This document shows, piece by piece, positions 1 through 64,000 of a DNA stretch of 64,000 nucleotides. Below the pieces are notes generated by a model. The model ran no database searches. It was not told the origin of the DNA and worked only from the letters and a program-made list of their open reading frames with translations. How positions within the stretch are numbered: the stretch's first letter is position 1; each line of letters opens with the position of its first letter. The position numbers were made by a program, and so were the translations under genes. Location of the stretch: contig CAJUCZ010000004.1 of NCBI GenBank assembly GCA_910585375.1, forward strand, positions 10,636-74,635. Reading direction: 5' to 3'. The stretch is from an uncultured Alphaproteobacteria bacterium. GTDB lineage: Bacteria; Pseudomonadota; Alphaproteobacteria; RF32; CAG-239.

Positions 1-163
1 CATGTCAGTACATATGTTTTTCGAACTCTCCGGCCACCTTCTTCTGAGGTGGTTTTTTATTACCCCGGAGAAGACAATGTATACAATTATTTTTTCTCAC
101 ATCTTTTCTGTCCGGAAGTAAAAGCCGTCTCTATGCGTTTAACATATTGAACGGAGAAAAAAT

Positions 164-1042
164 ATGAATAAAGAAGAATTACACTTTTTTCTGGGGGGAA
201 AAGATTTGGAAATGGCAGCAATTAAAACTCTTTTGGAAAAAGAGAATGTAGCTTACAGTGATGCCGGGCTGGCATGGGGAGCTTCGACATCTAAATATGG
301 TGATGAAATCAGCAAAGTATCTTCAAAGGGCAAAACCCCGGTTCTGGTGGAGTTGCAGGTTGATTCACCCCTGCCTGAGAATATTATCAATATCGACCAC
401 CATAACGACAGAGCCGGAGAACCGGCATCTATTCTGCAAGTTTGCGAAACGCTTGGAATTCAACCTACACGCACAATGCAACTGATTGCAGCTAATGACA
501 GCGGATATATTCCGGCAATGAAAGCTATGGGCGCCACACCGGAAGAGGTTAGTCAAATTCGGCTGATGGATCGTCAGGCACAGGGAATTACTGCCGAGCA
601 GGAACAGGAAGCCGAACGCGCAATTGCTGAAAAAGAAGAAGTTTACGGTGTAACGGTGGTTCGAATGAAGCATTCCAAAACGGCAACGGTAACTGATCGT
701 TTGTTCGATGAAAATAAACCACAAAATTTGTTGATATTTTCAGAGGACGGCGAAGTTAACTATTTTGGTAACGGCCTTATTTGTAAAGAGCTGCAAGGCA
801 ACAAAACAGGAAAAGATGAAAACGGTTATGACACCTTTGACCATTTTGGTGGCTGGAATGGCGGTACAGGGCTTGGTAAAAGTGATGGCACGGCTTTTTG
901 GGGCGGATATCCCAACCATGCCGAAGTGCTGAAATTTGTTATCAACCGCAACCGTGAGCTTAACCAGAAAGAAAAAAGCGCGCCGCAGCAGGATATGATA
1001 ATGAAAAGTATTATTAAAGATTTCGGAAACCGCAGCCGTTAA
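164..1042 (+). CDS. hypothetical protein, 292 aa, C-terminus ...FGNRSR
   Basis: ATG at 164 with upstream GGAG; long ORF; no recognisable family (single IDHH tripeptide is insufficient to call DHH phosphoesterase); shares C-terminal G-x-R-S-R tail with the two following CDSs. Confidence 0.5.
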   Translation: MNKEELHFFLGGKDLEMAAIKTLLEKENVAYSDAGLAWGASTSKYGDEISKVSSKGKTPVLVELQVDSPLPENIINIDHHNDRAGEPASILQVCETLGIQPTRTMQLIAANDSGYIPAMKAMGATPEEVSQIRLMDRQAQGITAEQEQEAERAIAEKEEVYGVTVVRMKHSKTATVTDRLFDENKPQNLLIFSEDGEVNYFGNGLICKELQGNKTGKDENGYDTFDHFGGWNGGTGLGKSDGTAFWGGYPNHAEVLKFVINRNRELNQKEKSAPQQDMIMKSIIKDFGNRSR

Positions 1043-1138
1043 CAATATGGAGGAACCGGAGCTATCCGGTTCCTCACCGCTGCTGGGCGGTTTGATGCAC
1101 AGCAGCTGTAAACTGCCCCAATTTGCAGGAGAAGAATT

Positions 1139-3484
1139 ATGACTGATAATGAATTACTAACATGGCCGATATTTTCGGCAAACCAAGATGAAGTGGCAAA
1201 GGCTTTAAAAGAAAAAGGTTACACGGTAAAAAAGATTTGGAAAAAGGTAAGCGGTAGCGATTCTTTACAAGAACTGTATTTTGAAATATCTGTTGCGGAT
1301 GATGTTATCAGCAAAGAAGCCATTGATGCCGTTAATAAAGATATTTCAGAATGTTCCGAGCACGTGAAAAATTATAAGTTAAAACAAATTGACAATGAAT
1401 TTGAAAAAAACATCCTTGATAAGCAAGGTATTTTATCTTTTATAAAATATAATAAATATCAGAAACCTCAGCCACAAAAAAGATATTATCAAGATAAATA
1501 TGACTACTGGTTTTCTGTAACAAGTTTTGATGACGGCAAAATATTTCTTGCAGATAGAGAAAAGTTGGAAAAAAATAAAGACCAAGCCATAGAAATTGTA
1601 AGGCCTGATTTGTTAACTACAAATATTGAAAAAGAGTTGAAGGATAAAGCATATGAGGCAAAGTTAACTTTAAAATACAAAGAATATGACCATTTTACAT
1701 ATATTGTTAAAGGCCATGAACTGGAAAATGTCTTTTGGATGGATTTGGACTTATCCAATCCCGAAGATATGCAAAAAGCCTTAGCGCAGGATTCTTTGCG
1801 CTGGCCATCGTTCAGTGCTCTAGACAAAGAACTGGCCGCAAAGCTTGAAGAACACGGATATATCTGTAGAAAAGTCGGCCGAAGCGGTTTTGACAGCCGT
1901 AATCGTTTTAATGTCATGACCCAGGACGGCAAGCTGACTTCCGAAGTCTTAGAGCGGCTTAAACAGGAAGTCAATAATTGCCGAAAGATTTTAGCTGAGG
2001 AGAAAATTCGCGCTTTTGACCAATATTTTGATGAGCAGTCACCGGATAAAAATAAGGTTTATTCTGTGGTTGAGAATGGAAATGATTTTTATTTAACCCG
2101 CACCCAAGATTCTGAAAAATATGACACGATTGCCTCTGACATTGTTGCGTTCACGGCAGACCATCGTAGAAATGTAGGACATACTTATAAAGAGCTGCTT
2201 ATTCATAAAGAACGAATCAAAACTGATAAGCGCCATGTTATTACTTTTGAGGTTCCGCAAAAGATGATCGGGCGCATTATCGGCAAAGGAGGGGCAAATA
2301 TTAAAGCGCTGGGGCAGAAATATGGCAAGCATTTTAAGGTTATTCAAGATCCCGGAGAGATTTACAGAAACAATTTGACAGAGCTGCACGAGACCTTCTC
2401 AACTATGTTGAACAACGGAACCGCTTTGTCATTTGACCTTAGTTTATCCCAATATCCGTGGCTGAATGAAAAAGATAAAAAAGAACTGCAGGAAAAGTTT
2501 ACCTCAGCCGTCATTGAAAAAGACAAACAACGGGAGAAAGAAGCGCAGCTCAAACATGAACGCGATATTTATATTGTAACATCTAACGTTATGTCTTATT
2601 TAGGAGATATGACTTCTCTGCCGGAAAATGAGGTTGTCCTTAAACTTGCAGAGTTTTTGCGGAAGAATAAAGACAATACGGAGATTATTCCGGTTCAGCC
2701 CAATCGTGAAGAACTGGAAACAATCAAGCAGAAAGCATTTGAAACCAGAGAACGGGAGATAAAAAGGCAACAGGAGCTAAAAGAAGCCGAACATCGTTAT
2801 TTTATGGATGCTGTTCATAATCAAATGCTGCGGGTTTTAGAAGAAACAGGAAAAGTAATAGAAGCAGAAAAGCTGACCCAATTCATAAACACAAAATTTG
2901 AGGGTAAAGATCCGGTTCGGCTGCAAGAACTTAAAAAAGAAGCATTCGAGGAACGTGCTGAAAAAGAGCGGCAGTTTCCCCAAAAAGTAGAGAAACTGCG
3001 CGAGATTTATTATAACGTAATTGCCGCTGAAATTACCAATCGAAACGGAGAAATTATTCGTCACGCCTGCGAAAGCAATGGATCAGCCAGCAGAGTTTTC
3101 AACGCGTTGTATGATCAGGCCGAAGAAGCCGGATTGAAAGAAGAATTTTACTTTATCAATATTGCAGAAACTCCACAAGATGACAGTGAGGCCGAACTTT
3201 ACCGGCATAATGTCAAATTCATGGAACAATTTGTGGTTCAAGATATTGAGGAAAACGGCGGCTATTATGATTCGGATGTTTGCTTTTATATTTCGAAATC
3301 GCTGAAAAAGGAAACGGCAGCAGAGATACTTCCCATACAAAAACAAACAGAAGATGTTCCTTCGGAGCCGCAAATCAGCTTGAAAGAAGCCAAAGCTCAG
3401 GCCAAAGGCCAAAAGAGTAAAGGGAAAACCAATAATCTGGCCGATTTGGCGATGCTTCTTAACGGCGGAAAAGGCAGTCGTTAA
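1139..3484 (+). CDS. hypothetical large protein (781 aa) with eukaryote-like type I KH domain and coiled-coil/charged repeats; C-terminus ...GGKGSR
   Basis: RBS caGGAGaagaattATG; KH core VPQKMIGRIIGKGGANIKALGQKYG (GXXG loop) around aa 370-400; very Lys/Glu-rich; markedly lower GC (~33-35%) than flanking core genes. Confidence 0.6.
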   Translation: MTDNELLTWPIFSANQDEVAKALKEKGYTVKKIWKKVSGSDSLQELYFEISVADDVISKEAIDAVNKDISECSEHVKNYKLKQIDNEFEKNILDKQGILSFIKYNKYQKPQPQKRYYQDKYDYWFSVTSFDDGKIFLADREKLEKNKDQAIEIVRPDLLTTNIEKELKDKAYEAKLTLKYKEYDHFTYIVKGHELENVFWMDLDLSNPEDMQKALAQDSLRWPSFSALDKELAAKLEEHGYICRKVGRSGFDSRNRFNVMTQDGKLTSEVLERLKQEVNNCRKILAEEKIRAFDQYFDEQSPDKNKVYSVVENGNDFYLTRTQDSEKYDTIASDIVAFTADHRRNVGHTYKELLIHKERIKTDKRHVITFEVPQKMIGRIIGKGGANIKALGQKYGKHFKVIQDPGEIYRNNLTELHETFSTMLNNGTALSFDLSLSQYPWLNEKDKKELQEKFTSAVIEKDKQREKEAQLKHERDIYIVTSNVMSYLGDMTSLPENEVVLKLAEFLRKNKDNTEIIPVQPNREELETIKQKAFETREREIKRQQELKEAEHRYFMDAVHNQMLRVLEETGKVIEAEKLTQFINTKFEGKDPVRLQELKKEAFEERAEKERQFPQKVEKLREIYYNVIAAEITNRNGEIIRHACESNGSASRVFNALYDQAEEAGLKEEFYFINIAETPQDDSEAELYRHNVKFMEQFVVQDIEENGGYYDSDVCFYISKSLKKETAAEILPIQKQTEDVPSEPQISLKEAKAQAKGQKSKGKTNNLADLAMLLNGGKGSR

Positions 3485-3793
3485 AGTACGGAAAGAATAC
3501 TCGGTTTTATGCAGAATGCAAACCTGAATTTATAATAAAAAATTTTTGTTCTTGATCTCAAACAGATAACACAGAACAGAATGACACCGATTAAAGGAGT
3601 GAAAAATGGATTGATATAAAAATACGTTCTATTTTAGAAAAAGCTTTCAACGAAGACGGTTGTACTCTTTATAGTTGTTAACTTTTGCAAATATATATAG
3701 CGCCTCGTCTTCAAAAATGAGGTGTTCTTCTGCCTGCCAGAACCTTGTAATGAGCCGGCTTCCTCCGCTGCTTCAACTCCAATCTTAGCCAAT

Positions 3794-3826
3794 AAAAAAG
3801 CTGTTCTTTATGAACAGCTTTTTTTG
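3794..3826. terminator. bidirectional intrinsic terminator hairpin (AGCTGTTC-ttta-tGAACAGCT flanked by A6/T7)
   Basis: perfect 8-bp stem with flanking A-run and T-run, immediately downstream (on minus strand) of tRNA-Pro. Confidence 0.55.
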
Positions 3827-3881
3827 AAGCACTTTTTGTGTCTGCGATACCGGAATAAATTGACCGCTACCGCTGTGCGGT

Positions 3882-3958
3882 TGGTCGGGATGACTGGATT
3901 TGAACCAGCGGCCCCTTGCACCCCATGCAAATGCGCTACCAGGCTGCGCTACATCCCG
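3882..3958 (-). tRNA. tRNA-Pro (anticodon GGG)
   Basis: reverse complement folds as cloverleaf: acceptor CGGGATG/CATCCCG, D-stem GCGC/GCGC, anticodon stem TTTGC/GCAAG with loop AUGGGGU (anticodon GGG), T-arm GCTGG-TTCAAAT-CCAGT, discriminator A, CCA encoded. Confidence 0.85.
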
Positions 3959-4108
3959 AAATTTTATAAAATCTAAGAATATTCTATACGGCTTTGCCGG
4001 CAAAAAAGCAAGCATTATTTTTAATTATAAATGAAATATTGCACATATAAATAAAGAATGTTACACTAAACATAATTCAGAGCATAGTTTTACAAGGAAA
4101 ATCATATC

Positions 4109-4750
4109 ATGTCATTTTTTATGTCGGTAGGCCGCCATGAATCTTATGAACGCCATGGAGCCAAATATCCGATTACGCCATCGGGAATAGCAGATGCCTG
4201 GCTGAGTGGTCCGATTCTTGAGGAACAATCCGCACCGGTAGACGTGATATACACGTCGCCTCTGCCTCGGGCGAAAGCCACGGCTGTCGCGCGCGGCATG
4301 TCAATAGGATGTTTGAATATTATAATCAGTGAAGCTCTGCACGAAAACGCTGTACCGTTGGATGTGCTGAAATTTCAAAAACAAACGCTTTCAGAAGCGG
4401 AGGCTGCCGGCATTAAACATATTCACCTTGTAACCCATCAGCCGGTTGTTTCAATTCTGGGCGGTTCTTATTCCGTGCCGCCGGGAAGCATTTATCTTTA
4501 TAAGGGAGAAAGCTGGCAGGATATTATGCAGCGCAGGGCAGAGATTATGTCGTTGCCTTCTGTGGAAAGGTTGCTGTATGTTCTGCAGTTTGAGAAGCCT
4601 GAAGCTTTTGACCGTATGTCTGTACGCTATGCCGGATTAACGGCTTTGGCGCAAGAGCATGGAGGTTCTTTTGAAAGCCTTTTGTCGGCTTATGCTGCTT
4701 CAAACCCGAAAATGATAGCGGCACAAAGGTTTTCCGGTCGATCCCGCTAA
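4109..4750 (+). CDS. histidine phosphatase superfamily protein (phosphoglycerate mutase/SixA-like); C-terminus ...FSGRSR
   Basis: N-terminal RHxxxxxRHG catalytic motif (VGRHESYERHG) and SPLPRAKATA motif typical of branch-1 histidine phosphatases; ATG with weak AAGGA RBS. Confidence 0.55.
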   Translation: MSFFMSVGRHESYERHGAKYPITPSGIADAWLSGPILEEQSAPVDVIYTSPLPRAKATAVARGMSIGCLNIIISEALHENAVPLDVLKFQKQTLSEAEAAGIKHIHLVTHQPVVSILGGSYSVPPGSIYLYKGESWQDIMQRRAEIMSLPSVERLLYVLQFEKPEAFDRMSVRYAGLTALAQEHGGSFESLLSAYAASNPKMIAAQRFSGRSR

Positions 4751-4865
4751 TTTTTATTGACCGTTTTGCCATAAATTTATCTACATGATTTGTATTTTAT
4801 TTGACATCAGGCTCTAAAGTTATAAATTAACCTCACAAGTTAAATTATTTATAATCTTATTATAT

Positions 4866-5390
4866 ATGAATATACAAATAGAGTTGAAGGACGTAGTCGG
4901 CTTGCCGGAATTGTTATCAGAAGATGATAGTGGCAATGCTTATAAGAAAAGGGTTTTTTCCATCATTATTCGTGAACAGACTCTGTCTCTTGGCGAAAAT
5001 CATGTAAATAATGCCCTTAACATCGGCAACAGCTTTAATCCGATATTGGGAAACTGCCGTTTGAATAAAGAGCCGCTGATAAATTGGAAACATCTGATAA
5101 AATCTTTAATCTGCTGTGACTATCATAATCCGGTGATTAAAAAGAAGATTCAGAAAGTGCTTGGTCAAATGGAAGAGGTGGAAAGACTTAAGATACTGTT
5201 ATCCGGTCTCGGATATTTTACCTTTCGGGACTGGCGCCGCCGCACGGCATTACTGCGCAAAAAACGAAAAATATTGCGGCAGAAAGTAGATTTTAACGTT
5301 TTTGTTGCTATGGCCATTATGGTTTATGAACAGAAGAAACTGGGAACGGGAGTAGAGTTTTTACAGGAATTGTGCGTCTGTTATGCTTAA
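4866..5390 (+). CDS. hypothetical protein (174 aa)
   Basis: ORF only, AT-rich surroundings, no recognisable motifs. Confidence 0.3.
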   Translation: MNIQIELKDVVGLPELLSEDDSGNAYKKRVFSIIIREQTLSLGENHVNNALNIGNSFNPILGNCRLNKEPLINWKHLIKSLICCDYHNPVIKKKIQKVLGQMEEVERLKILLSGLGYFTFRDWRRRTALLRKKRKILRQKVDFNVFVAMAIMVYEQKKLGTGVEFLQELCVCYA

Positions 5391-5395
5391 AACAA

Positions 5396-5425
5396 AAACC
5401 CTGACAGAAAGGTCAGGGTTTTTGT
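5396..5425. terminator. bidirectional intrinsic terminator (CCCTGAC-agaaag-GTCAGGG + T5) between convergent genes
   Basis: 7-bp perfect stem, A-run upstream and T-run downstream. Confidence 0.6.
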
Positions 5426-5734
5426 TTAGTCATTAATCGCTTTTTGAATATTCTTACGCAGTGAAACCAAATTGTCATCTGCACAATGCTTTGCTACATA
5501 ATGCCCTTCGGGCGTTGCGGCTTCACGAAAATACTCAATGATAAACAATCTTGCGGAATACGTCAGCCCCAAAGAATTGTGTTTTCCGCTTTCTATCAGG
5601 CTCAATAAGTCATTTTTTGTAATTTTTTCAATATCACAAACTTCTTCCAAGGCTTCCCATTCTTTATGACACAAACGGATGCTTGTTCTTCTGTCGTTGA
5701 TCATTACAACTTTATTAATAAGTTTAGTCATCAT
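5426..5734 (-). CDS. ribbon-helix-helix (RHH_4-like) domain protein
   Basis: motif RRTSIRLCHKEWEALEEVCD...LSLIE...NSLGLTYSARLFIIEYF matches the alphaproteobacterial RHH family often misannotated as aryl-sulfate sulfotransferase. Confidence 0.5.
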   Translation of the reverse strand: MMTKLINKVVMINDRRTSIRLCHKEWEALEEVCDIEKITKNDLLSLIESGKHNSLGLTYSARLFIIEYFREAATPEGHYVAKHCADDNLVSLRKNIQKAIND

Positions 5735-6103
5735 CTCTTTCGTACCATCATCGTTTTTATTATAATACTTTCACAATACACAAATAAAAAGGAAAATACA
5801 ATTTAAAAAAGAAAAATATGGATAATAAAAAGCTTGGTTGCGCAAAATATAGTTGCTATCTTTAATCATATCTCTAATTCGTTGAATTTCAAAATTTTAT
5901 TTAAACAAATCTCAACTTTAAAACATATAAAGACACATATATAGTACTTATGCTTTTATAAAATTGCAATCATAAAATAGTATGTTTTTAAAAATTCAGA
6001 CATTCATACTGGTTTTTCAAGCAAAACAGGCATTGAAAATTTGGGGCAATTAATAATTTTTAAAAAGAAAACAGCCTGCAAAGAAACAGGCTGTTTATGA
6101 TTG

Positions 6104-6607
6104 TTAGGACATCTTTGACTTTTTGACACTGATTTTCTTCACTTTCTGCTGCTCATTGTTTGACTTCGGAAGAACAATCCGAAGCAATCCGTCATTATAT
6201 TCCGCGTCTGCCTTGTTATAATCCAAATCCCGGGGCAGAGGGATTGTCCGTTTGACCATGCCGTATGAAATCTCGGAAAAATAATGGTCTTTGTTCTGAG
6301 AAGAATTTTCATCTTTCTTTTCGGCACTGATTGTCAGATAACCGTCGGAAGAAATCTGCAGTTCAATGTCATTCTCGGCCACGCCGGGAATTTCAGCCGT
6401 TACGGTGACGTTTGATTTATTTTCGGCAACTTCGATTTTGGGTTCCAAATTAACACTGTCGTTAAACTTCGGAAAATCAATCATATGCCATAAGTGTGAC
6501 ATCAGGTTACGCAGATCGCTGCCGCCTGAGGCGGCATGAACAGGCACGTCATTCCCCGATGTTTTATCGTTGGTTGTCAGAGAATTTTTCATTTTTCCTC
6601 CGTTCAA
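6104..6607 (-). CDS. Hsp20/alpha-crystallin family small heat-shock protein
   Basis: alpha-crystallin domain (…VTVTAEIPGVAENDIELQISSDGYLTISAEKK…LLRIVLPK). Confidence 0.85.
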   Translation of the reverse strand: MNGGKMKNSLTTNDKTSGNDVPVHAASGGSDLRNLMSHLWHMIDFPKFNDSVNLEPKIEVAENKSNVTVTAEIPGVAENDIELQISSDGYLTISAEKKDENSSQNKDHYFSEISYGMVKRTIPLPRDLDYNKADAEYNDGLLRIVLPKSNNEQQKVKKISVKKSKMS

Positions 6608-6686
6608 AATGATTAAAAAATGTATTAGTGGTTTAGCAATAATCTATCTAACGTCAAAACAAACTTTTTCAAGTTATAGAAAAAGA

Positions 6687-6932
6687 CTAGTGCCATTTTG
6701 AAGAGATAATTTCTTCCAACTTTTTTTTTGCCAGCTCCAGTTGCTCAAGATTACTGACCTTTTTGCCGGCGCGGTTCATATAAAACAACAGGCGGTGCAG
6801 CGCCAGACTGGGATTGTTGTTGGCACTTCTCATCAGGGTTTTGACAATAACCCCTGCCGGTTGGGTAAAGGTCCCGACAGGCGGATGATAATGAGTGTGA
6901 ATTTCTTCGGACCAGTGTTCATTTTTTTCCAT
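6687..6932 (-). CDS. DUF3175-like small protein
   Basis: LHRLLFYMNRAGKK...LE.AKKKL resembles DUF3175 signature (..FYINRAGKNL..); recalled from memory, not searched. Confidence 0.4.
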   Translation of the reverse strand: MEKNEHWSEEIHTHYHPPVGTFTQPAGVIVKTLMRSANNNPSLALHRLLFYMNRAGKKVSNLEQLELAKKKLEEIISSKWH

Positions 6933-7086
6933 ATTATGTCTCCTTTGTTGTTATACATCGGATATAAGGGCAAATTCCGTCAAGACAATAAAAATTTTTA
7001 TTTACCGTTGCCGCAGAGCAAAAAAGATGATTTTTTTTCTTTCAGGGTAGACAATCAAAAATCAGTAATTATATAAGCGCCCGCAA

Positions 7087-8163
7087 TTGCAGAAATTTTT
7101 TGGGGGAACAGAAGTGGAAGTCACAGATAATCATATCATCAGATATCAAAACGGTGAAGATATCCTGCAGCATCTGACATATCCTCTGGTCAATACGATG
7201 ATTATTGCCAATCACCTGAAAAAACGCTGCCTCCGGATATATCCGGATTCGCATAACAGTCGGTTGGAACTGCATTTCTCCGAAATCAAGAAGCTGATTA
7301 TATGTGAAAACTGTAGTATGGCCGTGGATATGCGAGACAATCCGTATATTAAAGAAGTTGTGATAAAAGACGGTTTTTCCGGCAGTATAAATTTGTCACG
7401 CAGCAGCGTCAGAAAGATATCTGTTGGCACCAACTGCCGATGCGATCTGATCTTGGAAAACGGTCTGAACTGTTTTGAATTCAGTGCCGGAGATGTTTTC
7501 AGCGGCCATGTCCGCATCAAAGATTCCTGTTTTCATAAATTAAGTGTCGGTTATTATTGCTATGCCGATATCAATCTGACCAAAATCCGCGGCCGTAAAA
7601 AAATTAATATCGGAGATTCGTTTCGCGGAATGCTGAAAATGAGCGGCCTGAGTGTTCCCAGGCTGAATATCGGTCATGATTGCCGCGGCAGTATTATTCA
7701 GCAAAGTCAGAATGAGAAAGAACATACAAAACGCCTGCGAATCAAAGATGATTTTGCCGGAACGCTGGACTTGAGCAATGACGGACAGGCCGAGAAAATA
7801 GAGGTCGGCAGCTTTGCTTCCGGAAATTTTAACTTGTTAAACTGCCGCGGCCTGAAATTCTTGAAGTTTGAAGATGCATTCAGCGGCGTAGCGGATTTGA
7901 GCGAGTCTGACATCGAATATGTCAGAGCCGGCAACGGCTGCCGTGGCAGAATAGTCGTGCTGAATTGTCCTCGTCTGACTTTACTGGAACTTCCGCTTAA
8001 TAAAAAAGGCGATATCACGGCCGAAAGAAACCCGCTGCGGATTGAACTTGTTCGCGGCCGCCTATCTTACCGCTTTCATGAAAGAGGGCTTCCTCTCAGC
8101 TATTTTACGCCGTTTTACATCGTCTGGCTTCGGCAGCTCGGTCGCAGTCTGCGCCGCCTTTAA
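7087..8163 (+). CDS. leucine-rich-repeat (BspA-like LRR) protein, start codon uncertain (TTG at 7087 or ATG at 7198)
   Basis: ~22-24 aa repeats of pattern I.VG..F.G...L..C..L..L (e.g. FSGSINLSRSSVRKISVGTNCRCDLILENGLNCFEFSAGDVFSGHVRI...). Confidence 0.45.
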   Translation: MQKFFGGTEVEVTDNHIIRYQNGEDILQHLTYPLVNTMIIANHLKKRCLRIYPDSHNSRLELHFSEIKKLIICENCSMAVDMRDNPYIKEVVIKDGFSGSINLSRSSVRKISVGTNCRCDLILENGLNCFEFSAGDVFSGHVRIKDSCFHKLSVGYYCYADINLTKIRGRKKINIGDSFRGMLKMSGLSVPRLNIGHDCRGSIIQQSQNEKEHTKRLRIKDDFAGTLDLSNDGQAEKIEVGSFASGNFNLLNCRGLKFLKFEDAFSGVADLSESDIEYVRAGNGCRGRIVVLNCPRLTLLELPLNKKGDITAERNPLRIELVRGRLSYRFHERGLPLSYFTPFYIVWLRQLGRSLRRL

Positions 8164-8302
8164 AAATTTGAGATGTCAAGCAAAAAATCTGCATAAATTT
8201 CAGAAAAAATGCATTTTTCCTGCCTTTGGGCTATTTAAATAATGTTACGGTTATGTTACAATAAACACATAAAGACAGATATTATTAAGAGGAGGCTCAG
8301 CC

Positions 8303-8767
8303 ATGAAGGGGATGCATTTTAAGACCATTGGCCGCAGATTAGTGGAAAATGTTTCCAAAGCCAAAGATAAAAAAGAGTTATTGTCGGCATTAAAAGATGC
8401 CTGTTGCAAAACGTCTACGCCGGAAAAAGTTGAAAAAGAGCTCGGAAGAATGGATTTTCCAAGCGGAAAAGAAGTGGCGAAACTCAAAGCGACCATGGCA
8501 AAGGTGCGCATTAACAACGCCGAAGTAAAATTTCAAAAAACTTTGGCTGCAGCCAAAAAGCCGGAACAAATCAAAAAACTTCTTCATAAATATCTGCAAA
8601 GTGAAAAAATGTTTTCCAAAGCGCAGGATTACGCCGTAATCGGCATGGATGCCTATCTTGAAAAAGGTTTTGGTTCGGCCGATGACTTCAGGAAAGACCT
8701 CAAAAAAACGTTTGCTCCGGAAATGACGATGGAACAACATCGCCAACATCAGGAAACTTATGCCTAA
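8303..8767 (+). CDS. hypothetical protein (154 aa)
   Basis: strong RBS AAGAGGAGG 7 nt before ATG; Lys-rich; preferred over overlapping antisense ORF 8390-8905. Confidence 0.5.
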   Translation: MKGMHFKTIGRRLVENVSKAKDKKELLSALKDACCKTSTPEKVEKELGRMDFPSGKEVAKLKATMAKVRINNAEVKFQKTLAAAKKPEQIKKLLHKYLQSEKMFSKAQDYAVIGMDAYLEKGFGSADDFRKDLKKTFAPEMTMEQHRQHQETYA

Positions 8768-8795
8768 ACCCGTGTGTGGCAGACAGCTCCGCAGT

Positions 8796-9716
8796 CTATT
8801 GGATGCGGGGCTGTTTTTTTGCAAAAATTTTCTTCGGGTGCTTTTGCATGCTGACCAGAGCAATGCCGCCGATAACCAGAATACCGCCGTAAACCTCGGC
8901 TGCATTAATCTGCTCGCCCAGCATGTAATAAGCCTCTATGCCGCTGAAAATCGGCAGCAGATAATAGATTATGCCGGTTTTGACATTGCCGATTTTGTTC
9001 AGCGCCGTGTTCCAGGCCAGATAAGAAAGAACCGAGTTGAACAGTCCGAGATAGACCATGACCTCAATTTCTTCCATGTTCAAATTCAGCAGTTGCGTTT
9101 CTGAAGTCGTAAATGCCAGAATTGGTGCAATAATCGCCACGCCGACAATGGCTGTTGCCGCCAGCATGACCGTTTGCGATATTTGTGCCGGCCGCTTACT
9201 TTGCAAAAGCGAATAAACGGCAAAGCAAAAAGTGTTGACCAGCATCCAGAAGTCTCCTCTGACAAAGTTGAACCGCGTTATCTGAGTGAGGTCGCCGTTG
9301 AGAATAATGACAATCACGCCCAAAACGGCAATAGTCAGTCCGGCAATTTGTTTGCCGGAAATAGGGGTGCTTAAAAAAATACGGGAGAGAATAACCAAAA
9401 AGAGCGGCCCCGTCACGTCCAGCAGCCCCATGTCAACGGCTGAGGCTGTTTGTCCGGCGTAATAAATCAGCGTATTGTCCAAAACGATTCCGGTCAAAGC
9501 CAGCCAGAGTACCAACCACCGGTTTTTCAGCAGCAGGCTGAAGTTTTCTTTCAGGCCTTTCCATGCCGCAATTCCCAGAATAACTGCAGCCACGACCCAC
9601 CGTCCGAACGCGATTTCCCACGGCGTGAGCGTATCGGCAAAATAACTGGCAATGATAATGTTAAAGCTCCAGAAAAAGGTTGCGGCAAGCGCATAAAAAT
9701 ATCCGGAATTAATCAT
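8796..9716 (-). CDS. EamA/DMT-family transporter
   Basis: 10 predicted TM helices with duplicated EamA-type halves. Confidence 0.8.
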   Translation of the reverse strand: MINSGYFYALAATFFWSFNIIIASYFADTLTPWEIAFGRWVVAAVILGIAAWKGLKENFSLLLKNRWLVLWLALTGIVLDNTLIYYAGQTASAVDMGLLDVTGPLFLVILSRIFLSTPISGKQIAGLTIAVLGVIVIILNGDLTQITRFNFVRGDFWMLVNTFCFAVYSLLQSKRPAQISQTVMLAATAIVGVAIIAPILAFTTSETQLLNLNMEEIEVMVYLGLFNSVLSYLAWNTALNKIGNVKTGIIYYLLPIFSGIEAYYMLGEQINAAEVYGGILVIGGIALVSMQKHPKKIFAKKQPRIQ

Positions 9717-9772
9717 CTTTTCCTCCTGTTTTTTTGCAGAAGATATAAGCGGTTAATTCCGGAATTAAAGTG

Positions 9773-11029
9773 CTAAGCCAACTGGGCGGCAATTTTTCGG
9801 GCTTGGCTGATAATCTCTTCCTCGCCGTCAATTTTTTTGTTTTGCATCAAAATCCTGCCATTGCACAAAACGGTATCAATAACTGAACTGTCGGCAGAAT
9901 AAACTATATTTGAAATCAGGTTATAATTCGGAACAAGCAGTACATTATTCAAGTCAACCAAAATACAGTCGGCAAGTTTTCCTTCGGCAATAATGCCGGC
10001 ATCAATTCCAAGCGCTTCGGCACCGTTGCGCGTCGCTGCCTGAAAAACCTGTGCTGCTGCGGCTGCGGTCGGATCGCCCGATTGCAGTTTTGCCGACAAA
10101 GCCGCCAGTTTCATCTCGTCAAGCATGCTGACATTGTTGTTTGAAGCGCTGCCGTCCGTACCGAGCGTAATAAAGGCGCCTTTGTCCCAAAGTTTTTTGA
10201 ACATGAACGCGCCGGAACAAAGTTTGAGGTTGGAGGCCGGATTGGTGCAGAGCTTGACACCGTGCTTCAGAATAATGTCAATATCGGAGTCGCAGAGATG
10301 AACGGCATGCGCCAATATCGTGCGCGGAGAAAGGGCGCCGAGCTTTTCCAGATACTCAATCGGTGAACAACCGTGCGCGGCAATGCAGTCTTCGACTTCT
10401 TTTCGCGTTTCGCAGGCGTGAATATGCAAAAACATATTATTTTCTTCGGCAGTTTGAACGGCAAAACGGATAAGCTCTTCCGAAGCTGTATAAACGGCAT
10501 GAACGGCCATCACCTTGCTGATACGCTCGGGACAGGGATTCTCAAGCGCCAGAAATCTGGCGGTATCGGCTTTTTTGACCGCGGTTTTGTCTTGTTCGAA
10601 AAAATCTATTTGCACAAAAGAAACGGCTGCTCTCAGTCCCATATCGCAAACCGCCTGCATAATGGCCTTTTGCTCAAAATACATATCGGAAAAAGCAACC
10701 GTGCCGGAACGGATCATCTCCAGTATGGCAAGCTTTGTACCCCAATAAATAATCTCATCGTCAAACTTGGATTCTCGTGGCCAAATATCTTCCGACAGCC
10801 AGTGAAAAAGCTCCTTGTCATCGCCCAAACCACGCAAGAGGCTCATGGCCGCATGCGTGTGCAAATTATAAAATGCCGGCAGAATGGCTTTGTCCGAGCC
10901 GTCAATTACAGTGCCGGCAGATTCGGCAGATAAGGAAAATGCCGGCGCAATTTTGGCAAAACGGCCTTTGTCAATCAAAATATCAATGTTTTTGTTTTTA
11001 TGCAGAACGTTTTGAATTATAATAGTCAT
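9773..11029 (-). CDS. amidohydrolase (MTA/SAH deaminase / chlorohydrolase family)
   Basis: metal-binding HTHAAM...HAVH...HxH-type motifs; TIM-barrel amidohydrolase signature DGSASNN. Confidence 0.8.
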   Translation of the reverse strand: MTIIIQNVLHKNKNIDILIDKGRFAKIAPAFSLSAESAGTVIDGSDKAILPAFYNLHTHAAMSLLRGLGDDKELFHWLSEDIWPRESKFDDEIIYWGTKLAILEMIRSGTVAFSDMYFEQKAIMQAVCDMGLRAAVSFVQIDFFEQDKTAVKKADTARFLALENPCPERISKVMAVHAVYTASEELIRFAVQTAEENNMFLHIHACETRKEVEDCIAAHGCSPIEYLEKLGALSPRTILAHAVHLCDSDIDIILKHGVKLCTNPASNLKLCSGAFMFKKLWDKGAFITLGTDGSASNNNVSMLDEMKLAALSAKLQSGDPTAAAAAQVFQAATRNGAEALGIDAGIIAEGKLADCILVDLNNVLLVPNYNLISNIVYSADSSVIDTVLCNGRILMQNKKIDGEEEIISQARKIAAQLA

Positions 11030-11053
11030 GATAAATCCGATAAAAGAAAGAGG

Positions 11054-11455
11054 TTATTTTTGTTGTTGTTCCTGCATCATCTTCAAAAATTTGCCCATTT
11101 GTCCGGTTGCTTTGTTGACAAACTCGTTATATTCTTCCTTCGAGATTTTTCCGTCTTTGTTGGTGTCAAGCTGAGAAAAAGATTCGGCAGACTTCTTGCG
11201 GGTTTCTTCAATCATGTAATCAATGTATTCTTCTTGCGAGATATTGCCGTCTTTATCCTTGTCCAGCTTGTTGAACTCTTCGTCGCTGATTTCCTGAAGC
11301 TTAGCCTGCAACTGTGCAAAGTCAAGCTGCTGCGACATAACTTTGGTTGAAACGTCGGCATGAGCCAGAGCCGGAACCATTGCCAAACCGCAGAGCAGGA
11401 CATATTTAATTTTGTTCATATTCTTCTTCTCCCCAAAAAACATTACATTCTTCAC
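11054..11455 (-). CDS. secreted EF-hand calcium-binding protein
   Basis: signal peptide; two canonical EF-hand loops DKDKDGNISQEE and DTNKDGKISKEE. Confidence 0.7.
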   Translation of the reverse strand: MKNVMFFGEKKNMNKIKYVLLCGLAMVPALAHADVSTKVMSQQLDFAQLQAKLQEISDEEFNKLDKDKDGNISQEEYIDYMIEETRKKSAESFSQLDTNKDGKISKEEYNEFVNKATGQMGKFLKMMQEQQQK

Positions 11456-11521
11456 AAAAATAAATCCAAAAGATTAATATTTGCTTACTCTTATATTGTG
11501 CGGGAAGAATAGAAATTCAAC

Positions 11522-11552
11522 TTGCAAAAAAGAAAGATTCGTTTAATATAAT
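11522..11552 (+). promoter_or_regulatory. sigma70-like promoter of HTH cassette copy 1 (-35 TTGCAA, -10 TATAAT region)
   Basis: TTGCAA at 11522-11527 and AATATAAT at 11545-11552; same arrangement conserved upstream of copies 2 and 3. Confidence 0.55.
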
Positions 11553-11557
11553 AGCCG

Positions 11558-11741
11558 CAGTTCGGAGACGGGCTGTGGTGTCTAACAAACATCTCAAGTT
11601 TAGTTCCTCAATGTGGGGAGTGCCGGAAATAAGTGCGCATGCGCAACGAATAACGGCGACTGTAACTTGACAGTTTGTTAGCTCCCCGCCTTTAATTTTA
11701 AAGGCGGTTTTGTTTTAACAAAATCAAGGAGCTAAAATAAA
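11558..11741 (+). ncRNA. conserved structured 5' leader (attenuator-like) of HTH cassette copy 1
   Basis: 5' hairpin CAGTTCG-GAGA-CGGGCTG (GNRA loop); anti-SD AGCTCC at 11680-11685; intrinsic terminator CCGCCTTTA-attt-TAAAGGCGG+T-run at 11686-11716; SD AGGAGCT at 11727-11733; three homologous copies with compensatory substitutions. Confidence 0.6.
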
Positions 11742-12002
11742 ATGTTATCAAGAAAATATAGAAAAGAGTGGTATAAGACCTTCCGGAGTTATTGTAATAA
11801 AGAATTAAACCGGATGATGACGGAACAGGGCTTAACAAGTACGGAACTGGCGGATCATATAGATTTTTTTGAAGGTCGGATAGAAAAATTAAAAAGAAAT
11901 ACCAGCCATGTGAGAATGGAAGAATATGTGTATTTGTTTTCCTTTCTGGATAAGGTGTTTGAAATAAAACTTGTCGATGCCAAAGATTATCCTTGGCAGT
12001 AA
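11742..12002 (+). CDS. small helix-turn-helix (XRE-like) protein, cassette copy 1
   Basis: HTH-like segment QGLTSTELADHIDFFEGRIEKLKRN; 97% nt identity to 26782-27042 with 6 synonymous and 1 non-synonymous change (purifying selection). Confidence 0.65.
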   Translation: MLSRKYRKEWYKTFRSYCNKELNRMMTEQGLTSTELADHIDFFEGRIEKLKRNTSHVRMEEYVYLFSFLDKVFEIKLVDAKDYPWQ

Positions 12003-12003
12003 T

Positions 12004-12036
12004 AAAAAAGCGGGAGTTTTCTCCCGCTTTTTTCAT
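12004..12036 (+). terminator. intrinsic terminator after HTH gene copy 1 (GCGGGAG-ttttc-TCCCGC + T6)
   Basis: stem-loop plus T-run directly after stop codon. Confidence 0.65.
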
Positions 12037-12433
12037 TTTCTCTGTTCAGAGTACATGCTTTCTCACAAACTTTGCCATAGCACCGCGGTCTCTGAAGCAC
12101 CGTACAAACTGACGCCTCACCCGCTGGGTGCGGCCTCCCGACCGCGGTCTCATGGAACCGTATAAAACGTGCGCCACCCGCCGTGCGGGTCATCCTGAGC
12201 GAAGCGAAGGATCCAATCAAATCATATGGCTTTATTAATCAACTGGATTCTTCACTCCGTTCAGAATGACAGTACGTCTTCTTCAAAGCACTTTCTCAAT
12301 CACATCCCCGCCGGAGCATCGCGGTCCTCTGGGCACGGCGTCGGCAGCTGATCGCTCAGGCCGTCGCCTGTGGCACGGTATTTGCATTAGAGAAAGCAAA
12401 GTAAAAAAATTATCCGCGATTGGGGAGAATAAC

Positions 12434-13177
12434 ATGGATAATACAAAATATATTGCGTTGTCGCGCCAAATGGGGTTGTGGAAACAAATGGACATTGTTT
12501 CCAATAACATGGCAAACATGAACACCGCCGGTTATAAACAAGACGACGCCGTATTCAGCTCATATATCGTAAAAACCGAGGGAGCCAAGGGCTTTGGACA
12601 GGTTCCTTTGTACTTTACGCAGGACTTCGGAACATTTAAAGACTTTCAGGAAGGCGCTTTTCAGGAAACCGGCAATGCTCTGGACGTGGCGTTGCAGGGT
12701 AATGCTTTTTTTGCCATAGAAACGCCGAATGGTGAAATGTATACCAAAAAAGGCCAGTTTGCGCTTGATGCCAACGGCATGATTGTCACCAAAGACGGCG
12801 ATGCCCTGTTATCAGAAAATAACGAACCGTTTTTTATCGCGCCGGGAGAAAAAGAAATCGTCATCAGCGAAAACGGCGAAGTTTCAACCGAAACCGGCGT
12901 TATCGGCCGCTTAAAACTGGTAACTTTCGGCAATGAGCAGAAGCTTTTGAAAATGGGCGGCACAAAATTTGCAAATACCGAAGGCAACATGATGACAATC
13001 GGCGGCGGCAATACGCGGGTCATGCAGGGGAAAATCGAGCAGTCCAACGTTCAGCCGATTGTTGAAATGAGCAAAATGATAAAACTGCAGCGTTCTTACG
13101 AATATGTCCAGCAGATGATTGATGAAGAGCACGAGCGCCTTTCCAATACCATCAGCACCTATTCGCAGCTTGCATAA
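12434..13177 (+). CDS. flgF: flagellar basal-body rod protein FlgF
   Basis: N-terminal rod-protein signature DIVSNNMANMNTAGYK; start moved to ATG 12434 (RBS GGGGAG) rather than ORF-track 12266. Confidence 0.85.
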   Translation: MDNTKYIALSRQMGLWKQMDIVSNNMANMNTAGYKQDDAVFSSYIVKTEGAKGFGQVPLYFTQDFGTFKDFQEGAFQETGNALDVALQGNAFFAIETPNGEMYTKKGQFALDANGMIVTKDGDALLSENNEPFFIAPGEKEIVISENGEVSTETGVIGRLKLVTFGNEQKLLKMGGTKFANTEGNMMTIGGGNTRVMQGKIEQSNVQPIVEMSKMIKLQRSYEYVQQMIDEEHERLSNTISTYSQLA

Positions 13178-13201
13178 ACAATTTTACAGGGGAATAAAAT
13201 T

Positions 13202-13990
13202 ATGAGAACATTAAATATCGGCGCAACCGGAATGCTGGCACAACAAACCAATGTTGATGTCATTGCCAACAACCTCGCCAATATGAACACCACCGCCTAT
13301 ACCAAACGGCGGGCGGAATTTACCGACCTTTTGTATCAAAACGTGATTCGTCCGGGGTCAGCTTCCACTGCCTCGCAGACAATCGTCCCGTCCGGCATCC
13401 AGCTTGGTCTGGGTGTCAGAACCGCGGCGGTTTACCGCATTACCGACGGCGACGGCCTGACCAATACCGGCAACGAACTGGATTTGGCCATTCGCGGCCG
13501 CGGCTATTTTCAGATTGAACTTCCGGACGGACAGGGCACGGCTTATACCCGTGACGGCGCTTTTCAGCGTAACGGCGACGGTGTTATTGTCACGCATGAC
13601 GGCTATACCGTTCAGCCGGAAATCACCATTCCGGAAGACGCTGTTGAAGTCTATGTTAATAACTCCGGCGAAGTCTGGGTCAAACAAGACGGCGAAACTG
13701 ATGAAGTAAACGTCGGACAGCTGGAACTGGCGACTTTTCCGAACGAGGCCGGCTTGGAAGCCATGGGCAACAACCTGTTTACCGAAACCGAAGCCTCCGG
13801 CGCACCGATTATTGACAACCCCGATACCGAGGGCTTTGGCTCTATCCTGCAAGGATATTTGTCAACGTCCAACGTCAATCCGGTGGCCGAAATTACCGAG
13901 CTGATTTCTGCCCAGCGCGCTTATGAGATGAACTCAAAAGTCATCTCGACGGCTGACCAGATGCTGAGTACCATTAATCAGCTGAAATAA
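13202..13990 (+). CDS. flgG: flagellar basal-body rod protein FlgG
   Basis: MLAQQTNVDVIANNLANMNTTAY… and C-terminal rod domain; 262 aa typical of FlgG. Confidence 0.9.
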   Translation: MRTLNIGATGMLAQQTNVDVIANNLANMNTTAYTKRRAEFTDLLYQNVIRPGSASTASQTIVPSGIQLGLGVRTAAVYRITDGDGLTNTGNELDLAIRGRGYFQIELPDGQGTAYTRDGAFQRNGDGVIVTHDGYTVQPEITIPEDAVEVYVNNSGEVWVKQDGETDEVNVGQLELATFPNEAGLEAMGNNLFTETEASGAPIIDNPDTEGFGSILQGYLSTSNVNPVAEITELISAQRAYEMNSKVISTADQMLSTINQLK

Positions 13991-14002
13991 GGGGTAGGCA
14001 AG

Positions 14003-14713
14003 ATGAAAAATTTGCTGCTGGTTTTAACGTTTGTTCTGACGGTTGCTAATCCGTTTCCGGCTTTCGGACAGACTTATGTCTCGGAAGAGGACATTGCCTC
14101 CGCGCTGAAAAAAGAATATCTCGAGCGCTTTGGCGAGGGCGATGAAATTGAGCTGGAATTTTACGGCGGCCGGACAAATTTTAGTCTGGAAGAGGCCGGA
14201 GAAGTTAAAATCATGGTGGCAAATGCCCGTTTTGACGAGCTGCAAAATAAGTTTTCCGCGGATGTGGAAGTTTTTGCCGGCGGCAAACCGGCGGCAAAAT
14301 CCGCTTATCAGGGAAAATATTACATTTTGACCGAAGTATTTGTGCCGGCGCAAAACATCAACAAGGGCGAAGTCATTACGGCCGACAAGCTGAAAAGCAT
14401 TAAAGTCCGCGCCAATCGTGTCAAACCGCAGCATCTGGCCGACAAGGACAAACTGATAAATATGGAAGCCAAAAGAAACCTGCGCGAAGGCAAAATGATA
14501 AGCGATAAAGACGTGGGCAAAATTGTTCTGATAAAAAAAGGCAGTATTGTAAATTTGATTTATCAGACCCCGTATATGCAGATAACCGCCAAGGCCGAGG
14601 CTTTGGAAGACGGCTGCCGCGGCGACCGGATTGAAATCCGCAATACCAAAAGCAAAAAAGATTTATACGGCGAGGTTGTTGACGCCGAAACGGTTCGGAT
14701 TGAGCAGCAGTAA
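14003..14713 (+). CDS. flgA: flagellar P-ring formation protein FlgA (SAF domain)
   Basis: signal peptide, C-terminal SAF-like domain, position between flgG and flgH. Confidence 0.6.
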   Translation: MKNLLLVLTFVLTVANPFPAFGQTYVSEEDIASALKKEYLERFGEGDEIELEFYGGRTNFSLEEAGEVKIMVANARFDELQNKFSADVEVFAGGKPAAKSAYQGKYYILTEVFVPAQNINKGEVITADKLKSIKVRANRVKPQHLADKDKLINMEAKRNLREGKMISDKDVGKIVLIKKGSIVNLIYQTPYMQITAKAEALEDGCRGDRIEIRNTKSKKDLYGEVVDAETVRIEQQ

Positions 14714-14728
14714 GAAGAGGGACAGAAA

Positions 14729-15487
14729 ATGAATAAATTTAACGGAATCAAACTTTGTGCAGGCATGCTGCTGATGGCGACATCGCTTTCCGGTTGCGGA
14801 ATCTGGAACCGCCTGACCTCAATCGGCGAACTTCCTCCGATCAGCCCGATTGAAAACCCGACCGAGGCCAAAGGCTATGAGCCGGTCAGTATGCCGATGC
14901 CGCAGCAGATTCAGGCGCAGCCGATGGCCAATTCTTTGTGGAAACCCGGATCGTCCGGCTTTTTCAAAGACCAGCGCGCTTCTAAGGTCGGCGATATTAT
15001 CACGGTCAAAATTTCGGCCAAAGACAATGCTTTAATGGAAAATGAAACCGAGCAGAACCGTGATGACAACAAAGATTCCGTTGGCATTACCGCCTTTGCC
15101 GGATACGAGTCTTATGCCAAAGATTATTTGCCGGATGCCGTTGATCCGACTAATCTGATTGACATTACGTCCAACCGTGAGATTTCCGGCGATGGTAAAA
15201 TTGACCGTCAGGAAAAAATCAATATGACTCTGGCCGCAATTGTCACGCAGGTTTTGCCGAACGGCAATCTGGTCATTGAAGGCAATCAGGAGATCCGCGT
15301 TAATTATGAGCTCCGCCAGATGACTGTCCGCGGCATTATCCGCCGGGCTGACATTCAGTCTGACAATACCATCGAGTCGAGCAAAATTGCCGAGATGCGT
15401 GTTTCTTACGGCGGCAAAGGTGTTATCTCGGATGTTCAGCAGCCGCGTTACGGCCGCCAGCTGATAGACATCTTATCACCGTTTTAA
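14729..15487 (+). CDS. flgH: flagellar L-ring lipoprotein FlgH
   Basis: lipobox LSGCG; FlgH signature GDIITVKISAKDNA…. Confidence 0.85.
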   Translation: MNKFNGIKLCAGMLLMATSLSGCGIWNRLTSIGELPPISPIENPTEAKGYEPVSMPMPQQIQAQPMANSLWKPGSSGFFKDQRASKVGDIITVKISAKDNALMENETEQNRDDNKDSVGITAFAGYESYAKDYLPDAVDPTNLIDITSNREISGDGKIDRQEKINMTLAAIVTQVLPNGNLVIEGNQEIRVNYELRQMTVRGIIRRADIQSDNTIESSKIAEMRVSYGGKGVISDVQQPRYGRQLIDILSPF

Positions 15488-15747
15488 TTAAAGTTTCCCT
15501 TATTATTATGTTTTGTGGTGTTAAAAAATCTCCCCATTTTTTACCCGCACGGGGCTGCCGGTCCGGAATAGATCCCCAACTTTGCCGGAAATGCACAGCC
15601 CCATCCCTAAACGGGTTCGTTTGACTTCCCCAATTTGAGCGAGCCCGTTTGTTTTTAAATAAGAAGTGAATAGCTTTAAGTTTATGGTTTAAAAGTAAAG
15701 CCGGATAGATTATATCAGAAAAGGAAAATTTTTTTGAAGGATGCAAA

Positions 15748-16413
15748 ATGAGAAAAAATATAAATGAAGTGAAACATGCGGAAAATGAAGCCGAGATTTT
15801 TTTGAGACACGCTCTGGCGATTTCAAATGCTTTTGGCAGCAACGATGAAATTGCAATCCTGACCGCATTGGATAATAACTTAAAATTGTGGGTAGAGATA
15901 GAAACTTCTCTCAAAGACGTAAAGAATTTGCTTCCTGAAGATATCAAAGAAAACTTGCTCAAGTTGTCAAAATTCATTGAGCGCCTTACCTTATCAAAAG
16001 GTCTTCATATGACTGCGCCGGATTATAACTGCCTTATTAACATCAATATGCAGATTTCCGAGGGCTTGCTGGAAGCCGTCAGAAACCATCTGGCCAAGGA
16101 AGAGGCTTTCTCTTTGTTAAAATGCGCGCTGGACATTTCTACAGCCCGCGATAATGAAGACAAAAACGGTCTGGTGGCAGCGCTTGACAATAATATGAAA
16201 CTTTGGGTTTATATTAAAACGCTGGCCAATTCCGAAGAAAATAATATGCCGAAAGAAACCAAGAACAATCTGATAAAACTGGCAGATTACGTTTCGGCCA
16301 AAACTTTGGAAGTCGGACAGGATATTGATAACCTGAACCAAAAGGCCATCGACAGCATGATTATGACCAATCTGCAAATTTCCGAAGGTCTGATGAACAA
16401 AAAAAGCGCTTAA
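15748..16413 (+). CDS. FlaF-like flagellar regulator, tandemly duplicated (two FlaF domains)
   Basis: two ~100-aa repeats each with LDNNxKLWV…INMQISEGL, matching FlaF motif (…N+xLW…IDIN+…EGL) also seen in 26044-26412. Confidence 0.55.
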   Translation: MRKNINEVKHAENEAEIFLRHALAISNAFGSNDEIAILTALDNNLKLWVEIETSLKDVKNLLPEDIKENLLKLSKFIERLTLSKGLHMTAPDYNCLININMQISEGLLEAVRNHLAKEEAFSLLKCALDISTARDNEDKNGLVAALDNNMKLWVYIKTLANSEENNMPKETKNNLIKLADYVSAKTLEVGQDIDNLNQKAIDSMIMTNLQISEGLMNKKSA

Positions 16414-16429
16414 TTAATAAAGTACATTA

Positions 16430-16461
16430 AAAAAGCGGAGGAAATCCTCCGCTTTTGTTTT
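16430..16461. terminator. bidirectional terminator between FlaF-like gene and Cys-rich gene (GCGGAGGA-aat-CCTCCGC + T-run)
   Basis: 8-bp stem, A-run/T-run flanks. Confidence 0.6.
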
Positions 16462-16478
16462 GGTGTGTATAAACCGTT

Positions 16479-17678
16479 TTAGTTGCAGGTTCCTTCATAT
16501 GATGACGTTTTACCGTCACAGGTTGTATTTTTATCACTGCAAGAGCCACAGTTTTCTGAAGTATACCCATACTTACCGGTTCCATTTTTCTCACAATCTT
16601 CTTTGGTAAGATAGATTGTTCCGTTAGAATAGCAGGCTGAGGTTGTGAATACATCATTTTCTTCTCCTGTAGAGGTGTTTCTGCAGCCTTTAGTTACCTT
16701 ATGGACCCAATGGTAACCGGAACCGCTTGGGGAACAAGAGCCGCCACCGGCTGCGCGGACATACCCGACCCACTTGTTGCCGGAACTCCCGCTCCCTGAA
16801 CTTCCGCTGCCACCAGATCCTGAACCTCCGCCTGAACCGCCGGAATTACCGGAAGACGGGGGCGGGGTATAACAAGACCCACAGCATTTTCTGGTACCGC
16901 CGCACCCGTCGGAACAAGAATAGCAGTTGCATCCGCTTTCATCACCATAAGGCGTACAGCATGATTGATAAGGATAATAGCATGTTTTCGTGCGGCATCC
17001 GTTCTTGGTCGACCCGCCGCAACCTCCGGGGTTAGAGGTTGAAGTTCCGGACGGGCAGTTAGGATTGCAGGTGTAATAGCAGGTATAACCGCAGCCGTCA
17101 GAGCCGTTTGCTCCGTAAGAAGAATAACTTAAAGACGTATTCGCCGGACAGCCGGAAGGCCTGCAGCAGGTACCGAAATTGTTATCATAAGAACAGCGGC
17201 CGGAGGCATGAAGTTTCTGACCGGACGGGCATGAGTTTGTATATCCGGTATCGCGACAAGCCCGTTGATTGTCTCTTTTACAACCTTTGTATAAAGTTGC
17301 GAAACTTGGGCAAGGCTGGTCAACATAGTTCGGGATAGAACATGAGGTCGTGTTATAACCGTTATCGGTACACCATTTAACCGGATCACATTTAAGGTAA
17401 TAATCGTCTTTCTTACACTTACCGACCTGTGCCTGATACTGCGGACATTTACCGGAAGCATAATAGGTGTAACCTTTCTTCTCACACCATTCAGTGTCAT
17501 TGTTGACATTCATGTTTACATCGCCGTGCAAGGTATCGGAATCCTGACAGTCAGGCAGGAAACAGACGCCACAATAAGCATTGGAAGGCGGGAGGAAGAC
17601 CGAGAAAGCAGCGGCCACAGCCAGGGCTGATACCGCAGAGTTTAGTTTCAGGTGTAGCATAGTGTTAATGTTTTTCAT
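16479..17678 (-). CDS. secreted cysteine/glycine/serine-rich protein (399 aa), paralog of 42285-43415
   Basis: signal peptide MKNINTMLHLKLNSAVSALAVAAAFS; ~14% Cys; GS-rich linker PPPSSGNSGGSGGGSGSGGSGSSGSGSSG; RBS GGGAGGAAGCCG-ATG; N-terminal 230 aa ~80% identical to paralog. Confidence 0.7.
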   Translation of the reverse strand: MKNINTMLHLKLNSAVSALAVAAAFSVFLPPSNAYCGVCFLPDCQDSDTLHGDVNMNVNNDTEWCEKKGYTYYASGKCPQYQAQVGKCKKDDYYLKCDPVKWCTDNGYNTTSCSIPNYVDQPCPSFATLYKGCKRDNQRACRDTGYTNSCPSGQKLHASGRCSYDNNFGTCCRPSGCPANTSLSYSSYGANGSDGCGYTCYYTCNPNCPSGTSTSNPGGCGGSTKNGCRTKTCYYPYQSCCTPYGDESGCNCYSCSDGCGGTRKCCGSCYTPPPSSGNSGGSGGGSGSGGSGSSGSGSSGNKWVGYVRAAGGGSCSPSGSGYHWVHKVTKGCRNTSTGEENDVFTTSACYSNGTIYLTKEDCEKNGTGKYGYTSENCGSCSDKNTTCDGKTSSYEGTCN

Positions 17679-17818
17679 CGGCTTCCTCCCAAAGCAAACG
17701 CACCCAGCGGGTGAGGCAACAAAAGCCCCGATCGTCTGTCAACAATGTGCCAAAGCTTTCGCGTTGCTTTTTTCTTTATCTGGGCAACCCAGTGCCCGGA
17801 ATGGTTAATACTAATGTC

Positions 17819-17847
17819 ACTATAGCACACGAAAGCGCAAGAGTCAA
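17819..17847 (-). promoter_or_regulatory. sigma70 promoter of Cys-rich gene 1 (TTGACT-17-TATAGT on minus strand)
   Basis: -10 at 17819-17824, -35 at 17842-17847, 17-nt spacer; identical architecture upstream of paralog; conserved upstream box 17852-17879. Confidence 0.6.
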
Positions 17848-17855
17848 CACATAAT

Positions 17856-18000
17856 GAAAAGTCGGGTGGAGATTTTGGGCAGCAGGATGGGAAAAGCAGA
17901 GGGGATTTTGGCTAATCAGGGAGGAGAAAGTGGAGGGAATGGAGAAAGAATGGAAAGGCGGAAATGGGAAAATAAAAAATGAATTTAAAGATAAGGAAAT
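17856..18000 (+). repeat. polypurine (GA-rich) strand-asymmetric tract
   Basis: ~145 bp almost exclusively G/A on plus strand (GGAGGAGAAAGTGGAGGGAATGGAGAAAGAATGGAAAGG…). Confidence 0.7.
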
Positions 18001-18071
18001 GATTCTTTCTCTTGAATTCATCCTAAGCCTTATTATCTATAACGCAGACAAATTTCATAAGGGCTGAAACC

Positions 18072-19226
18072 ATGACCAAACAAGAAAAAAAGACATATGC
18101 GGAAATTTTGCTGATTTTTGCCATTATCGCTGTTGTAATATATTTTTATTATCATAAGGGAACACCGCGGCAAATGGCAGCCAAAAGCGGCGAACTGCCG
18201 GAAATCACCTTAAACGTAATGCCGGCTCAGGCGGAAAAAGTTACGGTTGACAATTCGTATATCGGCTATGTCACCCCCATAAACTCCGTGGCGGTCACAC
18301 CTTATATTAACGGTTTTCTTGAAGACATTATGGTTACCGGCGGCCAGCTTGCCGAGCAGGGCGATACTCTGGTGGTTATCCGGCAGGACGAGTATAAGGC
18401 CAATCTCAAAATGGCCGAAGCCAAGCTCATGCAGGCTCAGGCTGATTACGCCAATGCCGCGGTTTATTATAAAAGAATGCGCGAGGCCGGTGTTAAAATC
18501 ATTTCCAAAACCGAACTTGATAATGCCAAAGCCCAATATTTGTCCGCACAGGCCGCTGTTGCTGAAGCCAAAGCCAGCGTAGCGCTTGCCAAAGTCAATT
18601 ATGACTATACGGTGATTCAGGCGCCCATTTCCGGTATTGTCGGCGATGTCAGTCTGAGCCGCGGCGATTATGTTTCGCCGTCTTCGCCGCCTTTGTTTAC
18701 GATTATTCAGTATGATCCGATACGCGTTGTATTTTCTCTGACGGATAAAGAATATCTGGATGAAATCACCCGCAATCCGCAACAGCCCTTCGCCAACGAA
18801 AAAATATCGCTCCGTTTGGCCAACGGCAAAATTTATGAGGCCGCCGGACAATACAAATATATGGGCAATGAACTGGACAAGCCTACAAGCTCAATCTCTG
18901 TTTATGCCGATTTTCCCAACCCCGGCCGTGAATTGGTAGCCAATGCTTATGTTGATGTTCTGGTCGAAAAAACTTACGGCGATGTCGTGCGTGTCCGCCA
19001 AAGTTACGTCACGCTCGAGAACAAAGGCGCCTATGTTTATACGGTGCAAAACGGCAAACTGAATAAAAAGCAGGTAGAGATTATAACCGTTTCAGATAAT
19101 GACTACCTGCTCAAAAATACTTTTGCTGCCGGAGAATATATTGTGGTTGACAAAGTCGGGCGCATTGCCAAAGGCCAAAAGATAAAAACCCGTTTGATTG
19201 GGGCAGAGAACGGGGAGAAGAAATAA
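18072..19226 (+). CDS. RND efflux membrane fusion (periplasmic adaptor) protein
   Basis: HlyD/AcrA-type biotinyl-lipoyl, coiled-coil and beta-barrel regions; directly upstream of AcrB-like gene. Confidence 0.85.
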
Positions 19227-22200
19227 TGTTTTCAGAGTATTTTATTGACCGTCCGCGCTTTGCCGCCGTCATTTCCATTATTATGGTGCTGGTGGGCGTG
19301 CTGGCAATTTTGGTCTTGCCGGTTTCGCAGTATCCGCAAATTACGCCGCCGCAGATTGTTGTCAGCACGACTTATCCGGGCGCCAATGCCAAAGTGTTGG
19401 TCGATACCGTGGCTATCCCGATAGAAAACGAGCTGAACGGCGTTGAAAATATGCTTTATATGTCTTCCACCTCGGATGACAACGGTTCTTATCAGCTGAC
19501 AATCACTTTTGACATCGGCACAGATCCTGACATTGCTCAGGTGCAGGTTGAAAACCGCCTGCAACAGGTCAATTCCCAGCTTCCCGCTTTGGTGATTCAG
19601 GAAGGCATCAGCGTCGAAACCCGCTCGACCAATCTGTTGGCCATGTTAATTCTGCGTTCGCCCAACCGCACCTATAATGACTTGTTTCTGAGCAACTTTG
19701 CCTATGAGAATATTCAAAACCCGCTGGCGCGCGTCAAAGGTATCGGCGATGTCCAGATTTACGGTCCGCAATACAGTATGCGCATTTGGTTGAATACGGA
19801 AAAAATTTCTTCCCTCGGATTGGACAGCACCGATGTTGTTAAAGCCATTGAAAGCCAGAACATTCAGGCTTCAATCGGAGAAATCGGTGCCGCTCCGAGT
19901 CGCCCCGATACGGCGGTTGTAATGTCGCTTACCGCCAAAGGCTTGTTGAACAGCGTGGAAGATTTTGAGAATATTGTCATCACGACTTCGGCTGACGGTG
20001 GAATTATCCGGCTGAAAGACATTTCCCGCATTGAACTGGGAGCGGACACTTACAGCATGAATGCCCATTTTGACAACGCTCCGGCAGTGGTTATCGGTCT
20101 GAGCCAGACGCCGAACTCCAATTCTCTGGATATTATGAAAAATGTTCAAAAAGAAATCGCCAGTCTCCAAAAAACTTTTCCTGCCGATATGGAATTTGCC
20201 GTAGCATACGATTCGACAGATTTTGTACGTGCATCTATTGAAAGCATTTTGGAAACGCTGGTCATAACTTTCTCGCTGGTTGTGTTGGTCACTTATGTTT
20301 TTCTGCAACGCGCCAAAACCACGTTGATTCCGCTCATTACCATTCCTGTATCGTTGGTTGCGACCTTCGCCGTCATCTTTGCGCTTGGCTTTGATATTAA
20401 TATTTTAACACTGTTCGCCATGATTCTGGCCATTGGTCTGGTTGTGGACGATGCGATTATTGTGGTCGAACGCGTCCAATATCTGATGCTTAATGAAAAA
20501 ATGGATGCCAAAGCAGCCTCTGTCAAGGCCATGCAGCAGATTGCCAGTGCCATCGTCGCTACAACTTTTGTGCTGTTGTCAATCTTTATTCCGGTCGGAT
20601 TGATGGCGGGTATTACCGGCAAGATTTATCAGCAGTTTGCCGTCACGATTGCCACATCAGTTGCTTTTTCGGCATTTAATGCCTTAACGCTGAGCCCGGC
20701 GCTTTGCTCGATTTTTCTCAGGGGCGATGACGGCACGACCGACAATCCTTTATTTATCTGGTTTAATGACCTGATAACTTTTTTCCGCGATAAATATGTG
20801 GCTGTCGTGGGTTGGTTCTCAAGCCGTTTAAAGTTGACGTCCGTTGTTGTTCTGGCCGCAATCGCCGTTGTTATGCTGACTTTTGCCGGTACCGCCACTT
20901 CTTTTATTCCGGAAGAAGATCAGGGGATTATCTTTACCAATGTCCAGCTCCGCAATACCGCGACCATCAACCAGACAAACGAGCTGTTGGACAAGCTTGG
21001 ACACGAGGTTTTGCAGGAAGATGGCGTGGAATATTTTATTTCTGTAGCCGGCTATTCAATGCTGGGCGGCGGCGGTGAAAACGTTGCACTGGGCGTTATC
21101 GGCCTGAAGCCGTGGAAAGAGCGCACCGCCAAAAGTCTGTCAATGGAAAGCATAACCAATCATCTGACCGCCCAATACGGTCAGAATCCCGATGCCGAAA
21201 TCAACTTCTTTGCTCCGCCGTCCATTCCGGGTATCGGCAGTGCCAACGGCCTGACGTTTGAAATGCTTGCCATTCGCAACAGCCTGACACCGGCAGATTT
21301 GTTTGACAAAATGGAAACCTTCCTCGGACAGTTAAATCAAAAGCCGGAAATGTCTTATGCCTTTTCAACCTTTACCGCCGATACGCCGCATGTCTTTTTG
21401 GACATTGACCGCACCAAACTCGAGGCCTATAACGTTCCTGTGTCCAACCTGTTTACGGCGCTGCAAAATAATCTGGGCTCCCGTTATATTAACAATATTA
21501 CGCTGAACGGACAGGTAAATAAGGTTATTATTCAGGCTGATTTCCAATATCGCCAAAACCTTCGTAATATCGAAAATATGTATGTCCGTTCCAAAACCGG
21601 CGACCTTGTCCGAGTCAAGAGCTTTGCCACGGTAAGTACTGAAATCTCGCCCAATATTGTGTATCGTTACAATCAATATACCTCCGCCTCGGTCACGGCT
21701 CAGTCTGCCCCCGGCGTCAGTACCGGTACTGCCATTGATACCATCCGCAGTCTGGCCTCTCAGACGCTGGGGCAGGATTACGGTATAGCCTGGACGGGGC
21801 TGAGCCTGCAGGAAGTCGAGGCTGCAGGGCTGGCGCAGGTGCTGATTGCACTGGCCTTGGTGTTTTGCTACCTGTTTTTGGTGGCGCTCTATGAAAGCTG
21901 GATGTTGGCTTTTTCGGTAATGTTCTCAACCGTGTTCGGCATTCTGGGCGCTCTGGCCGGATTACACCTGATGGGGCTGTCATTGAGTATTTATGCCCAG
22001 CTCGGACTGATTATGCTGATTGGTCTGGCAGCCAAAAATGCCATTTTGATTGTGGAATTTACCAAGGCTTATCGTGATGATGGCGCAAGCATTCTCGAGG
22101 CAGCCAAAAAAGGGGCGGAAGAGCGCTTTCGCGCCGTGTTGATGACGGCTTTAACGTTTATTCTGGGCGTTTTTCCGATGGTCGTGGCTACCGGTGCCGG

Positions 22201-22426
22201 AGCGTCAAGCCAGATTGCCATCGGGACGTCGGTTTTTTTCGGAATGATTGTCGCCACGTTGATCGGCATTATCTTTATTCCGGCGCTGTTTGCAGTCTTT
22301 GAGAGTATCAAAGAATGGGCGGGCGGCAGCCGGGAAGAAGCCGAAGTTATTCGGGAAACCAAAGTCCATGGCAACAAACTGGGCATCAAACTGGATGATA
22401 CGCCGGAACGGGAGGGCGCAAAATGA
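19226..22426 (+). CDS. RND multidrug efflux permease (AcrB/MexB family)
   Basis: 1066 aa, 12 TM, conserved AcrB motifs (…[12 protein letters not shown]…, …[17 protein letters not shown]…). Confidence 0.95.
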
Positions 22427-23892
22427 AAAAAGAAATAAGTTTTGGATTAATGGCCTTCTTGCTGGCTTCTTGTACGGTAGGGCCGGACTATCATCGCCCG
22501 CAGGTTTATAGAGATGAAGAAATCTCCAAAAACCTTGGCCTGAATCCGGCAGAAAGGACGTCCGTTGCCAAAGACTGGTACAAACAGTTTAATGATCCGG
22601 TCTTAAATGAGCTTGTCGCTCTGAGCCTCAAAGACAGCCCCGACGTTAAAATTGCCGTTCAAAAGCTGCGTCAGGCCAGAAACGAATTTGATATCAACGC
22701 TTTTAATTTTTTTCCGATGATAGACGTTGACGGCAGTTATCACTATAACAAACCGAGCCGTAAAATCGGCTATACCATTGATACCGATTATTATCAGACC
22801 GGATTGGATGCCAGCTGGGAACTTGATATCTGGGGCGGCGGACGCCGGCTGAACGAAAGCCAACAGGCTTTGATGAAAGCGGCTGCGGCGGATCTGGACA
22901 ATGTGTATGTCAGTCTGGCGGCAGAAACCGCAACGGACTATATTACCCTGCGCAGCCTTCAGGTTCAGTTGAAAATAGCCGAACAAAATCTGGAATTGCA
23001 GCAAAAAATTTATGATATCGTCAAGCGCAAAAATGAAGTCGGGCTGGAAGACGATGTTGCGCTGAATCAGGCCAAATATGCGATTGAAAATACCAAAACG
23101 CTGATTCCTGATTTGCAGCAAAACATTTCCGAGGCCCGCAACGCGCTGGCAATTCTGACCGGCCGCCTGCCCGGGCAGCTGGACGGGCTTTTGGTTGACC
23201 GTAATAAAAATCTGGTGCGCCGCCGGTTTAACTTTGAACTGGGTAAAATTTACGAACAACCGGCTTCCGTTATCCGCAACCGTCCGGACGTACAGGTTGC
23301 CGAGCAGCAGCTGATTGCACAAAATGCCCTGGTAGGGCAGGAGATTTCAAAATTGTTTCCCAATGTCAGCCTGAGCGGTTTTCTGGGCTTTCAGGCGCTG
23401 GAGGTTTCCGGTCTGGTCGGCAGCAAAACCTTTATGTATACCTATTCGCCGGCTGTAACCCTGCCGCTTTTGCACTGGGGACAGTTGCAAAATCAGGTGG
23501 AACTGCAAAAAAATGTAACGCTGGAATATTTTTACCGTTACCAGAACAGCATATTGAACGCCGTGGAAGAAGTTAAAAATGCCATGACTTCTATCGGCAA
23601 TGAATACAAAAAGAACCTTTCGGCCTATGAAGCCGCTTCATCTCAAAAAAAAGCCACAATGTTGATTTTGGAAAAATACAAACGCGGCCTGATAGAGTTT
23701 AATGATGTTTTGACCGCCGAACAGAATTTATTAAGCGCGCAAAACAATCTGGCTGCCAGCAACGGTAAGATTTATCAGACGATTATTGCTTATTATAAAG
23801 CGGTCGGCGGCGGATATGCCCATAATGCGCCGGAATTCTGCACACTTTATAAGTCGTCGTTATTAAACGGCACGCCCTGCAATGCTCTCTGA
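22423..23892 (+). CDS. outer-membrane efflux channel lipoprotein (OprM/NodT family)
   Basis: lipobox [11 protein letters not shown]; two OEP repeats; canonical ending …[10 protein letters not shown] followed by ~24-aa extension. Confidence 0.85.
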
Positions 23893-24323
23893 GGCTTGTA
23901 AATATAGATGTTGGTGATTTCCGGAATATTGGTTGTGCGATGCTCATAACCGCGTTTTTCCATACAACGGCGGTATTTGCGCGGGCTGATGTTCTCGTCA
24001 TTGCGCAGGGAGTTGACAATCAGCGGCTGCGCATTCCAATAAGGAACATAGGTTGCCCAGATACCGCGGTCGGAGTGCCAGTCAGCCCGAATGTTCAGCT
24101 TTGCTTCCTCCGAGTAAAAATAATTGCTGAAGTCCGGCATCAGAACCCAATCCTCCGCGGCTCGCAAACATTCCGAGTGATCGCTGGAAAACTTTTGAAT
24201 GCCGGTATTTTTCCTTTGCCAGTGATAAATCACCTGACCTTGCGGATCATCATCGTATAGACTCCCGCAGGCGCTTAAACCCAGAATAGCGGCCATCAAC
24301 CCCGCTGTCGTTCTCTTATCCAT
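23847..24323 (-). CDS. hypothetical lipoprotein (158 aa)
   Basis: signal peptide + lipobox LGLSACG; overlaps 3' end of convergent OMP gene by 46 nt. Confidence 0.4.
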   Translation of the reverse strand: MDKRTTAGLMAAILGLSACGSLYDDDPQGQVIYHWQRKNTGIQKFSSDHSECLRAAEDWVLMPDFSNYFYSEEAKLNIRADWHSDRGIWATYVPYWNAQPLIVNSLRNDENISPRKYRRCMEKRGYEHRTTNIPEITNIYIYKPQRALQGVPFNNDDL

Positions 24324-24332
24324 CTTTTTTTC

Positions 24333-24998
24333 CTAAAAGTCCAGATTCGCATAATGCTTTGCCGGCAAAATCCCTTTAATGCTGTCTTTCAAAATATCCT
24401 TAAATGCCGGACGCGATTTGATTTTTGAATACCAAAGTTTGGCATTGCGGTAGCTTTCCCATGGCACATCGCCGAGATAGTCCAAAATGGAAAGCTGAGC
24501 GCTGGCACTGATATCGGCAAAAGAAAACATTTCTCCGCCGAGATAGCTCCGCCTTTCACAAAGCCAGTCCAGATATTCCATGTGAAAGTTAAGATTGTTG
24601 ATACCGGTCTTCAAACGGCGGGAATCCGGAGCCAAACCCTGACTGAAACGCTTGTGGACTTTTTCAATCACCACGTTTTTGTAAACGTCGTTATAAAATT
24701 TTCCGTCAAACCATTCGCACAGCCGGCGAACCTCGGCACGCTGTTCCGCGGTATCGGGCAATAGGCGCACTTCTTTGTCCGCGTCTTCCAAAAACTCCGA
24801 AATTGCATAATTGCCGGAGATGACTTTTCCGTCATTGATAAAAATCGGCAGTTCTCCGGCCGGATTCAACTTAAAAACATCGGGAGACATATTCCACGGC
24901 TCTTCTTCTTTCAAAACAAAAAGCATTTTCTTTTCGCTCATGGCTATTCTGATTTTGCGCGAAGCCGCAGAAAACGGATGATGTATTAAAAGAACCAT
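24333..24998 (-). CDS. glutathione S-transferase family protein
   Basis: N-terminal thioredoxin-like GST fold (…HHPFSAASRKIRIAMSEKK…ELPIFINDGKVISGNYAISEFL…) and C-terminal helical domain. Confidence 0.75.
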   Translation of the reverse strand: MVLLIHHPFSAASRKIRIAMSEKKMLFVLKEEEPWNMSPDVFKLNPAGELPIFINDGKVISGNYAISEFLEDADKEVRLLPDTAEQRAEVRRLCEWFDGKFYNDVYKNVVIEKVHKRFSQGLAPDSRRLKTGINNLNFHMEYLDWLCERRSYLGGEMFSFADISASAQLSILDYLGDVPWESYRNAKLWYSKIKSRPAFKDILKDSIKGILPAKHYANLDF

Positions 24999-25088
24999 AT
25001 TGTCTCTCCGGAAATTGACCCCAACTTATTCTGATTATAAATTTTAATCATTAGAACAAAAAGGTCAAGTCCGGAAAGTGATTTATAA

Positions 25089-25949
25089 TTATTTTGTGTA
25101 CATCGGCGGCGTTATGCTGTTGTTCAGAACTTCAAATTCATGAATCACGTTCAGCAAATGCTTTTTAAACTTTTCCTGCACTTCTTTTTTCTCCAGATAT
25201 TTTCCGAGGCGTCCGATTAAAAATGCCCGGTTTTTAGAAGCTTTGGAAACGCCGATAAAAAGCGGAATGTCCCAGATGATTTGCTTGGAAAAAGCCACAT
25301 AATTGCGCAGCCCGAGCTTTGATGCTTCTATCAGTCCGGTATAGTATCCGGTAAAGACATAGTCGATTTCTTTGGTAAAAAGTTTTTTGAACAACTCGTT
25401 CGGGTCGCGGATTTTGATAACGTCATAATCTTTCATCTGTTCGTTGACATAATCGCTCAGAATTTCTTTTTCCAAAATCGCGCCTTTAAGTTTTTTTACG
25501 TCTTCCAAAGACTTAATTTCGCCGCGGCGGGAGGGCAGGGTCATCAGCGTAATCGGATTGGAAACCGGAGCCGGCAATACATAATCAAGGCCGGCATAAA
25601 GCTTGGTGTCATGATACATTCCGAGCAAAATATCAATGTCTCCGCTGCGCACGTCACGAATAATGCCGTTATAATCGGTCAGATAATCCATGTAGGTGAC
25701 AACAGCGTTGTTTTCTTCGGCAAATTCTTCAAGCAGCTCCTTGAAAAGATAATGCCGGCGGACAAATTTCTCTTCATTGTCCTGATTGAATTCGATAGAA
25801 ACATAGCCAAAGGGCGGATAGTCATAAAAACCGGCAGCCGTCATCTGGCGTTCGGCTCTGGTATCGCTGAAATCAACCAGAGCATCGGCATTTCCCGCAG
25901 AAAACAAAACAAGAAGCGCCGCCATTATGATTTTTTTGGGATTGTTCAT
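25089..25949 (-). CDS. periplasmic substrate-binding protein (family 3-like)
   Basis: signal peptide; bilobal SBP-like sequence (…GDIDILLGMYHDTKLY…). Confidence 0.45.
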   Translation of the reverse strand: MNNPKKIIMAALLVLFSAGNADALVDFSDTRAERQMTAAGFYDYPPFGYVSIEFNQDNEEKFVRRHYLFKELLEEFAEENNAVVTYMDYLTDYNGIIRDVRSGDIDILLGMYHDTKLYAGLDYVLPAPVSNPITLMTLPSRRGEIKSLEDVKKLKGAILEKEILSDYVNEQMKDYDVIKIRDPNELFKKLFTKEIDYVFTGYYTGLIEASKLGLRNYVAFSKQIIWDIPLFIGVSKASKNRAFLIGRLGKYLEKKEVQEKFKKHLLNVIHEFEVLNNSITPPMYTK

Positions 25950-26043
25950 ATTTATTCCTTTAAAAAATGCAGAAAATTGTATATATCATGACTTAAACAT
26001 TACACAATTATAGTTAAAAAATATTTTATAGGCCAGGTGAAAA

Positions 26044-26412
26044 ATGAATGAATCCGATCAATATTCCAACAATGAAATGCAGTCATTGTCACAGTCGGAG
26101 TTAGAAAGCAGAGCCCTCATTAATACGGCGTCCAAACTGAATTATATCAGAGAACATTGGGAAGAGGGAAAAGCCGGGTTGGATGAAGCTCTGGATAAAA
26201 ACCGCAAATTATGGGCGATTATTGCTTCAGCCATGCAGGAGGCAGATTGTCCGCAGCCGGCTGACGTCCGCCAGAATATTTTGAATCTGTCTGTCTTTAT
26301 ATTTAAGCGTACAATTGATATTTTGACAGACCCCAAACCGGAAAGCCTGCGCGTGCTGATTGATATTAATATGAATCTGGCAAAAGGCCTGAACCATAAA
26401 GGCATTGATTAA
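26044..26412 (+). CDS. flaF: flagellar biosynthesis regulator FlaF
   Basis: LDKNRKLWAIIASAM…LIDINMNLAKGL matches Caulobacter FlaF pattern (HKNRQLW…IDINRAIMEGL). Confidence 0.6.
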   Translation: MNESDQYSNNEMQSLSQSELESRALINTASKLNYIREHWEEGKAGLDEALDKNRKLWAIIASAMQEADCPQPADVRQNILNLSVFIFKRTIDILTDPKPESLRVLIDINMNLAKGLNHKGID

Positions 26413-26566
26413 TCGGTGATTAAGTAAAAAAGTTTTACCAGCCCCGACTTACTTGGGGCTTTTATTTTTCCTGCCTCACTGCCTTCAGCTGTATTCCGGA
26501 TGCCAAGCCAATTCCTATGTCTCCACCACCCGCTTTTTCCCGTCAGTCTCCCCCAAAAAAATCCGC

Positions 26567-26597
26567 TTGCAAAAGTCATAGATTTGTTTATGATAAT
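26567..26597 (+). promoter_or_regulatory. sigma70-like promoter of HTH cassette copy 2 (TTGCAA … TATGATAAT)
   Basis: AAAAAAATCCGCTTGCAAAA block shared verbatim with copy 3. Confidence 0.55.
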
Positions 26598-26602
26598 ACC
26601 CG

Positions 26603-26781
26603 CAGTCCGGAGGCGGACTGTGGTGTCGAAAACATCTTACGAGTTAATCCGCTTTGGCGGAGTTTGGGAAATAAGCCGCTTTGCGGGCGAATAACCATAG
26701 CTGTCTCGTACAGTTTTTCGGCTCCGCCACCCTTGTTTTAGGGTGGTTTTGTTTTAATCAAAACTAGGAGCTAAAAATAAA
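26603..26781 (+). ncRNA. structured 5' leader of HTH cassette copy 2
   Basis: hairpin CAGTCCG-GAGG-CGGACTG at 26603-26620; anti-SD GGCTCC; terminator CCACCC-ttgtttta-GGGTGG + TTTTGTTTT; SD AGGAGCT; homologous to 11558-11741 and 31504-31684. Confidence 0.6.
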
Positions 26782-27042
26782 ATGTTATCAAGAAAATATA
26801 GAAAAGAGTGGTATAAAACCTTCCGGAGTTATTGCAATAAAGAATTAAACCGGATAATGACGGAACAGGGCTTAACAAGTACGGAACTGGCGGATCATAT
26901 AGATTTTTTTGAAGGTCGGATAGAAAAATTAAAAAGAAATACCAGCCATGTGAGAATGGAAGAATATGTGTATCTGTTTTCATTTCTGGATAAAGTGTTT
27001 GAAATAAAACTTGTCGACGCCAAAGATTATCCTTGGCAGTAA
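26782..27042 (+). CDS. small HTH (XRE-like) protein, cassette copy 2
   Basis: 85/86 aa identical to 11742-12002. Confidence 0.65.
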   Translation: MLSRKYRKEWYKTFRSYCNKELNRIMTEQGLTSTELADHIDFFEGRIEKLKRNTSHVRMEEYVYLFSFLDKVFEIKLVDAKDYPWQ

Positions 27043-27950
27043 TAAAAAAGCGGGAGAGAATCCCGCTTTTTTTCTTCCCTCTTCAAAACAGAAACCCTAT
27101 CACATTTCCCATTGGAGTACCGCAATCCTCAGGGCACCGTACAAACTGACGCCTCACCCGCCGGGTGTGACCGCGGGTCTCATGGCACACGTTTTGTACG
27201 GTGCCACCGGTTGTACCGGTCACCCTCTGTCTTTTTTTTATTGTCACCCTCGGGCTTCAACCCGAGGGACCATCTCACAATCGGCACAGTGCTTGTTTCC
27301 TTATGGATTCTCGGGTCGCAGCCCGAGAATGACAGTAGAAGAAAGCCGCAGAATGACAAATGCTTCAAAGCACCATTCCCCCGTCCGGCACGGTTTGTGT
27401 GCCCTTTGCGAATGGCTTAGGTTTTGGAGCAAAAACCGAAAGTGAAACACCACTCCCCTCAAGCCTGAGGGGTGGGGGAGCGCTAAGTAAAAACAACCGC
27501 AGCTCCGGTTGTTTTTGTCTGCAAGCTCTTTGGAACATCTTGGCAAGCGAGGAAAGCGTTAGCAACCGCAGCGAGCCTAGATGCCTAAGTTGCCCCGCCC
27601 GATTACCGAATGATTTCTTAGCTTTTGGCCCAAAGAGGCGAATATTAAGTACTGAGCCTTGGAACGTAGTGATGTTTGTGGCTGCCGGCCTCCCGGCCTT
27701 TGGGTTGAAAGCTTAGAAAATGAGGTTGGGCTTGACTTTTGCCATTTATTCCTCCCCTGAAGCACATCCTCACATCCGGCATGGTTTGGGTGCCCTTTGC
27801 GAATGGCTTAGGTTTTGGAGCAAAAACCGAAAGTGAAGCACAATGGTAGAGAGCGTAGCGAGATTAATTTTGCTCTGAAACCTTAGCAAATGAGCGTAGG
27901 GCTGCCTTTTTGGTTACTTTTTGGCAGTCAAAAAGTAACAATAAAAAATA
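27043..27950 (+). repeat. non-coding repeat/palindrome-rich region (cassette 3' tail plus ~85-bp direct repeats 27366-27450 and 27757-27842; palindromes at 27133-27205, 27247-27268, 27308-27329, 27490-27520, 27912-27938)
   Basis: no credible ORF; multiple perfect inverted repeats (CCCTCGGG…CCCGAGGG; TTCTCGGG…CCCGAGAA; GTTACTTTTTG-gcagt-CAAAAAGTAAC) and an 85-bp direct repeat 390 bp apart. Confidence 0.6.
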
Positions 27951-27961
27951 AACAACTCTAT

Positions 27962-28320
27962 GAAGAAAACAAAACCAGAAAATAAAAAAAGAAAAACAAC
28001 GAAAAAAGAGAGGAGTAAAGAGAGCGGAGAACAAAAGGGACAAGGGGGCGGGAAAAAGAAAGTAGTGGGGAGATCAGAGAACGGGAAGCGGAGAAGACGG
28101 TGCGGGGAGTGATAGGGCGGAAAGAGAGCGGAGAACAAAAGGAACGGGGAAGCAGGAAAAAGAAAGTAGCGGGGAATGAGGAAAAAGAGAGGAGAAAAAA
28201 CGAAAGAGGGAAAAAGGAAAAATGCGGGGAGTGTGGAATGAGAGGAGAGGACTAAACATCCCCTGATGAGAAAATAAATATGAGTAATGAGATAAAAGAA
28301 AATGAAGAAAACGGGATATA
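27962..28320 (+). repeat. long polypurine (A/G) tract with internal ~104-bp imperfect tandem repeat
   Basis: >90% purines on plus strand for ~360 bp; unit AAAGAGAGCGGAGAACAAAAGG… at 28017 and 28121. Confidence 0.75.
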
Positions 28321-28323
28321 ATA

Positions 28324-28341
28324 AAAGGGGCAAAGCCCCTT
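28324..28341 (-). terminator. intrinsic terminator of proS (GGGGC-ttt-GCCCC flanked by A/T runs)
   Basis: hairpin AAAGGGGCAAAGCCCCTTTT immediately after proS stop. Confidence 0.6.
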
Positions 28342-28344
28342 TTA

Positions 28345-29862
28345 TCAATAGGATCTGGCGTAAATCACATCCATAGTCGCCGGCTTGCCGGTCAGCAGAC
28401 AAACGCCTTCACTGTTGCTCTGGTCAAACGGGATACAACGGATTGTAATCTTCATCTCTTTGAGGATTTCCTCAGTCTGCGGATCAGCACACCACTTTCC
28501 GCGGACAAAAGCAACTTTTCCGGCCTTGCCGTCGGCAATCCACTCGTTGGCCTGGCCAAAATAGTTGCGGAATTCTTCCGGCGAAGTAATATCTGTACGG
28601 ATGTTTGACATTAAACGATTCTTGGCGCGGTCAAACATCTCGGATTGAATATTTTCCAAACGTGCAACAATTGAATTTTCAAATTCTTCAACGGAAAGAA
28701 TCTGTTTGCCTTCCGGCGTATTGAGTTTAAGGCGTTCTTTAACCATAACTTTGCCGCCGTCCACATCACGCATGCCGATTTCGCAAATAACCGGCGCGCC
28801 TTTCTTGGTCCATTCCCAAAACTTGTCAACGCTCTTGCGGTCACGCTTGTCAACCTTGATGCGGATTTTTTCGCCAAACGGTGCCTTTGCCTTGAGAGCG
28901 GCTTGCAGTTTGGCAATATAATCCATAATTTTGTCTTCGTCTTCCGGATTTTTGATAACCGGAATAATAACCACCTGATACGGTGCAATTCTGGGCGGAA
29001 CAACCATGCCGTCATCATCGGCATGAGTCATAATCACGCCACCGATAAGACGGGTTGAAACCCCCCATGAAGTTGTATAAGCATATTCCTGCTCATTATT
29101 TTTGTTTACAAAAGAAATATTGGCAGATTTTGCAAAATTCTGTCCGAGAAAATGTGATGTTCCGGCCTGCAGGGCTTTACCGTCCTGCATCATGGCTTCA
29201 ACGCAATAAGTGTCAATTGCGCCGGGGAACTTCTCATGCTCCGGCTTGCGGCCGGTCAAAACCGGCATGGCAAGAGTTTCTTCGCAAAGTTCGCGATACG
29301 CTTCCAGCATACGTTTGGTTTCTTCTTCGGCTTCGTTGGCTGTGGAATGGGCAGTATGGCCTTCCTGCCAGAGAAATTCGCGGGTACGCAAAAACAGGCG
29401 CGGACGCATTTCCCAACGCACAACGTTAGCCCACTGATTGACCAGAACCGGAAGATCGCGATAAGATTTGACCCATTTGGAAAACGAGTCGGCAATAATG
29501 GCTTCCGACGTCGGACGGACGATTAAAGGCTCTTCAAGTTTTGAATCCGGAACAAGCTTGCCGTCTTTCATTGATAGGCGGGAATGGGTGACAACCGCCA
29601 TTTCTTTGGCAAAACCGTCAACATGCTCAGCTTCTTTCTGAAAGAATGAAAGCGGAATAAACATAGGAAAATAGCAGTTTTCATGATCGGTAGATTTGAT
29701 TTTCTCGTCAAAAACGTCGCGGATACGCTCCCAAATGCCGTATCCCCACGGCTTAATCACCATACATCCGGGAGAAGACGAGTTCTCGGCCATGTCGGCT
29801 TCATTGATAACATTTTGATACCATTCAGGATAGTTGCCTGCTCTAGTGGATTTTAATACCAT
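28345..29862 (-). CDS. proS: prolyl-tRNA synthetase, archaeal/eukaryotic-type (no insertion/editing domain, C-terminal Zn-domain ending in Tyr)
   Basis: class II motifs; 505 aa; terminal …IYARSY characteristic of archaeal-type ProRS. Confidence 0.9.
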   Translation of the reverse strand: MVLKSTRAGNYPEWYQNVINEADMAENSSSPGCMVIKPWGYGIWERIRDVFDEKIKSTDHENCYFPMFIPLSFFQKEAEHVDGFAKEMAVVTHSRLSMKDGKLVPDSKLEEPLIVRPTSEAIIADSFSKWVKSYRDLPVLVNQWANVVRWEMRPRLFLRTREFLWQEGHTAHSTANEAEEETKRMLEAYRELCEETLAMPVLTGRKPEHEKFPGAIDTYCVEAMMQDGKALQAGTSHFLGQNFAKSANISFVNKNNEQEYAYTTSWGVSTRLIGGVIMTHADDDGMVVPPRIAPYQVVIIPVIKNPEDEDKIMDYIAKLQAALKAKAPFGEKIRIKVDKRDRKSVDKFWEWTKKGAPVICEIGMRDVDGGKVMVKERLKLNTPEGKQILSVEEFENSIVARLENIQSEMFDRAKNRLMSNIRTDITSPEEFRNYFGQANEWIADGKAGKVAFVRGKWCADPQTEEILKEMKITIRCIPFDQSNSEGVCLLTGKPATMDVIYARSY

Positions 29863-30099
29863 AAGTTTATTCCTTTTTTAATATGACATAATTAAAAGTC
29901 CGCCGCCCCGTTGCGGCAGACGCAGAGAGCAATCTAACAGAAATAAAACAATTTGTGAAGCCCTTATTTTTGCACAAAATTTAATGTTGTCCGGCCATGA
30001 AAATTATGATATAATAAAATTCTAAATTATATTAGTTTTTTTATTATTAACCTGAAACGGCTGCCTTCCGGTGACTGTTTCATAAAATATTATTAGATT

Positions 30100-30372
30100 A
30101 TGGGAACACTTTGGAATATTTTCGCGTTGTTGTTAATGATTTTTGCTGTTTATGCCGTTTGGGTCATTAATAAAGACTACGCAAAAAAAGGAGAGGCGCC
30201 GCTGAGCGGTTCGTTTTTCCTATGTTTCTTCGTCGGGATTTTTTTCCTGTATCGGTTTATGCCGGTTGCAGGATTTACCATCCCCGGTTTCCTGGACGTA
30301 TGCTTAATCTCGGCAGCAATAGCCGCCGTTTGGTGGATTTGTTGCTTTGTATGGCATTCTGTCTTAAATTAA
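30100..30372 (+). CDS. small membrane protein (90 aa), hypothetical
   Basis: three hydrophobic helices; ORF only. Confidence 0.3.
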   Translation: MGTLWNIFALLLMIFAVYAVWVINKDYAKKGEAPLSGSFFLCFFVGIFFLYRFMPVAGFTIPGFLDVCLISAAIAAVWWICCFVWHSVLN

Positions 30373-30427
30373 AAAACGGGATGATCTCTTTTGAGGTCAC
30401 CCCGTTTTCCTTTGAGAAACAAAGTTT

Positions 30428-30862
30428 TTAATCCAGAATCTCATTCACTTCTTTAACGCTTTTGCGGTTTTCTTTGCTTTGCATCATCTCGTTGCGCATA
30501 CCTTCGCGCTCCTGCCAATGCTTCATCATCAAATCGCCGCGGTCTTGCAACTGTTTCAGCATCAGGTCTTTATTATGCTGTGCCTGTGTCTTCAAAATTT
30601 CTTTATTGGCGTCAGAAAAAGTAGATTTGTTGATTTTCTTGACGGCTTTGCTGTAGTCTTCATTAATCTCGTTGGTTTCTTCGCTCATCCAGTGTTTGAT
30701 TTTGGCATCTTTTTTATCCACCATTTCAACGGCGGCTTTCATGTCTTTTTCCGTTGTGTTTTTACGTTGAGCCTGAGCTTCGGACAGGTTTGCCAGCAAA
30801 ACGACCGGCAAAATTGCCGACATTACATAAAGCATTTTTTTCATCAGATTTTTTCCTTTCAA
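30428..30862 (-). CDS. secreted periplasmic protein, hypothetical (Spy/CpxP-like helical, Lys/Glu/Met-rich)
   Basis: signal peptide MKKMLYVMSAILPVVLLANLSEAQA; repeated …KHWM…/…KHWQ… segments. Confidence 0.45.
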   Translation of the reverse strand: MKGKNLMKKMLYVMSAILPVVLLANLSEAQAQRKNTTEKDMKAAVEMVDKKDAKIKHWMSEETNEINEDYSKAVKKINKSTFSDANKEILKTQAQHNKDLMLKQLQDRGDLMMKHWQEREGMRNEMMQSKENRKSVKEVNEILD

Positions 30863-31093
30863 AAGATTTCCTACGCAATGCGATATAAGCAGTAAAACTT
30901 GAAAAACAAGAAAATAAAAAAATAATTTTCTTGCAAACTAAAATTTATGGTTTACACTGAATCCATAACTAAGCTCTGTGGTCAGAGAGTGAATGCTTTT
31001 GATAATTGTTGATACCAGCACTATTGGCCAGACAGTTTCCCACAATAAGATAGTTATATTGTATCAACCTGTTATTTAATAAGGAATATCTCG

Positions 31094-31297
31094 ATGGCAA
31101 CAGGAACAGTTAAATGGTTTAACAATAAAAAAGGTTTTGGCTTTATTACTCCGGATGCCGGTGGACAAGATGTATTTGTACATATTTCAGCCGTTCAAAA
31201 AGCCGGTCTGCGTTCTTTGGAAGAAGGCGCCAAAATCTCTTATGAACTTTTAACTGAAAGAGGCAAAACAGTCGCCGGCAATTTGAAACTGGCCTAG
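31094..31297 (+). CDS. cspA: cold-shock protein CspA family
   Basis: MATGTVKWFNNKKGFGFITPDAGGQDVFVHISAV (RNP1/RNP2 motifs); long 5' UTR typical of csp genes. Confidence 0.9.
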   Translation: MATGTVKWFNNKKGFGFITPDAGGQDVFVHISAVQKAGLRSLEEGAKISYELLTERGKTVAGNLKLA

Positions 31298-31373
31298 GTT
31301 TTGTAAAAATGTAAAACTCCGTAATTTTGGACAATTCTTAAATTTTAAGATAGTTTTAAGAGAATTACATAAA

Positions 31374-31406
31374 AGCACCGGTATGATGCCGGTGCTTTTT
31401 TATTTT
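31374..31406 (+). terminator. intrinsic terminator (GCACCGG-tatgatg-CCGGTGC + T-run)
   Basis: perfect 7-bp GC-rich stem followed by TTTTTTATTTTT. Confidence 0.65.
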
Positions 31407-31467
31407 TATCATCTACATGCTCTCTCTTTCGTCATCCCCGCGTTCTCTCTTCTTCAAAAAAATCCGC

Positions 31468-31684
31468 TTGCAAAATCTTTGTAATACATTATGATAACTC
31501 TCGCAGTCCGGAGACGGACTGTGGTGTCTCAAAACATCTTACAGATTTTCCACCATGAGGTGGAGTGCCTAAAATAAGCCGCTTTGCGGACGAATCATGG
31601 CGACTGTGTCTGTACAGTTTTGAGCTCCACCACCTTAGTTTCTAAGGTGGTTTTGTTTTAACAAAATTATGGAGCTAAAAAATA
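31468..31684 (+). ncRNA. promoter (TTGCAA-16-TATGAT) plus structured 5' leader of HTH cassette copy 3
   Basis: hairpin CAGTCCG-GAGA-CGGACTG at 31504-31521; anti-SD AGCTCC; terminator CACCACCTTAG-tttc-TAAGGTGG + TTTTGTTTT; SD GGAGCT; ATG 31685. Confidence 0.6.
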
Positions 31685-31957
31685 ATGAAGAATATAAAAT
31701 ATCAATCCAGAGCGACAAATCCGCTGAAAGCGATTCACCGGACGCTGGGTTTCGCCTTTTACTGCGAAAGGCGAAAAGACGAGATTCCGTTAAAAAAAGT
31801 CAGCAAGAAACTAAAAGTCCCAACCGAATATATAGAAGATTTGGAATTAGGACGCGGCAAAATCAGACCGTGGCTGATAAAAGAACTTCTGGAATATTAT
31901 AATAGAAAAATATCAGTCTACCTTGACATACCGGAAGATAAGATGAAAAAGAACTAA
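31685..31957 (+). CDS. small HTH (XRE-like) protein, cassette copy 3 (divergent paralog)
   Basis: HTH segment KKVSKKLKVPTEYIEDLELGRGKIRPWLIKEL; same leader/terminator/tail context as copies 1-2. Confidence 0.55.
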   Translation: MKNIKYQSRATNPLKAIHRTLGFAFYCERRKDEIPLKKVSKKLKVPTEYIEDLELGRGKIRPWLIKELLEYYNRKISVYLDIPEDKMKKN

Positions 31958-32113
31958 AACAAAAGCGGGCTTAACCTCCCGCTTTTTTCATTTCAAAGCA
32001 CCATCTCCCCCACAAACCCCGCCATAGCATCGCGGTCCTCAGAGCAGGGTGTTAACAACCGAAGCCTCACCCGCCGGGTGCGGCCTCCCGACAGCAGCCG
32101 ATGTTCGGCAAAT

Positions 32114-33559
32114 TTAACGTTGTGAAAGTTTTGTCTGCACACTCTTGGATTCGTTTTCTGCAAACATCTTGGAATAAGATTGTTTGATGTCAGCAACAAT
32201 CCGTTTGAACTTTTGCAAATTCTTTCCGCCGAGATTCTCTCCTGTTGCCGCCTTAATCGTTGTCGGATTAACGCGCCGGCCTTTGTGAATCACTTCATAA
32301 TGCAGGTGAGGGCCGGTAGATCTTCCGGTACTGCCGACATACCCGATTAATTGTCCTTGCTTTACGCGCACACCGGGTTTGATGCCTTTGGCAAATTTGT
32401 TCATATGCCCGTAAGCCGTGGAATATTCGGAATTGTGTCTGATTTTGATGTAGTTGCCGTAGCCGCCGTTGTATTTTGCAACGGTAACGACACCATCTCC
32501 GCCGGCATAAATCAAAGAATTTTTCGGTGCGGCATAGTCAACACCCCAGTGGATGCGTATGTCTTTGTGAATCGGGTGTCTGCGTTTGCCGAAAGGTGAG
32601 GAAATTCTGGCCTGCTGATAAGACATCGGCTTGCGGTGCAGAAACTTCTTCATAGCCTGGCCTTTTTCATTATAATAGCCGACAGTGCCGTTTGCATCGG
32701 TATAACGATAAAGCTCCAGCTTTGTTTTGCGCAATTTAAGGGCGGCATACAAAATATCACCCGATTTTACGACTTTTCCGTCCGGAGTGATTTTGTTTTC
32801 GAAAACAATTTCAAAACGGTCGCCTTTACGCACTTCTCGGCGAAAGTCCACCGAATAAGCAAAAATTTTGATAAAGTCGCTGACGACCTTTGACGGCACG
32901 CCCTGAGCCCGAAGCGCGGTAGAAACCGTACCATTAATGACACCGGCGGCACTGTTGACTTCTTCCACCAGCTCGTCTTTGATTTCCAGAGCCACATATT
33001 GTGCTTTGTCATTTTTCTTTAAAATGTAACGCAAACCGATTTTTGGTTCGATTGTAATATTTTCAATACTTAAAAGTTCGTGCTTATGAGAATCGATTTT
33101 TGTGGTAACGGCAATCTTTTGCCCGACTTTCAAACTTGAGGGGTTGTAAACCTTTTTAAGAATCTGATAGAGTTTGTGAGATTCGCTGTAACCCAGCCCG
33201 AGGTCATTAAGAATAGAGATGAAAGAATCGCCTTTTTGTACAATAATTTCTTTTTCAATGGTTTTTTCAACAGATTCGCTGATGACTTTCTCAAACAGGC
33301 TGCGTATGTTGCCGACGGCATTGTCAGAATAAGCCAGAGAAGTTTCGGGTATTTCTTCCGTGGTTTCAGCAGCGAGAGTAACTTCTTCGGCAAGATCTCT
33401 GCTGAGGTCGTCTCTGGAAACCGAGGCGCTGACATTATTATTGTTTGATAAAGACACCACAAACGCAAAAATAATGGCAACAGCATAAGCGACAGTCATT
33501 ATTTTATGGTTTTTCTGGGTGTTAAAATCAAAGTTAAAATACTTTTTTAACGACTTCAT
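32114..33559 (-). CDS. M23 family metallopeptidase with N-terminal TM anchor and OapA/LysM-like domain
   Basis: HxxxD and HxH M23 motifs (HWGVDYAAP…GSTGRSTGPHLHYEV). Confidence 0.85.
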   Translation of the reverse strand: MKSLKKYFNFDFNTQKNHKIMTVAYAVAIIFAFVVSLSNNNNVSASVSRDDLSRDLAEEVTLAAETTEEIPETSLAYSDNAVGNIRSLFEKVISESVEKTIEKEIIVQKGDSFISILNDLGLGYSESHKLYQILKKVYNPSSLKVGQKIAVTTKIDSHKHELLSIENITIEPKIGLRYILKKNDKAQYVALEIKDELVEEVNSAAGVINGTVSTALRAQGVPSKVVSDFIKIFAYSVDFRREVRKGDRFEIVFENKITPDGKVVKSGDILYAALKLRKTKLELYRYTDANGTVGYYNEKGQAMKKFLHRKPMSYQQARISSPFGKRRHPIHKDIRIHWGVDYAAPKNSLIYAGGDGVVTVAKYNGGYGNYIKIRHNSEYSTAYGHMNKFAKGIKPGVRVKQGQLIGYVGSTGRSTGPHLHYEVIHKGRRVNPTTIKAATGENLGGKNLQKFKRIVADIKQSYSKMFAENESKSVQTKLSQR

Positions 33560-33711
33560 CCGATTAATCTTTTCAGATACAAGTTAAACCAAAACAAAAA
33601 AACTATATATTTTTTTGTCGGAAAACACAAACAAAATTATTTTACACCGTGTATAAATAAAATTGTAAACAATAGAAATGAAAATTTTTTTAACAAAATT
33701 AAAAAAAGTGC

Positions 33712-33740
33712 TTGCATTTAATTTTTTTTCCCTATATAAG
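33712..33740 (+). promoter_or_regulatory. putative promoter of tRNA-Asp (TTGCAT-17-TATATA/TATAAG)
   Basis: near-consensus hexamers 14 nt upstream of tRNA 5' end. Confidence 0.5.
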
Positions 33741-33753
33741 AAACTCATCTTAC

Positions 33754-33830
33754 GGGGGCGTAGTTCAGCTGGTTAGAATACATGCCTGTCACGCATGGGG
33801 TCGCGAGTTCGAGCCTCGTCGCTCCCGCCA
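33754..33830 (+). tRNA. tRNA-Asp (anticodon GUC)
   Basis: cloverleaf: acceptor GGGGGCG/CGCTCCC, D-arm TAGTTCAGCTGGTTAGAATA, anticodon stem CATGC/GCATG loop CUGUCAC, T-arm GCGAG-TTCGAGC-CTCGT, discriminator G, CCA encoded. Confidence 0.9.
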
Positions 33831-33841
33831 TTATAAAAAAA

Positions 33842-33911
33842 AGCTGCCTTTATGGCGGCTTTTTTTATAATATCAGGGTAGCAGAGGCTCGAACTCGGAA
33901 GAGCCCGCTAA
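33842..33911 (+). repeat. 70-bp direct repeat copy A (terminator hairpin AGCTGCC-ttta-TGGCGGCT + T7, plus tRNA T-arm-like fragment)
   Basis: 69/70 identical to 34179-34248; contains RC of a tRNA-Asp-like T-arm (CCGAGTTCGAGCCTCTG). Confidence 0.7.
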
Positions 33912-33941
33912 GGAAATTTTACCGAGCTCCGGTAAAATTTC
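33912..33941. repeat. near-perfect palindrome GGAAATTTTACCG-agctc-CGGTAAAATTTC (12-bp arms)
   Basis: seen directly; lies between the two 70-bp direct repeats. Confidence 0.7.
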
Positions 33942-34178
33942 TCTGCAAGAGCAATGACATCTTAGTGAAAGAGGGCGTGTGAGCAACCGAATTGAACTTA
34001 GATGCCATTGGACGAAGCTGCGAAGCAGCGTGCCTCGTTGCTCCCAAAAAACATCCTGATTAAAGCTTGTGAGCGAGAGGGCAAAGCGAAACAAGCGTTA
34101 CATAGCGGTGCCCGCAGCGAGTTAGCGTTGCGAATGAAGGTAATGCTTACAAGCCGGAAAAGCCTCATCACAAATTTG

Positions 34179-34248
34179 AGCTGCCTTTATGGCGGCTTTT
34201 TTTATAATGTCAGGGTAGCAGAGGCTCGAACTCGGAAGAGCCCGCTAA
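34179..34248 (+). repeat. 70-bp direct repeat copy B
   Basis: see copy A; spacing 337 bp. Confidence 0.7.
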
Positions 34249-34319
34249 AAGTCGTCATAATTTCTTGAACATCCGTTGTGAATATCATATAATTTGATTT
34301 AAGAATAAGGAAAAAATCA

Positions 34320-35201
34320 ATGCATGACATCTGGAATCCGTGGCACGGTTGTGTTAAAAAAAGCGAGGGCTGCCAAAATTGTTATATGTACTTTCTGGAT
34401 AAACAGCGCAATCAGGACGGCCGCCGGATTTATAAAGTAAAAAACAATTTTGATTATCCGCTGCAAAAAGATAAAAACGGCCGCTATAAAATCAAAAGCG
34501 GTGAGCAGATTCGCGTCTGCATGACATCGGATTTCTTTTTGGAAGAAGCTGATGAGTGGCGTTCGGAAGCATGGAAAATCATGAAAAAAAGGCCGGATGT
34601 CGTCTTTTTTCTGCTGACAAAACGACCGGAACGGGTGGCAGAATGCCTGCCGCCGGATTGGCATGACGGCTGGGAAAATATTTTCTTTAACGTGACTTGC
34701 GAGAATCAGAAACGTGCCGATGAACGGATTCCGCTGCTGTTTAAACTGCCGTTCAAGCATAAAGGCATTATGGTTGCGCCGTTTGTCGGGCCGGTCAGTA
34801 TTAAAAGTTACCTTCCTGCCGGACAAATAGAGCAGGTGATAGCAGGCGGCGAGAACTATGACGGCTCCCGCCCTCTGGCGTATGACTGGGTTAAAAGTCT
34901 TTATGATGAATGTGTCGGGGCAGATGTAACCTTTTGCTTTATTGAAACCGGAACTAATTTTATGAAGGACGGCAAAACATATCATATGCCGGACAAAAGG
35001 CTGCAAAGCCGTATGGCATACAAATCCGGCCTGCAATATCAAGGAAAAGCACAGAAATTTCTGCTCGACAATATAGGACAGGGCTCATTGTTCGGAGAAG
35101 AAGTCTGGCAAAAGTCTTTCTGTTCTCGTTGTCAAACCTGCGGCAGCCGGCTGATTTGTAACGGCTGTTCCGATTGCGGCCAATGCAAAAAACGAAATTG
35201 A
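34320..35201 (+). CDS. phage Gp37/Gp68-like protein (DUF5131 family)
   Basis: N-terminal WNPWHGCVKKSEGCQNCY signature of PF07505; C-terminal Cys cluster; fully overlapped by antisense ORF 34317-35042 which I regard as spurious. Confidence 0.6.
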   Translation: MHDIWNPWHGCVKKSEGCQNCYMYFLDKQRNQDGRRIYKVKNNFDYPLQKDKNGRYKIKSGEQIRVCMTSDFFLEEADEWRSEAWKIMKKRPDVVFFLLTKRPERVAECLPPDWHDGWENIFFNVTCENQKRADERIPLLFKLPFKHKGIMVAPFVGPVSIKSYLPAGQIEQVIAGGENYDGSRPLAYDWVKSLYDECVGADVTFCFIETGTNFMKDGKTYHMPDKRLQSRMAYKSGLQYQGKAQKFLLDNIGQGSLFGEEVWQKSFCSRCQTCGSRLICNGCSDCGQCKKRN

Positions 35202-35270
35202 CATTTGAAAAAATAATCATAAGATAACAAAACAATATACTTATTTTGTTATCTTATTATTCTTCAATCT

Positions 35271-35726
35271 ATGATAAATTATAATTATGTGAAAACTTTC
35301 AGCCGGAATGATATCCCTCTGTATATGAACCTGTTTAAAATACTGGCTCATTTGAAGCGGAGTTACCCTGATTTTGCCCGCTGGTATTTTACCGGATTTA
35401 TTCCGGGGCTGGTTAACAGGCAAAGACAGATAATTTATGCAAAAAATGCCAAGGAACAGATTATAGCTGTCTCTTTGTTAAAGAAAACGCCGCAGGAAGA
35501 TAAAATATGTTGCTTATGGATAAAAAAGGAATATCGCCGTCGGGGCATAGCCTCGCAATTAATGTATAAAAGCCTGAAAGCTCTGGACAATCCCAAGCCG
35601 AAAGTAACGGTTTCCGAAGAAAATTATCCTGAATTTGAAGCTTTATTCAAAAAGTACGGTTTTATTTTAACTTGTATCCGCGATGATGAATACATAGCCG
35701 GAAAAAGGGAGTTCCATTTTAACTAA
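35271..35726 (+). CDS. GNAT family N-acetyltransferase
   Basis: motif A …CLWIKKEYRRRGIASQLM… (R/Q-x-x-G-x-A). Confidence 0.65.
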   Translation: MINYNYVKTFSRNDIPLYMNLFKILAHLKRSYPDFARWYFTGFIPGLVNRQRQIIYAKNAKEQIIAVSLLKKTPQEDKICCLWIKKEYRRRGIASQLMYKSLKALDNPKPKVTVSEENYPEFEALFKKYGFILTCIRDDEYIAGKREFHFN

Positions 35727-35826
35727 AGGTACTTGCGGTAAAACAGCAGGTGCCTTTTTTATACTTTATTCTTGTTTTTGCAAATTTTTGCCGCTAAACT
35801 TCAAAACAACCCGAAGGAGATGTGAA

Positions 35827-36243
35827 ATGAGTGAAAATCAGACAGAAAAAAGCCGTTGGAAAAAATTTGCCCTCTTTTGCCTGCGCAATGTCGTAAATGT
35901 CGCATTTTTTCTTTTTGCGGCTTATTATGCCTTGCTGGCATATGTTTTTCAGGTTTCCCCAACAACAAATAAAATGATGCTGGTCGGTGTCTGCTGCCTG
36001 TGGTTGATATGGATATTTGCCAAAGCGGTCATCAAAATCGTGCTGGCATTGCTGCTGGTCGTGTTTGTAATCGCCGGTTGGTATCATGTCAGTCATTATG
36101 ACGAAATTCAGTGTAAAAACAATGACGGGGTTTGGAATGCCGAAACACAAAGCTGTGAAGAAAAACTCGGTTTGTGGCAGCGGGTACAAAAGCTGTGGCA
36201 GTCCCGAACGGAAGTCAAAATCGAAAAGAACAGGGAAAAATAA
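35827..36243 (+). CDS. hypothetical membrane protein
   Basis: RBS GGAG 7 nt before ATG 35827 (shorter than ORF-track start 35788); 3-4 TM helices. Confidence 0.4.
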   Translation: MSENQTEKSRWKKFALFCLRNVVNVAFFLFAAYYALLAYVFQVSPTTNKMMLVGVCCLWLIWIFAKAVIKIVLALLLVVFVIAGWYHVSHYDEIQCKNNDGVWNAETQSCEEKLGLWQRVQKLWQSRTEVKIEKNREK

Positions 36244-36341
36244 GTGCTTATTGTTAATTACATGGCTAAACCCTTTACTTTTCTTTATAAGCTAATAAGG
36301 TGATTAATATTTACAAAATTTAAGGACGATAAGAACTGCTG

Positions 36342-37925
36342 ATGAAAAAATATTATTTTAAAATAAGTTCGACAGGTTTTATCTTGCTTTCGGCTCTGGT
36401 TTCCGTTACTTTCAACTATACTTTTTTGGGCAAAATATATGCCGCTGCCGGAGTACTTTTTTGTCTGTTGACCGGAATCATCTTGTTTTGTATATTTTGC
36501 GGTGCTTATTCCTTGTTGTTTATAAAAAAAGCCGAAAAATGGCTGGCGGCATTTTTTATCATCGGCAACGGTGCCGCTTTATATTTTATGCAAACCTATA
36601 ATGTTGCTGTCGATAAAGTGATGATGCTCAATGTGTTTCAGACAGATGCTGCGGAGGTCAGCGGACTGCTGAGCACGGAGATGATTCTTTTTGCCGTATC
36701 CTTTTGTGGGTTGCCGTTGTTTTTACTATACAAAACCCGAATAGAATATTCGGACTTTAAGCGTGAAGTAAAAATCAGGCTGACTGTAATTGCTGCTTCC
36801 TTTATCTTGTCAGGGCTGATTATTTTGCCTTTTTCCGCCCGTCTTGATACTTTTGTACAAGAGCATAAAAGGCTTCTTTATACGTTAATGCCGAGTAATT
36901 ATATCGATTCGACCATGTCAGCGCTTAAAATCATACATAAACATCATGACTTCAAACCATTGGATAAAAAAGCGGAATTAAACAATTACTGGAAAGATAA
37001 CGGCCGTAAAAACCTGTTTATAGTGATTGTCGGGGAGAGTGCCCGTGCCGCAAATTTTTCGTTGAATGGCTATGAGCGCGATACCAATAAGGCTCTGAGG
37101 CCGTTTGCCGATGAGATGATGATCTTCAAAAAAGCCAAAGCCTGCGGCACGTCAACGGCCATCTCCGTACCTTGCCTGTTTTCGCCTTATGAAAGAATAA
37201 ACTTTGTTGCCGGTTCATCTTCCTATACCGAAAATGTTTTGGATGTGCTGGCTTATAACGGTTATCAACTTTTATGGCGGGAAAATAATTCCAGTTGTAA
37301 AGGCAACTGCAACCGTATTCCCACGGAGGTCTTCTGTCAAAACGGCAAGTGTTATGATGAGCTGATGAACGCCGGTATTGCCGAAAAGGCGCGGACAATG
37401 GGGGACAAAGCCGTGATTGTCCTGCACCAGCACGGCAGCCATGGTCCGGATTATTTCCTGCGCTATCCGGAAGAATATGAAATTTATAAACCGGTCTGCA
37501 AAGACGAGGTTCTGAAAAACTGCACGCTCGGGCAGATTCGCAACACCTATGACAACAGCATTGTATATACCAGCCATGTGGTGGCCGATTTGCTGAAAAA
37601 ACTGCAACCTCTGGAAGATGAATATAACCTTGCCGTTATATATACGTCGGATCACGGCGAATCTTTGGGAGAAGACGATATGTATCTTCATTCGGCCGTG
37701 TATGATTATGCGCCTGATTATCAGACCGAAGTGCCTTTTTGGGTATGGATGCCGGATTCAGCTGTCAAAAACATGAACTACAGCCGTTCCTGTCTGCGCC
37801 GTCAAAGTCAAAAGCAAATATCGCATGATAATATGTTTCATTCCCTGCTGGGGTTGGCCGGCGTGGAAATTGAACATTACCGTCCGGAGCTGGATATTTT
37901 TGCGCCTTGCCGGCAATCAAGATGA
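36342..37925 (+). CDS. phosphoethanolamine transferase (EptA/OpgE, sulfatase-domain)
   Basis: 5 N-terminal TM helices; sulfatase-domain motifs IVIVGESARAANF…HGSHGPDY…YTSDHGESLGE. Confidence 0.8.
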   Translation: MKKYYFKISSTGFILLSALVSVTFNYTFLGKIYAAAGVLFCLLTGIILFCIFCGAYSLLFIKKAEKWLAAFFIIGNGAALYFMQTYNVAVDKVMMLNVFQTDAAEVSGLLSTEMILFAVSFCGLPLFLLYKTRIEYSDFKREVKIRLTVIAASFILSGLIILPFSARLDTFVQEHKRLLYTLMPSNYIDSTMSALKIIHKHHDFKPLDKKAELNNYWKDNGRKNLFIVIVGESARAANFSLNGYERDTNKALRPFADEMMIFKKAKACGTSTAISVPCLFSPYERINFVAGSSSYTENVLDVLAYNGYQLLWRENNSSCKGNCNRIPTEVFCQNGKCYDELMNAGIAEKARTMGDKAVIVLHQHGSHGPDYFLRYPEEYEIYKPVCKDEVLKNCTLGQIRNTYDNSIVYTSHVVADLLKKLQPLEDEYNLAVIYTSDHGESLGEDDMYLHSAVYDYAPDYQTEVPFWVWMPDSAVKNMNYSRSCLRRQSQKQISHDNMFHSLLGLAGVEIEHYRPELDIFAPCRQSR

Positions 37926-37992
37926 TAATGCTGGATTTTTACGGAAGAAGCATTTATATTAAAACAAAATATTTTGGGAAAGGGGAGATGCG

Positions 37993-38382
37993 ATGCCTAA
38001 AAATGCCAGTCAGTTCGCGCTGATTGAAAAAATAAAATCTTTTGTAAAAAGTACCGGACGTTTTCTCGGAGCGGATGACAAGTCCAAAATTACCGAGAAT
38101 ATGGCGCGCAAAATTCAGCAGACGGCCTATGAAAAAAGCCTGACTGAGATAAAAGACGTTTATACGCCGCCGTATCTCGCCTTGGCCAAACAACTTGAAG
38201 TCGATAATTATCAGATTTTTTGTGCCGCTGTTTTTAACATGACCGAGATTGCCAAAAACAGCAGCAAACACCGCCGCGAAATTATTGAAATATTTGAAAA
38301 AGTTCAGAAGGAAGACAACCGGTCGCCGGAAATGGCGGAATATCTTGACGGGGCGTTAAAAGAACTGAAAAAATTAAAATAA
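37993..38382 (+). CDS. hypothetical protein (129 aa)
   Basis: RBS GGAAAGGGGAG before ATG; followed by bidirectional terminator ~38400-38440. Confidence 0.45.
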   Translation: MPKNASQFALIEKIKSFVKSTGRFLGADDKSKITENMARKIQQTAYEKSLTEIKDVYTPPYLALAKQLEVDNYQIFCAAVFNMTEIAKNSSKHRREIIEIFEKVQKEDNRSPEMAEYLDGALKELKKLK

Positions 38383-38454
38383 TCCGCTCTTCTTAAATAA
38401 AAAATCCGATTCCTTTTCAGAAACCGGATTTTTTTTGCAAAACTACTGTGCAGG

Positions 38455-39282
38455 TTATTTCAACTCGGCGGCTTTCATGGGCTTGCCGTTCAAATCATAT
38501 CTTTCGATTTTGGTGTTTTTGTTAATCTGCTCAAAAGTCTCTGCAATGGCGTTTTGTGTCAGACGCGCCTTAATCTGCGGTTCGACTTTGTTCAGCGGCA
38601 GCGGCTTGGTATCGCGAATGTCTTCAACCTTGATGATGTGATAACCAAACTGGGTCTTAACCGGTTTCTGCGAATATGTGCCTTTTTTCATTGCATTGGC
38701 GGCATCCCAGAATTCGGGGACCATCACGCCTTTGTTAAAATAACCAAGCTCAGCTTGTTTGTCTAAAGAATATTTGTCTGCCAAAGTATTAAACTTTTCG
38801 CCTTTTTTCAATTTGGCAATAATCTCTTGAGCCGTAGCTTCGTCTTTTACCAGAATGTGAGAAGCTTTGATTTCTTTTTCGGGTTGGAAGTTTGCCTTAT
38901 ATCCCTTGTAAAATTCTTCAATGGCTTTTGGGGTAACTTTTTTCTCTACCTTCTTTTCCAGATAAATCTTGCGGGCCAGTTCTTCCTGAGCAAGTTTCAG
39001 TTGTTGTTTATATTCGGCAGAGGAGGTTACGTTGTCTTCTTGGGCAGCCTGATAAAGTACGGCGCCGTTAACATAAACTTCGACCGCTTTCGGATAAAAC
39101 TCGTCAAACGGAACTTTTTTCTTCAAATCGGGATTGGCGTTATAAGCTTCTCTGATTTCGGCAACGGTAATTTTCTGTCCGTTAACCACGGCGGCAACGC
39201 CGTTTTTTCCCTCGGCCGCGGCATTGAGCGGATTCAGAAGCATAACGGAAACGGCAGCCAGAGCCAGATATTTCTTTTGCAT
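38455..39282 (-). CDS. parvulin-type peptidyl-prolyl cis-trans isomerase (SurA/PpiC-like)
   Basis: signal peptide; PpiC domain IKASHILVKDEATAQEIIAKLKKGEKF…GYHIIKVED. Confidence 0.8.
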   Translation of the reverse strand: MQKKYLALAAVSVMLLNPLNAAAEGKNGVAAVVNGQKITVAEIREAYNANPDLKKKVPFDEFYPKAVEVYVNGAVLYQAAQEDNVTSSAEYKQQLKLAQEELARKIYLEKKVEKKVTPKAIEEFYKGYKANFQPEKEIKASHILVKDEATAQEIIAKLKKGEKFNTLADKYSLDKQAELGYFNKGVMVPEFWDAANAMKKGTYSQKPVKTQFGYHIIKVEDIRDTKPLPLNKVEPQIKARLTQNAIAETFEQINKNTKIERYDLNGKPMKAAELK

Positions 39283-39460
39283 ATTATAAATTCCTCCAAA
39301 TAGAATATTAGAACTAAATCAAATATAATACAACCGGAGCTATTTCCAAGCATTTTTTTCATGAACGTTCATAACTTTTCAAAGACAAGTTGACAATCCG
39401 GCCAATAAACACTATTTCTAAACTAAAGTTATGTTTCAAAAGAATAAGGTATAAAAAATA

Positions 39461-42190
39461 ATGTTAGGTAGTATCGCTCGTAAAGTTTTTGGCAGCGCCA
39501 ATGACCGCTTTGTAAAAAAACAGTACAAACTCGTCCAGAAAATCAATTCTTATGAACCCGAAATCTCCAAATTAAGCGATGAAGAATTAAAAAATAAAAC
39601 GCTGGAATTTAAAAAGCGCCTGAAAGAAGGGGAAACGCTGGATGATTTGCTGCCCGAAGCCTTTGCCGTTGTCCGCGAAGCCGCAAAGAGAACGCTCGGA
39701 CAAAGACATTACGATGTCCAGCTGATCGGGGGTATTGTCCTGCATAAAGGCATGATAGCCGAAATGAAGACCGGTGAAGGCAAGACCCTTGTCGCTACAT
39801 TGGCGGCATATCTGAATGCCCTTGAAGGCAAAGGCGTTCATATCGTGACCGTCAATGATTATCTGGCCAAACGCGATGCCGAATGGATGGGGCAGGTATA
39901 TCGTTTTCTCGGCTTGAGCGTTGACTATATTATTCATGAAAAAAATGATATGGAGCGCAAAATTGCCTATAACAGCGATATTATCTATGCCACGAATAAC
40001 GAACTGGGTTTTGATTATCTGCGTGATAATATGAAATTCAGCCTTGATGAATTGGTACAGCGCCCGTTCAATTTTGCCATCGTTGATGAGGTTGATTCCA
40101 TTCTGATTGACGAGGCCAGAACCCCGCTTATTATCTCCGGCGCCGCCGAAGACAGTTCTGAAAAATATATTTTGGTCAATCAGATTATTCCCGAGTTGGT
40201 AGACAGCGATTATGAAAAAGATGAAAAGGCCAAATCCGTTACTTTGACGGAAAGCGGTATGGAACACGTTGAACAGCTGCTCAAAAAAGTCGGTCTGATT
40301 AAAGAAGGCGGCTTATACGATATCGGTAACGTTACGCTGGTTCATCACGTCAATCAGGCGTTGCGCGCACATAAAATGCATATCCGTGACGTTGATTATA
40401 TCGTCAAAGATAATAAAGTGGTTATTATTGACGAGTTTACCGGCCGTATGATGGAAGGGCGCCGCTACAGTGACGGCCTGCATCAGGCGATTGAAGCCAA
40501 AGAAGGCGTTAAAATCCAGTCAGAAAACCAAACGCTGGCATCCATTACGTTCCAAAACTATTTCCGCCTTTATCCCAAACTCTCCGGTATGACCGGCACA
40601 GCCATGACCGAAGAAGCCGAGTTCGGCGATATTTACAATCTGTCCTGTGTCGAAATTCCGACCAACCGTTCAGTTGCCCGCAAAGATGAACATGATGAGA
40701 TTTATCGGACGGCGCGCGAAAAATACAATGCGATTATTGATACGATTATCGACTGCCAAAAACGCGGTCAGCCGATTCTGGTCGGTACGACCTCGATTGA
40801 GAAGTCGGAACTTCTGGCCGATATGCTGAAAGCCAAATCCAAAATCAAATTTGAAGTTTTGAATGCGCGCCATCATGAACGCGAAGCCGCAATCGTTGCT
40901 CAGGCCGGTGTTCCGGGAGCCGTTACCATTGCAACCAATATGGCCGGCCGCGGTACCGATATCCAGCTTGGCGGCAACTTGGAAATGCGCCTGAAAGAAA
41001 TGCTGAAAGGCGATGAGACCGAAGAGCAAATTGCCGGTATCAAAGAAAAACTGAAAAAACAAATCGCCGAAGATAAAGAAAAGGCAATGGCAGCCGGCGG
41101 TTTGTACGTCTTGGGAACGGAGCGCCATGAAAGCCGACGCATTGACAATCAGCTGCGCGGCCGATCCGGACGTCAGGGCGACCCCGGAACTTCTAAGTTC
41201 TTCCTGTCTTTGGAAGATGACCTGATGCGGATCTTCGGTTCCGAAAGAATGAGCAATATGTTGCAAAAATTAGGCTTGCCGGAAGGCGAAGCCCTGATTC
41301 ACCCGTGGATTAACAAGGCCTTGGAAAAAGCTCAGCAAAAAGTGGAAGAACGCAACTTTGACATTCGTAAAAACCTGCTGAAATATGACAATGTCATGAA
41401 TGATCAGCGAAAGGTAATTTATGAGCAGCGCCATGAACTGATGGAAGCTGAAGATGTGGCTGAAACAGTTGCCGAAATGCGTGAAGACTATCTTGCCGAT
41501 GTTATCCATAATTATATTCCGTATGGAGCTTCTCCAAGTGAGTGGCGTCCGGAAGAATTAAAGCAGGAAATTACACGTATTACCGGATTTGTACTTCCGA
41601 TTGGCGAATGGGCTGCACAGCCGGAAGCCGAAGCCGCTCAGATTGAAGAATATATTCAGGATGCTGTCCGTAAAGGTCTGGCAGAAAAGAACCGTTTTGT
41701 TCCGGCGGAATTAATGCATTTGGTAGAAAAAAGCATTTTGCTTCAGGTGCTTGACCAGCTTTGGAAAGAGCATATTGCCACTTTGGACATGATGCGCCAT
41801 ACCATTGTTCTGAGAGCTTACGGCCAGAAGGATCCGTTGAATGAGTATAAAAAGGAAGCGTTCAAAATGTTCTCTCTGATGCTGGATCAGTTGCGCGAAA
41901 AAACAACTTTCCTGCTGTGTCGGGCTCAAATTCAGAATGACGCGATAGATGCTCTGCGCGCACAAGAACAAAAGGCTCAAAATGTTCAGGAAATCCATGA
42001 ACAGCCGGAAGCTTTGGTTGGCGGTGATGCCCGCCTGCAAAATCCGGCAGCAGAGAAAGCCGAGCCTTTCCGCTACAGTAACGAACCTTTTGACCCGAAC
42101 CGTCCGGAAACCTGGGGTAGAATTTCCCGTAATGACCCATGTCCTTGCGGCAGCGGCAAAAAGTTCAAACATTGCCACGGTAAACTATAG
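39461..42190 (+). CDS. secA: preprotein translocase ATPase SecA
   Basis: DEAD-motor motifs ([27 protein letters not shown]), C-terminal zinc finger [14 protein letters not shown]. Confidence 0.97.
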
Positions 42191-42199
42191 AAAGCATCT

Positions 42200-42230
42200 C
42201 GGTCTGTTATGAACTGTCCTCCCAAACAGG
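42200..42230. repeat. perfect 10-bp-stem hairpin GAACTGTCCT-cccaaac-AGGACAGTTC between convergent secA and Cys-rich gene (no T-run)
   Basis: seen directly. Confidence 0.6.
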
Positions 42231-42284
42231 ACAGTTCAGCACGGCCAAGGGATTTTAAGGAAAAAATAGGGAGGAGTTCATGTT

Positions 42285-43415
42285 CTAATAACATGTAAAC
42301 TCAGCACTTATACCGCCCCAAGAGCAACCAATAAATTCTGCGTTGTTGCAGCTTGATAATGCGCTGCTGCAATTGCTAAAGCCGATACCTGAAAATTTAA
42401 AAGCACAGTCATTATAGCGGCCACAGTAGGAACCAATATCATCACAACAACTCATATGGTAGCCTGGATTACTGGGAGAGCAGCCGTAACCGCCGCATTG
42501 CGGATCACAAGAATCAATAGAGCCGTCTTTGCAGCAGTCGCCATGACATGTAGAATGGACGGAGCACCAGTTGGAAGAGGACGAGTTGCAGCAAGAAGAA
42601 CACCTTTTGCAAGTCCCCCCGCAACCATCGGAAATCGTGTAAGAGCCGCAGGAACAAGAGCTTGTGGTATCGGAACAGCTTGGCGTACAACAAGCTTGAT
42701 AAGGATAATAACAAGTTTTATCCCCGCATCCATTTTTGGTCGAACCGCCACAACCTCCGGGGTTGGAAGTTGAAGTACCTGACGGGCAGTTAGGGTTGCA
42801 GGTGTAATAACAGGTATACTCGCAGCCATCGGTACCGTTCATGCCGTAGGATGAAGAAGTTAAAGACGTATAAGCCGGACAATCAGACGGCGTACAGCAG
42901 GTGCCGTAGGATGAATCGTAAGTACAACGACCGGAGTTCTTTTTAAGCTTCTGACCTGACGGACAGGTTTTGGTATATTTGAGTTCCTTACAAGCCCGTT
43001 GATTGTCTCTTTTACAACCTTTGTATAAAGTTGCGAAACTTGGGCAAGGCTGGTCAACATAGTTCGGGATAGAACAAGTTGTCGTGTTATAACCGTTTTG
43101 CTGACACCAGGTCTTTGCGTCACATTTGAGGTAATAGTCGTCAAAAGGGCATGTATCCGTCACAGCCTGGTACTGCGGACATTTACCGGAAGCGTAATAG
43201 GTAAAGCCTTCTTTTTCACATTTATCGGTATCAATGTTGGGATTAGGGTTAGGCCCCGGAAAAACGCCGTCTTCATCGCCGCAGTCCGGCAGGAAGCAGA
43301 CGCCACAATAAGCATTGGAAGGTGGGAGGAAGACCGAGAAAGCAGCGGCCACAGCCAAGACTGATACCGCAGAGTTTAGTTTCATGTGTAGCATATTTCT
43401 GTTAATGTTTTTCAT
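42285..43415 (-). CDS. secreted cysteine/glycine/serine-rich protein (376 aa), paralog of 16479-17678
   Basis: start set to ATG 43415 with RBS GGGAGGAAGCCG (not upstream ATG 43454); signal peptide; conserved N-terminal 230 aa, divergent C-terminal region. Confidence 0.7.
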   Translation of the reverse strand: MKNINRNMLHMKLNSAVSVLAVAAAFSVFLPPSNAYCGVCFLPDCGDEDGVFPGPNPNPNIDTDKCEKEGFTYYASGKCPQYQAVTDTCPFDDYYLKCDAKTWCQQNGYNTTTCSIPNYVDQPCPSFATLYKGCKRDNQRACKELKYTKTCPSGQKLKKNSGRCTYDSSYGTCCTPSDCPAYTSLTSSSYGMNGTDGCEYTCYYTCNPNCPSGTSTSNPGGCGGSTKNGCGDKTCYYPYQACCTPSCSDTTSSCSCGSYTISDGCGGTCKRCSSCCNSSSSNWCSVHSTCHGDCCKDGSIDSCDPQCGGYGCSPSNPGYHMSCCDDIGSYCGRYNDCAFKFSGIGFSNCSSALSSCNNAEFIGCSWGGISAEFTCY

Positions 43416-43557
43416 CGGCTTCCTCCCATAATAAAAATTCTTTTCAAAGCACATACTTTGTCATAATTAACTGCTGAAGCAACGCAGGTTCTAAGACACT
43501 GTATAAACCGATCGCTGCCGACGTTCGGCCACCTGTCGTGCAGGTGACAATGAAGAT

Positions 43558-43617
43558 ACTATAGCACAATAAAATACCTGTGTCAATATGCAATGAAAAG
43601 TCGAGTAGAGATTTTGG
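43558..43617 (-). promoter_or_regulatory. sigma70 promoter of Cys-rich gene 2 (TTGACA-17-TATAGT) with conserved upstream box
   Basis: -10 43558-43563, -35 43581-43586; box CCAAAATCTCTACTCGACTTTTCATT (minus strand) ~27/28 identical to gene-1 box. Confidence 0.6.
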
Positions 43618-43774
43618 CTAATAAAAGAAAATTGCAAAGTTAAAAAGGCAAAATAAGTTCAACAAAAAAAGGAGGTTTCACCTCCTTTTTTATAATGTAC
43701 CATACGATACCGGAGCAAAACGGTATACCTGATGATAAATTTACCGCTCTGTTTGCCTTTTTTTTTAACTTTGG

Positions 43775-44008
43775 TTACATTTTTTTGCCGGATTTTTTTT
43801 CAAGAGCCTGATTAACAGCTTTGCGGGCATTAAAATTGGCGTTAAACATTGCATTATATTGATGCAATGGTGCATTTGCCTGAATCCAGACCAAGTCTTC
43901 GCAATAAAGGGAATAGAGCTTTTTCAGTTTTTCCGTAGAGAGTTGATCAAGTTTGGTCAAGCCTCCCAAGTTGATAATTTCCTGATGAATTTCTTTTCGC
44001 GTTCTCAT
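43775..44008 (-). CDS. hypothetical small protein (77 aa)
   Basis: ORF only. Confidence 0.25.
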   Translation of the reverse strand: MRTRKEIHQEIINLGGLTKLDQLSTEKLKKLYSLYCEDLVWIQANAPLHQYNAMFNANFNARKAVNQALEKKSGKKM

Positions 44009-44128
44009 GTTATTGTCGTTTTGAAATTAAACACTAAATCACCAAGAATATATTCTTGGAATAATATAAATACTAATAAATGAAGAAGTCAGCAGATTAG
44101 CAAGGCAGAAAAATTAAGTCAAGAATTT

Positions 44129-45505
44129 TTATAAATTCTTTTCATAATCATCAATTCTTGCTAACAAATCATTAAGTTTAAGCCGAAGTTTTTTGTTTCC
44201 GGCGGCTTGCCTCAGAGCATTTTCGGCCTGCCGTCTGGCGGCTTTAAATTCTCCGATGCCGAGACTGAATTCGGCAGCTGTATATTCTGCATATTCCCTT
44301 TGCCCCAAACCTTCATAAGCGCGGGAAAGCAGCATATAAATCAGACTCCCCGGCCTTTGTACGGCAGCCTGATTCAGTTGATTGACAATTTTTTGCAATT
44401 TGCTTTTGTCCGGAGAAGTTTCCAAAGCCGCCTGCGCCCAGTTGACCTTGAACAGAGCCGAGTTGGGCATAAGGGATAATGCTTTTTCATATTCCGCCTC
44501 GGCCTGTCTGACCTTGCCGTTTTCAATGTAAATCTGGCCTTTTAACTCATGAAAATACGGATTGTCCGGCTCTCTGGCAATCAGTTCGTCAGCGTTGCGC
44601 AAAGCCTGTTGAAGTTTCATTTGCTTAAAATAGGCGATCGTACGGGCGTACAATGCCGGAGTGGACGAATCCGACGCCGGATATTTACGGAGTGTCTGAG
44701 TTGGAGTTTCCAAAAAGCCGGTAAGCTTGGCTTTAATCCTGTCAAACTTGTCGTCTTTGACGGATAAAGCCGAAACGCCCGATTCTTTGACGGCTTGTTC
44801 CAAGAATGAAATTCTTTCCTTTGTCATCGGGTGCGTTCGGAAATAGGGCATTTCTTCTCGTCCGCTCATAATATTGCGCTGCTCGATTTTTTTCATAAAA
44901 TCAAGCATTCCGGCCGGAGATTTGTGATTGGCCTTTAACAATTTGACGGCAGCCTCGTCCGCACTTCTTTCTTCGCTGGTCCGGTAATTCAAAAACTGGT
45001 TGAGCGTCGCCCCCTGACTGCCGACCGCCATTGCCATGGCTACATCGCCGCGTCCGCCCAAAACTGCGGCGGCACCGGCAAGAACAGCCGAGGCCAGCCC
45101 GATTTTTTGTAAAGACTGGGCTTGAATTTTTCCGCGCAAAATATGTCCGCCTTCAATATGTCCGATTTCGTGGGCTATAACGCCTTCAAGCTCGTTGCGG
45201 CTGTCAGCGGCGGTAATGGTTCCTGTATGCACAAAAAGATTGTTGCCGTCGCCGACAAAAGCATTCAGGCTGTTATCCTGCACGATATAAAGCTTGTTGC
45301 GGTTAAAAGGAATTCCGGCGGATTTGAAAAACGGTCTGGCCGTATCGGCAAGAAACTGCTCGGTTTCTTCGTCAGAAATAATGATAATCGCCTGAGCGTT
45401 CCTGCATTCAAAAGCCAAAAAGGCCAACAGCAGAAAAATTCCGCTGTTAAGCCTTTTCAGCCAGTGTCTGAAAGAAGTTAACCTTTTATCAGTTTTTTCC
45501 ACCAA
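44129..45505 (-). CDS. M48 family periplasmic metalloprotease with TPR repeats (BepA-like)
   Basis: signal peptide; HEIGHIEGGH zinc motif; C-terminal TPR-like region. Confidence 0.8.
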   Translation of the reverse strand: MVEKTDKRLTSFRHWLKRLNSGIFLLLAFLAFECRNAQAIIIISDEETEQFLADTARPFFKSAGIPFNRNKLYIVQDNSLNAFVGDGNNLFVHTGTITAADSRNELEGVIAHEIGHIEGGHILRGKIQAQSLQKIGLASAVLAGAAAVLGGRGDVAMAMAVGSQGATLNQFLNYRTSEERSADEAAVKLLKANHKSPAGMLDFMKKIEQRNIMSGREEMPYFRTHPMTKERISFLEQAVKESGVSALSVKDDKFDRIKAKLTGFLETPTQTLRKYPASDSSTPALYARTIAYFKQMKLQQALRNADELIAREPDNPYFHELKGQIYIENGKVRQAEAEYEKALSLMPNSALFKVNWAQAALETSPDKSKLQKIVNQLNQAAVQRPGSLIYMLLSRAYEGLGQREYAEYTAAEFSLGIGEFKAARRQAENALRQAAGNKKLRLKLNDLLARIDDYEKNL

Positions 45506-48081
45506 GTTGTTTTTTCCTTTGTATCTTCCGTGCCGGCGGCATCAGAATTGGCCGTTGCCTTGTTCTCTGACAAAGATGTAGTATTGCCGCGGCTGTTATA
45601 CAAGATGATGGCTTCTTGTTTTTCTTTAACGACCGGAGCCGGTCTGCTGCCGGAATCTCTCGGTGAACGGTCTTTTCTGTCCCGATTGCCCCTGTCGCGC
45701 CGTCCTCTGCGGTTGCGGTCACGGCGGTCTCTCCGGTTGCCGGTATTTTCTCTGTCGCTTTCTTCAGCTTGAACAATTTCTTCGGCCGTCGTATCAGAAC
45801 TTTCATTGATGTTAGAAAGCTCTTCCTGCTTTTCTTCCGTTTTTTCGCGTCGGGAATTCCTTTTTCCTTCGCGGCGTTCGTTACGGCTGTCATCACGCTT
45901 TTCTTCACGTTTTTCTTTTTCAGCCGTTTTTTTGTCTTCCTCTTCGGATTTTGTGCTCTTAACCCGCTCAATCCGGTAGTCGGAAACGTTTTTAATGCTG
46001 TTGTCAGCGCTGATGATAATGCTCATGCCGTAACGCTTTTCCAAATCAATCAGTTTTTCGCGTTTGTGATTTAGCAGATAAACGGCAATATCGCCGGGCA
46101 CAAACACATTGACCGAAGTCGAACGGTTGCGGATGCCTTCTTCTTCAATTCCGCGCAAAATCAGAACCGCTGCGGAATCCGTTGTCCTGACAAGGCCTTT
46201 TCCTCCGCAGTAAGGGCAGGTCGTATAATTGCTTTCAAAGAAAGAAGAGTGCATTCTCTGGCGCGAAAGCTCCAGCAGCCCGAAGCAGCTCATCTTGCCG
46301 ACCTGAACACGGGAGCGGTCTTTTTTCAAAGCCTCTTTCATCCGGCGTTCAACGGCATGGTTGTTTGCCGGTTCATCCATATCAATAAAGTCAATCACAA
46401 CCAACCCGGCCAGATTGCGCATTCTGAGCTGGCGGGCAATTTCATCGCATGCTTCAAGATTGGTCTTGAGAGCGGTTTCTTCCAAATCTTTTTCTTTGGT
46501 TGCACGGCCGGAGTTGACGTCAATTGAAACCAGAGCCTCTGTCGGGTTAATGACCAGATAGCCGCCGGATTCCAGTTGCGCATTGGCGTCATGCAGCTTG
46601 TCAAGCTGGGTCTCAACCTGAAAACGCTGGAACAGCGGCATTTCATTATTGCGATAATTTTTGATTTTTTTCAGGCTGTGCGGGGAAAGGATTCTGAAAA
46701 AGTCCTTGGCCATTTTATAGGCATTCTCGCCTGAAACCAAAATCTCCGAAACTTCTTTGGTATAAATATCGCGCAATGCCCGCTTAATCAGATTTCCTTC
46801 CTCATGAATCATGGCTGGAGCCTTGCTGCTCAAAGATGCGATTCGGATCTGATTCCAGCTTCTGATAAGATAATTGTAATCACGCACAATATCTGCTTTT
46901 GTCTTTTCTTCACCGGCAGTGCGGACGATAATGGACATATCGCTGGTCAGCGGCAGTTCTTTGACAATATTTTTAAGTCTCTTGCGGTCAGCCACATTGG
47001 TAATTTTACGGGAAACTCCGCCGCTTTTGATCCTGTTTGGCATCAAAACGCAGTATCTTCCGGCCAGAGACAGGTACGTTGTTAAAGCGGCGCCTTTGTT
47101 TCCGCGTTCTTCTTTAACAATCTGAACCATTAAAATCTGGCCTTCTTTAATCACTTCCTGAATACTGTGGCGGTGGTAAAGCTTGCGGGACTTCAAAAGT
47201 TTTTTCTGCAGGTCAAAATCATATTCCTGCTCTTCATCGTCATCTTCGTCAAAAGCCTCGCTGCCGCAAACTTCGTCATCTTCTTCGTCATCGGCCGCGG
47301 AAGAGGGCGAAACTGCCTCGGTGATACTGTCTTCTTCTGTACCGCTGTCTTCGCTCAAAACTTTCAGTTCTTCGTTGGCTTCACGTTTCTTGCTGCGGCG
47401 CGGCCTTCTGCGATAACGTGATTTCCGGCCTTTTTCTTCCTCCTGATTTTCCTCATCGGGTTCCGAAGCTTCGGCAGTTGTTTCGGAAACTTCTTCTGCT
47501 GTTTCGGTAACATCACCTGCGGCTTCAGTTGCTTGTTCTTCAGCTTCGGCCGGAGTATCTTGCGCCGTCGTTTCTTCATTTGTCGCTTCGCCGGCATTTC
47601 CTGCTTGCATAGCACTGTCGCTGTTATCCGATTCGTCCGGGGCTGATGCTTTTGTCTCAGGTTGTTCCGCCTGCGTTGCCGCTTCCTGTTCGGCTTTCAG
47701 TCTTTCGGCTTCCAGCCGGGCCTGTTGTTTTTCGGCGCGGATTCTTTCTCTTTCGAGTTCGCGTTCTTTGATTGCGGCCTTTTTGTTCTCAATAATCTCG
47801 TCAACTTCTTTGTCAACCTCGGCCAGCTCTTCTTCCGATACATTATAATAGTCGGGATGAATTTCGCCAAAAGCCAAAAATCCATGCTTGTTGCCGCCGT
47901 AATCCACGAATGCGGCCTGCAGGGAGGGCTCGACCCTCATGACTTTGGCAAGATAAATGTTTCCTTTAATCTGGCGGCGATAAGCAGTTTCGCATTCAAC
48001 ATCTTCCAGCTTGTTTCCGTTAATAACCACAACCCGTGTTTCTTCCGGATTAGTGTCGTCAATCAACATTCTTTTAATCAT
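45478..48081 (-). CDS. rne: ribonuclease E
   Basis: N-terminal S1/RNase E catalytic domain (MIKRMLIDDTNPEETRVVVI…), acidic/Arg-rich C-terminal scaffold; start chosen at ATG 48081 (MIKRMLIDD). Confidence 0.9.
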   Translation of the reverse strand: MIKRMLIDDTNPEETRVVVINGNKLEDVECETAYRRQIKGNIYLAKVMRVEPSLQAAFVDYGGNKHGFLAFGEIHPDYYNVSEEELAEVDKEVDEIIENKKAAIKERELERERIRAEKQQARLEAERLKAEQEAATQAEQPETKASAPDESDNSDSAMQAGNAGEATNEETTAQDTPAEAEEQATEAAGDVTETAEEVSETTAEASEPDEENQEEEKGRKSRYRRRPRRSKKREANEELKVLSEDSGTEEDSITEAVSPSSAADDEEDDEVCGSEAFDEDDDEEQEYDFDLQKKLLKSRKLYHRHSIQEVIKEGQILMVQIVKEERGNKGAALTTYLSLAGRYCVLMPNRIKSGGVSRKITNVADRKRLKNIVKELPLTSDMSIIVRTAGEEKTKADIVRDYNYLIRSWNQIRIASLSSKAPAMIHEEGNLIKRALRDIYTKEVSEILVSGENAYKMAKDFFRILSPHSLKKIKNYRNNEMPLFQRFQVETQLDKLHDANAQLESGGYLVINPTEALVSIDVNSGRATKEKDLEETALKTNLEACDEIARQLRMRNLAGLVVIDFIDMDEPANNHAVERRMKEALKKDRSRVQVGKMSCFGLLELSRQRMHSSFFESNYTTCPYCGGKGLVRTTDSAAVLILRGIEEEGIRNRSTSVNVFVPGDIAVYLLNHKREKLIDLEKRYGMSIIISADNSIKNVSDYRIERVKSTKSEEEDKKTAEKEKREEKRDDSRNERREGKRNSRREKTEEKQEELSNINESSDTTAEEIVQAEESDRENTGNRRDRRDRNRRGRRDRGNRDRKDRSPRDSGSRPAPVVKEKQEAIILYNSRGNTTSLSENKATANSDAAGTEDTKEKTTWWKKLIKG

Positions 48082-48114
48082 AAATAATAACTCCATTGCT
48101 TGGCTGTAATGCAA

Positions 48115-48593
48115 ACAGCCTGATTCTATATGCCGGAGTTTGTCGACTTTAAACGGATTCCTTTTATCTGTAAGTCCGTCAATCTTAAAATATCTATATT
48201 TCCGAGCTGTGACAACAGCTTGTCTTTATATAAAAACTTTTTCATATTCACAACAGGTTCAAAGTCTTATCCAAATGCTTTTAACATGTTGTAAATACAC
48301 AGACATCGTCCGGCAAAAACTTTTTCTCGCGGGTTGGATGAGGCCGAAAATATCAATGATAAAACGGCGGTATCAAAATTTGGTCTTGCAAAATCAGTCT
48401 TCTTAAGTGTAAATGTTAAAACCAAGCCCTGATACAAAAAAATTCATTTAACCCAACAATAAGATATACGAATTGTTTTAAAACACAACAACAAAATCAT
48501 CTCGGGCACAAATTTTTTGCCGCAAAGTTTAACGACTTGGTAATGAATGTTTTGTATCATGAAAAAACAGAAGAATTTTTTGAATAGCGCATA
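48115..48593 (-). promoter_or_regulatory. long rne 5' UTR/divergent promoter region (rne <-> amiC)
   Basis: ~480-bp non-coding gap upstream of rne; RNase E genes characteristically carry long autoregulatory leaders. Confidence 0.4.
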
Positions 48594-49859
48594 ATGTTGT
48601 CAAAACTGAAAAAAAATATTGCCGTTTTTTTCAAAAGGTTCGCCGTATCGGCGGCCCTTGCTTTGTTTTGCCTGCCGTTTTTTTGCAGAGGGGAAGCTTC
48701 GGCAGCAACAATTCAGTCTTTGCGTATCGGGCAGAATGCCGGAGGAATCCGCATTGTTTTTGATACTGATGCCAAAATAGGTTACAATGCCTTTTTGCTG
48801 AGCGGTCCGCGCCGTTTGGTAATTGATTTTGATAACGTCACGCTTAATGCCAAAGTCGAGAAAAGTCTGACAAGCAATAACGTGCTGGAAAATCCCCGTA
48901 TCGGACGCAATGTCGATACCGGCGCCGCCCGTCTGGCTTTTGACCTCAAACAGCCTGCCGTTATCAAAAAAGCTTTTATGCTTCCGCCGCAAATTAACTT
49001 TGGCTGGCGTTTTGTGGTCGATTTGGAAATCACGGCCGAAAGCGACTTCTCGAAACACGTCGGAGCGGCCTATGCCGTGTCGGATGACGGCGGTTCTTCT
49101 TCGCAGAGCGTTAAAAATGCCAAAAGCGCCAAGCCTTCTGCAGCCGTGGAAAAAAGAAGCAAAGCCAAAAAAATCATTGTGCTGGATCCCGGACACGGCG
49201 GACAAGATCCCGGAGCAATCGGCGTTTCCGGCGTTTATGAAAAAAATATCACGTTGTCGGCAGCCCGGGAACTGAAAAAAATCCTTGATGCAAAAGGTGA
49301 GTATAAGGTTTATATGACCCGCAACCGCGATGTCTTTATTCCTCTGCGAGAAAGGGTTAAAATTGCCCGCAAATACAAGGCCGATTTATTCTTGTCCATT
49401 CATGCCGACAGCGCTTTAAACCGCAATGCCAAAGGTCTGTCCGTTTATACTTTGTCAGAAAAAGCGTCAGACAAAGAAGCCGCTGCATTGGCGGAACGTG
49501 AAAATAAAGCCGATGTTATTGCCGGCCTGAATTTTGCCGAACATTCCAAAGAAGTGTCGGATATTTTGATTAATCTTGCCCAGCGCGAAACCTTAAACCG
49601 TTCATCGGAATTTGCAACCTTTATGGTTTCGGAAATGCGCAAAAGCTGCAAACTTTTGGACAATACGCACCGCTTTGCCGGCTTTGCCGTTCTGAAAGCG
49701 CCGGACATTCCTTCCGTTCTGCTGGAAATGGGATACTTGTCTAACCGCTCGGAAGAAAAACTTCTGCGCCAGTTGTCCTACCGCCAGAAACTGGCCAAAT
49801 CCGCCGCCGCCGCCATTGATAAATATTTTGACAATATGCACCACGCCTCATTGTTTTAA
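48594..49859 (+). CDS. amiC: N-acetylmuramoyl-L-alanine amidase AmiC (AMIN + Amidase_3 domains)
   Basis: signal peptide; AMIN domain; catalytic domain VLDPGHGGQDPGA…LSIHADS. Confidence 0.85.
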   Translation: MLSKLKKNIAVFFKRFAVSAALALFCLPFFCRGEASAATIQSLRIGQNAGGIRIVFDTDAKIGYNAFLLSGPRRLVIDFDNVTLNAKVEKSLTSNNVLENPRIGRNVDTGAARLAFDLKQPAVIKKAFMLPPQINFGWRFVVDLEITAESDFSKHVGAAYAVSDDGGSSSQSVKNAKSAKPSAAVEKRSKAKKIIVLDPGHGGQDPGAIGVSGVYEKNITLSAARELKKILDAKGEYKVYMTRNRDVFIPLRERVKIARKYKADLFLSIHADSALNRNAKGLSVYTLSEKASDKEAAALAERENKADVIAGLNFAEHSKEVSDILINLAQRETLNRSSEFATFMVSEMRKSCKLLDNTHRFAGFAVLKAPDIPSVLLEMGYLSNRSEEKLLRQLSYRQKLAKSAAAAIDKYFDNMHHASLF

Positions 49860-49891
49860 GGCAATTCCGGCAGTTGAAAGTTTAATTCTTT

Positions 49892-50273
49892 CTATTCGCA
49901 CAAATAATAAATAGAATTATAAATGCTATAAGTATCGCAGTAGCCACTTTTATAAACAGGTTTGCCTCCGATTGCTTTGCAGCTGGCTTTCATATCACTG
50001 CAATCAGGTTTTTCTTTATTATCGGAAATGCAATCAGAATAGCGATCACAGTATGTAAACTTGTCATCACAACAGAAGCCGCGTAGTACGACAGTCAGGC
50101 AATTTCCGTTTTTACAAATTTGCCCGCTTGAACACTTAGAACTTCCGCAGCTTTCGTAATTAGTTGTCCCGTTTCTTCCGCATGATGCGCCTGCGGTATA
50201 TTGGCATTCTCTGGCACAGTCGGCCCCCGACTGCGCCTGCTGCGCAGGTGTCAGCGTTAAGCTTTACTGACAT
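49892..50273 (-). pseudogene. small Cys-rich protein gene interrupted by frameshift at C5/G5 homopolymer (50224-50228)
   Basis: ATG 50273 frame encodes MSVKLNADTCAAGAVGG…, and removing one C from the C5 run restores a continuous ~126-aa Cys-rich ORF ending at 49892 (…ECQYTAGASCGRNGTTNYESCGSSKCSSGQICKNGNCL…YYLCE). Confidence 0.5.
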
Positions 50274-50499
50274 TAATCTTATTATAAAGTCATGTATATA
50301 TAAACCATGTTTGAGAAGGGGTGTGATTTTCGGGAAAAGTTCGTGCAGAACGGTCGGAAAAAGAATTTTTATCAGCAAAGGTTTGCCGGAACAAAGGGGG
50401 AAAAATAAAAAATTTCTTTGCAATTTTCTTAAATTGTAATAGATTAAGCACGAGATTTTGAACAATAAGATTAAAAAGCCCTAAAACCACGGATTTGAA

Positions 50500-52962
50500 A
50501 TGTTAAAAACGCTGTCTTCTTTATTAAGCACTTTTTTCTTTTTTGCAGTTATTGTGTTTGTTGTTGTAATCAGCACAATTTGGGATTATGCCGGAAAACT
50601 TCCTGATTATCGTCAGTTGGCCAAATACGAACCGGCCGTTACGACCCGCCTGTATGCCGGCGATGGCCGCTTGTTGATGGAATATGCAACGGAAAAGCGT
50701 TTTTTTGTACCGGTAGATAAAATTCCTGAAAAAGTAAAGAATGCGTTTATTGCGGCTGAAGACAAAAAGTTTTATTCCCATTCCGGTATTGATTATGTCG
50801 GAATTGTGCGCGCGGTCTTGAGCAATATTAAAAAAATCGGTACCGGCGCCCGTCCCGGCGGCGCTTCGACAATTACCCAGCAGGTAGCTAAAAATTTCTT
50901 GTTGTCGTCCGAATTGTCTTACAGCCGCAAAATCAAAGAAGCCATTTTGGCAACGCGGATTGAACAGGCTTTTTCCAAAGATCATATTTTGGAACTTTAT
51001 CTGAATGAAATTTATCTCGGTAACCGCTCCTATGGGGTCGGTGCCGCTGCATTGAATTATTTTGGCAAATCTTTGGACGAGTTGACTTTGGAAGAAGCCG
51101 CTTATCTGGCGGCTTTGCCTAAAGGACCGAACAATTATAATCCCAAAACCAAAAACGCTGCTGCCGTCGCCCGCCGCAACTGGGTGATTGACCGCATGGT
51201 CGAAGACGGCTATGTCAGTGAGGAAGAAGCGCTTGCAGCCAAGGAAAAACCGTTGGTTACCATACAGCGGAATAATGAGTTTGTCAAAGATTCACAATAT
51301 TTTAGTGAAGAAGTCCGCCGCCGCATAACCGACAAATTCGGAGATGATGCCTTGTATGAAGGCGGATTGCTGGTTCGGACGACTGTTGATCCTAAATTGC
51401 AGGAAATTGCCACAAAAGTCTTTAGAAAAGGTTTGCAGGATTATGACGATCGTCACGGTTGGCGCGGGGCTGTGGCCAATATTAGTTTGGATGGCGATTA
51501 TAAAGAAACTCTTGCTAAAATTGAAATGCCGAAAGGCGCGGACAAAAACTGGCAGAAAGCCGTCGTACTCGAAACATCCAAAGACAAAGCCGTTATTGAA
51601 ACAAGTGCCGGAGAACGCGGCTCAATTCCTCTGGCCTTTATGCCTTCTGCCGGCAAGACGCTGAAAAATCAAGGGATTACCGGTCCGTTGGGCAGTGTTG
51701 CCAAATATTTGGAAAAAGGCGATGTGATATATGTGGAGAAAGCGGCTGAAAAGGAAATTGCCGCCAAAAAATTGACGGCGGACAGTTATCATTTGCGTCA
51801 GGTGCCGGATGTTCAGGGCGCTTTGATTGTACTTGACCCGCATACCGGCAAAGTGTTGGCTGCTGTCGGCGGATATGATTTTTCCCAGTCGCAGTTTAAC
51901 CGCGCGACGCAGGCCAAACGCCAGACCGGCTCTTCTTTCAAGCCTTTTGTTTATATTACGGCTTTGGATAACGGCTATTCTCCCACGGATTTAATTTTGG
52001 ATGCGCCGTTTGTGTTGGATCAGGGCGAGGGGTTGCCGAAATGGAAACCCAAAAACTATTCGGTTAATTTTTACGGCCCGACAACATTACGTCAGGGAAT
52101 TGAAAAATCGCGCAATTTGATGACTGTCCGTCTGGCGCAGGACTTGGGCATGGATAAAGTTTCGGATTATGTCCGCCGCTTCGGGATTAACGATAATCTG
52201 CCAAAACTGCTTTCCATGTCTCTGGGGGCTTCAGACACGCGTTTGATTAATATGGCGGCGGGCTATGCCATGATTGTAAACGGCGGCAAAAAAATTGAGC
52301 CTTATTTTATTGAGCAGGTGCAGGATCGCAACGGCAAAACCATTTTGAAACATGACAAACGCGAATGTGCCGGCTGCAATGTAAACTTTTATGAAAGTCA
52401 GGAAACGCCGAAACTGATTGATAATCGGGAACAAATTGTTGATCCGCTCAGCGCTTATCAGATGACCAGTATTCTTGAAGGCGTGGCAATCAGGGGAACA
52501 GCCTCCCGTCTGCGTAATTTAAACAAACATCTGGCGGGCAAAACCGGAACCACCAATGATAATAAAGATTCCTGGTTCATTGGCTTTTCTCCGGATTTGG
52601 TCGTGGGCGTTTATCTTGGCTTTGACGAACCGAGAACGTTGGGCAGACGGGAGACCGGCGCAACCGCAGCGCTGCCGGTTTTTTATGATTTTATGCAGCA
52701 GGCCCTGAAAAACCAGCCGGATATTCCTTTCCGGATTCCAAACGGCATTAAGCTTGTGCGGGTTAACCATACGACCGGAAAACCGGCAACCCCGATGGAT
52801 AAGTCCGTTATTGTCGAGGCTTTGAAACCGGACTTTGATTTTGACAAACAGGCACAAAGGGTAATTGGCGGAGAAACGGTGGCCGCAGACGGTAAAGAAG
52901 CGCCGTCTTCCGGTTATTCCGCAGAAGAGGGCGGAGATTTTCAGCTTGGCGGACAATATTAA
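50500..52962 (+). CDS. mrcA: penicillin-binding protein 1A (bifunctional transglycosylase/transpeptidase)
   Basis: GT51 motifs (EDKKFYSHSGID, GASTITQQ), TP motifs SxxK (SSFK), SxN, KTGT. Confidence 0.95.
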   Translation: MLKTLSSLLSTFFFFAVIVFVVVISTIWDYAGKLPDYRQLAKYEPAVTTRLYAGDGRLLMEYATEKRFFVPVDKIPEKVKNAFIAAEDKKFYSHSGIDYVGIVRAVLSNIKKIGTGARPGGASTITQQVAKNFLLSSELSYSRKIKEAILATRIEQAFSKDHILELYLNEIYLGNRSYGVGAAALNYFGKSLDELTLEEAAYLAALPKGPNNYNPKTKNAAAVARRNWVIDRMVEDGYVSEEEALAAKEKPLVTIQRNNEFVKDSQYFSEEVRRRITDKFGDDALYEGGLLVRTTVDPKLQEIATKVFRKGLQDYDDRHGWRGAVANISLDGDYKETLAKIEMPKGADKNWQKAVVLETSKDKAVIETSAGERGSIPLAFMPSAGKTLKNQGITGPLGSVAKYLEKGDVIYVEKAAEKEIAAKKLTADSYHLRQVPDVQGALIVLDPHTGKVLAAVGGYDFSQSQFNRATQAKRQTGSSFKPFVYITALDNGYSPTDLILDAPFVLDQGEGLPKWKPKNYSVNFYGPTTLRQGIEKSRNLMTVRLAQDLGMDKVSDYVRRFGINDNLPKLLSMSLGASDTRLINMAAGYAMIVNGGKKIEPYFIEQVQDRNGKTILKHDKRECAGCNVNFYESQETPKLIDNREQIVDPLSAYQMTSILEGVAIRGTASRLRNLNKHLAGKTGTTNDNKDSWFIGFSPDLVVGVYLGFDEPRTLGRRETGATAALPVFYDFMQQALKNQPDIPFRIPNGIKLVRVNHTTGKPATPMDKSVIVEALKPDFDFDKQAQRVIGGETVAADGKEAPSSGYSAEEGGDFQLGGQY

Positions 52963-52976
52963 GGAGTATAAAAGAG

Positions 52977-54072
52977 ATGAGAGCAGAAATTGCGGAAGTT
53001 GTTGAAGAAATCAGGCAGTCGCTGGAACTGCTGAGGAGGTCTCTTTGACTATGATAATGCTGTATTGCGCCTGAGCGAACTCAATGCGTTGAGCGAAGAT
53101 GCCAATCTTTGGAACGATGCTGAAAAAGCCAAAAAACTGATGAGCGAAAAAACGCGTCTGGAAGACAATCTCGGCCATTATGATGCAATGTTCAAGGCTC
53201 TGAATGATACGGTTGAACTTGCAGAAATGGCAGAAACAGAGGATGACGAAACCGTTATTGCCGAAGCTTATCAGGAACTTTTGTCCTTAAAAGAGGAGGC
53301 CAAACGCGGTGAACTGGAAGCCTTGCTCTCGGGAGAAGTCGATGCCAACGACGCCTTTTTGGAAGTTCATGCCGGCAGCGGCGGCACCGAGGCGCAGGAC
53401 TGGGCGGAAATGCTGGCGCGTATGTACAGCCGCTGGGCGGAAAACCGCAAATTTAAAACCGAATATATAGAAGAAACCGAAGGCGATGTCGCCGGCATTA
53501 AATCCGTAACCCTGAAAATTTCCGGACATAATGCCTATGGCTGGTTGAAGTCGGAAACCGGAGTACATCGTCTGGTGCGGATTTCACCTTTCGACAGTGC
53601 GGCGCGCCGCCATACCAGTTTTGCCTCGGTCGGAGTCTATCCGGTACTGGATGATGATATTGAAATTGAGATTAATGAATCCGACTGCCGGGTTGATACC
53701 TATCGCGCCAGCGGTGCCGGCGGCCAGCATATTAACAAAACCGATTCTGCGGTTCGTATAACGCACATTCCGACCGGAATAGTCGTACAGTGCCAAAACC
53801 AGCGCTCTCAGTTTCAAAACCGTGACGCTGCGTGGAAAATGCTCAAAGCCCGCCTGTACGAGCTGGAACTCAAAAGACGCGAAGAAGCCGAGCAGGCAAT
53901 GCGAGATAATCAAAGCGACATCGGCTGGGGGCATCAGATCCGTTCTTATGTTTTGCAGCCTTATAAAATGGTCAAAGATTTGCGGACGGAAGCTGAAACT
54001 TCTGATACCAAGGCCGTTCTAGACGGTAATATTGATATGTTCTTAAGTGCGGCGCTCGCACATAAATTATAG
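52977..54072 (+). CDS. prfB: peptide chain release factor 2, with programmed +1 frameshift at CTT-TGA-C (53043-53049)
   Basis: frame-0 ORF of 23 codons ([23 protein letters not shown]) ends at in-frame TGA preceded by SD-like AGGAGG; +1 frame continues [13 protein letters not shown]… through GGQ motif ([10 protein letters not shown]) and SPF motif. Confidence 0.9.
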
Positions 54073-54083
54073 ATGAGGCAAAA

Positions 54084-54929
54084 ATGAAAAAAAGTGGAAA
54101 ATGGTTAAAAAGGGCCGTTGTTGCCGGTGTTGTAATTTATGCTTTATTTTGTGCTGCTGTTTATTTTTATCCGCAATACTTTTTTTACAATCCAACGCAT
54201 GTGCCTTCAAATCTGGACAATGCCCGTGCAAAAGGTTTTATGGCCGAGCGTGTTGATTATGTTTCCGAAGACGGCACGCCGCTGTTCGGCTGGTATATTC
54301 CTCCGCGTCAGAACAATATGCCGTTGGTTGTATTTATGCATGGAAATTCTTATAATATTGAAACCTTTTATAATAAAATGCAGCCGCTGGCAGAAGCCGG
54401 ATATGGCGTTTTTATGCCGGAATATCGAGGATTTGGCGGCATAGAGGGCAAAATTACGCAGGCCAATCTGGAGGCAGACGCCATCGCTGCGGTCAGAAAA
54501 CTGCAACAAATGGGGTATGATAATTCCCGTATGGTGATCTATGGCATGTCTTTGGGATCTCATATGGCAACCAACAGCGTTTATAAACTGCAGAATGACG
54601 GAAACTTTGCCGGCCTGATTTTGGAAGTGCCGTTTGATAATATTGAAAACGTTGTCCGGCTGGTTGTGCCTGTTCCGCTGCCGCTGCAATACATTGTTCA
54701 AGACAAATATCACAATGAAGAAATGCTTTCCGGTGTAAATGCGCCTCTTTTGCTGATGGGCGGCACACATGACCGCACGGTTCCCGTTGAATTGGCAAAA
54801 AAATTATATACATTTGCTAAAGAACCCAAAAATATGATTATATATCAGGAAGGAACACACAGCGGCCTGTACGATATGCAAAATTATAAAGATGTTCTTT
54901 CATGGTTGGAAAACTTAAGAAGAAAGTAA
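54084..54929 (+). CDS. alpha/beta hydrolase
   Basis: N-terminal TM; nucleophile elbow GMSLGSH; …HGTHD…. Confidence 0.7.
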   Translation: MKKSGKWLKRAVVAGVVIYALFCAAVYFYPQYFFYNPTHVPSNLDNARAKGFMAERVDYVSEDGTPLFGWYIPPRQNNMPLVVFMHGNSYNIETFYNKMQPLAEAGYGVFMPEYRGFGGIEGKITQANLEADAIAAVRKLQQMGYDNSRMVIYGMSLGSHMATNSVYKLQNDGNFAGLILEVPFDNIENVVRLVVPVPLPLQYIVQDKYHNEEMLSGVNAPLLLMGGTHDRTVPVELAKKLYTFAKEPKNMIIYQEGTHSGLYDMQNYKDVLSWLENLRRK

Positions 54930-54932
54930 AAA

Positions 54933-57900
54933 ATGAAAATAATCAGCAATCGGGCATATATTTTTCATAAAACAATGGATTATCTCGGGGTTGCCGTTCT
55001 CGGGCTGATTTTGTTGTTTTTGTGGCAGCTGTACAGCGGTCCGATAGCCGTTCCTTTCTTAAAGCCTTATATTATAAAGGCATTGAATCATGATGATGCC
55101 GAATATCAGGTTTCTCTGGATTCCGTCAACCTGGAACTGGTCAGGTCAATTAAGCCGGTGAAAATTATTGCCAATAACGTGTCTTATCGCAAAACGGACG
55201 GAAGTTTTGTCGCCAGTGCACCCAAAACTTCTGTTTCCTTCAGTATTCGCGCACTTTTGCATGGTGTCGTTGCCCCGAGCAATATTGAGGTCAGCAGTCC
55301 GCGGATTTATGTTTTTACCGATTACGGGGTTCAAAAAGAACAGGAAAATATTGCCAACCAGAAAAAGCTGGCTTTTTATTTTGACTATTTTGAAGATTTT
55401 CTGGAACGCTTCAATTCCGATGACCAGACTTATTCCGAGAGTTATATCAACAAAATAGAAATTAATAATGCCGAGGTTGAATTGCATGAAGTCGATCTGG
55501 GGCGCAAATGGGTCTTTTCTGATTTGAACTATCTTTTTGACCGGAATTTTACCTCTATAGAATCAGACATCAGTGCTTTGCTGAAATTTGAAGACCAACT
55601 GGCCTCGGTCGGATTAAATCTGGAATATAAAATGCTGGGTGAAAAACTGGCGCTGGAATTTTATTTTTCTGACGTCGTGCCGTCACAAATAGCAACATCC
55701 ATGCCGGCCGGCGGTTTTGCCGATGAACTGGCCAAAGTCAATTTGCCGTTGAGTGGCAGACTCGATGCCCTGATAGATTTTCGCAGCGTTCTGAAAAATA
55801 AAGATGATGTGGCACGGAGCCTTGATAACGCTCTGGAAAAAATAAGCTTTTCTCTTGAAGGCGGTAACGGCAGCATCCAGTTTTCCGAGGGTGCTGACTA
55901 TAAATATAAAGTCGCCTCGCTGGTGCTGGGCGGAAACATCTCTGCCGGTTTGGACAAAGTCAGCATCAAAGACGCCTCGTTTGATTTGGATAACCAGAAG
56001 ACCAAACTGAATTTGGAGCTGACCGGACTGAAAAAATATTTTCTTGAGCAGTCAGCCGAGGATATGAAGGTTTCTTTTCAGGCTGATATTGCCGAACTGA
56101 AGTTTGATGATCTGTACCGGCTCTGGCCGCGGGCTCTGGCCGAAGACGCCTGGGTATGGAGCGAAGACAGCTTGTACGGAGGCAAGGCTAAAAATGCCCG
56201 CTTTAATGTGGACTTTGCATATGATAAAAAGCAAAAGGCCGTGGTGTTTAAAGACTTTAAAGGCAGAGCGGATATTGACGGTGTTAACCTGAATTATCTG
56301 CGAGGAATGCCTGATATCCAAAATATATACGGAACTTTCAGTATTGATACCAAAGAATTAAAAGTTGCCATAGACAAAGGTGTTTCAAACGGCGTTATCA
56401 TGACCGGCGGTTCGGTTCTGCTGTACGATCTTGATAAGGAAGACAGCTTTGCCGATATTAATATTGTTGCCGAGAGCTCTATTACCGATGCTCTGAAGCT
56501 GATTGACAATCCGCCGCTGGGTTTTGCTTCGGAAATGGGGTTGAAACCCGACAGCATTGACGGAACTGCCGTAACCGATTTGGGGTTGAAATTTGAGCTG
56601 CGCAATGACCTCGGGACGGATGATGTTCAGGTCAAAGTAAAATCTGATCTGAAAGATGTGACTATTCCCAAGATTGTTGGAGAAAAAGATGTCAAGGCAC
56701 AGGAATTGAAAATGGATGTAACTAACGCCGGTATGCTGATTGAGGGAAATGTTACACTTGACGGATCACCTTTTAAACTGGTCTGGAGCGAGAATTTTAC
56801 TAAAGAAAAAAAATATAACAGCCGTTACCAATTGTCATTTCTGTACAACGCAGCTTTTAAAAAGAAGTGGGGAATTGACTATGAGATTCTGAACCCGCCT
56901 TATATTGACGGGACAGCCGAAGTTCTGGCCGAAATTACCTCCTTCCCGCAGGATAAAATGAAAGTCAGCCTCAATGCCGAACTGACAAACGCAAAATTGG
57001 ATTTTTCATTCTTGGGACTGAACAAAAAACTGGGAGAAAAAGCATTATTAAAAGCGGATATTGATGTCGATAACGGAAAAATTGTTTCCGTGCCGTCTTT
57101 GAGCTTTGATAAATTTGACTTTAATCTTCAGGGTAAAATTGCCCTTAATAAAAACCAACAAGTAACAACGGTTGACATCTCGGGCATCCGTGCACCCAAA
57201 ACGGCGGCCAAAGCTAAAATCGAATTTGCTTACAAGCCCAGAGAAAAGGTCAAAATCAATGTTTCCGGCACCAGTTACGACTTGTCAGCCTTGTTTGCGC
57301 AAAAAGAAAACGCCAAACCTAAAAACAATAAAAATGTAAAAAGCGCAAAAAATCTTTCCCGCCCCAAAACGGAAGACAGCCTGAAAAACGTGACGGATAC
57401 CGATATTAATATTGCTGTAAATAACCTTTGGACCAGTGAAAAATCAATGATAAAGAATTTTGCCGGTTCTGCCAAACTTGTTAACGGCATTGGCATTAAG
57501 GAAATGCATTTGGTCGGCAACTTCACGTCATCGCCCCATTCTTATCTGCGCTTGAATTATGTGCCGCATGCCAATAAGGAATATTTGCTGGACATTGACA
57601 GCAACGATGCCGGCAACACACTCAAATTTTTGCGGCTTTATGATAATATGAAAGGCGGACGGCTGAATGTGAGCGCGCGGCGGGATAAGAACAAAGACTT
57701 TGTCGGTCATGCCAAAATTCGTGATTTCAGTGTTCATAATACGCCGGTTCTGGCCAAATTGCTGACCGTGGCTTCTTTTACCGGCATGGTCAATTTGTTG
57801 ACCGGCGAAGGCGTGAAATTCTCTCATTTTGACGCCCCGTTCACTTATTCTGACCAGATATTGTCTGTAAAAGAGGCAAAAACCTTTGGAAATGTATTGG

Positions 57901-58175
57901 GCATTACCGCTAATGGGAGCTACGATTTGTATTATGACGACATAGATGTCAGCGGCGTGGTTGCTCCGGCTTACAGCTTGAACAGCTTTATCGGTAAAAT
58001 TCCGTTGGTTGGAAACTTGCTTTCCGGCAAGGATGGCACGGTTTTTGCCGCTAATTATAAGATTAAAGGCAATATTGAAGATCCGCAAATCAGCTTAAAT
58101 CCGCTTTCGGCGTTGAGCCCGAGTTCGTTAAAGGATATGCTGTCTTCCCTTTTTGGAGGGAGTAATGGCAAATAG
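54933..58175 (+). CDS. AsmA-family (YhdP/DUF3971-like) large envelope protein
   Basis: N-terminal TM anchor then ~1000-aa beta-rich region; conserved C-terminal AsmA-like segment (…GKIPLVGNLLSGKDGTVFAANYKIKGNIEDPQISLNPLS…). Confidence 0.6.
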   Translation: MKIISNRAYIFHKTMDYLGVAVLGLILLFLWQLYSGPIAVPFLKPYIIKALNHDDAEYQVSLDSVNLELVRSIKPVKIIANNVSYRKTDGSFVASAPKTSVSFSIRALLHGVVAPSNIEVSSPRIYVFTDYGVQKEQENIANQKKLAFYFDYFEDFLERFNSDDQTYSESYINKIEINNAEVELHEVDLGRKWVFSDLNYLFDRNFTSIESDISALLKFEDQLASVGLNLEYKMLGEKLALEFYFSDVVPSQIATSMPAGGFADELAKVNLPLSGRLDALIDFRSVLKNKDDVARSLDNALEKISFSLEGGNGSIQFSEGADYKYKVASLVLGGNISAGLDKVSIKDASFDLDNQKTKLNLELTGLKKYFLEQSAEDMKVSFQADIAELKFDDLYRLWPRALAEDAWVWSEDSLYGGKAKNARFNVDFAYDKKQKAVVFKDFKGRADIDGVNLNYLRGMPDIQNIYGTFSIDTKELKVAIDKGVSNGVIMTGGSVLLYDLDKEDSFADINIVAESSITDALKLIDNPPLGFASEMGLKPDSIDGTAVTDLGLKFELRNDLGTDDVQVKVKSDLKDVTIPKIVGEKDVKAQELKMDVTNAGMLIEGNVTLDGSPFKLVWSENFTKEKKYNSRYQLSFLYNAAFKKKWGIDYEILNPPYIDGTAEVLAEITSFPQDKMKVSLNAELTNAKLDFSFLGLNKKLGEKALLKADIDVDNGKIVSVPSLSFDKFDFNLQGKIALNKNQQVTTVDISGIRAPKTAAKAKIEFAYKPREKVKINVSGTSYDLSALFAQKENAKPKNNKNVKSAKNLSRPKTEDSLKNVTDTDINIAVNNLWTSEKSMIKNFAGSAKLVNGIGIKEMHLVGNFTSSPHSYLRLNYVPHANKEYLLDIDSNDAGNTLKFLRLYDNMKGGRLNVSARRDKNKDFVGHAKIRDFSVHNTPVLAKLLTVASFTGMVNLLTGEGVKFSHFDAPFTYSDQILSVKEAKTFGNVLGITANGSYDLYYDDIDVSGVVAPAYSLNSFIGKIPLVGNLLSGKDGTVFAANYKIKGNIEDPQISLNPLSALSPSSLKDMLSSLFGGSNGK

Positions 58176-58641
58176 GCTGAAAATCGGGGTGGATTTTCAC
58201 GGTGTTATTACGGCAAATCCTCATTTTTTCAGCGCTTTCACGCAGGAAGCCGTCAGTCGCGGTTGGGAGATACACGTGATTACCGGCGGTCCAGGCAGTG
58301 TTATCTGTAAAATGCTGGACGATTGGAAAATCTCTTATACCACCGTTTTTGCAATTTTAGATTTTTATGCAGCCTTAGATAAGGTAGCCTACAAGAAAAA
58401 TAACGAATTCCATATTGACGATAAATTATGGAACAGCGCCAAGGCTTTATATTGCAAAGAGCACGGCATAGATATTCATATTGACGACAGCACGATTTAT
58501 AAAAAATGGTTTTCCACGCCATATTGTCTTTATGATGCTTTTGATAACAGATGTCGTCTGGATAACGGAACTGAAATGGATTTTTCTGCCGGTGCGGTTG
58601 CCGCGCTGGATGAAATCGGGCGAATGGCAAAAAGGGCATAA
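58165..58641 (+). CDS. hypothetical protein (possible HAD-like fold)
   Basis: RBS GGAGGGAG before ATG 58165; IGVDFHGVI resembles but does not match HAD motif I. Confidence 0.35.
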   Translation: MANRLKIGVDFHGVITANPHFFSAFTQEAVSRGWEIHVITGGPGSVICKMLDDWKISYTTVFAILDFYAALDKVAYKKNNEFHIDDKLWNSAKALYCKEHGIDIHIDDSTIYKKWFSTPYCLYDAFDNRCRLDNGTEMDFSAGAVAALDEIGRMAKRA

Positions 58642-58858
58642 AGACGTCCGGTATCCGCTTTTTCAAATTAAAATTTTAAACGAATCTTAAGAATTCCCCG
58701 TTACACTGTGCGCGGAAAAGAAGGATAATATGCCTTTGTGGGCAGAAAGCTCAAAACTGACGGCTATAAACGAAAGTAAGTCTACAAGTCTGATTTTTAA
58801 AGACTAAATAAGACGGCATTCGTCAATAATACGCTGTAAGGCCCGTAATTAAAGGTGA

Positions 58859-59569
58859 GTGGTAATGATAAGTGAAGAAATTGTCCATGTCAAAGGTCAG
58901 CCCCAAAAGCTGGTTGTGTTTCTGCACGGCTATATAGACAGCGCGCCTGCGCTTGACCGGAAGATAAATGTTCTGACGGACGGTCTGGACAATACTGCGG
59001 TTCACGTTCCGCAGGCGCCCGTTATCTGTGAGGTACATGAAAACAAACGCCAATGGTATTCCATGCACCGTTTTGATCCGGATGATGCCCGCAAATTTGT
59101 TCCGACCATGGAAGAATGCGTTGCAATTTATGACCGGATGGGACTGGGTCTGGCAGAGGCTTATGCTTATCTGAATGATTATATTGAAGAACGTCTGGAT
59201 TTATACGGATTGGAAGCTGAAGACCTGTATCTTTGCGGTTTTTCTCAGGGTGCCATGCTTGCTATGTATTACGCTTTGCAACATGAAGAAACAATCGGCG
59301 GCTGCGTCAGTTTCAGCGGGATATTAACGCCGCATACTTATTTGCTCAAACATCACAAATCAACGCCGGATGTCTTGCTTATCCATGGCAATGCCGACAA
59401 TCTTGTTCGTTTTGAAGCGCTGAATTTTACACGTAGCCAACTGGAACAAATGGGCTGCAGTGTTTCGACTTATGTTGTAAAAGACGGCCGCCACATGGTA
59501 ACGGAAGACGGGATGGCAAAGGCTCTGGAATATATAAACGGCCGGCATCTGAAACAAAAGGCTGTCTGA
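58859..59569 (+). CDS. phospholipase/carboxylesterase family alpha/beta hydrolase
   Basis: LHGYxDS…GFSQGAML…HGNAD catalytic triad arrangement (Abhydrolase_2). Confidence 0.7.
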   Translation: MVMISEEIVHVKGQPQKLVVFLHGYIDSAPALDRKINVLTDGLDNTAVHVPQAPVICEVHENKRQWYSMHRFDPDDARKFVPTMEECVAIYDRMGLGLAEAYAYLNDYIEERLDLYGLEAEDLYLCGFSQGAMLAMYYALQHEETIGGCVSFSGILTPHTYLLKHHKSTPDVLLIHGNADNLVRFEALNFTRSQLEQMGCSVSTYVVKDGRHMVTEDGMAKALEYINGRHLKQKAV

Positions 59570-59573
59570 ACGG

Positions 59574-60602
59574 CTAAAGAAAAGGCCGAGGCATCACGAC
59601 GCCGCCGTCGGAACTCAGGCTTCCTGTAATACGTCGCACGTTCAGATCCGAATTGTCTCCCAATGTCCGGTGATAAATATCGGCATAATTCCCGTGTACT
59701 TTCAATGCTTCGCGGAAGCCTTTCGGATTCATTTCAAACTTCTGCCAAAGCTTGGGGTCCAGTCCGAGCATATTGCGAATAGATTGATCCTGTGCATTGT
59801 TTAAGATATCAACGTTTGTCGTGGTAATGCCGTATTCTTCCGCCAGATACAGGTTGTTAATCAGCCAGCTGATAATGCTTTGCAGCCTTGTGTTGTCACG
59901 GCTCACATAGGCATATACAGGTTTTGCGGTAATTACTTCCGGCAAGACCGCCACCTTGGATTTTTGCTGTTCATAAGCGATAGATTTCAAAAAAGCTTCG
60001 TTGCCGGTTATCAGGGCGCAGCGGTTCAGCATGAAAGCTTCTTTGGTTTTTTGCTGGCTGGGAAATTTAATTGCTTTAAGCTTGAGTTTGTATTGCCTGT
60101 TGTATAAATCAAGATTATACAGCTCTTCCGAATTGTTAACGGCGCAAACCGTTTTGCCTTTAAATTCCAGCATGGATGTTGCTTCGCCGGGGTTGCGTGC
60201 GGCAAACATTTGCCGGTCAAAATACAACAAACCGGCCGGAACAATCCTGCGGGAGATGTCCAGAGAGGCGGAATAAGGCGTGTTGCCGAGCATAACGTCA
60301 ACTTTGCCTGATTGCAGGGCAGCTGCGGCCTCGGATTGCGGCACGTTGACCAGCTCAAAATATTTTTCATTGCCAAAAATGGCGGAAGCAAAAATTTTGC
60401 ATATTTCCGCATCAAAACCCTGCCACTGTTTTTCTTCGTCACGATAAGCAAAAGCGCGGCTGTCCAGCGTCGTACCGCAGCGAATGGCACCGTGCGACTT
60501 AATGTAGCGCAATCCTGCGTCTTCCGCCCGTGCGGAAACTGTTGTAAAAATACAGGCCGTTAAAATTAAAATTGTGTGTTTCAGTTTCATTTTTTTAACC
60601 AA
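59574..60602 (-). CDS. amino-acid ABC transporter periplasmic binding protein (AapJ/BztA-like)
   Basis: signal peptide; …GAIRCGTTLDSRAFAYRDEEKQWQGFDAEICKIFASAIFGN… resembles general L-amino-acid binding proteins. Confidence 0.6.
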   Translation of the reverse strand: MVKKMKLKHTILILTACIFTTVSARAEDAGLRYIKSHGAIRCGTTLDSRAFAYRDEEKQWQGFDAEICKIFASAIFGNEKYFELVNVPQSEAAAALQSGKVDVMLGNTPYSASLDISRRIVPAGLLYFDRQMFAARNPGEATSMLEFKGKTVCAVNNSEELYNLDLYNRQYKLKLKAIKFPSQQKTKEAFMLNRCALITGNEAFLKSIAYEQQKSKVAVLPEVITAKPVYAYVSRDNTRLQSIISWLINNLYLAEEYGITTTNVDILNNAQDQSIRNMLGLDPKLWQKFEMNPKGFREALKVHGNYADIYHRTLGDNSDLNVRRITGSLSSDGGVVMPRPFL

Positions 60603-60649
60603 TATGTTATACTATAAACTCAGGCAAAATTAATATAAGGCATTTTTTC

Positions 60650-61345
60650 ATGAAACGTAATCATTTTTTACAACTTATTATCGTCTGTTTTTTATTGTTG
60701 TTGTCCTCCGGAGTTCGTGCCTTGCCGATTGATAAAACTGTGGCCGAATCCTGGGTGCGGGATAAAGGAAACAGATTGCTGGATACTTTCAATGAAAAAG
60801 ACCTTTCCGTCAAATATCAAAAACTTGATACGCTTTTTATAAAATATGTAGACTTGGACTATATTGGAAAATTTGTGCTTGGAAAATACTGGAAGCTCTT
60901 GAATGAAAAACAGCAAAAAGAATACCTTTCCCTGTTTCGCCGGTATGCATTGTCTTTGTACAAAGGCTTTCCGCTGAGTTTTGACAACCGCCTGTCTTTT
61001 AAGGTCGGAAACGTTGACAGCCGCGAAAGTTATACCGATGTCTGGACCGGCATAAATTTGGCGCCGGCAGAAAAAGGCGGAGCTGATACAACCGTCAGCG
61101 TTGCCTTTCGCTTGCATAAGAAAAACAATGAAATCAAAATCATTGACATCACGTTGGGCGAGAGCAGTCTGATTTTATCTTACCGCAGCCGTTTTTATCA
61201 AATGATGGAAGAAGCCGATTCTGATCCCGTCTGGTTTATGGAAGACTTGCAAACCATAACGGAATCAAACGAGAAGAACAACCGGCTGCAGCTGCAAAAT
61301 TTCGAATTTGGGCAAAAACCTGCGGCATTGCCGGTACAATTGTAA
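60650..61345 (+). CDS. MlaC/Ttg2D-family phospholipid-binding periplasmic protein
   Basis: signal peptide; …IGKFVLGKYWKLLNEKQQKEY…FRRYALSLYKG… pattern. Confidence 0.5.
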   Translation: MKRNHFLQLIIVCFLLLLSSGVRALPIDKTVAESWVRDKGNRLLDTFNEKDLSVKYQKLDTLFIKYVDLDYIGKFVLGKYWKLLNEKQQKEYLSLFRRYALSLYKGFPLSFDNRLSFKVGNVDSRESYTDVWTGINLAPAEKGGADTTVSVAFRLHKKNNEIKIIDITLGESSLILSYRSRFYQMMEEADSDPVWFMEDLQTITESNEKNNRLQLQNFEFGQKPAALPVQL

Positions 61346-61412
61346 AAAGCTGTTGAATTTCCGGCCGTATAAGATTATTATCTCTCTCATGTTTTGAATG
61401 AGGAGAAAAAGA

Positions 61413-62801
61413 ATGACTAAAATATATCTGCATAATACCGTCAGCCGCCGTAAGGAGGAGTTTGTTCCGATTGACGCTGAAAATGTGCGGATGTATGTCT
61501 GCGGTCCGACAGTTTATGACAAGGCTCACCTCGGCAATGCCAAGACCTCTGTGGTTTTTGACGTCTGGTACCGGCTCTTGCGCGCCGTTTACGGAGCAGA
61601 ACATGTTACCTATGTTTCCAATATCACCGATGTTGATGATAAGATTTTGAATAAACACAAAGAAACCGGCAAACCCATTCGCGAAATTACCGAACAGACT
61701 TATCAGTGGTATCTGGACGATATGAAACGCCTGAACGTGCTGGATCCGAATTACCGTCCGCGCGCGACCGAATATATTGGTGAGATGATAGAACTTGTCA
61801 AGCGCCTGCTTGCCAACGGCCATGCTTATGAGGCTGCCGGTCATGTCCTGTTTAGTGTCGATTCTATGCCCGCTTACGGCTTTTTGTCCGGCCGCTCAAT
61901 GAAAGAAATGCTGGCGGGCGCACGGATTGATGTGGCTGATTATAAGAAAAATCCGGCGGATTTTGTCTTGTGGAAACCGTCTGACGCAGATCAGCCGGGA
62001 TGGGACAGCCCTTGGGGTTACGGCCGTCCGGGCTGGCATCTGGAATGTTCTGCCATGAGCTCAAAACTGCTGGGAAATGATTTTGACATTCACGGCGGCG
62101 GTTCGGATTTGATTTTTCCGCACCATGAGAATGAATGTGCCCAGTCATGTTGCGCTTTTGAGGGCTCAAAATTTGCCCGTTATTGGATTCATGCCGGCAT
62201 GCTGATGGTTGACGGCGTTAAAATGTCCAAGTCCTTGGGCAATTTTTATATCGTTGATGAGATTTTGGCCAAATATCCGGCTGAGGCTTTGCGTCTTTTG
62301 TTCCTGAGCGGACACTACCACCAGCCGTTTAACTTTACGTTTGACGGTCTGAATCAGGCCAAGGCAACGCTCGATAAATTTTATAACGCATTGCTCAAGA
62401 CCGCGGAAGTTGAAGTTGATGATAAGGCTGCACCGGATGCGCGGGTGCTGGAAGCGCTGGCTGATGATTTGAACACGCCGCTGGCAATTTCTTATCTGCA
62501 TGAGATTGTGAACAGCCTGAATAAAGCCGAAACGCCGGAAGAAAAGAAAAAATATAAGTCACAGTTGCTGGCAAGCGCAGATTTGCTTGGCTTGTTGTGG
62601 CAGCAGCCAGAGATTTGGTTTAAGGGTGGTGAAAACGCTGCATCGCTGGATGAAAAAGCGATTGAAGCTAAAATTGCCGAGCGTTTGGCCGCTAAAAAGA
62701 ATAAGGACTATGCCTTGGCGGATAAGATTCGCAATGATTTGAAAGAACAGGGGATTTTGCTTGAAGACGGCCCCGCGGGCACGACTTGGAAAATTGCCTG
62801 A
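61413..62801 (+). CDS. cysS: cysteinyl-tRNA synthetase
   Basis: HIGH-like (HLGNAKT) and KMSKS motifs; start at ATG 61413 preceded by AGGAG. Confidence 0.95.
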   Translation: MTKIYLHNTVSRRKEEFVPIDAENVRMYVCGPTVYDKAHLGNAKTSVVFDVWYRLLRAVYGAEHVTYVSNITDVDDKILNKHKETGKPIREITEQTYQWYLDDMKRLNVLDPNYRPRATEYIGEMIELVKRLLANGHAYEAAGHVLFSVDSMPAYGFLSGRSMKEMLAGARIDVADYKKNPADFVLWKPSDADQPGWDSPWGYGRPGWHLECSAMSSKLLGNDFDIHGGGSDLIFPHHENECAQSCCAFEGSKFARYWIHAGMLMVDGVKMSKSLGNFYIVDEILAKYPAEALRLLFLSGHYHQPFNFTFDGLNQAKATLDKFYNALLKTAEVEVDDKAAPDARVLEALADDLNTPLAISYLHEIVNSLNKAETPEEKKKYKSQLLASADLLGLLWQQPEIWFKGGENAASLDEKAIEAKIAERLAAKKNKDYALADKIRNDLKEQGILLEDGPAGTTWKIA

Positions 62802-63139
62802 ATTGTAAAAACGCCGCCGTCCGTGCGGCGTTTTTTTATATCTGAATTTTCGTCCGGAGATTAAATTTTATAAAATTTCCGCAGCAATGGTGTATAATGC
62901 AGTTTGCGGCGGGTGGTGGAAGAAGATATTTCTGACGGGGGAGGAAACAAAGGGTGGTCGGGAAAGATAGACATGCAGCTGACAAGATCTTGTTCTCGCA
63001 GACGGACGGTTGATTTGTAATAGTATGTATCCGTTGGCATAATATTAAACGCCTTGGGACTATTGGGATTTTTGTTACTCACTTTTGTTTCCGATCATTA
63101 TAATGAAAAAGCCCCTGAGTGACAGAGGCGCTTTTCTTG

Positions 63140-63361
63140 TTAATTGATTTTATATTCTTCCGTTGAATCTTGAATGTTTTGACAAACGGCCTTTGCAAAA
63201 GATTTTTTGGCAATGTAAGTCAGGAAAAGAGGCTCTTCCAATTTTAGCATCCCCAAAGCTTCTTCGAGAGCTTCAAAACTTTGATGAATTTTGCTGATCA
63301 AAATGGCGTTGCTGTTGATTAAGTCGTAGTCCGCATTAATGTTTTCATTAATATTTCTCAT
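63140..63361 (-). CDS. hypothetical small protein (73 aa)
   Basis: GGAGG 5 nt upstream of ATG; ORF only. Confidence 0.35.
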   Translation of the reverse strand: MRNINENINADYDLINSNAILISKIHQSFEALEEALGMLKLEEPLFLTYIAKKSFAKAVCQNIQDSTEEYKIN

Positions 63362-63594
63362 CACTACCTCCTAAAGGAATTTTTTGTGGATAACTAAATT
63401 CAGTCCTCGACATGAATATTAGCAATAAATTTTTAATCTGGGTAGTAGGTAAATTTCGATACCTGTGTACGAAAAATAGGTACACCTAAGCGAATTGAAA
63501 TTTTATAATAATTTCATATATATAGCAAACTAAAAACGAAAAACGGACGCTTTTTCATAAGGCGTCCGTCTCGATTCCTTTAGATTCGTTGCGT

Positions 63595-64000
63595 TTACGG
63601 CTCCATGATAATGCATTCGATTCCGTTATTTTTACTGTCAATGAGCTTTTTAAAATCATGCGGGTTAACCGGACCCTGTGTAAAGAGATCATAATGAATT
63701 GGCACAACTGTCTTAACGCCGAGCCATTCGGCAGCCAGAACCGCTTGCGGAATATCCATGTTCACCCGTCCGCCAATCGGAATAAGCGCCATTTCGGGCT
63801 GATAAATTTCTTTAACCAGTTTGAAGTCAAAATTGACAGCCGTGTCACCCAGATGATAAATTCGGATAGTGCCGAAATCAAAAATAATGCCAGCTGATAT
63901 GTCAAACGGTGTGTTGTCCGGCAAAAGTCCGCTGTGTACGGCCGGACGAAAAATTGCCTTGCCCCACGGAAAAAGCTGCTCAACGCCAATCGGAACGCCA
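63595..64000 (-). CDS. metal-dependent hydrolase (MBL-fold, UPF0173-like), 5' end outside window
   Basis: reading frame open to window edge (…GVPIGVEQLFPWGKAIFRPAVHSGLLPDNTPFDISAG…HLGDT…IPIGG…). Confidence 0.5.
   Translation of the reverse strand, partial: GVPIGVEQLFPWGKAIFRPAVHSGLLPDNTPFDISAGIIFDFGTIRIYHLGDTAVNFDFKLVKEIYQPEMALIPIGGRVNMDIPQAVLAAEWLGVKTVVPIHYDLFTQGPVNPHDFKKLIDSKNNGIECIIMEP

Follow-up and report, generated by a model that had tools for sequence, protein, structure and literature searches.

A partly decayed repeat array downstream of tRNA-Asp in an uncultured gut alphaproteobacterium, probably analogous to the tRNA-linked repeats of Escherichia coli

The window analysed here is the whole 64,000-nt stretch of DNA, and the locus of interest opens with a tRNA-Asp(GTC) gene at 33754–33830 that was found both by ARAGORN and with the Rfam tRNA model (61.7 bits). 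The genes of this locus, the promoter, the repeat units with their parts, the insertion and the paralogue described below all lie on the plus strand. A putative sigma-70-type promoter of the tRNA gene (33712–33740; TTGCAT, 17-nt spacer, TATAAG) was read by eye from the sequence and is absent from the output of a consensus promoter scan. Downstream of the tRNA gene, a repeat search gave a direct repeat of 83 nt (33829–33911 and 34166–34248, 92% identity) whose core (33842–33911 and 34179–34248) is identical at 69 of 70 positions; the 64-kb window has exactly two occurrences of a 38-nt piece of it, and 100 shuffles have none. The repeat contains a terminator hairpin (GCTGCC-TTTAT-GGCGGC, then a T run) and a perfect 14-nt inverted match to the tRNA T arm (33804–33817 against 33884–33897), which an inverted-repeat search lengthened to 38 nt at 79–82% identity, and on folding the 3′ half of the tRNA together with the terminator and the adjoining arm gave a single hairpin of −60.7 kcal/mol (z −9.3). 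A palindrome with 12-bp arms (GAAATTTTACCG-agctc-CGGTAAAATTTC), assigned to no strand, was read in the sequence at 33913–33941, and further on lie a DUF5131 gene (34320–35201; Pfam PF07505, E 2e-40) and a GNAT acetyltransferase gene (35271–35726; Pfam). To this extent the initial annotation was borne out: it had described the tRNA, the duplication with its terminator and reverse-complement T-arm fragment, the palindrome and the two genes, and had seen no integrase (Pfam annotation of the called genes shows none for about 10 kb to each side). It had taken the whole for a probable scar of phage integration. Beside the tRNA-Pro gene of the window (3882–3958) there are no comparable repeats.

The array in the window is rearranged: a Y-type unit comes first, a U-type unit that has been truncated follows, and an incomplete unit ends it. 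Unit 1 starts with the first repeat copy (33842–33911, from the repeat search and alignment), which is made up of a terminator hairpin, T1 (stem 33843–33859, T run to 33866), and an arm (33873–33911) that holds the inverted T-arm copy. The palindrome that follows is the Y-unit counterpart of T2, the A/T-flanked hairpin of all unit types, and is retained with compensatory changes in locus L033 (GGAATTTCACCGC/GCGGTGAAATTC) and at 27489–27518 in a paralogue of the central module of the Y unit. This paralogue (27481–27586; nhmmer with a Y-unit HMM, E 1e-10) comprises the palindrome, a CTGCAAG motif and the long hairpin, and has no tRNA adjoining it. The tail of unit 1 (33942–34031) carries the conserved CTCTGCAAGAGCAATGACATCT, the long hairpin (stems 33958–33965 and 33997–34004) and a GC hairpin (34017–34029), both hairpins being given by RNAalifold on four Y units and by the single-sequence fold. 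Closing the unit is core′ (34032–34045; GCCTCGTTGCTCCC), a degenerate copy of the tRNA-Asp 3′ end that matches at 13 of 14 positions and is without GCCA; its intact counterpart is found in the Y units of L015 and L033. The truncated U-type unit (X module; 34046–34171) was delimited by alignment, by counts of P1 pairs and by nhmmer with a U-unit HMM (34064–34171, E 2e-13). It retains the inner stem of hairpin P1 (34065–34069 with 34092–34096), the GTTACA motif (34097–34102) and hairpin P3 (34124–34147) and ends at about 34160–34171 in core″ (AAGCCTCATCAC), a degenerate remnant of the tRNA 3′ end; T1, the arm and T2 have been deleted, as has P1's outer strand on the 5′ side. Both cores lie between the 70-mers and had been overlooked in the initial annotation. 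The second repeat copy (34179–34248; repeat search, HMM and alignment) corresponds to the T1 and arm of the last unit, in which the array stops just short of the palindrome, and on this alignment the two 70-mers represent T1 with its arm, once from the first unit and once from the last.

About ten related lineages of uncultured gut Alphaproteobacteria carry behind tRNA-Asp one, two or more tandem units of 209–292 nt, laid out 5′ to 3′ as T1 terminator hairpin, T-arm-derived arm, A/T-flanked palindrome T2, structured tail and copy of the tRNA 3′ end. The last 18 nt of the window tRNA-Asp (33813–33830; GCCTCGTCGCTCCCGCCA) form the core that, on comparison of core positions, recurs at the end of every unit in the relatives, and in intact units this distal copy is a perfect match to the last 18–20 nt of the resident tRNA and is followed by the next T1. 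Units ending in such a perfect copy are found in L014–L019, L025, L033, L035, L037, L039 and L042. The tRNA's 3′ end differs in L037 and L042 (GCCCCGTCACTCCCGCCA) and in L039 (GCCTCGTCACTCCCGCCA) and the distal core shows identical changes; the inverted T arm within the arm tracks the tRNA too (13–15 nt perfect, GAG/CTC versus GGG/CCC). Copies of the unit are 97–100% identical within a genome as against 57–76% between clades, and T1 type pairs with arm type across units. Copy number is polymorphic within species (one unit in L019 and L028, two in L025; at least two in L042, none in L043), every relative has a terminal partial unit with a lineage-specific cut point, and some arrays are mixed (U-U-Y in L015, U-Y in L016). 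Units are missing from L013, L029, L036 and L043 and are thus dispensable; tRNA and T1 are clean in L029 and L036, and L013 and L043 keep T1 with a partial or diverged arm. Judged from these comparisons, the arrays both grow and contract, and they remain identical to the tRNA 3′ end. Simple unequal crossover does not account for the X module of L035, which is inverted. Nowhere else in about 458 kb of the relatives was a unit found, one partial paralogue excepted, and a metagenome scan with the unit/core junction returned lineage-C copies and, apart from these, just two matches, both due to chance and in unrelated sequence.

The hairpins of the units were then compared between lineages. In P1 (13 pairs) 88.7% of cells are paired, versus 27–54% in slid controls, compensatory changes are present in eight of the pairs, and the covariation score is 0.448 as against 0.186 in shuffles (reached in 0 of 500), the statistics being modest with about five independent lineages per stem. 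T1, the T2/palindrome and P3 likewise keep their pairing despite differing sequence. Units are 65–76% identical between clades where the DNA of the M23 peptidase gene is 64–68% identical, and the spacer upstream of the tRNA is at the random baseline between the same clades (53–66%, baseline 55%); for the Y unit of the window and that of L033 the values are 75% for the unit and 64% for M23 DNA. These patterns of substitution argue that the hairpins in the units are under selection. Strand assignment through G-U pairs was tried and dropped, as the G-U and A-C counts in the stems are few and balanced and did not distinguish the strands; the minus strand folds slightly better than the plus strand.

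The tRNA-linked repeats (TLRs) of E. coli have been known since 1978. We know of no accepted function or origin for them. They comprise the 178-bp repeats of tyrT and tyrV with the rtT/RttR RNA and the rrA, rrB and rrF repeats behind rrn operons, and they are the closest analogue of the arrays described here. In E. coli 18–19 bp are identical to the 3′ end of the upstream tRNA or rRNA gene, there are one to five repeats per locus, and read-through produces the rrn-linked repeats, which are enclosed by two terminators (PMC8144298); at tyrV, which we checked, three 178-nt units each end in the 19-nt 3′ end of tRNA-Tyr, starting from the T loop. In the window and at 12 related loci the CCA end of tRNA-Asp is where the units begin, directly downstream of this stable-RNA gene and in its orientation, and terminators flank the unit on both sides, as at rrnB. 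The end copies are of similar length in the relatives (18–20 nt, covarying with the tRNA; degenerate in the window), with identity likewise beginning in the T loop (positions 57–59 here, A58 at tyrV), and the arrays hold from one to at least two full units plus a partial one, variable within species, compared with one to five tandem copies in E. coli. They differ in the host class, Alphaproteobacteria, in carrying an inverted T-arm copy and an A/T-flanked palindrome, and in having two diverged unit types in one array and a paralogue of one module unlinked to a tRNA. Homology to the E. coli elements was considered and rejected: Rfam RtT (RF00391) had no match in the window or six relatives at E values of 1–5 or less, and Smith–Waterman local alignment to the tyrV unit was no better than to shuffles (z ≤3). 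The architecture thus appears to be that of the E. coli TLRs, built from unrelated sequence in uncultured gut Alphaproteobacteria, and by this analogy 33831–34248 is probably a partly decayed array of tRNA-linked repeat units. A further comparison is offered by 3′ETS-leuZ, an sRNA that the same source describes as coming from a tRNA transcript's trailer, its 3′ external transcribed spacer (PMC8144298). The units here may similarly give a non-coding RNA from a tRNA trailer, whereas 3′ETS-leuZ, in that description, is not repeated and is without a tRNA 3′-end copy.

The direct repeats (core, T1 and arm) probably undergo gene conversion or unequal homologous recombination with one another, which would account for both the changes in copy number and the identity with the tRNA, and template switching at the long tRNA/T1/arm palindrome may hold the arm matched to the tRNA. 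In the window there remain a Y unit whose core is mutated, a U unit without the 5′ half and, last, T1 with the arm. The arm can pair either back onto the 3′ half of the tRNA or core, or forward onto the unit's own distal core. The units may be transcribed from the tRNA-Asp promoter by read-through of T1 and T2, comparably to the terminator read-through that yields the rrn-linked TLRs of E. coli, each unit being released as a structured RNA whose 3′ end would be made as a tRNA 3′ end is. T1 and T2 resemble real terminators, however, so read-through may be low. More tentatively, and with rather low confidence, we suggest that the units could be genes for a family of structured RNAs tagged with the tRNA 3′ end, in which an arm:core helix with G-CCA would mimic an acceptor/T-arm minihelix and from whose read-through transcripts tRNA maturation machinery (RNase P, 3′ trimming) could excise them.

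The reading of the initial annotation, by which a prophage or genomic island carried in DUF5131 (and GNAT), afterwards lost its integrase and left the 70-nt repeats as its attL/attR remnants, is highly improbable. The DUF5131 family is indeed frequent in phages (157 phage records matched), the GNAT gene is strain-specific, and L013, at 97% M23 identity, lacks the whole segment from about 33873 to 35790, its tRNA-Asp and terminator running directly into a membrane-protein gene. However, both 70-mers lie upstream of DUF5131 and so do not flank it, the best phage match to this gene is only 45% identical, and DUF5131 occupies the matching site in lineage B (84–86% identity, like the flanking core genes) and in L036 (77%, with the M23 peptidase at 60%). 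Because DUF5131 is resident at the same site in these relatives, L013 is best read as a deletion and not as the empty site that had been sought. The 77% identity to L036 had raised the suspicion of recent horizontal transfer, which was rejected as slow evolution of the protein explains it. There are 5933 homologues at E ≤1e-40, with at least 72% identity among the 120 matches listed (MAGs of Alphaproteobacteria), and the gene is found in other chromosomal contexts as well; conservation of DUF5131 in relatives, which had been named as evidence against the scar, is thus largely what is seen. Conversely, the array is conserved in lineages C and E and in L033, L037 and L039, where DUF5131 is not beside the tRNA. 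By these comparisons DUF5131 is a resident, conserved chromosomal gene outside the repeat array, and synteny largely refutes the idea that an island carried it in. Among the genes of the locus only GNAT behaves like a recent insertion, separate from the array: comparison with L012, L014 and L016, in which the DUF5131 stop is joined to TCTTGTTTTTGC, places it with its own terminator in a strain-specific insertion of about 560 bp (35205–35780), where an inverted-repeat search also found a palindrome with 24-nt arms (35212–35264). As for integration at the tRNA, the locus is a rearrangement hot spot and the relatives do have att-like repeats of the tRNA 3′ end, but there was no integrase near the arrays, in Pfam annotation of the genes around some 15 loci or in added scans, and when viral contigs were scanned four times with unit motifs, the outcome was either no match or a single 19-mer, due to chance, in a terminase-like ORF. 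Since copies are homogenised within genomes and the hairpins covary, the 70-mers are better explained by tandem duplication and unequal recombination in an array conserved across the family than as attL/attR of a decayed prophage, and the array is probably not a scar of phage integration.

A form of integration that is harder to dismiss, though we still consider it rather unlikely, is that the units are miniature non-autonomous integrative elements (CIME-like) whose attL/attR boundaries are copies of the tRNA-Asp 3′ end. An integrase specific for tRNA-Asp, with its gene at some other place, would have inserted them in tandem, and the hairpins would persist because the element requires them. 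Direct repeats of the tRNA 3′ end are present at both borders, and the 18–20 nt repeats begin at one place in the T loop (within 2 nt) in four unit types, a constant left border such as a site-specific recombinase would give. The U and Y types are very different, yet share arrays and are patchy over hosts (at 74–84% M23 identity L033 has Y, L035 inverted X and L036 none, incongruent with the M23 tree), for which a mobile element would be the simpler account; presence or absence of units within species fits as well. The signature also matches the ssrA islands of Dehalococcoides, tandem elements bounded by 20-bp direct repeats of the RNA gene's 3′ end, some of them recombinase-less (PMC3146451), which likewise have their border in the T loop. 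The units here, in contrast, measure only 0.2–0.3 kb, are structured and non-coding, and show conservation that spans a family-level clade, with near-identical copies within a genome and no recombinase or transfer genes seen at any locus. Nor do they turn up on viral contigs or, that one partial paralogue aside, at other loci in the roughly 458 kb of the relatives. What follows the last core copies the start of a unit almost exactly (T1 plus arm, 69/70 in the window), which is expected of duplication and not if this flank were the ancestral attB; the types of T1 and arm go together; the compensatory divergence of stems between hosts points to a long vertical history instead of recent transfer; and the inverted X of L035 is not obtainable by integration. 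Alternatively, the array might be a functionless by-product of an unstable palindrome and direct repeats, its duplications, deletions and template-switch copies being neutral. The very strong tRNA/T1/arm hairpin, the frequent rearrangement with a different array end in every lineage, the dispensability of the units in four genomes and the visible decay in the window fit this. We nevertheless regard it as distinctly unlikely in view of the compensatory substitutions, of unit conservation equal to or above that of the adjacent coding gene beside a randomised spacer, and of the Y-module paralogue kept at a second locus.

Several narrower readings of the units were also discarded. A tRNA-like fold of the X module, pairing a 5′ strand (GTGAGCG/GAGAGCG) with the 3′ strand of the acceptor, fits L014 and L037 and fails in L039 (GTGAACA against CACTCCC), and the strand lies within the covarying P1. 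A promoter for X itself after T2 (TTAGAC, 17 nt, TANNNT) was rejected as its −10 and spacer overlap the covarying outer P1 stem, and any RNA must accordingly start further upstream. An IS200/IS605-type miniature element (hairpins, TTAC) does not fit, P1 and P3 being dissimilar, unlike the ends of such elements, and a primer-binding-site reading of the arm was dropped since the complement of the last 3′ bases (CCA) is absent from it. Among known RNA families in Rfam only tRNA was matched, matches to STnc490 belonging to IS200-like elements.

To what is known of the TLRs these arrays add three things: the units evolve in clear concert with the tRNA 3′ end, their hairpins show compensatory base changes, and their copy number is polymorphic within species. 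This suggests that such an architecture is a solution that recurs and is selected for, not an accident confined to E. coli. They supply many diverged examples with which to test units as RNA genes, recombination sites or both. Should the units prove to be RNA genes, there would for the first time be covariation-backed evidence from outside enterobacteria that repeats linked to tRNAs serve as functional RNA genes instead of being recombination debris, and a puzzle open since 1978 could be approached by comparison. For annotation, the locus illustrates that repeats of a tRNA 3′ end beside a gene of a phage-associated family are insufficient for calling an integration scar. Arrays of this kind also break or collapse metagenome assemblies.

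The tRNA-Asp(GTC) gene (33754–33830) is followed by an 83-nt direct repeat (92% identical) whose 70-nt core, at 33842–33911 and 34179–34248, matches at 69 of 70 positions; a 38-nt piece of it occurs at two sites in the window, both within the repeat copies, and at none in shuffled sequences. Both 70-nt copies carry a terminator hairpin (stem GCTGCC/GGCGGC and a following T run) and the reverse-complemented T arm of tRNA-Asp, perfect over 14 nt (33804–33817 versus 33884–33897) and extending to 38 nt at 79–82%. The 3' half of the tRNA, the terminator and this inverted arm fold into a single hairpin of −60.7 kcal/mol (z −9.3). Directly after copy 1 lies a palindrome with 12-bp arms (33913–33941), the next gene after the repeats encodes a DUF5131 protein (34320–35201) and a GNAT acetyltransferase gene follows (35271–35726). 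The initial annotation read the sequence features correctly and interpreted them as the probable scar of a site-specific integration at the tRNA.

By its exact DUF5131 protein and its neighbouring M23 peptidase the window belongs among uncultured gut Alphaproteobacteria. The locus where M23 adjoins tRNA-Asp was fetched from about 15 genomes of roughly 10 lineages (M23 59–97% identical to that of the window), and most lineages have, 3' of the tRNA, one to at least two tandem units of 209–292 nt and a last partial unit; no full unit was found at the L029, L036, L013 and L043 loci. The units share a plan: a terminator hairpin (T1) immediately 3' of CCA, an arm holding GCTCGAA (the inverted T loop), an A/T-flanked palindrome (T2), a tail of about 90–140 nt and a perfect copy of the last 18–20 nt of the tRNA (the core), after which the next T1 begins. 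U units, with the tail motif GTTACA, occur in lineages B, C and E and in relative L039, Y units in the window and in L015, L016 and L033, and those of L037 and L042 are intermediate; in L035 the U tail (X module) is inverted. Read against these units, 33831–34248 of the window is an array of three parts: a Y-type unit 1 comprising T1 and arm (repeat copy 1), palindrome, a tail that includes a long hairpin, and core' (GCCTCGTTGCTCCC, 34032–34045); a truncated U-type unit, from which T1, arm, T2 and the main hairpin's outer 5' strand are gone and which is closed by a degenerate core'' (34160–34171); and a last partial unit, T1 plus arm (repeat copy 2), that stops just short of the palindrome. 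As the window matches the relatives' units in this way and L012 (a 97% relative) shows this arrangement too, with better preserved cores, we read the two 70-mers as marking where the first unit and the last unit of a decaying array begin.

The nearest known counterpart is the tRNA-linked repeat (TLR) of Escherichia coli, defined by 18–19 bp at its 3' end that equal the 3' end of the upstream tRNA or rRNA gene; there are 22 at ten loci, one to five per locus, and three rrn-linked TLRs lie between two terminators, are products of read-through and in vitro bind both Hfq and CsrA (PMC8144298). At K-12 tyrV (L040, K-12 positions 1285800–1287400) we found three 178-nt units, each closing with the 19-nt 3' end of tRNA-Tyr, with identity to the tRNA starting in the T loop, at A58. 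The alphaproteobacterial units share this architecture and nearly the same border (position 57–59), but the sequences are unrelated, and neither an Rfam search nor alignment to a tyrV unit detected homology.

The arrays follow their resident tRNA. In L037 and L042 the tRNA ends in GCCCCGTCACTCCCGCCA and the unit ends carry the same variant, in L039 the unit ends have exactly the variant of that tRNA (GCCTCGTCACTCCCGCCA), and the inverted T arm likewise tracks the tRNA (GAG/CTC versus GGG/CCC). Unit copies are 97–100% identical inside one genome and 24–43% different between clades, copy number varies within one species (L019 and L028 versus L025; L042 versus L043), and in every lineage the array ends in a partial unit whose cut point differs, from inside T1 to inside the palindrome. 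Given these properties the arrays carry the signature expected of tandem duplication, unequal crossover and gene conversion. Template switching, promoted by the long quasi-palindrome of tRNA, T1 and arm, could be how the arm is copied from the tRNA. Logan contigs are interrupted within the repeat, beginning about 100 nt upstream of DUF5131, and short-read assemblies (L005–L010, L034, L042) break at the second repeat copy or, in some scaffolds, have N runs inside arrays (N gaps in two scaffolds), so that copy numbers from MAGs are lower bounds.

In ten U units RNAalifold places a long hairpin, P1, immediately 3' of T2. Its 13 pairs are 88.7% paired in a 12-sequence alignment, versus 27–54% with the partner slid, eight pairs show changes on both sides and covariation scores 0.448, compared with 0.186 for shuffles (0 of 500). 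Pairing of a second tail hairpin (P3), T1 and T2 is kept despite quite different sequences, and the Y units have a palindrome and a long hairpin with compensatory changes (window versus L033 versus the paralogue described below). Between clades units are 65–76% identical where M23 DNA is 64–68% identical, and the spacer upstream of the tRNA is, in those clades, at the random baseline. On these comparisons of sequence the units are constrained, structured elements. Both strands fold well and G-U pairs do not tell the strand. Since T2 and P1 leave no space for a promoter between them and T1 bars any entry from downstream, a unit RNA would most plausibly come from read-through from the putative tRNA-Asp promoter.

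The main rival holds that the units are miniature integrative elements. The 18–20 nt 3'-end repeats and T-loop border are the footprint of tRNA/tmRNA-targeted elements, as in the tandem ssrA islands of Dehalococcoides (PMC3146451), which have the same repeated 3' end and border, and mixed U/Y arrays with a patchy spread of unit types would fit mobility. Yet no integrase lies near any array at the loci examined, four scans of viral contigs gave no genuine match, what follows the last core copies the unit start almost perfectly, divergence between hosts is compensatory in stems and the X module of L035 is inverted; we consider this model unlikely.

A prophage remnant, for which DUF5131 had been proposed as phage-family cargo, is very improbable. 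The gene follows the array in lineage B (84–86% identical, similar to M23 at 85–86% and PpiC at 88%) and stands at the same place in L036, which has no units (77%); in L042 and L043 it is 2.3 kb from tRNA-Asp and in L041 elsewhere on the chromosome. Its homologues number 5933 at E ≤ 1e-40 (72–99% identical among the 120 listed, those with a named source being Alphaproteobacteria MAGs), and its best phage match is 45%. With this placement, these many chromosomal homologues and such phage matches, DUF5131 is a slowly evolving chromosomal gene, not cargo. One relative, L013, does have an empty site, lacking array and DUF5131 alike, and is best read as a deletion; T1 is still there, as is a weak remnant resembling the arm (nhmmer E 7e-6). 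The integration reading is borne out in part: the locus is a genuine hot spot of recombination beside a tRNA. The repeats themselves are unit starts and probably not a phage footprint. We therefore favour, as the probable explanation, a decaying TLR-like array kept matched to its tRNA by recombination, with units that are selected structured elements.

Within DUF5131, about 35020–35110 (residues ~233–265) is very unlike L012, whose stretch resembles lineage B; elsewhere the two genes are close, a pattern suggestive of a mosaic or recombined segment. A strain-specific insertion of ~560 bp (35205–35780) carries the GNAT gene; it is missing in L012 and lineage B (L014, L016), opens with a 24-nt-arm palindrome (35212–35264), has its own terminator and is edged by short similar A/T-rich strings (ATACTTAT and ATACTTTAT). 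The L035 array (reverse complement, tRNA +77 to +435) also has an internal 41-nt duplication and a 66-nt mini-unit consisting solely of T1, TTTTTGAACCTTCA and core. IS200-like elements were seen in L033 (5535–6101; Y1 transposase gene and an Rfam STnc490/IS200 5'-UTR match of 60.9 bits) and L017 (1–58, directly adjoining the end of the unit array).

A paralogue of the Y-unit central module lies 6.3 kb upstream (27481–27586), with no adjoining tRNA, in a non-coding stretch of ~900 nt (context 27060–27960). It comprises a palindrome (AAAAACAACCG/CGGTTGTTTTT), CTGCAAG and a long hairpin (CATCTTGGC/GCCTAGATG), and is flanked by two 77-nt direct repeats (27374–27450 and 27765–27841; 91%, spacing 391). 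Two GC-rich, strongly self-complementary segments ending in a T run (26580–26760 and 27085–27240) resemble small RNA genes with terminators; neither matched an Rfam family (best E 0.02–0.2). Just downstream of the stop of proS (minus strand) are non-coding, purine-rich 60-nt direct repeats (28012–28071 and 28116–28175; 85%).

Follow-up and report, generated by a model that had tools for sequence, protein, structure and literature searches.

A frameshifted cysteine-rich reading frame between amiC and mrcA in a gut alphaproteobacterium, a probable remnant of a secreted modular protein gene

Does a short homopolymer between amiC and mrcA of an uncultured gut alphaproteobacterial lineage switch a small cysteine-rich gene on and off, or does it mark a gene that has decayed? 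The question was raised by a sequence-only reading of the 64,000-nucleotide (64 kb) stretch of DNA analysed here, hereafter the window, which described a small split gene as possibly phase-variable or recently inactivated. Every coordinate in that reading was checked and all were correct (Table 1), including the placement of the locus between amiC (48594–49859) and mrcA (50500–52962), with rne and prfB farther out. The frame opened by the minus-strand ATG translates as MSVKLNADTCAAGAVGGRLCQRMPIYRRRIMRKKRDN and ends where the earlier reading placed its stop. The +1 frame continues as had been described, open for 123 codons (50263 to 49895, minus strand) and encoding 15 Cys before its stop, with its sole ATG, GTG or TTG codon late, at 49993, and no usable start earlier. 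The run of five C on the plus strand, G5 on the coding strand, is present as claimed, and dropping one of its bases joins the two frames seamlessly into an ORF of 126 codons, an arrangement seen directly in natural contigs with four G (G4). The G4 frame is the ancestral one, as the C-x8-C-x3-C spacing described below is kept in that frame only, and relative to the G4 alleles codons 1–16 alone of the 37-codon fragment are in the ancestral frame, the remainder after the tract being out-of-frame read-through.

Table 1. Features of the split reading frame and its surroundings, in window coordinates.
Feature	Position	Strand	Basis
5′ fragment of the split ORF	50160–50273	−	ATG 50273 to TAA 50162–50160, 37 codons
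Frameshift site: C5 (plus strand) / G5 (coding strand), single-G insertion relative to G4 alleles	50224–50228	−	Allele comparison
Module B, 49 aa, 8 Cys, split between Cys 1 and Cys 2 by the frameshift	50099–50246	−	Family alignment
Module C, short CCDD...YC...PDCSDMxxSCxAxGG...C type, then TAG 49894–49892	49892–50074	−	Family alignment
Stretch upstream of the ATG, without recognisable promoter, ribosome-binding site, signal peptide or module A	50274–50389	−	Alignments
Imperfect palindrome, 11-nt arms, 3-nt loop, G tract at apex	50213–50237		DNA fold
Block directly upstream of mrcA, ~90% conserved, not part of the small gene	50390–50499		Cross-species alignment

At the base composition of the window, the chance of a 123-codon open stretch is ~1e-3 per start position, and we estimate that roughly 0.02 such stretches are expected over the six frames of the 640-nt spacer. 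This question is moot because homology settles the coding nature of the +1 frame, which matches family proteins at E = 2e-42 to 1e-10 and is hit by the profile at E values down to 2.5e-54. Judged by sequence, the small ORF is a member of an unannotated family of secreted, modular, Cys-rich proteins found in gut Alphaproteobacteria and comprising more than 100 clusters (P0003–P0115). A HMMER scan of 1.84 billion representatives recovered 18 relatives of the small ORF and a profile search recovered 101 clusters, of which the few named ones are all “hypothetical protein” from Alphaproteobacteria MAGs. Complete members start with a signal peptide that ends in A-x-A just ahead of “AC”, go on to module A (CxPxxDCxxLGYKY..CPFDxxKYFC), carry zero to five 8-Cys B modules and close with module C at the C-terminus (GxCC...PDCxDMxxSCxAxGG...C); module A is replaced in some members by a large, ~270-aa N-domain. 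The 49-aa module B has the consensus CxYxxTxxxCxxxC..G..SCx[KR]NGTTYYxSCGSSKCxSGQxCxNGxC and the Cys spacing C-x8-C-x3-C-x7-C-x10-C-x4-C-x5-C-x4-C, with 29 instances in P0001–P0019 and the window ORF. All fetched members with a complete N-terminus (146–260 aa) begin with a signal peptide, followed in nearly all of them by module A, most of which is lost in P0080.

The window ORF comprises one B and one short-type C. It aligns to the B and C portion of its relatives alone, at 33–48% identity with all Cys conserved (E = 2e-42 to P0003, the invariant Cys aligning), and starts with MSVKLNADTC, having neither an N-terminal signal peptide nor module A or the large N-domain. Scans of the ORF, the family members and two large paralogs in the window against Pfam and NCBIfam gave no matches, an AlphaFold2 model of the 126-aa product (pLDDT 77) had no significant neighbour in the PDB, and no paper on cysteine-rich proteins of RF32 Alphaproteobacteria turned up in a literature search.

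Several copies of the family occur per genome, and the two large paralogs of the window are among them. These paralogous secreted proteins have 399 aa (43 Cys) and 389 aa (50 Cys), and are encoded on the minus strand at 16479–17678 and 42285–43454. Identity is 74% across their first ~270 aa, their C-termini are unrelated, and the two genes have the ribosome-binding context GGGAGGAAGCCG-ATG in common. The layout of conserved N-terminus and variable C-terminus resembles that of polymorphic toxins, although the paralogs match no known family. The small product had been likened to these proteins in “compositional flavour”, and the likeness goes deeper than composition, as the motif CCDDxxxYCxRYxDC is common to the small ORF and the C-terminus of the 389-aa protein. 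In P0004, P0005 and P0008 the N-domain of the large proteins is joined to the same B and C modules; these fusions, together with the module-C-like C-terminus of the 389-aa protein, indicate that the resemblance reflects homology. A C6 run (42615–42620) and a G5 run (16858–16862) lie inside the two large genes, with their frames undisturbed.

Tract lengths were taken from the assembled contigs of 14 independent samples (10 with G5, 4 with G4). A search with the G4-repaired 126-aa product returned one cluster with two members, P0001 and P0002 (98–99% identical), both intact at 126 aa and encoded on L001 (ERZ26179339), L002 (SRR33454323) and L003 (ERR10422994), and a further contig, L085 (GCA_947854535.1), carries the same allele as P0002, with G4. 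All four align base for base with the window spacer, differing in a few SNPs and in a tract shorter by exactly one G, and L001–L003 translate to the 126-aa ORF. The comparison of orthologous loci that the sequence-only reading had proposed therefore yields intact 126-codon G4 alleles in other strains, from four independent assemblies which represent three other haplotypes of the same species and diverge by 0.25–0.5% from the window.

Beyond the window, G5 was found in 10 other samples processed with several assemblers (ERZ778499, ERR3199556, ERR3199550, ERR3199638, SRR29547557, SRR29547540, DRR732360, SRR26745748, SRR34729399 and GCA_948974275.1). These contigs (L084/L099, L086/L091/L097/L103, L087, L088, L089, L098, L100, L101, L102 and L104) were recovered by exact look-ups of the window AmiC, MrcA and a spurious 33-aa spacer ORF, and nearly all are 100% identical to the window over 2–7 kb. 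Each contig that reaches the tract and matches the window spacer has G5. As ten other samples carry it, G5 is no assembly error. Among the assemblies found, the frameshifted G5 allele is commoner than G4, at a ratio of 10:4. Contigs were retrieved through exact matches to window proteins or to the 126-aa product, a biased sampling, and the ratio is therefore no population frequency. JGI metagenomes scanned for the exact pattern, whatever the tract length, gave 0 matches.

Variable sites in the spacer define three haplotypes, the window type having G5 and the other two types G4. Tract length is perfectly linked to spacer haplotype in the 14 samples, with no homoplasy: the private window alleles at 50325 and 49879 (G and A on the plus strand) are on every G5 copy, and the alternatives are on every G4 copy. 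One G5 contig, L101 (SRR26745748; window 49000–54462), is identical to the window over 49809–54462, window-type spacer and tract included, and its 9 SNPs (8 synonymous) form a cluster in amiC, at 49088–49808. This pattern identifies L101 as a between-strain recombination mosaic in amiC, in which the linkage of tract and haplotype is kept. The G4/G5 site is a clean lineage marker for this gut alphaproteobacterium. Of the two possibilities originally put forward, recent inactivation is the one that the alleles bear out, G5 being derived and confined to one spacer haplotype while the other three haplotypes, 0.25–0.5% divergent, have G4. Stable inheritance of G5 and its wide occurrence, as seen in the linkage across 14 samples, point to a pseudogenising mutation that has become fixed and does not switch back and forth.

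The module content of the same locus differs between species, being none, signal peptide with A and C, signal peptide with A, B and C, or B and C only. L004 (AmiC 90% identical) has an amiC–mrcA spacer of 258 bp with no gene, and L005 (AmiC 89% identical) has a gene with signal peptide, A and C in the spacer. In L096 the mrcA–amiC interval holds P0086 (180 aa; signal peptide, A, B and C), identically placed and oriented and equipped with a TTGACT-N17-TATAGT promoter and the ribosome-binding site GGGAGAGG of its own. More generally, complete family members have upstream a promoter (TTGACT-N17-TATAAT or TATAGT), the ribosome-binding site GGGAGAG, a signal peptide and module A.

In alignments with L096 and L005, their promoter block, ribosome-binding site, signal peptide and module A are absent from window 50274–50389. 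This stretch has no promoter-like site, and upstream of the window ORF nothing in any frame resembles the signal peptide or module A. Local DNA alignment of 50274–50389 to the 5′ parts of family genes gave E values of at least 0.3, and for this reason we do not claim the degraded ribosome-binding site, signal peptide or module A that MAFFT hinted at upstream of the ATG. No ribosome-binding site precedes the ATG, compared with a strong one at 18 of the 31 other gene starts checked, both large paralogs included. Sequence and hydropathy were the grounds on which the ORF was taken to lack a signal peptide; the N-terminal hydropathy peak of the window ORF is 1.2, against 1.7–2.6 in the signal peptides of the family. 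One detail counts against the view that the product is not exported, in that its N-terminus ends V-G-A before D, which fits the −3/−1 rule for signal peptidase cleavage. Residues 4–10 (KLNADTC) resemble an inter-module linker (KSNAPTC in P0003).

Adjacent to mrcA, ~110 nt are ~90% conserved across species with AmiC 89–90% identical, the gene-less L004 included (L004 5415–5523; L005 6430–6539; L096 2767–2876), and this block is a probable promoter or leader of mrcA. A 190-codon ORF starting from TTG 50465 in G4 strains was considered and rejected, as its extra stretch is this conserved block, which is also present in gene-less L004; in addition, 3 of 3 substitutions in the minus-strand ORF overlapping the block change the amino acid, which was counted against it. 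Reading MSVKLNADTCAAGAVGA as a double-glycine bacteriocin leader was likewise discarded since the consensus positions do not fit, and an Rfam scan of 49500–50800 gave no significant match. In the amiC-proximal part of the spacer, L005 (about 5300–5800) and L096 (about 3560–3890) contain repeated, REP- or MITE-like CCCGGGGATGAC.../GGGGATGACAAA(T)AAGAAAAAGA elements, which are absent from the window.

We consider it probable that the spacer holds the 3′ remnant (one B and one C) of a secreted Cys-rich family gene, whose 5′ parts are gone and which was probably already non-functional as a secreted protein when a +1 G insertion was added and became fixed. Under this scenario this species would have lost everything from the promoter to module A, leaving a 126-codon ORF whose ATG is fortuitous and which has neither a ribosome-binding site nor a signal for export. 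As the window copy keeps only B and C, its product was probably not exported before the frameshift, which would then be a second hit. In the window lineage an extra G entered the G4 run at the apex of a small hairpin, likely through replication slippage, splitting the ORF into 37 codons and an out-of-frame tail, and the G5 allele, presumably neutral, is fixed in one widespread lineage.

The palindrome around the tract folds as DNA at −12.2 kcal/mol (z = −3.25), and the equivalent stretches in L096 and L095 show no folding. Before the tract, the residues AAGAVG replace the near-invariant xYTxTA of the family, with GAVG encoded by the left arm of the palindrome. A local templated rearrangement may have taken place here, and the hairpin may have favoured slippage.

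The locus combines several marks of a pseudogene. Intact homologues exist beside a disrupted frame (P0001 and P0002, and a family alignment that runs across the break), and the signals for expression and targeting seen in L096 and L005 have been lost, as far as sequence tells. It resembles frameshift pseudogenes that arise from short-homopolymer indels in that one inserted base breaks the frame, sister strains have intact alleles, expression signals are missing and nonsynonymous changes seem to be in excess (4 variant sites here). It differs from them in belonging to an unannotated family, in being a copy already truncated at its 5′ end, and in having a frameshifted allele that is the commoner one among the assemblies found. 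The frameshift, on this comparison of sequences, is ordinary gene decay and not an on/off switch, and the locus should be annotated as a frameshifted remnant, neither as two small genes nor as a phase-variable gene.

Recent loss of a functional gene is the alternative that survives best, and we regard it as possible but rather unlikely. It holds that the 126-aa ORF works in G4 strains from ATG 50273, its product being exported or used unconventionally, and that G5 is the sole inactivating hit. The G4 ORF could still be functional, or only recently orphaned, because it retains 15 of its 15 Cys and most of the conserved residues, and three haplotypes have an uninterrupted frame, which gene callers predict. 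P0080 further shows that a version with signal peptide, B and C but without most of module A exists. The window ORF, however, is without the signal peptide seen in every fetched N-terminally complete member, it lacks a ribosome-binding site and the family promoter block, and at 126 aa it is the shortest non-fragment member of the family. Three near-invariant family residues are changed in it (Y12A, T15V and Y38N). Nor would the cytoplasm be a likely place for a 15-Cys protein to fold. The variant sites of the small ORF split into 3 nonsynonymous and 1 synonymous, compared with 3 and 19 in rne, amiC and mrcA (Fisher p = 0.028, with 4 sites in the ORF), which suggests relaxed constraint, albeit from these few sites and with all Cys kept.

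Family members are also found as single-gene inserts at unrelated chromosomal sites (L093/L094 3001–3759, L095 1011–1472 and L096 3001–3543), the sites being an aminoacyl-tRNA synthetase/bactofilin interval, a position beside mgtE, and the mrcA/amiC interval. The gene-caller N-terminal extensions of P0039, P0042 and P0054 resemble the upstream stretch of L005, which suggests that the gene moves with its own promoter. The differing module content at the same locus suggests proteins that evolve quickly and face the host or competitors, in an uncultured gut lineage that has been little studied, and this unannotated modular family and its turnover at the amiC–mrcA spacer are of more interest than the frameshift itself. 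A bolder reading, which we think improbable, is that the family may be an undescribed class of hypervariable, secreted, disulfide-rich modular proteins of gut Alphaproteobacteria whose B and C modules would be acquired, lost and reshuffled at sites of single-gene insertion such as the amiC–mrcA spacer, and that the B and C unit without a signal peptide is not dead DNA but a module reserve, slowly reversible (G4/G5) or competent for recombination.

Another reading, in which the fragment is an orphan 3′ cassette, was rejected as the main explanation and seems to us very improbable. Here the small ORF would be a silent store of modules without a signal peptide, recombining into the large paralogs to change their C-termini in the manner of orphan CdiA-CT/Rhs-CT modules. 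The large paralogs do combine a conserved ~270-aa N-domain with unrelated C-termini, relatives do join that N-domain to B and C modules, and the small ORF is exactly one B and C unit. What is missing is a recombination handle: upstream of the fragment there is no nucleotide homology to the large genes, and blastn and tblastx of the spacer against the window gave a single match, a 44-nt stretch at 73% in the CCDD motif. Recombination would also carry the frameshift along, and with a complete stand-alone gene as positional orthologue, truncation is the simpler account. The similarity to CdiA-CT/Rhs-CT orphan modules lies in a promoterless 3′ fragment without signal peptide, in a modular secreted family whose large paralogs are conserved at the N-terminus and variable at the C-terminus; the locus differs in having no conserved recombination junction, no adjacent immunity gene, no recognisable toxin domain, and a complete small gene as its positional orthologue.

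Phase variation, the other possibility raised for this locus at the outset, is not supported, and we judge it highly improbable that slipped-strand mispairing flips the tract between G4 (ON) and G5 (OFF) often enough to be of use. Some of the ingredients are in place: a homopolymer close to the 5′ end, a gene of a secreted-protein family, two tract lengths in natural strains, and a position of the tract in a hairpin loop, where slippage could be easier. Tract length does toggle the frame, G4 giving the 126-codon ORF and G5 37 codons and a stop. Frameshifts in homopolymer tracts can, moreover, be reversible (PMC2831843). The tract is nevertheless short: known poly-G/C phase-variable (contingency) tracts are mononucleotide runs of at least 7 nt according to the abstract of PMC4965091, against G5 here and G4 elsewhere. 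An interrupted run of four (A4) gave frameshifts at <3e-10, and an A6/A7 tract mutates ~1000 times faster than point mutation (PMC2831843). Within the window there are 21 G/C runs of at least 5 nt, the longest of 6 and fewer than base composition predicts, hence no long G/C tracts anywhere, and homopolymers of 5–6 nt are ordinary in this genome. Length variation independent of phylogeny was not seen among the assemblies of the 14 samples, in which tract length follows haplotype without exception. Little function may remain to switch, because this copy is without the signal peptide, promoter and ribosome-binding site of complete members. Taken together, the short tract, the haplotype linkage, the lack of long G/C runs and the published behaviour of homopolymers point to one fixed insertion.

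Two comparisons illustrate this. The poly-G/C contingency loci of Campylobacter, Neisseria and Haemophilus share with this locus a G/C homopolymer in the 5′ part, a secreted or surface protein family and toggling by one base; here the tract is 4 or 5 nt rather than at least 7, its length tracks phylogeny rather than clonal variation, and the window has no enrichment of long tracts. The 5′ poly(A) tract (A6/A7) of inlA in Listeria monocytogenes (PMC2831843) is similar in that a lineage-borne out-of-frame allele truncates a secreted-protein gene early. In inlA the frameshift arose at least twice and A6/A7 changes at ~1000 times the point-mutation rate, whereas here a single origin fits and the run is shorter.

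Least tenable, with practically no weight left and largely refuted already, are a sequencing or assembly artefact at the homopolymer, a site where indels are a common assembly error but where G5 is reproduced in 10 other samples with different assemblers, and programmed ribosomal +1 frameshifting across GGG-G, for which tRNA-Gly could re-pair +1 on G GGG G and a true programmed +1 site (prfB) lies ~2.8 kb away, but which is opposed by other strains being in frame with G4, hence no conserved recoding at a slippery site, and by the lack of an upstream ribosome-binding-like or stop-codon stimulator and of a slow A-site codon, unlike prfB. The gene prfB (RF2) resembles the small ORF in having two overlapping frames that need a +1 shift for the full product; it has a conserved AGGAGG-N-CTT-TGA-C signal in all strains, whereas nothing of the kind is present at the small ORF, whose relatives are plainly in frame. 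In the window, prfB (52977–53065, continuing to 54072) contains a canonical RF2 programmed +1 frameshift site (about 53028–53050), in which the frame opened by ATG 52977 leads to AGGAGG TCT CTT TGA C and the main ORF runs onward in the +1 frame.
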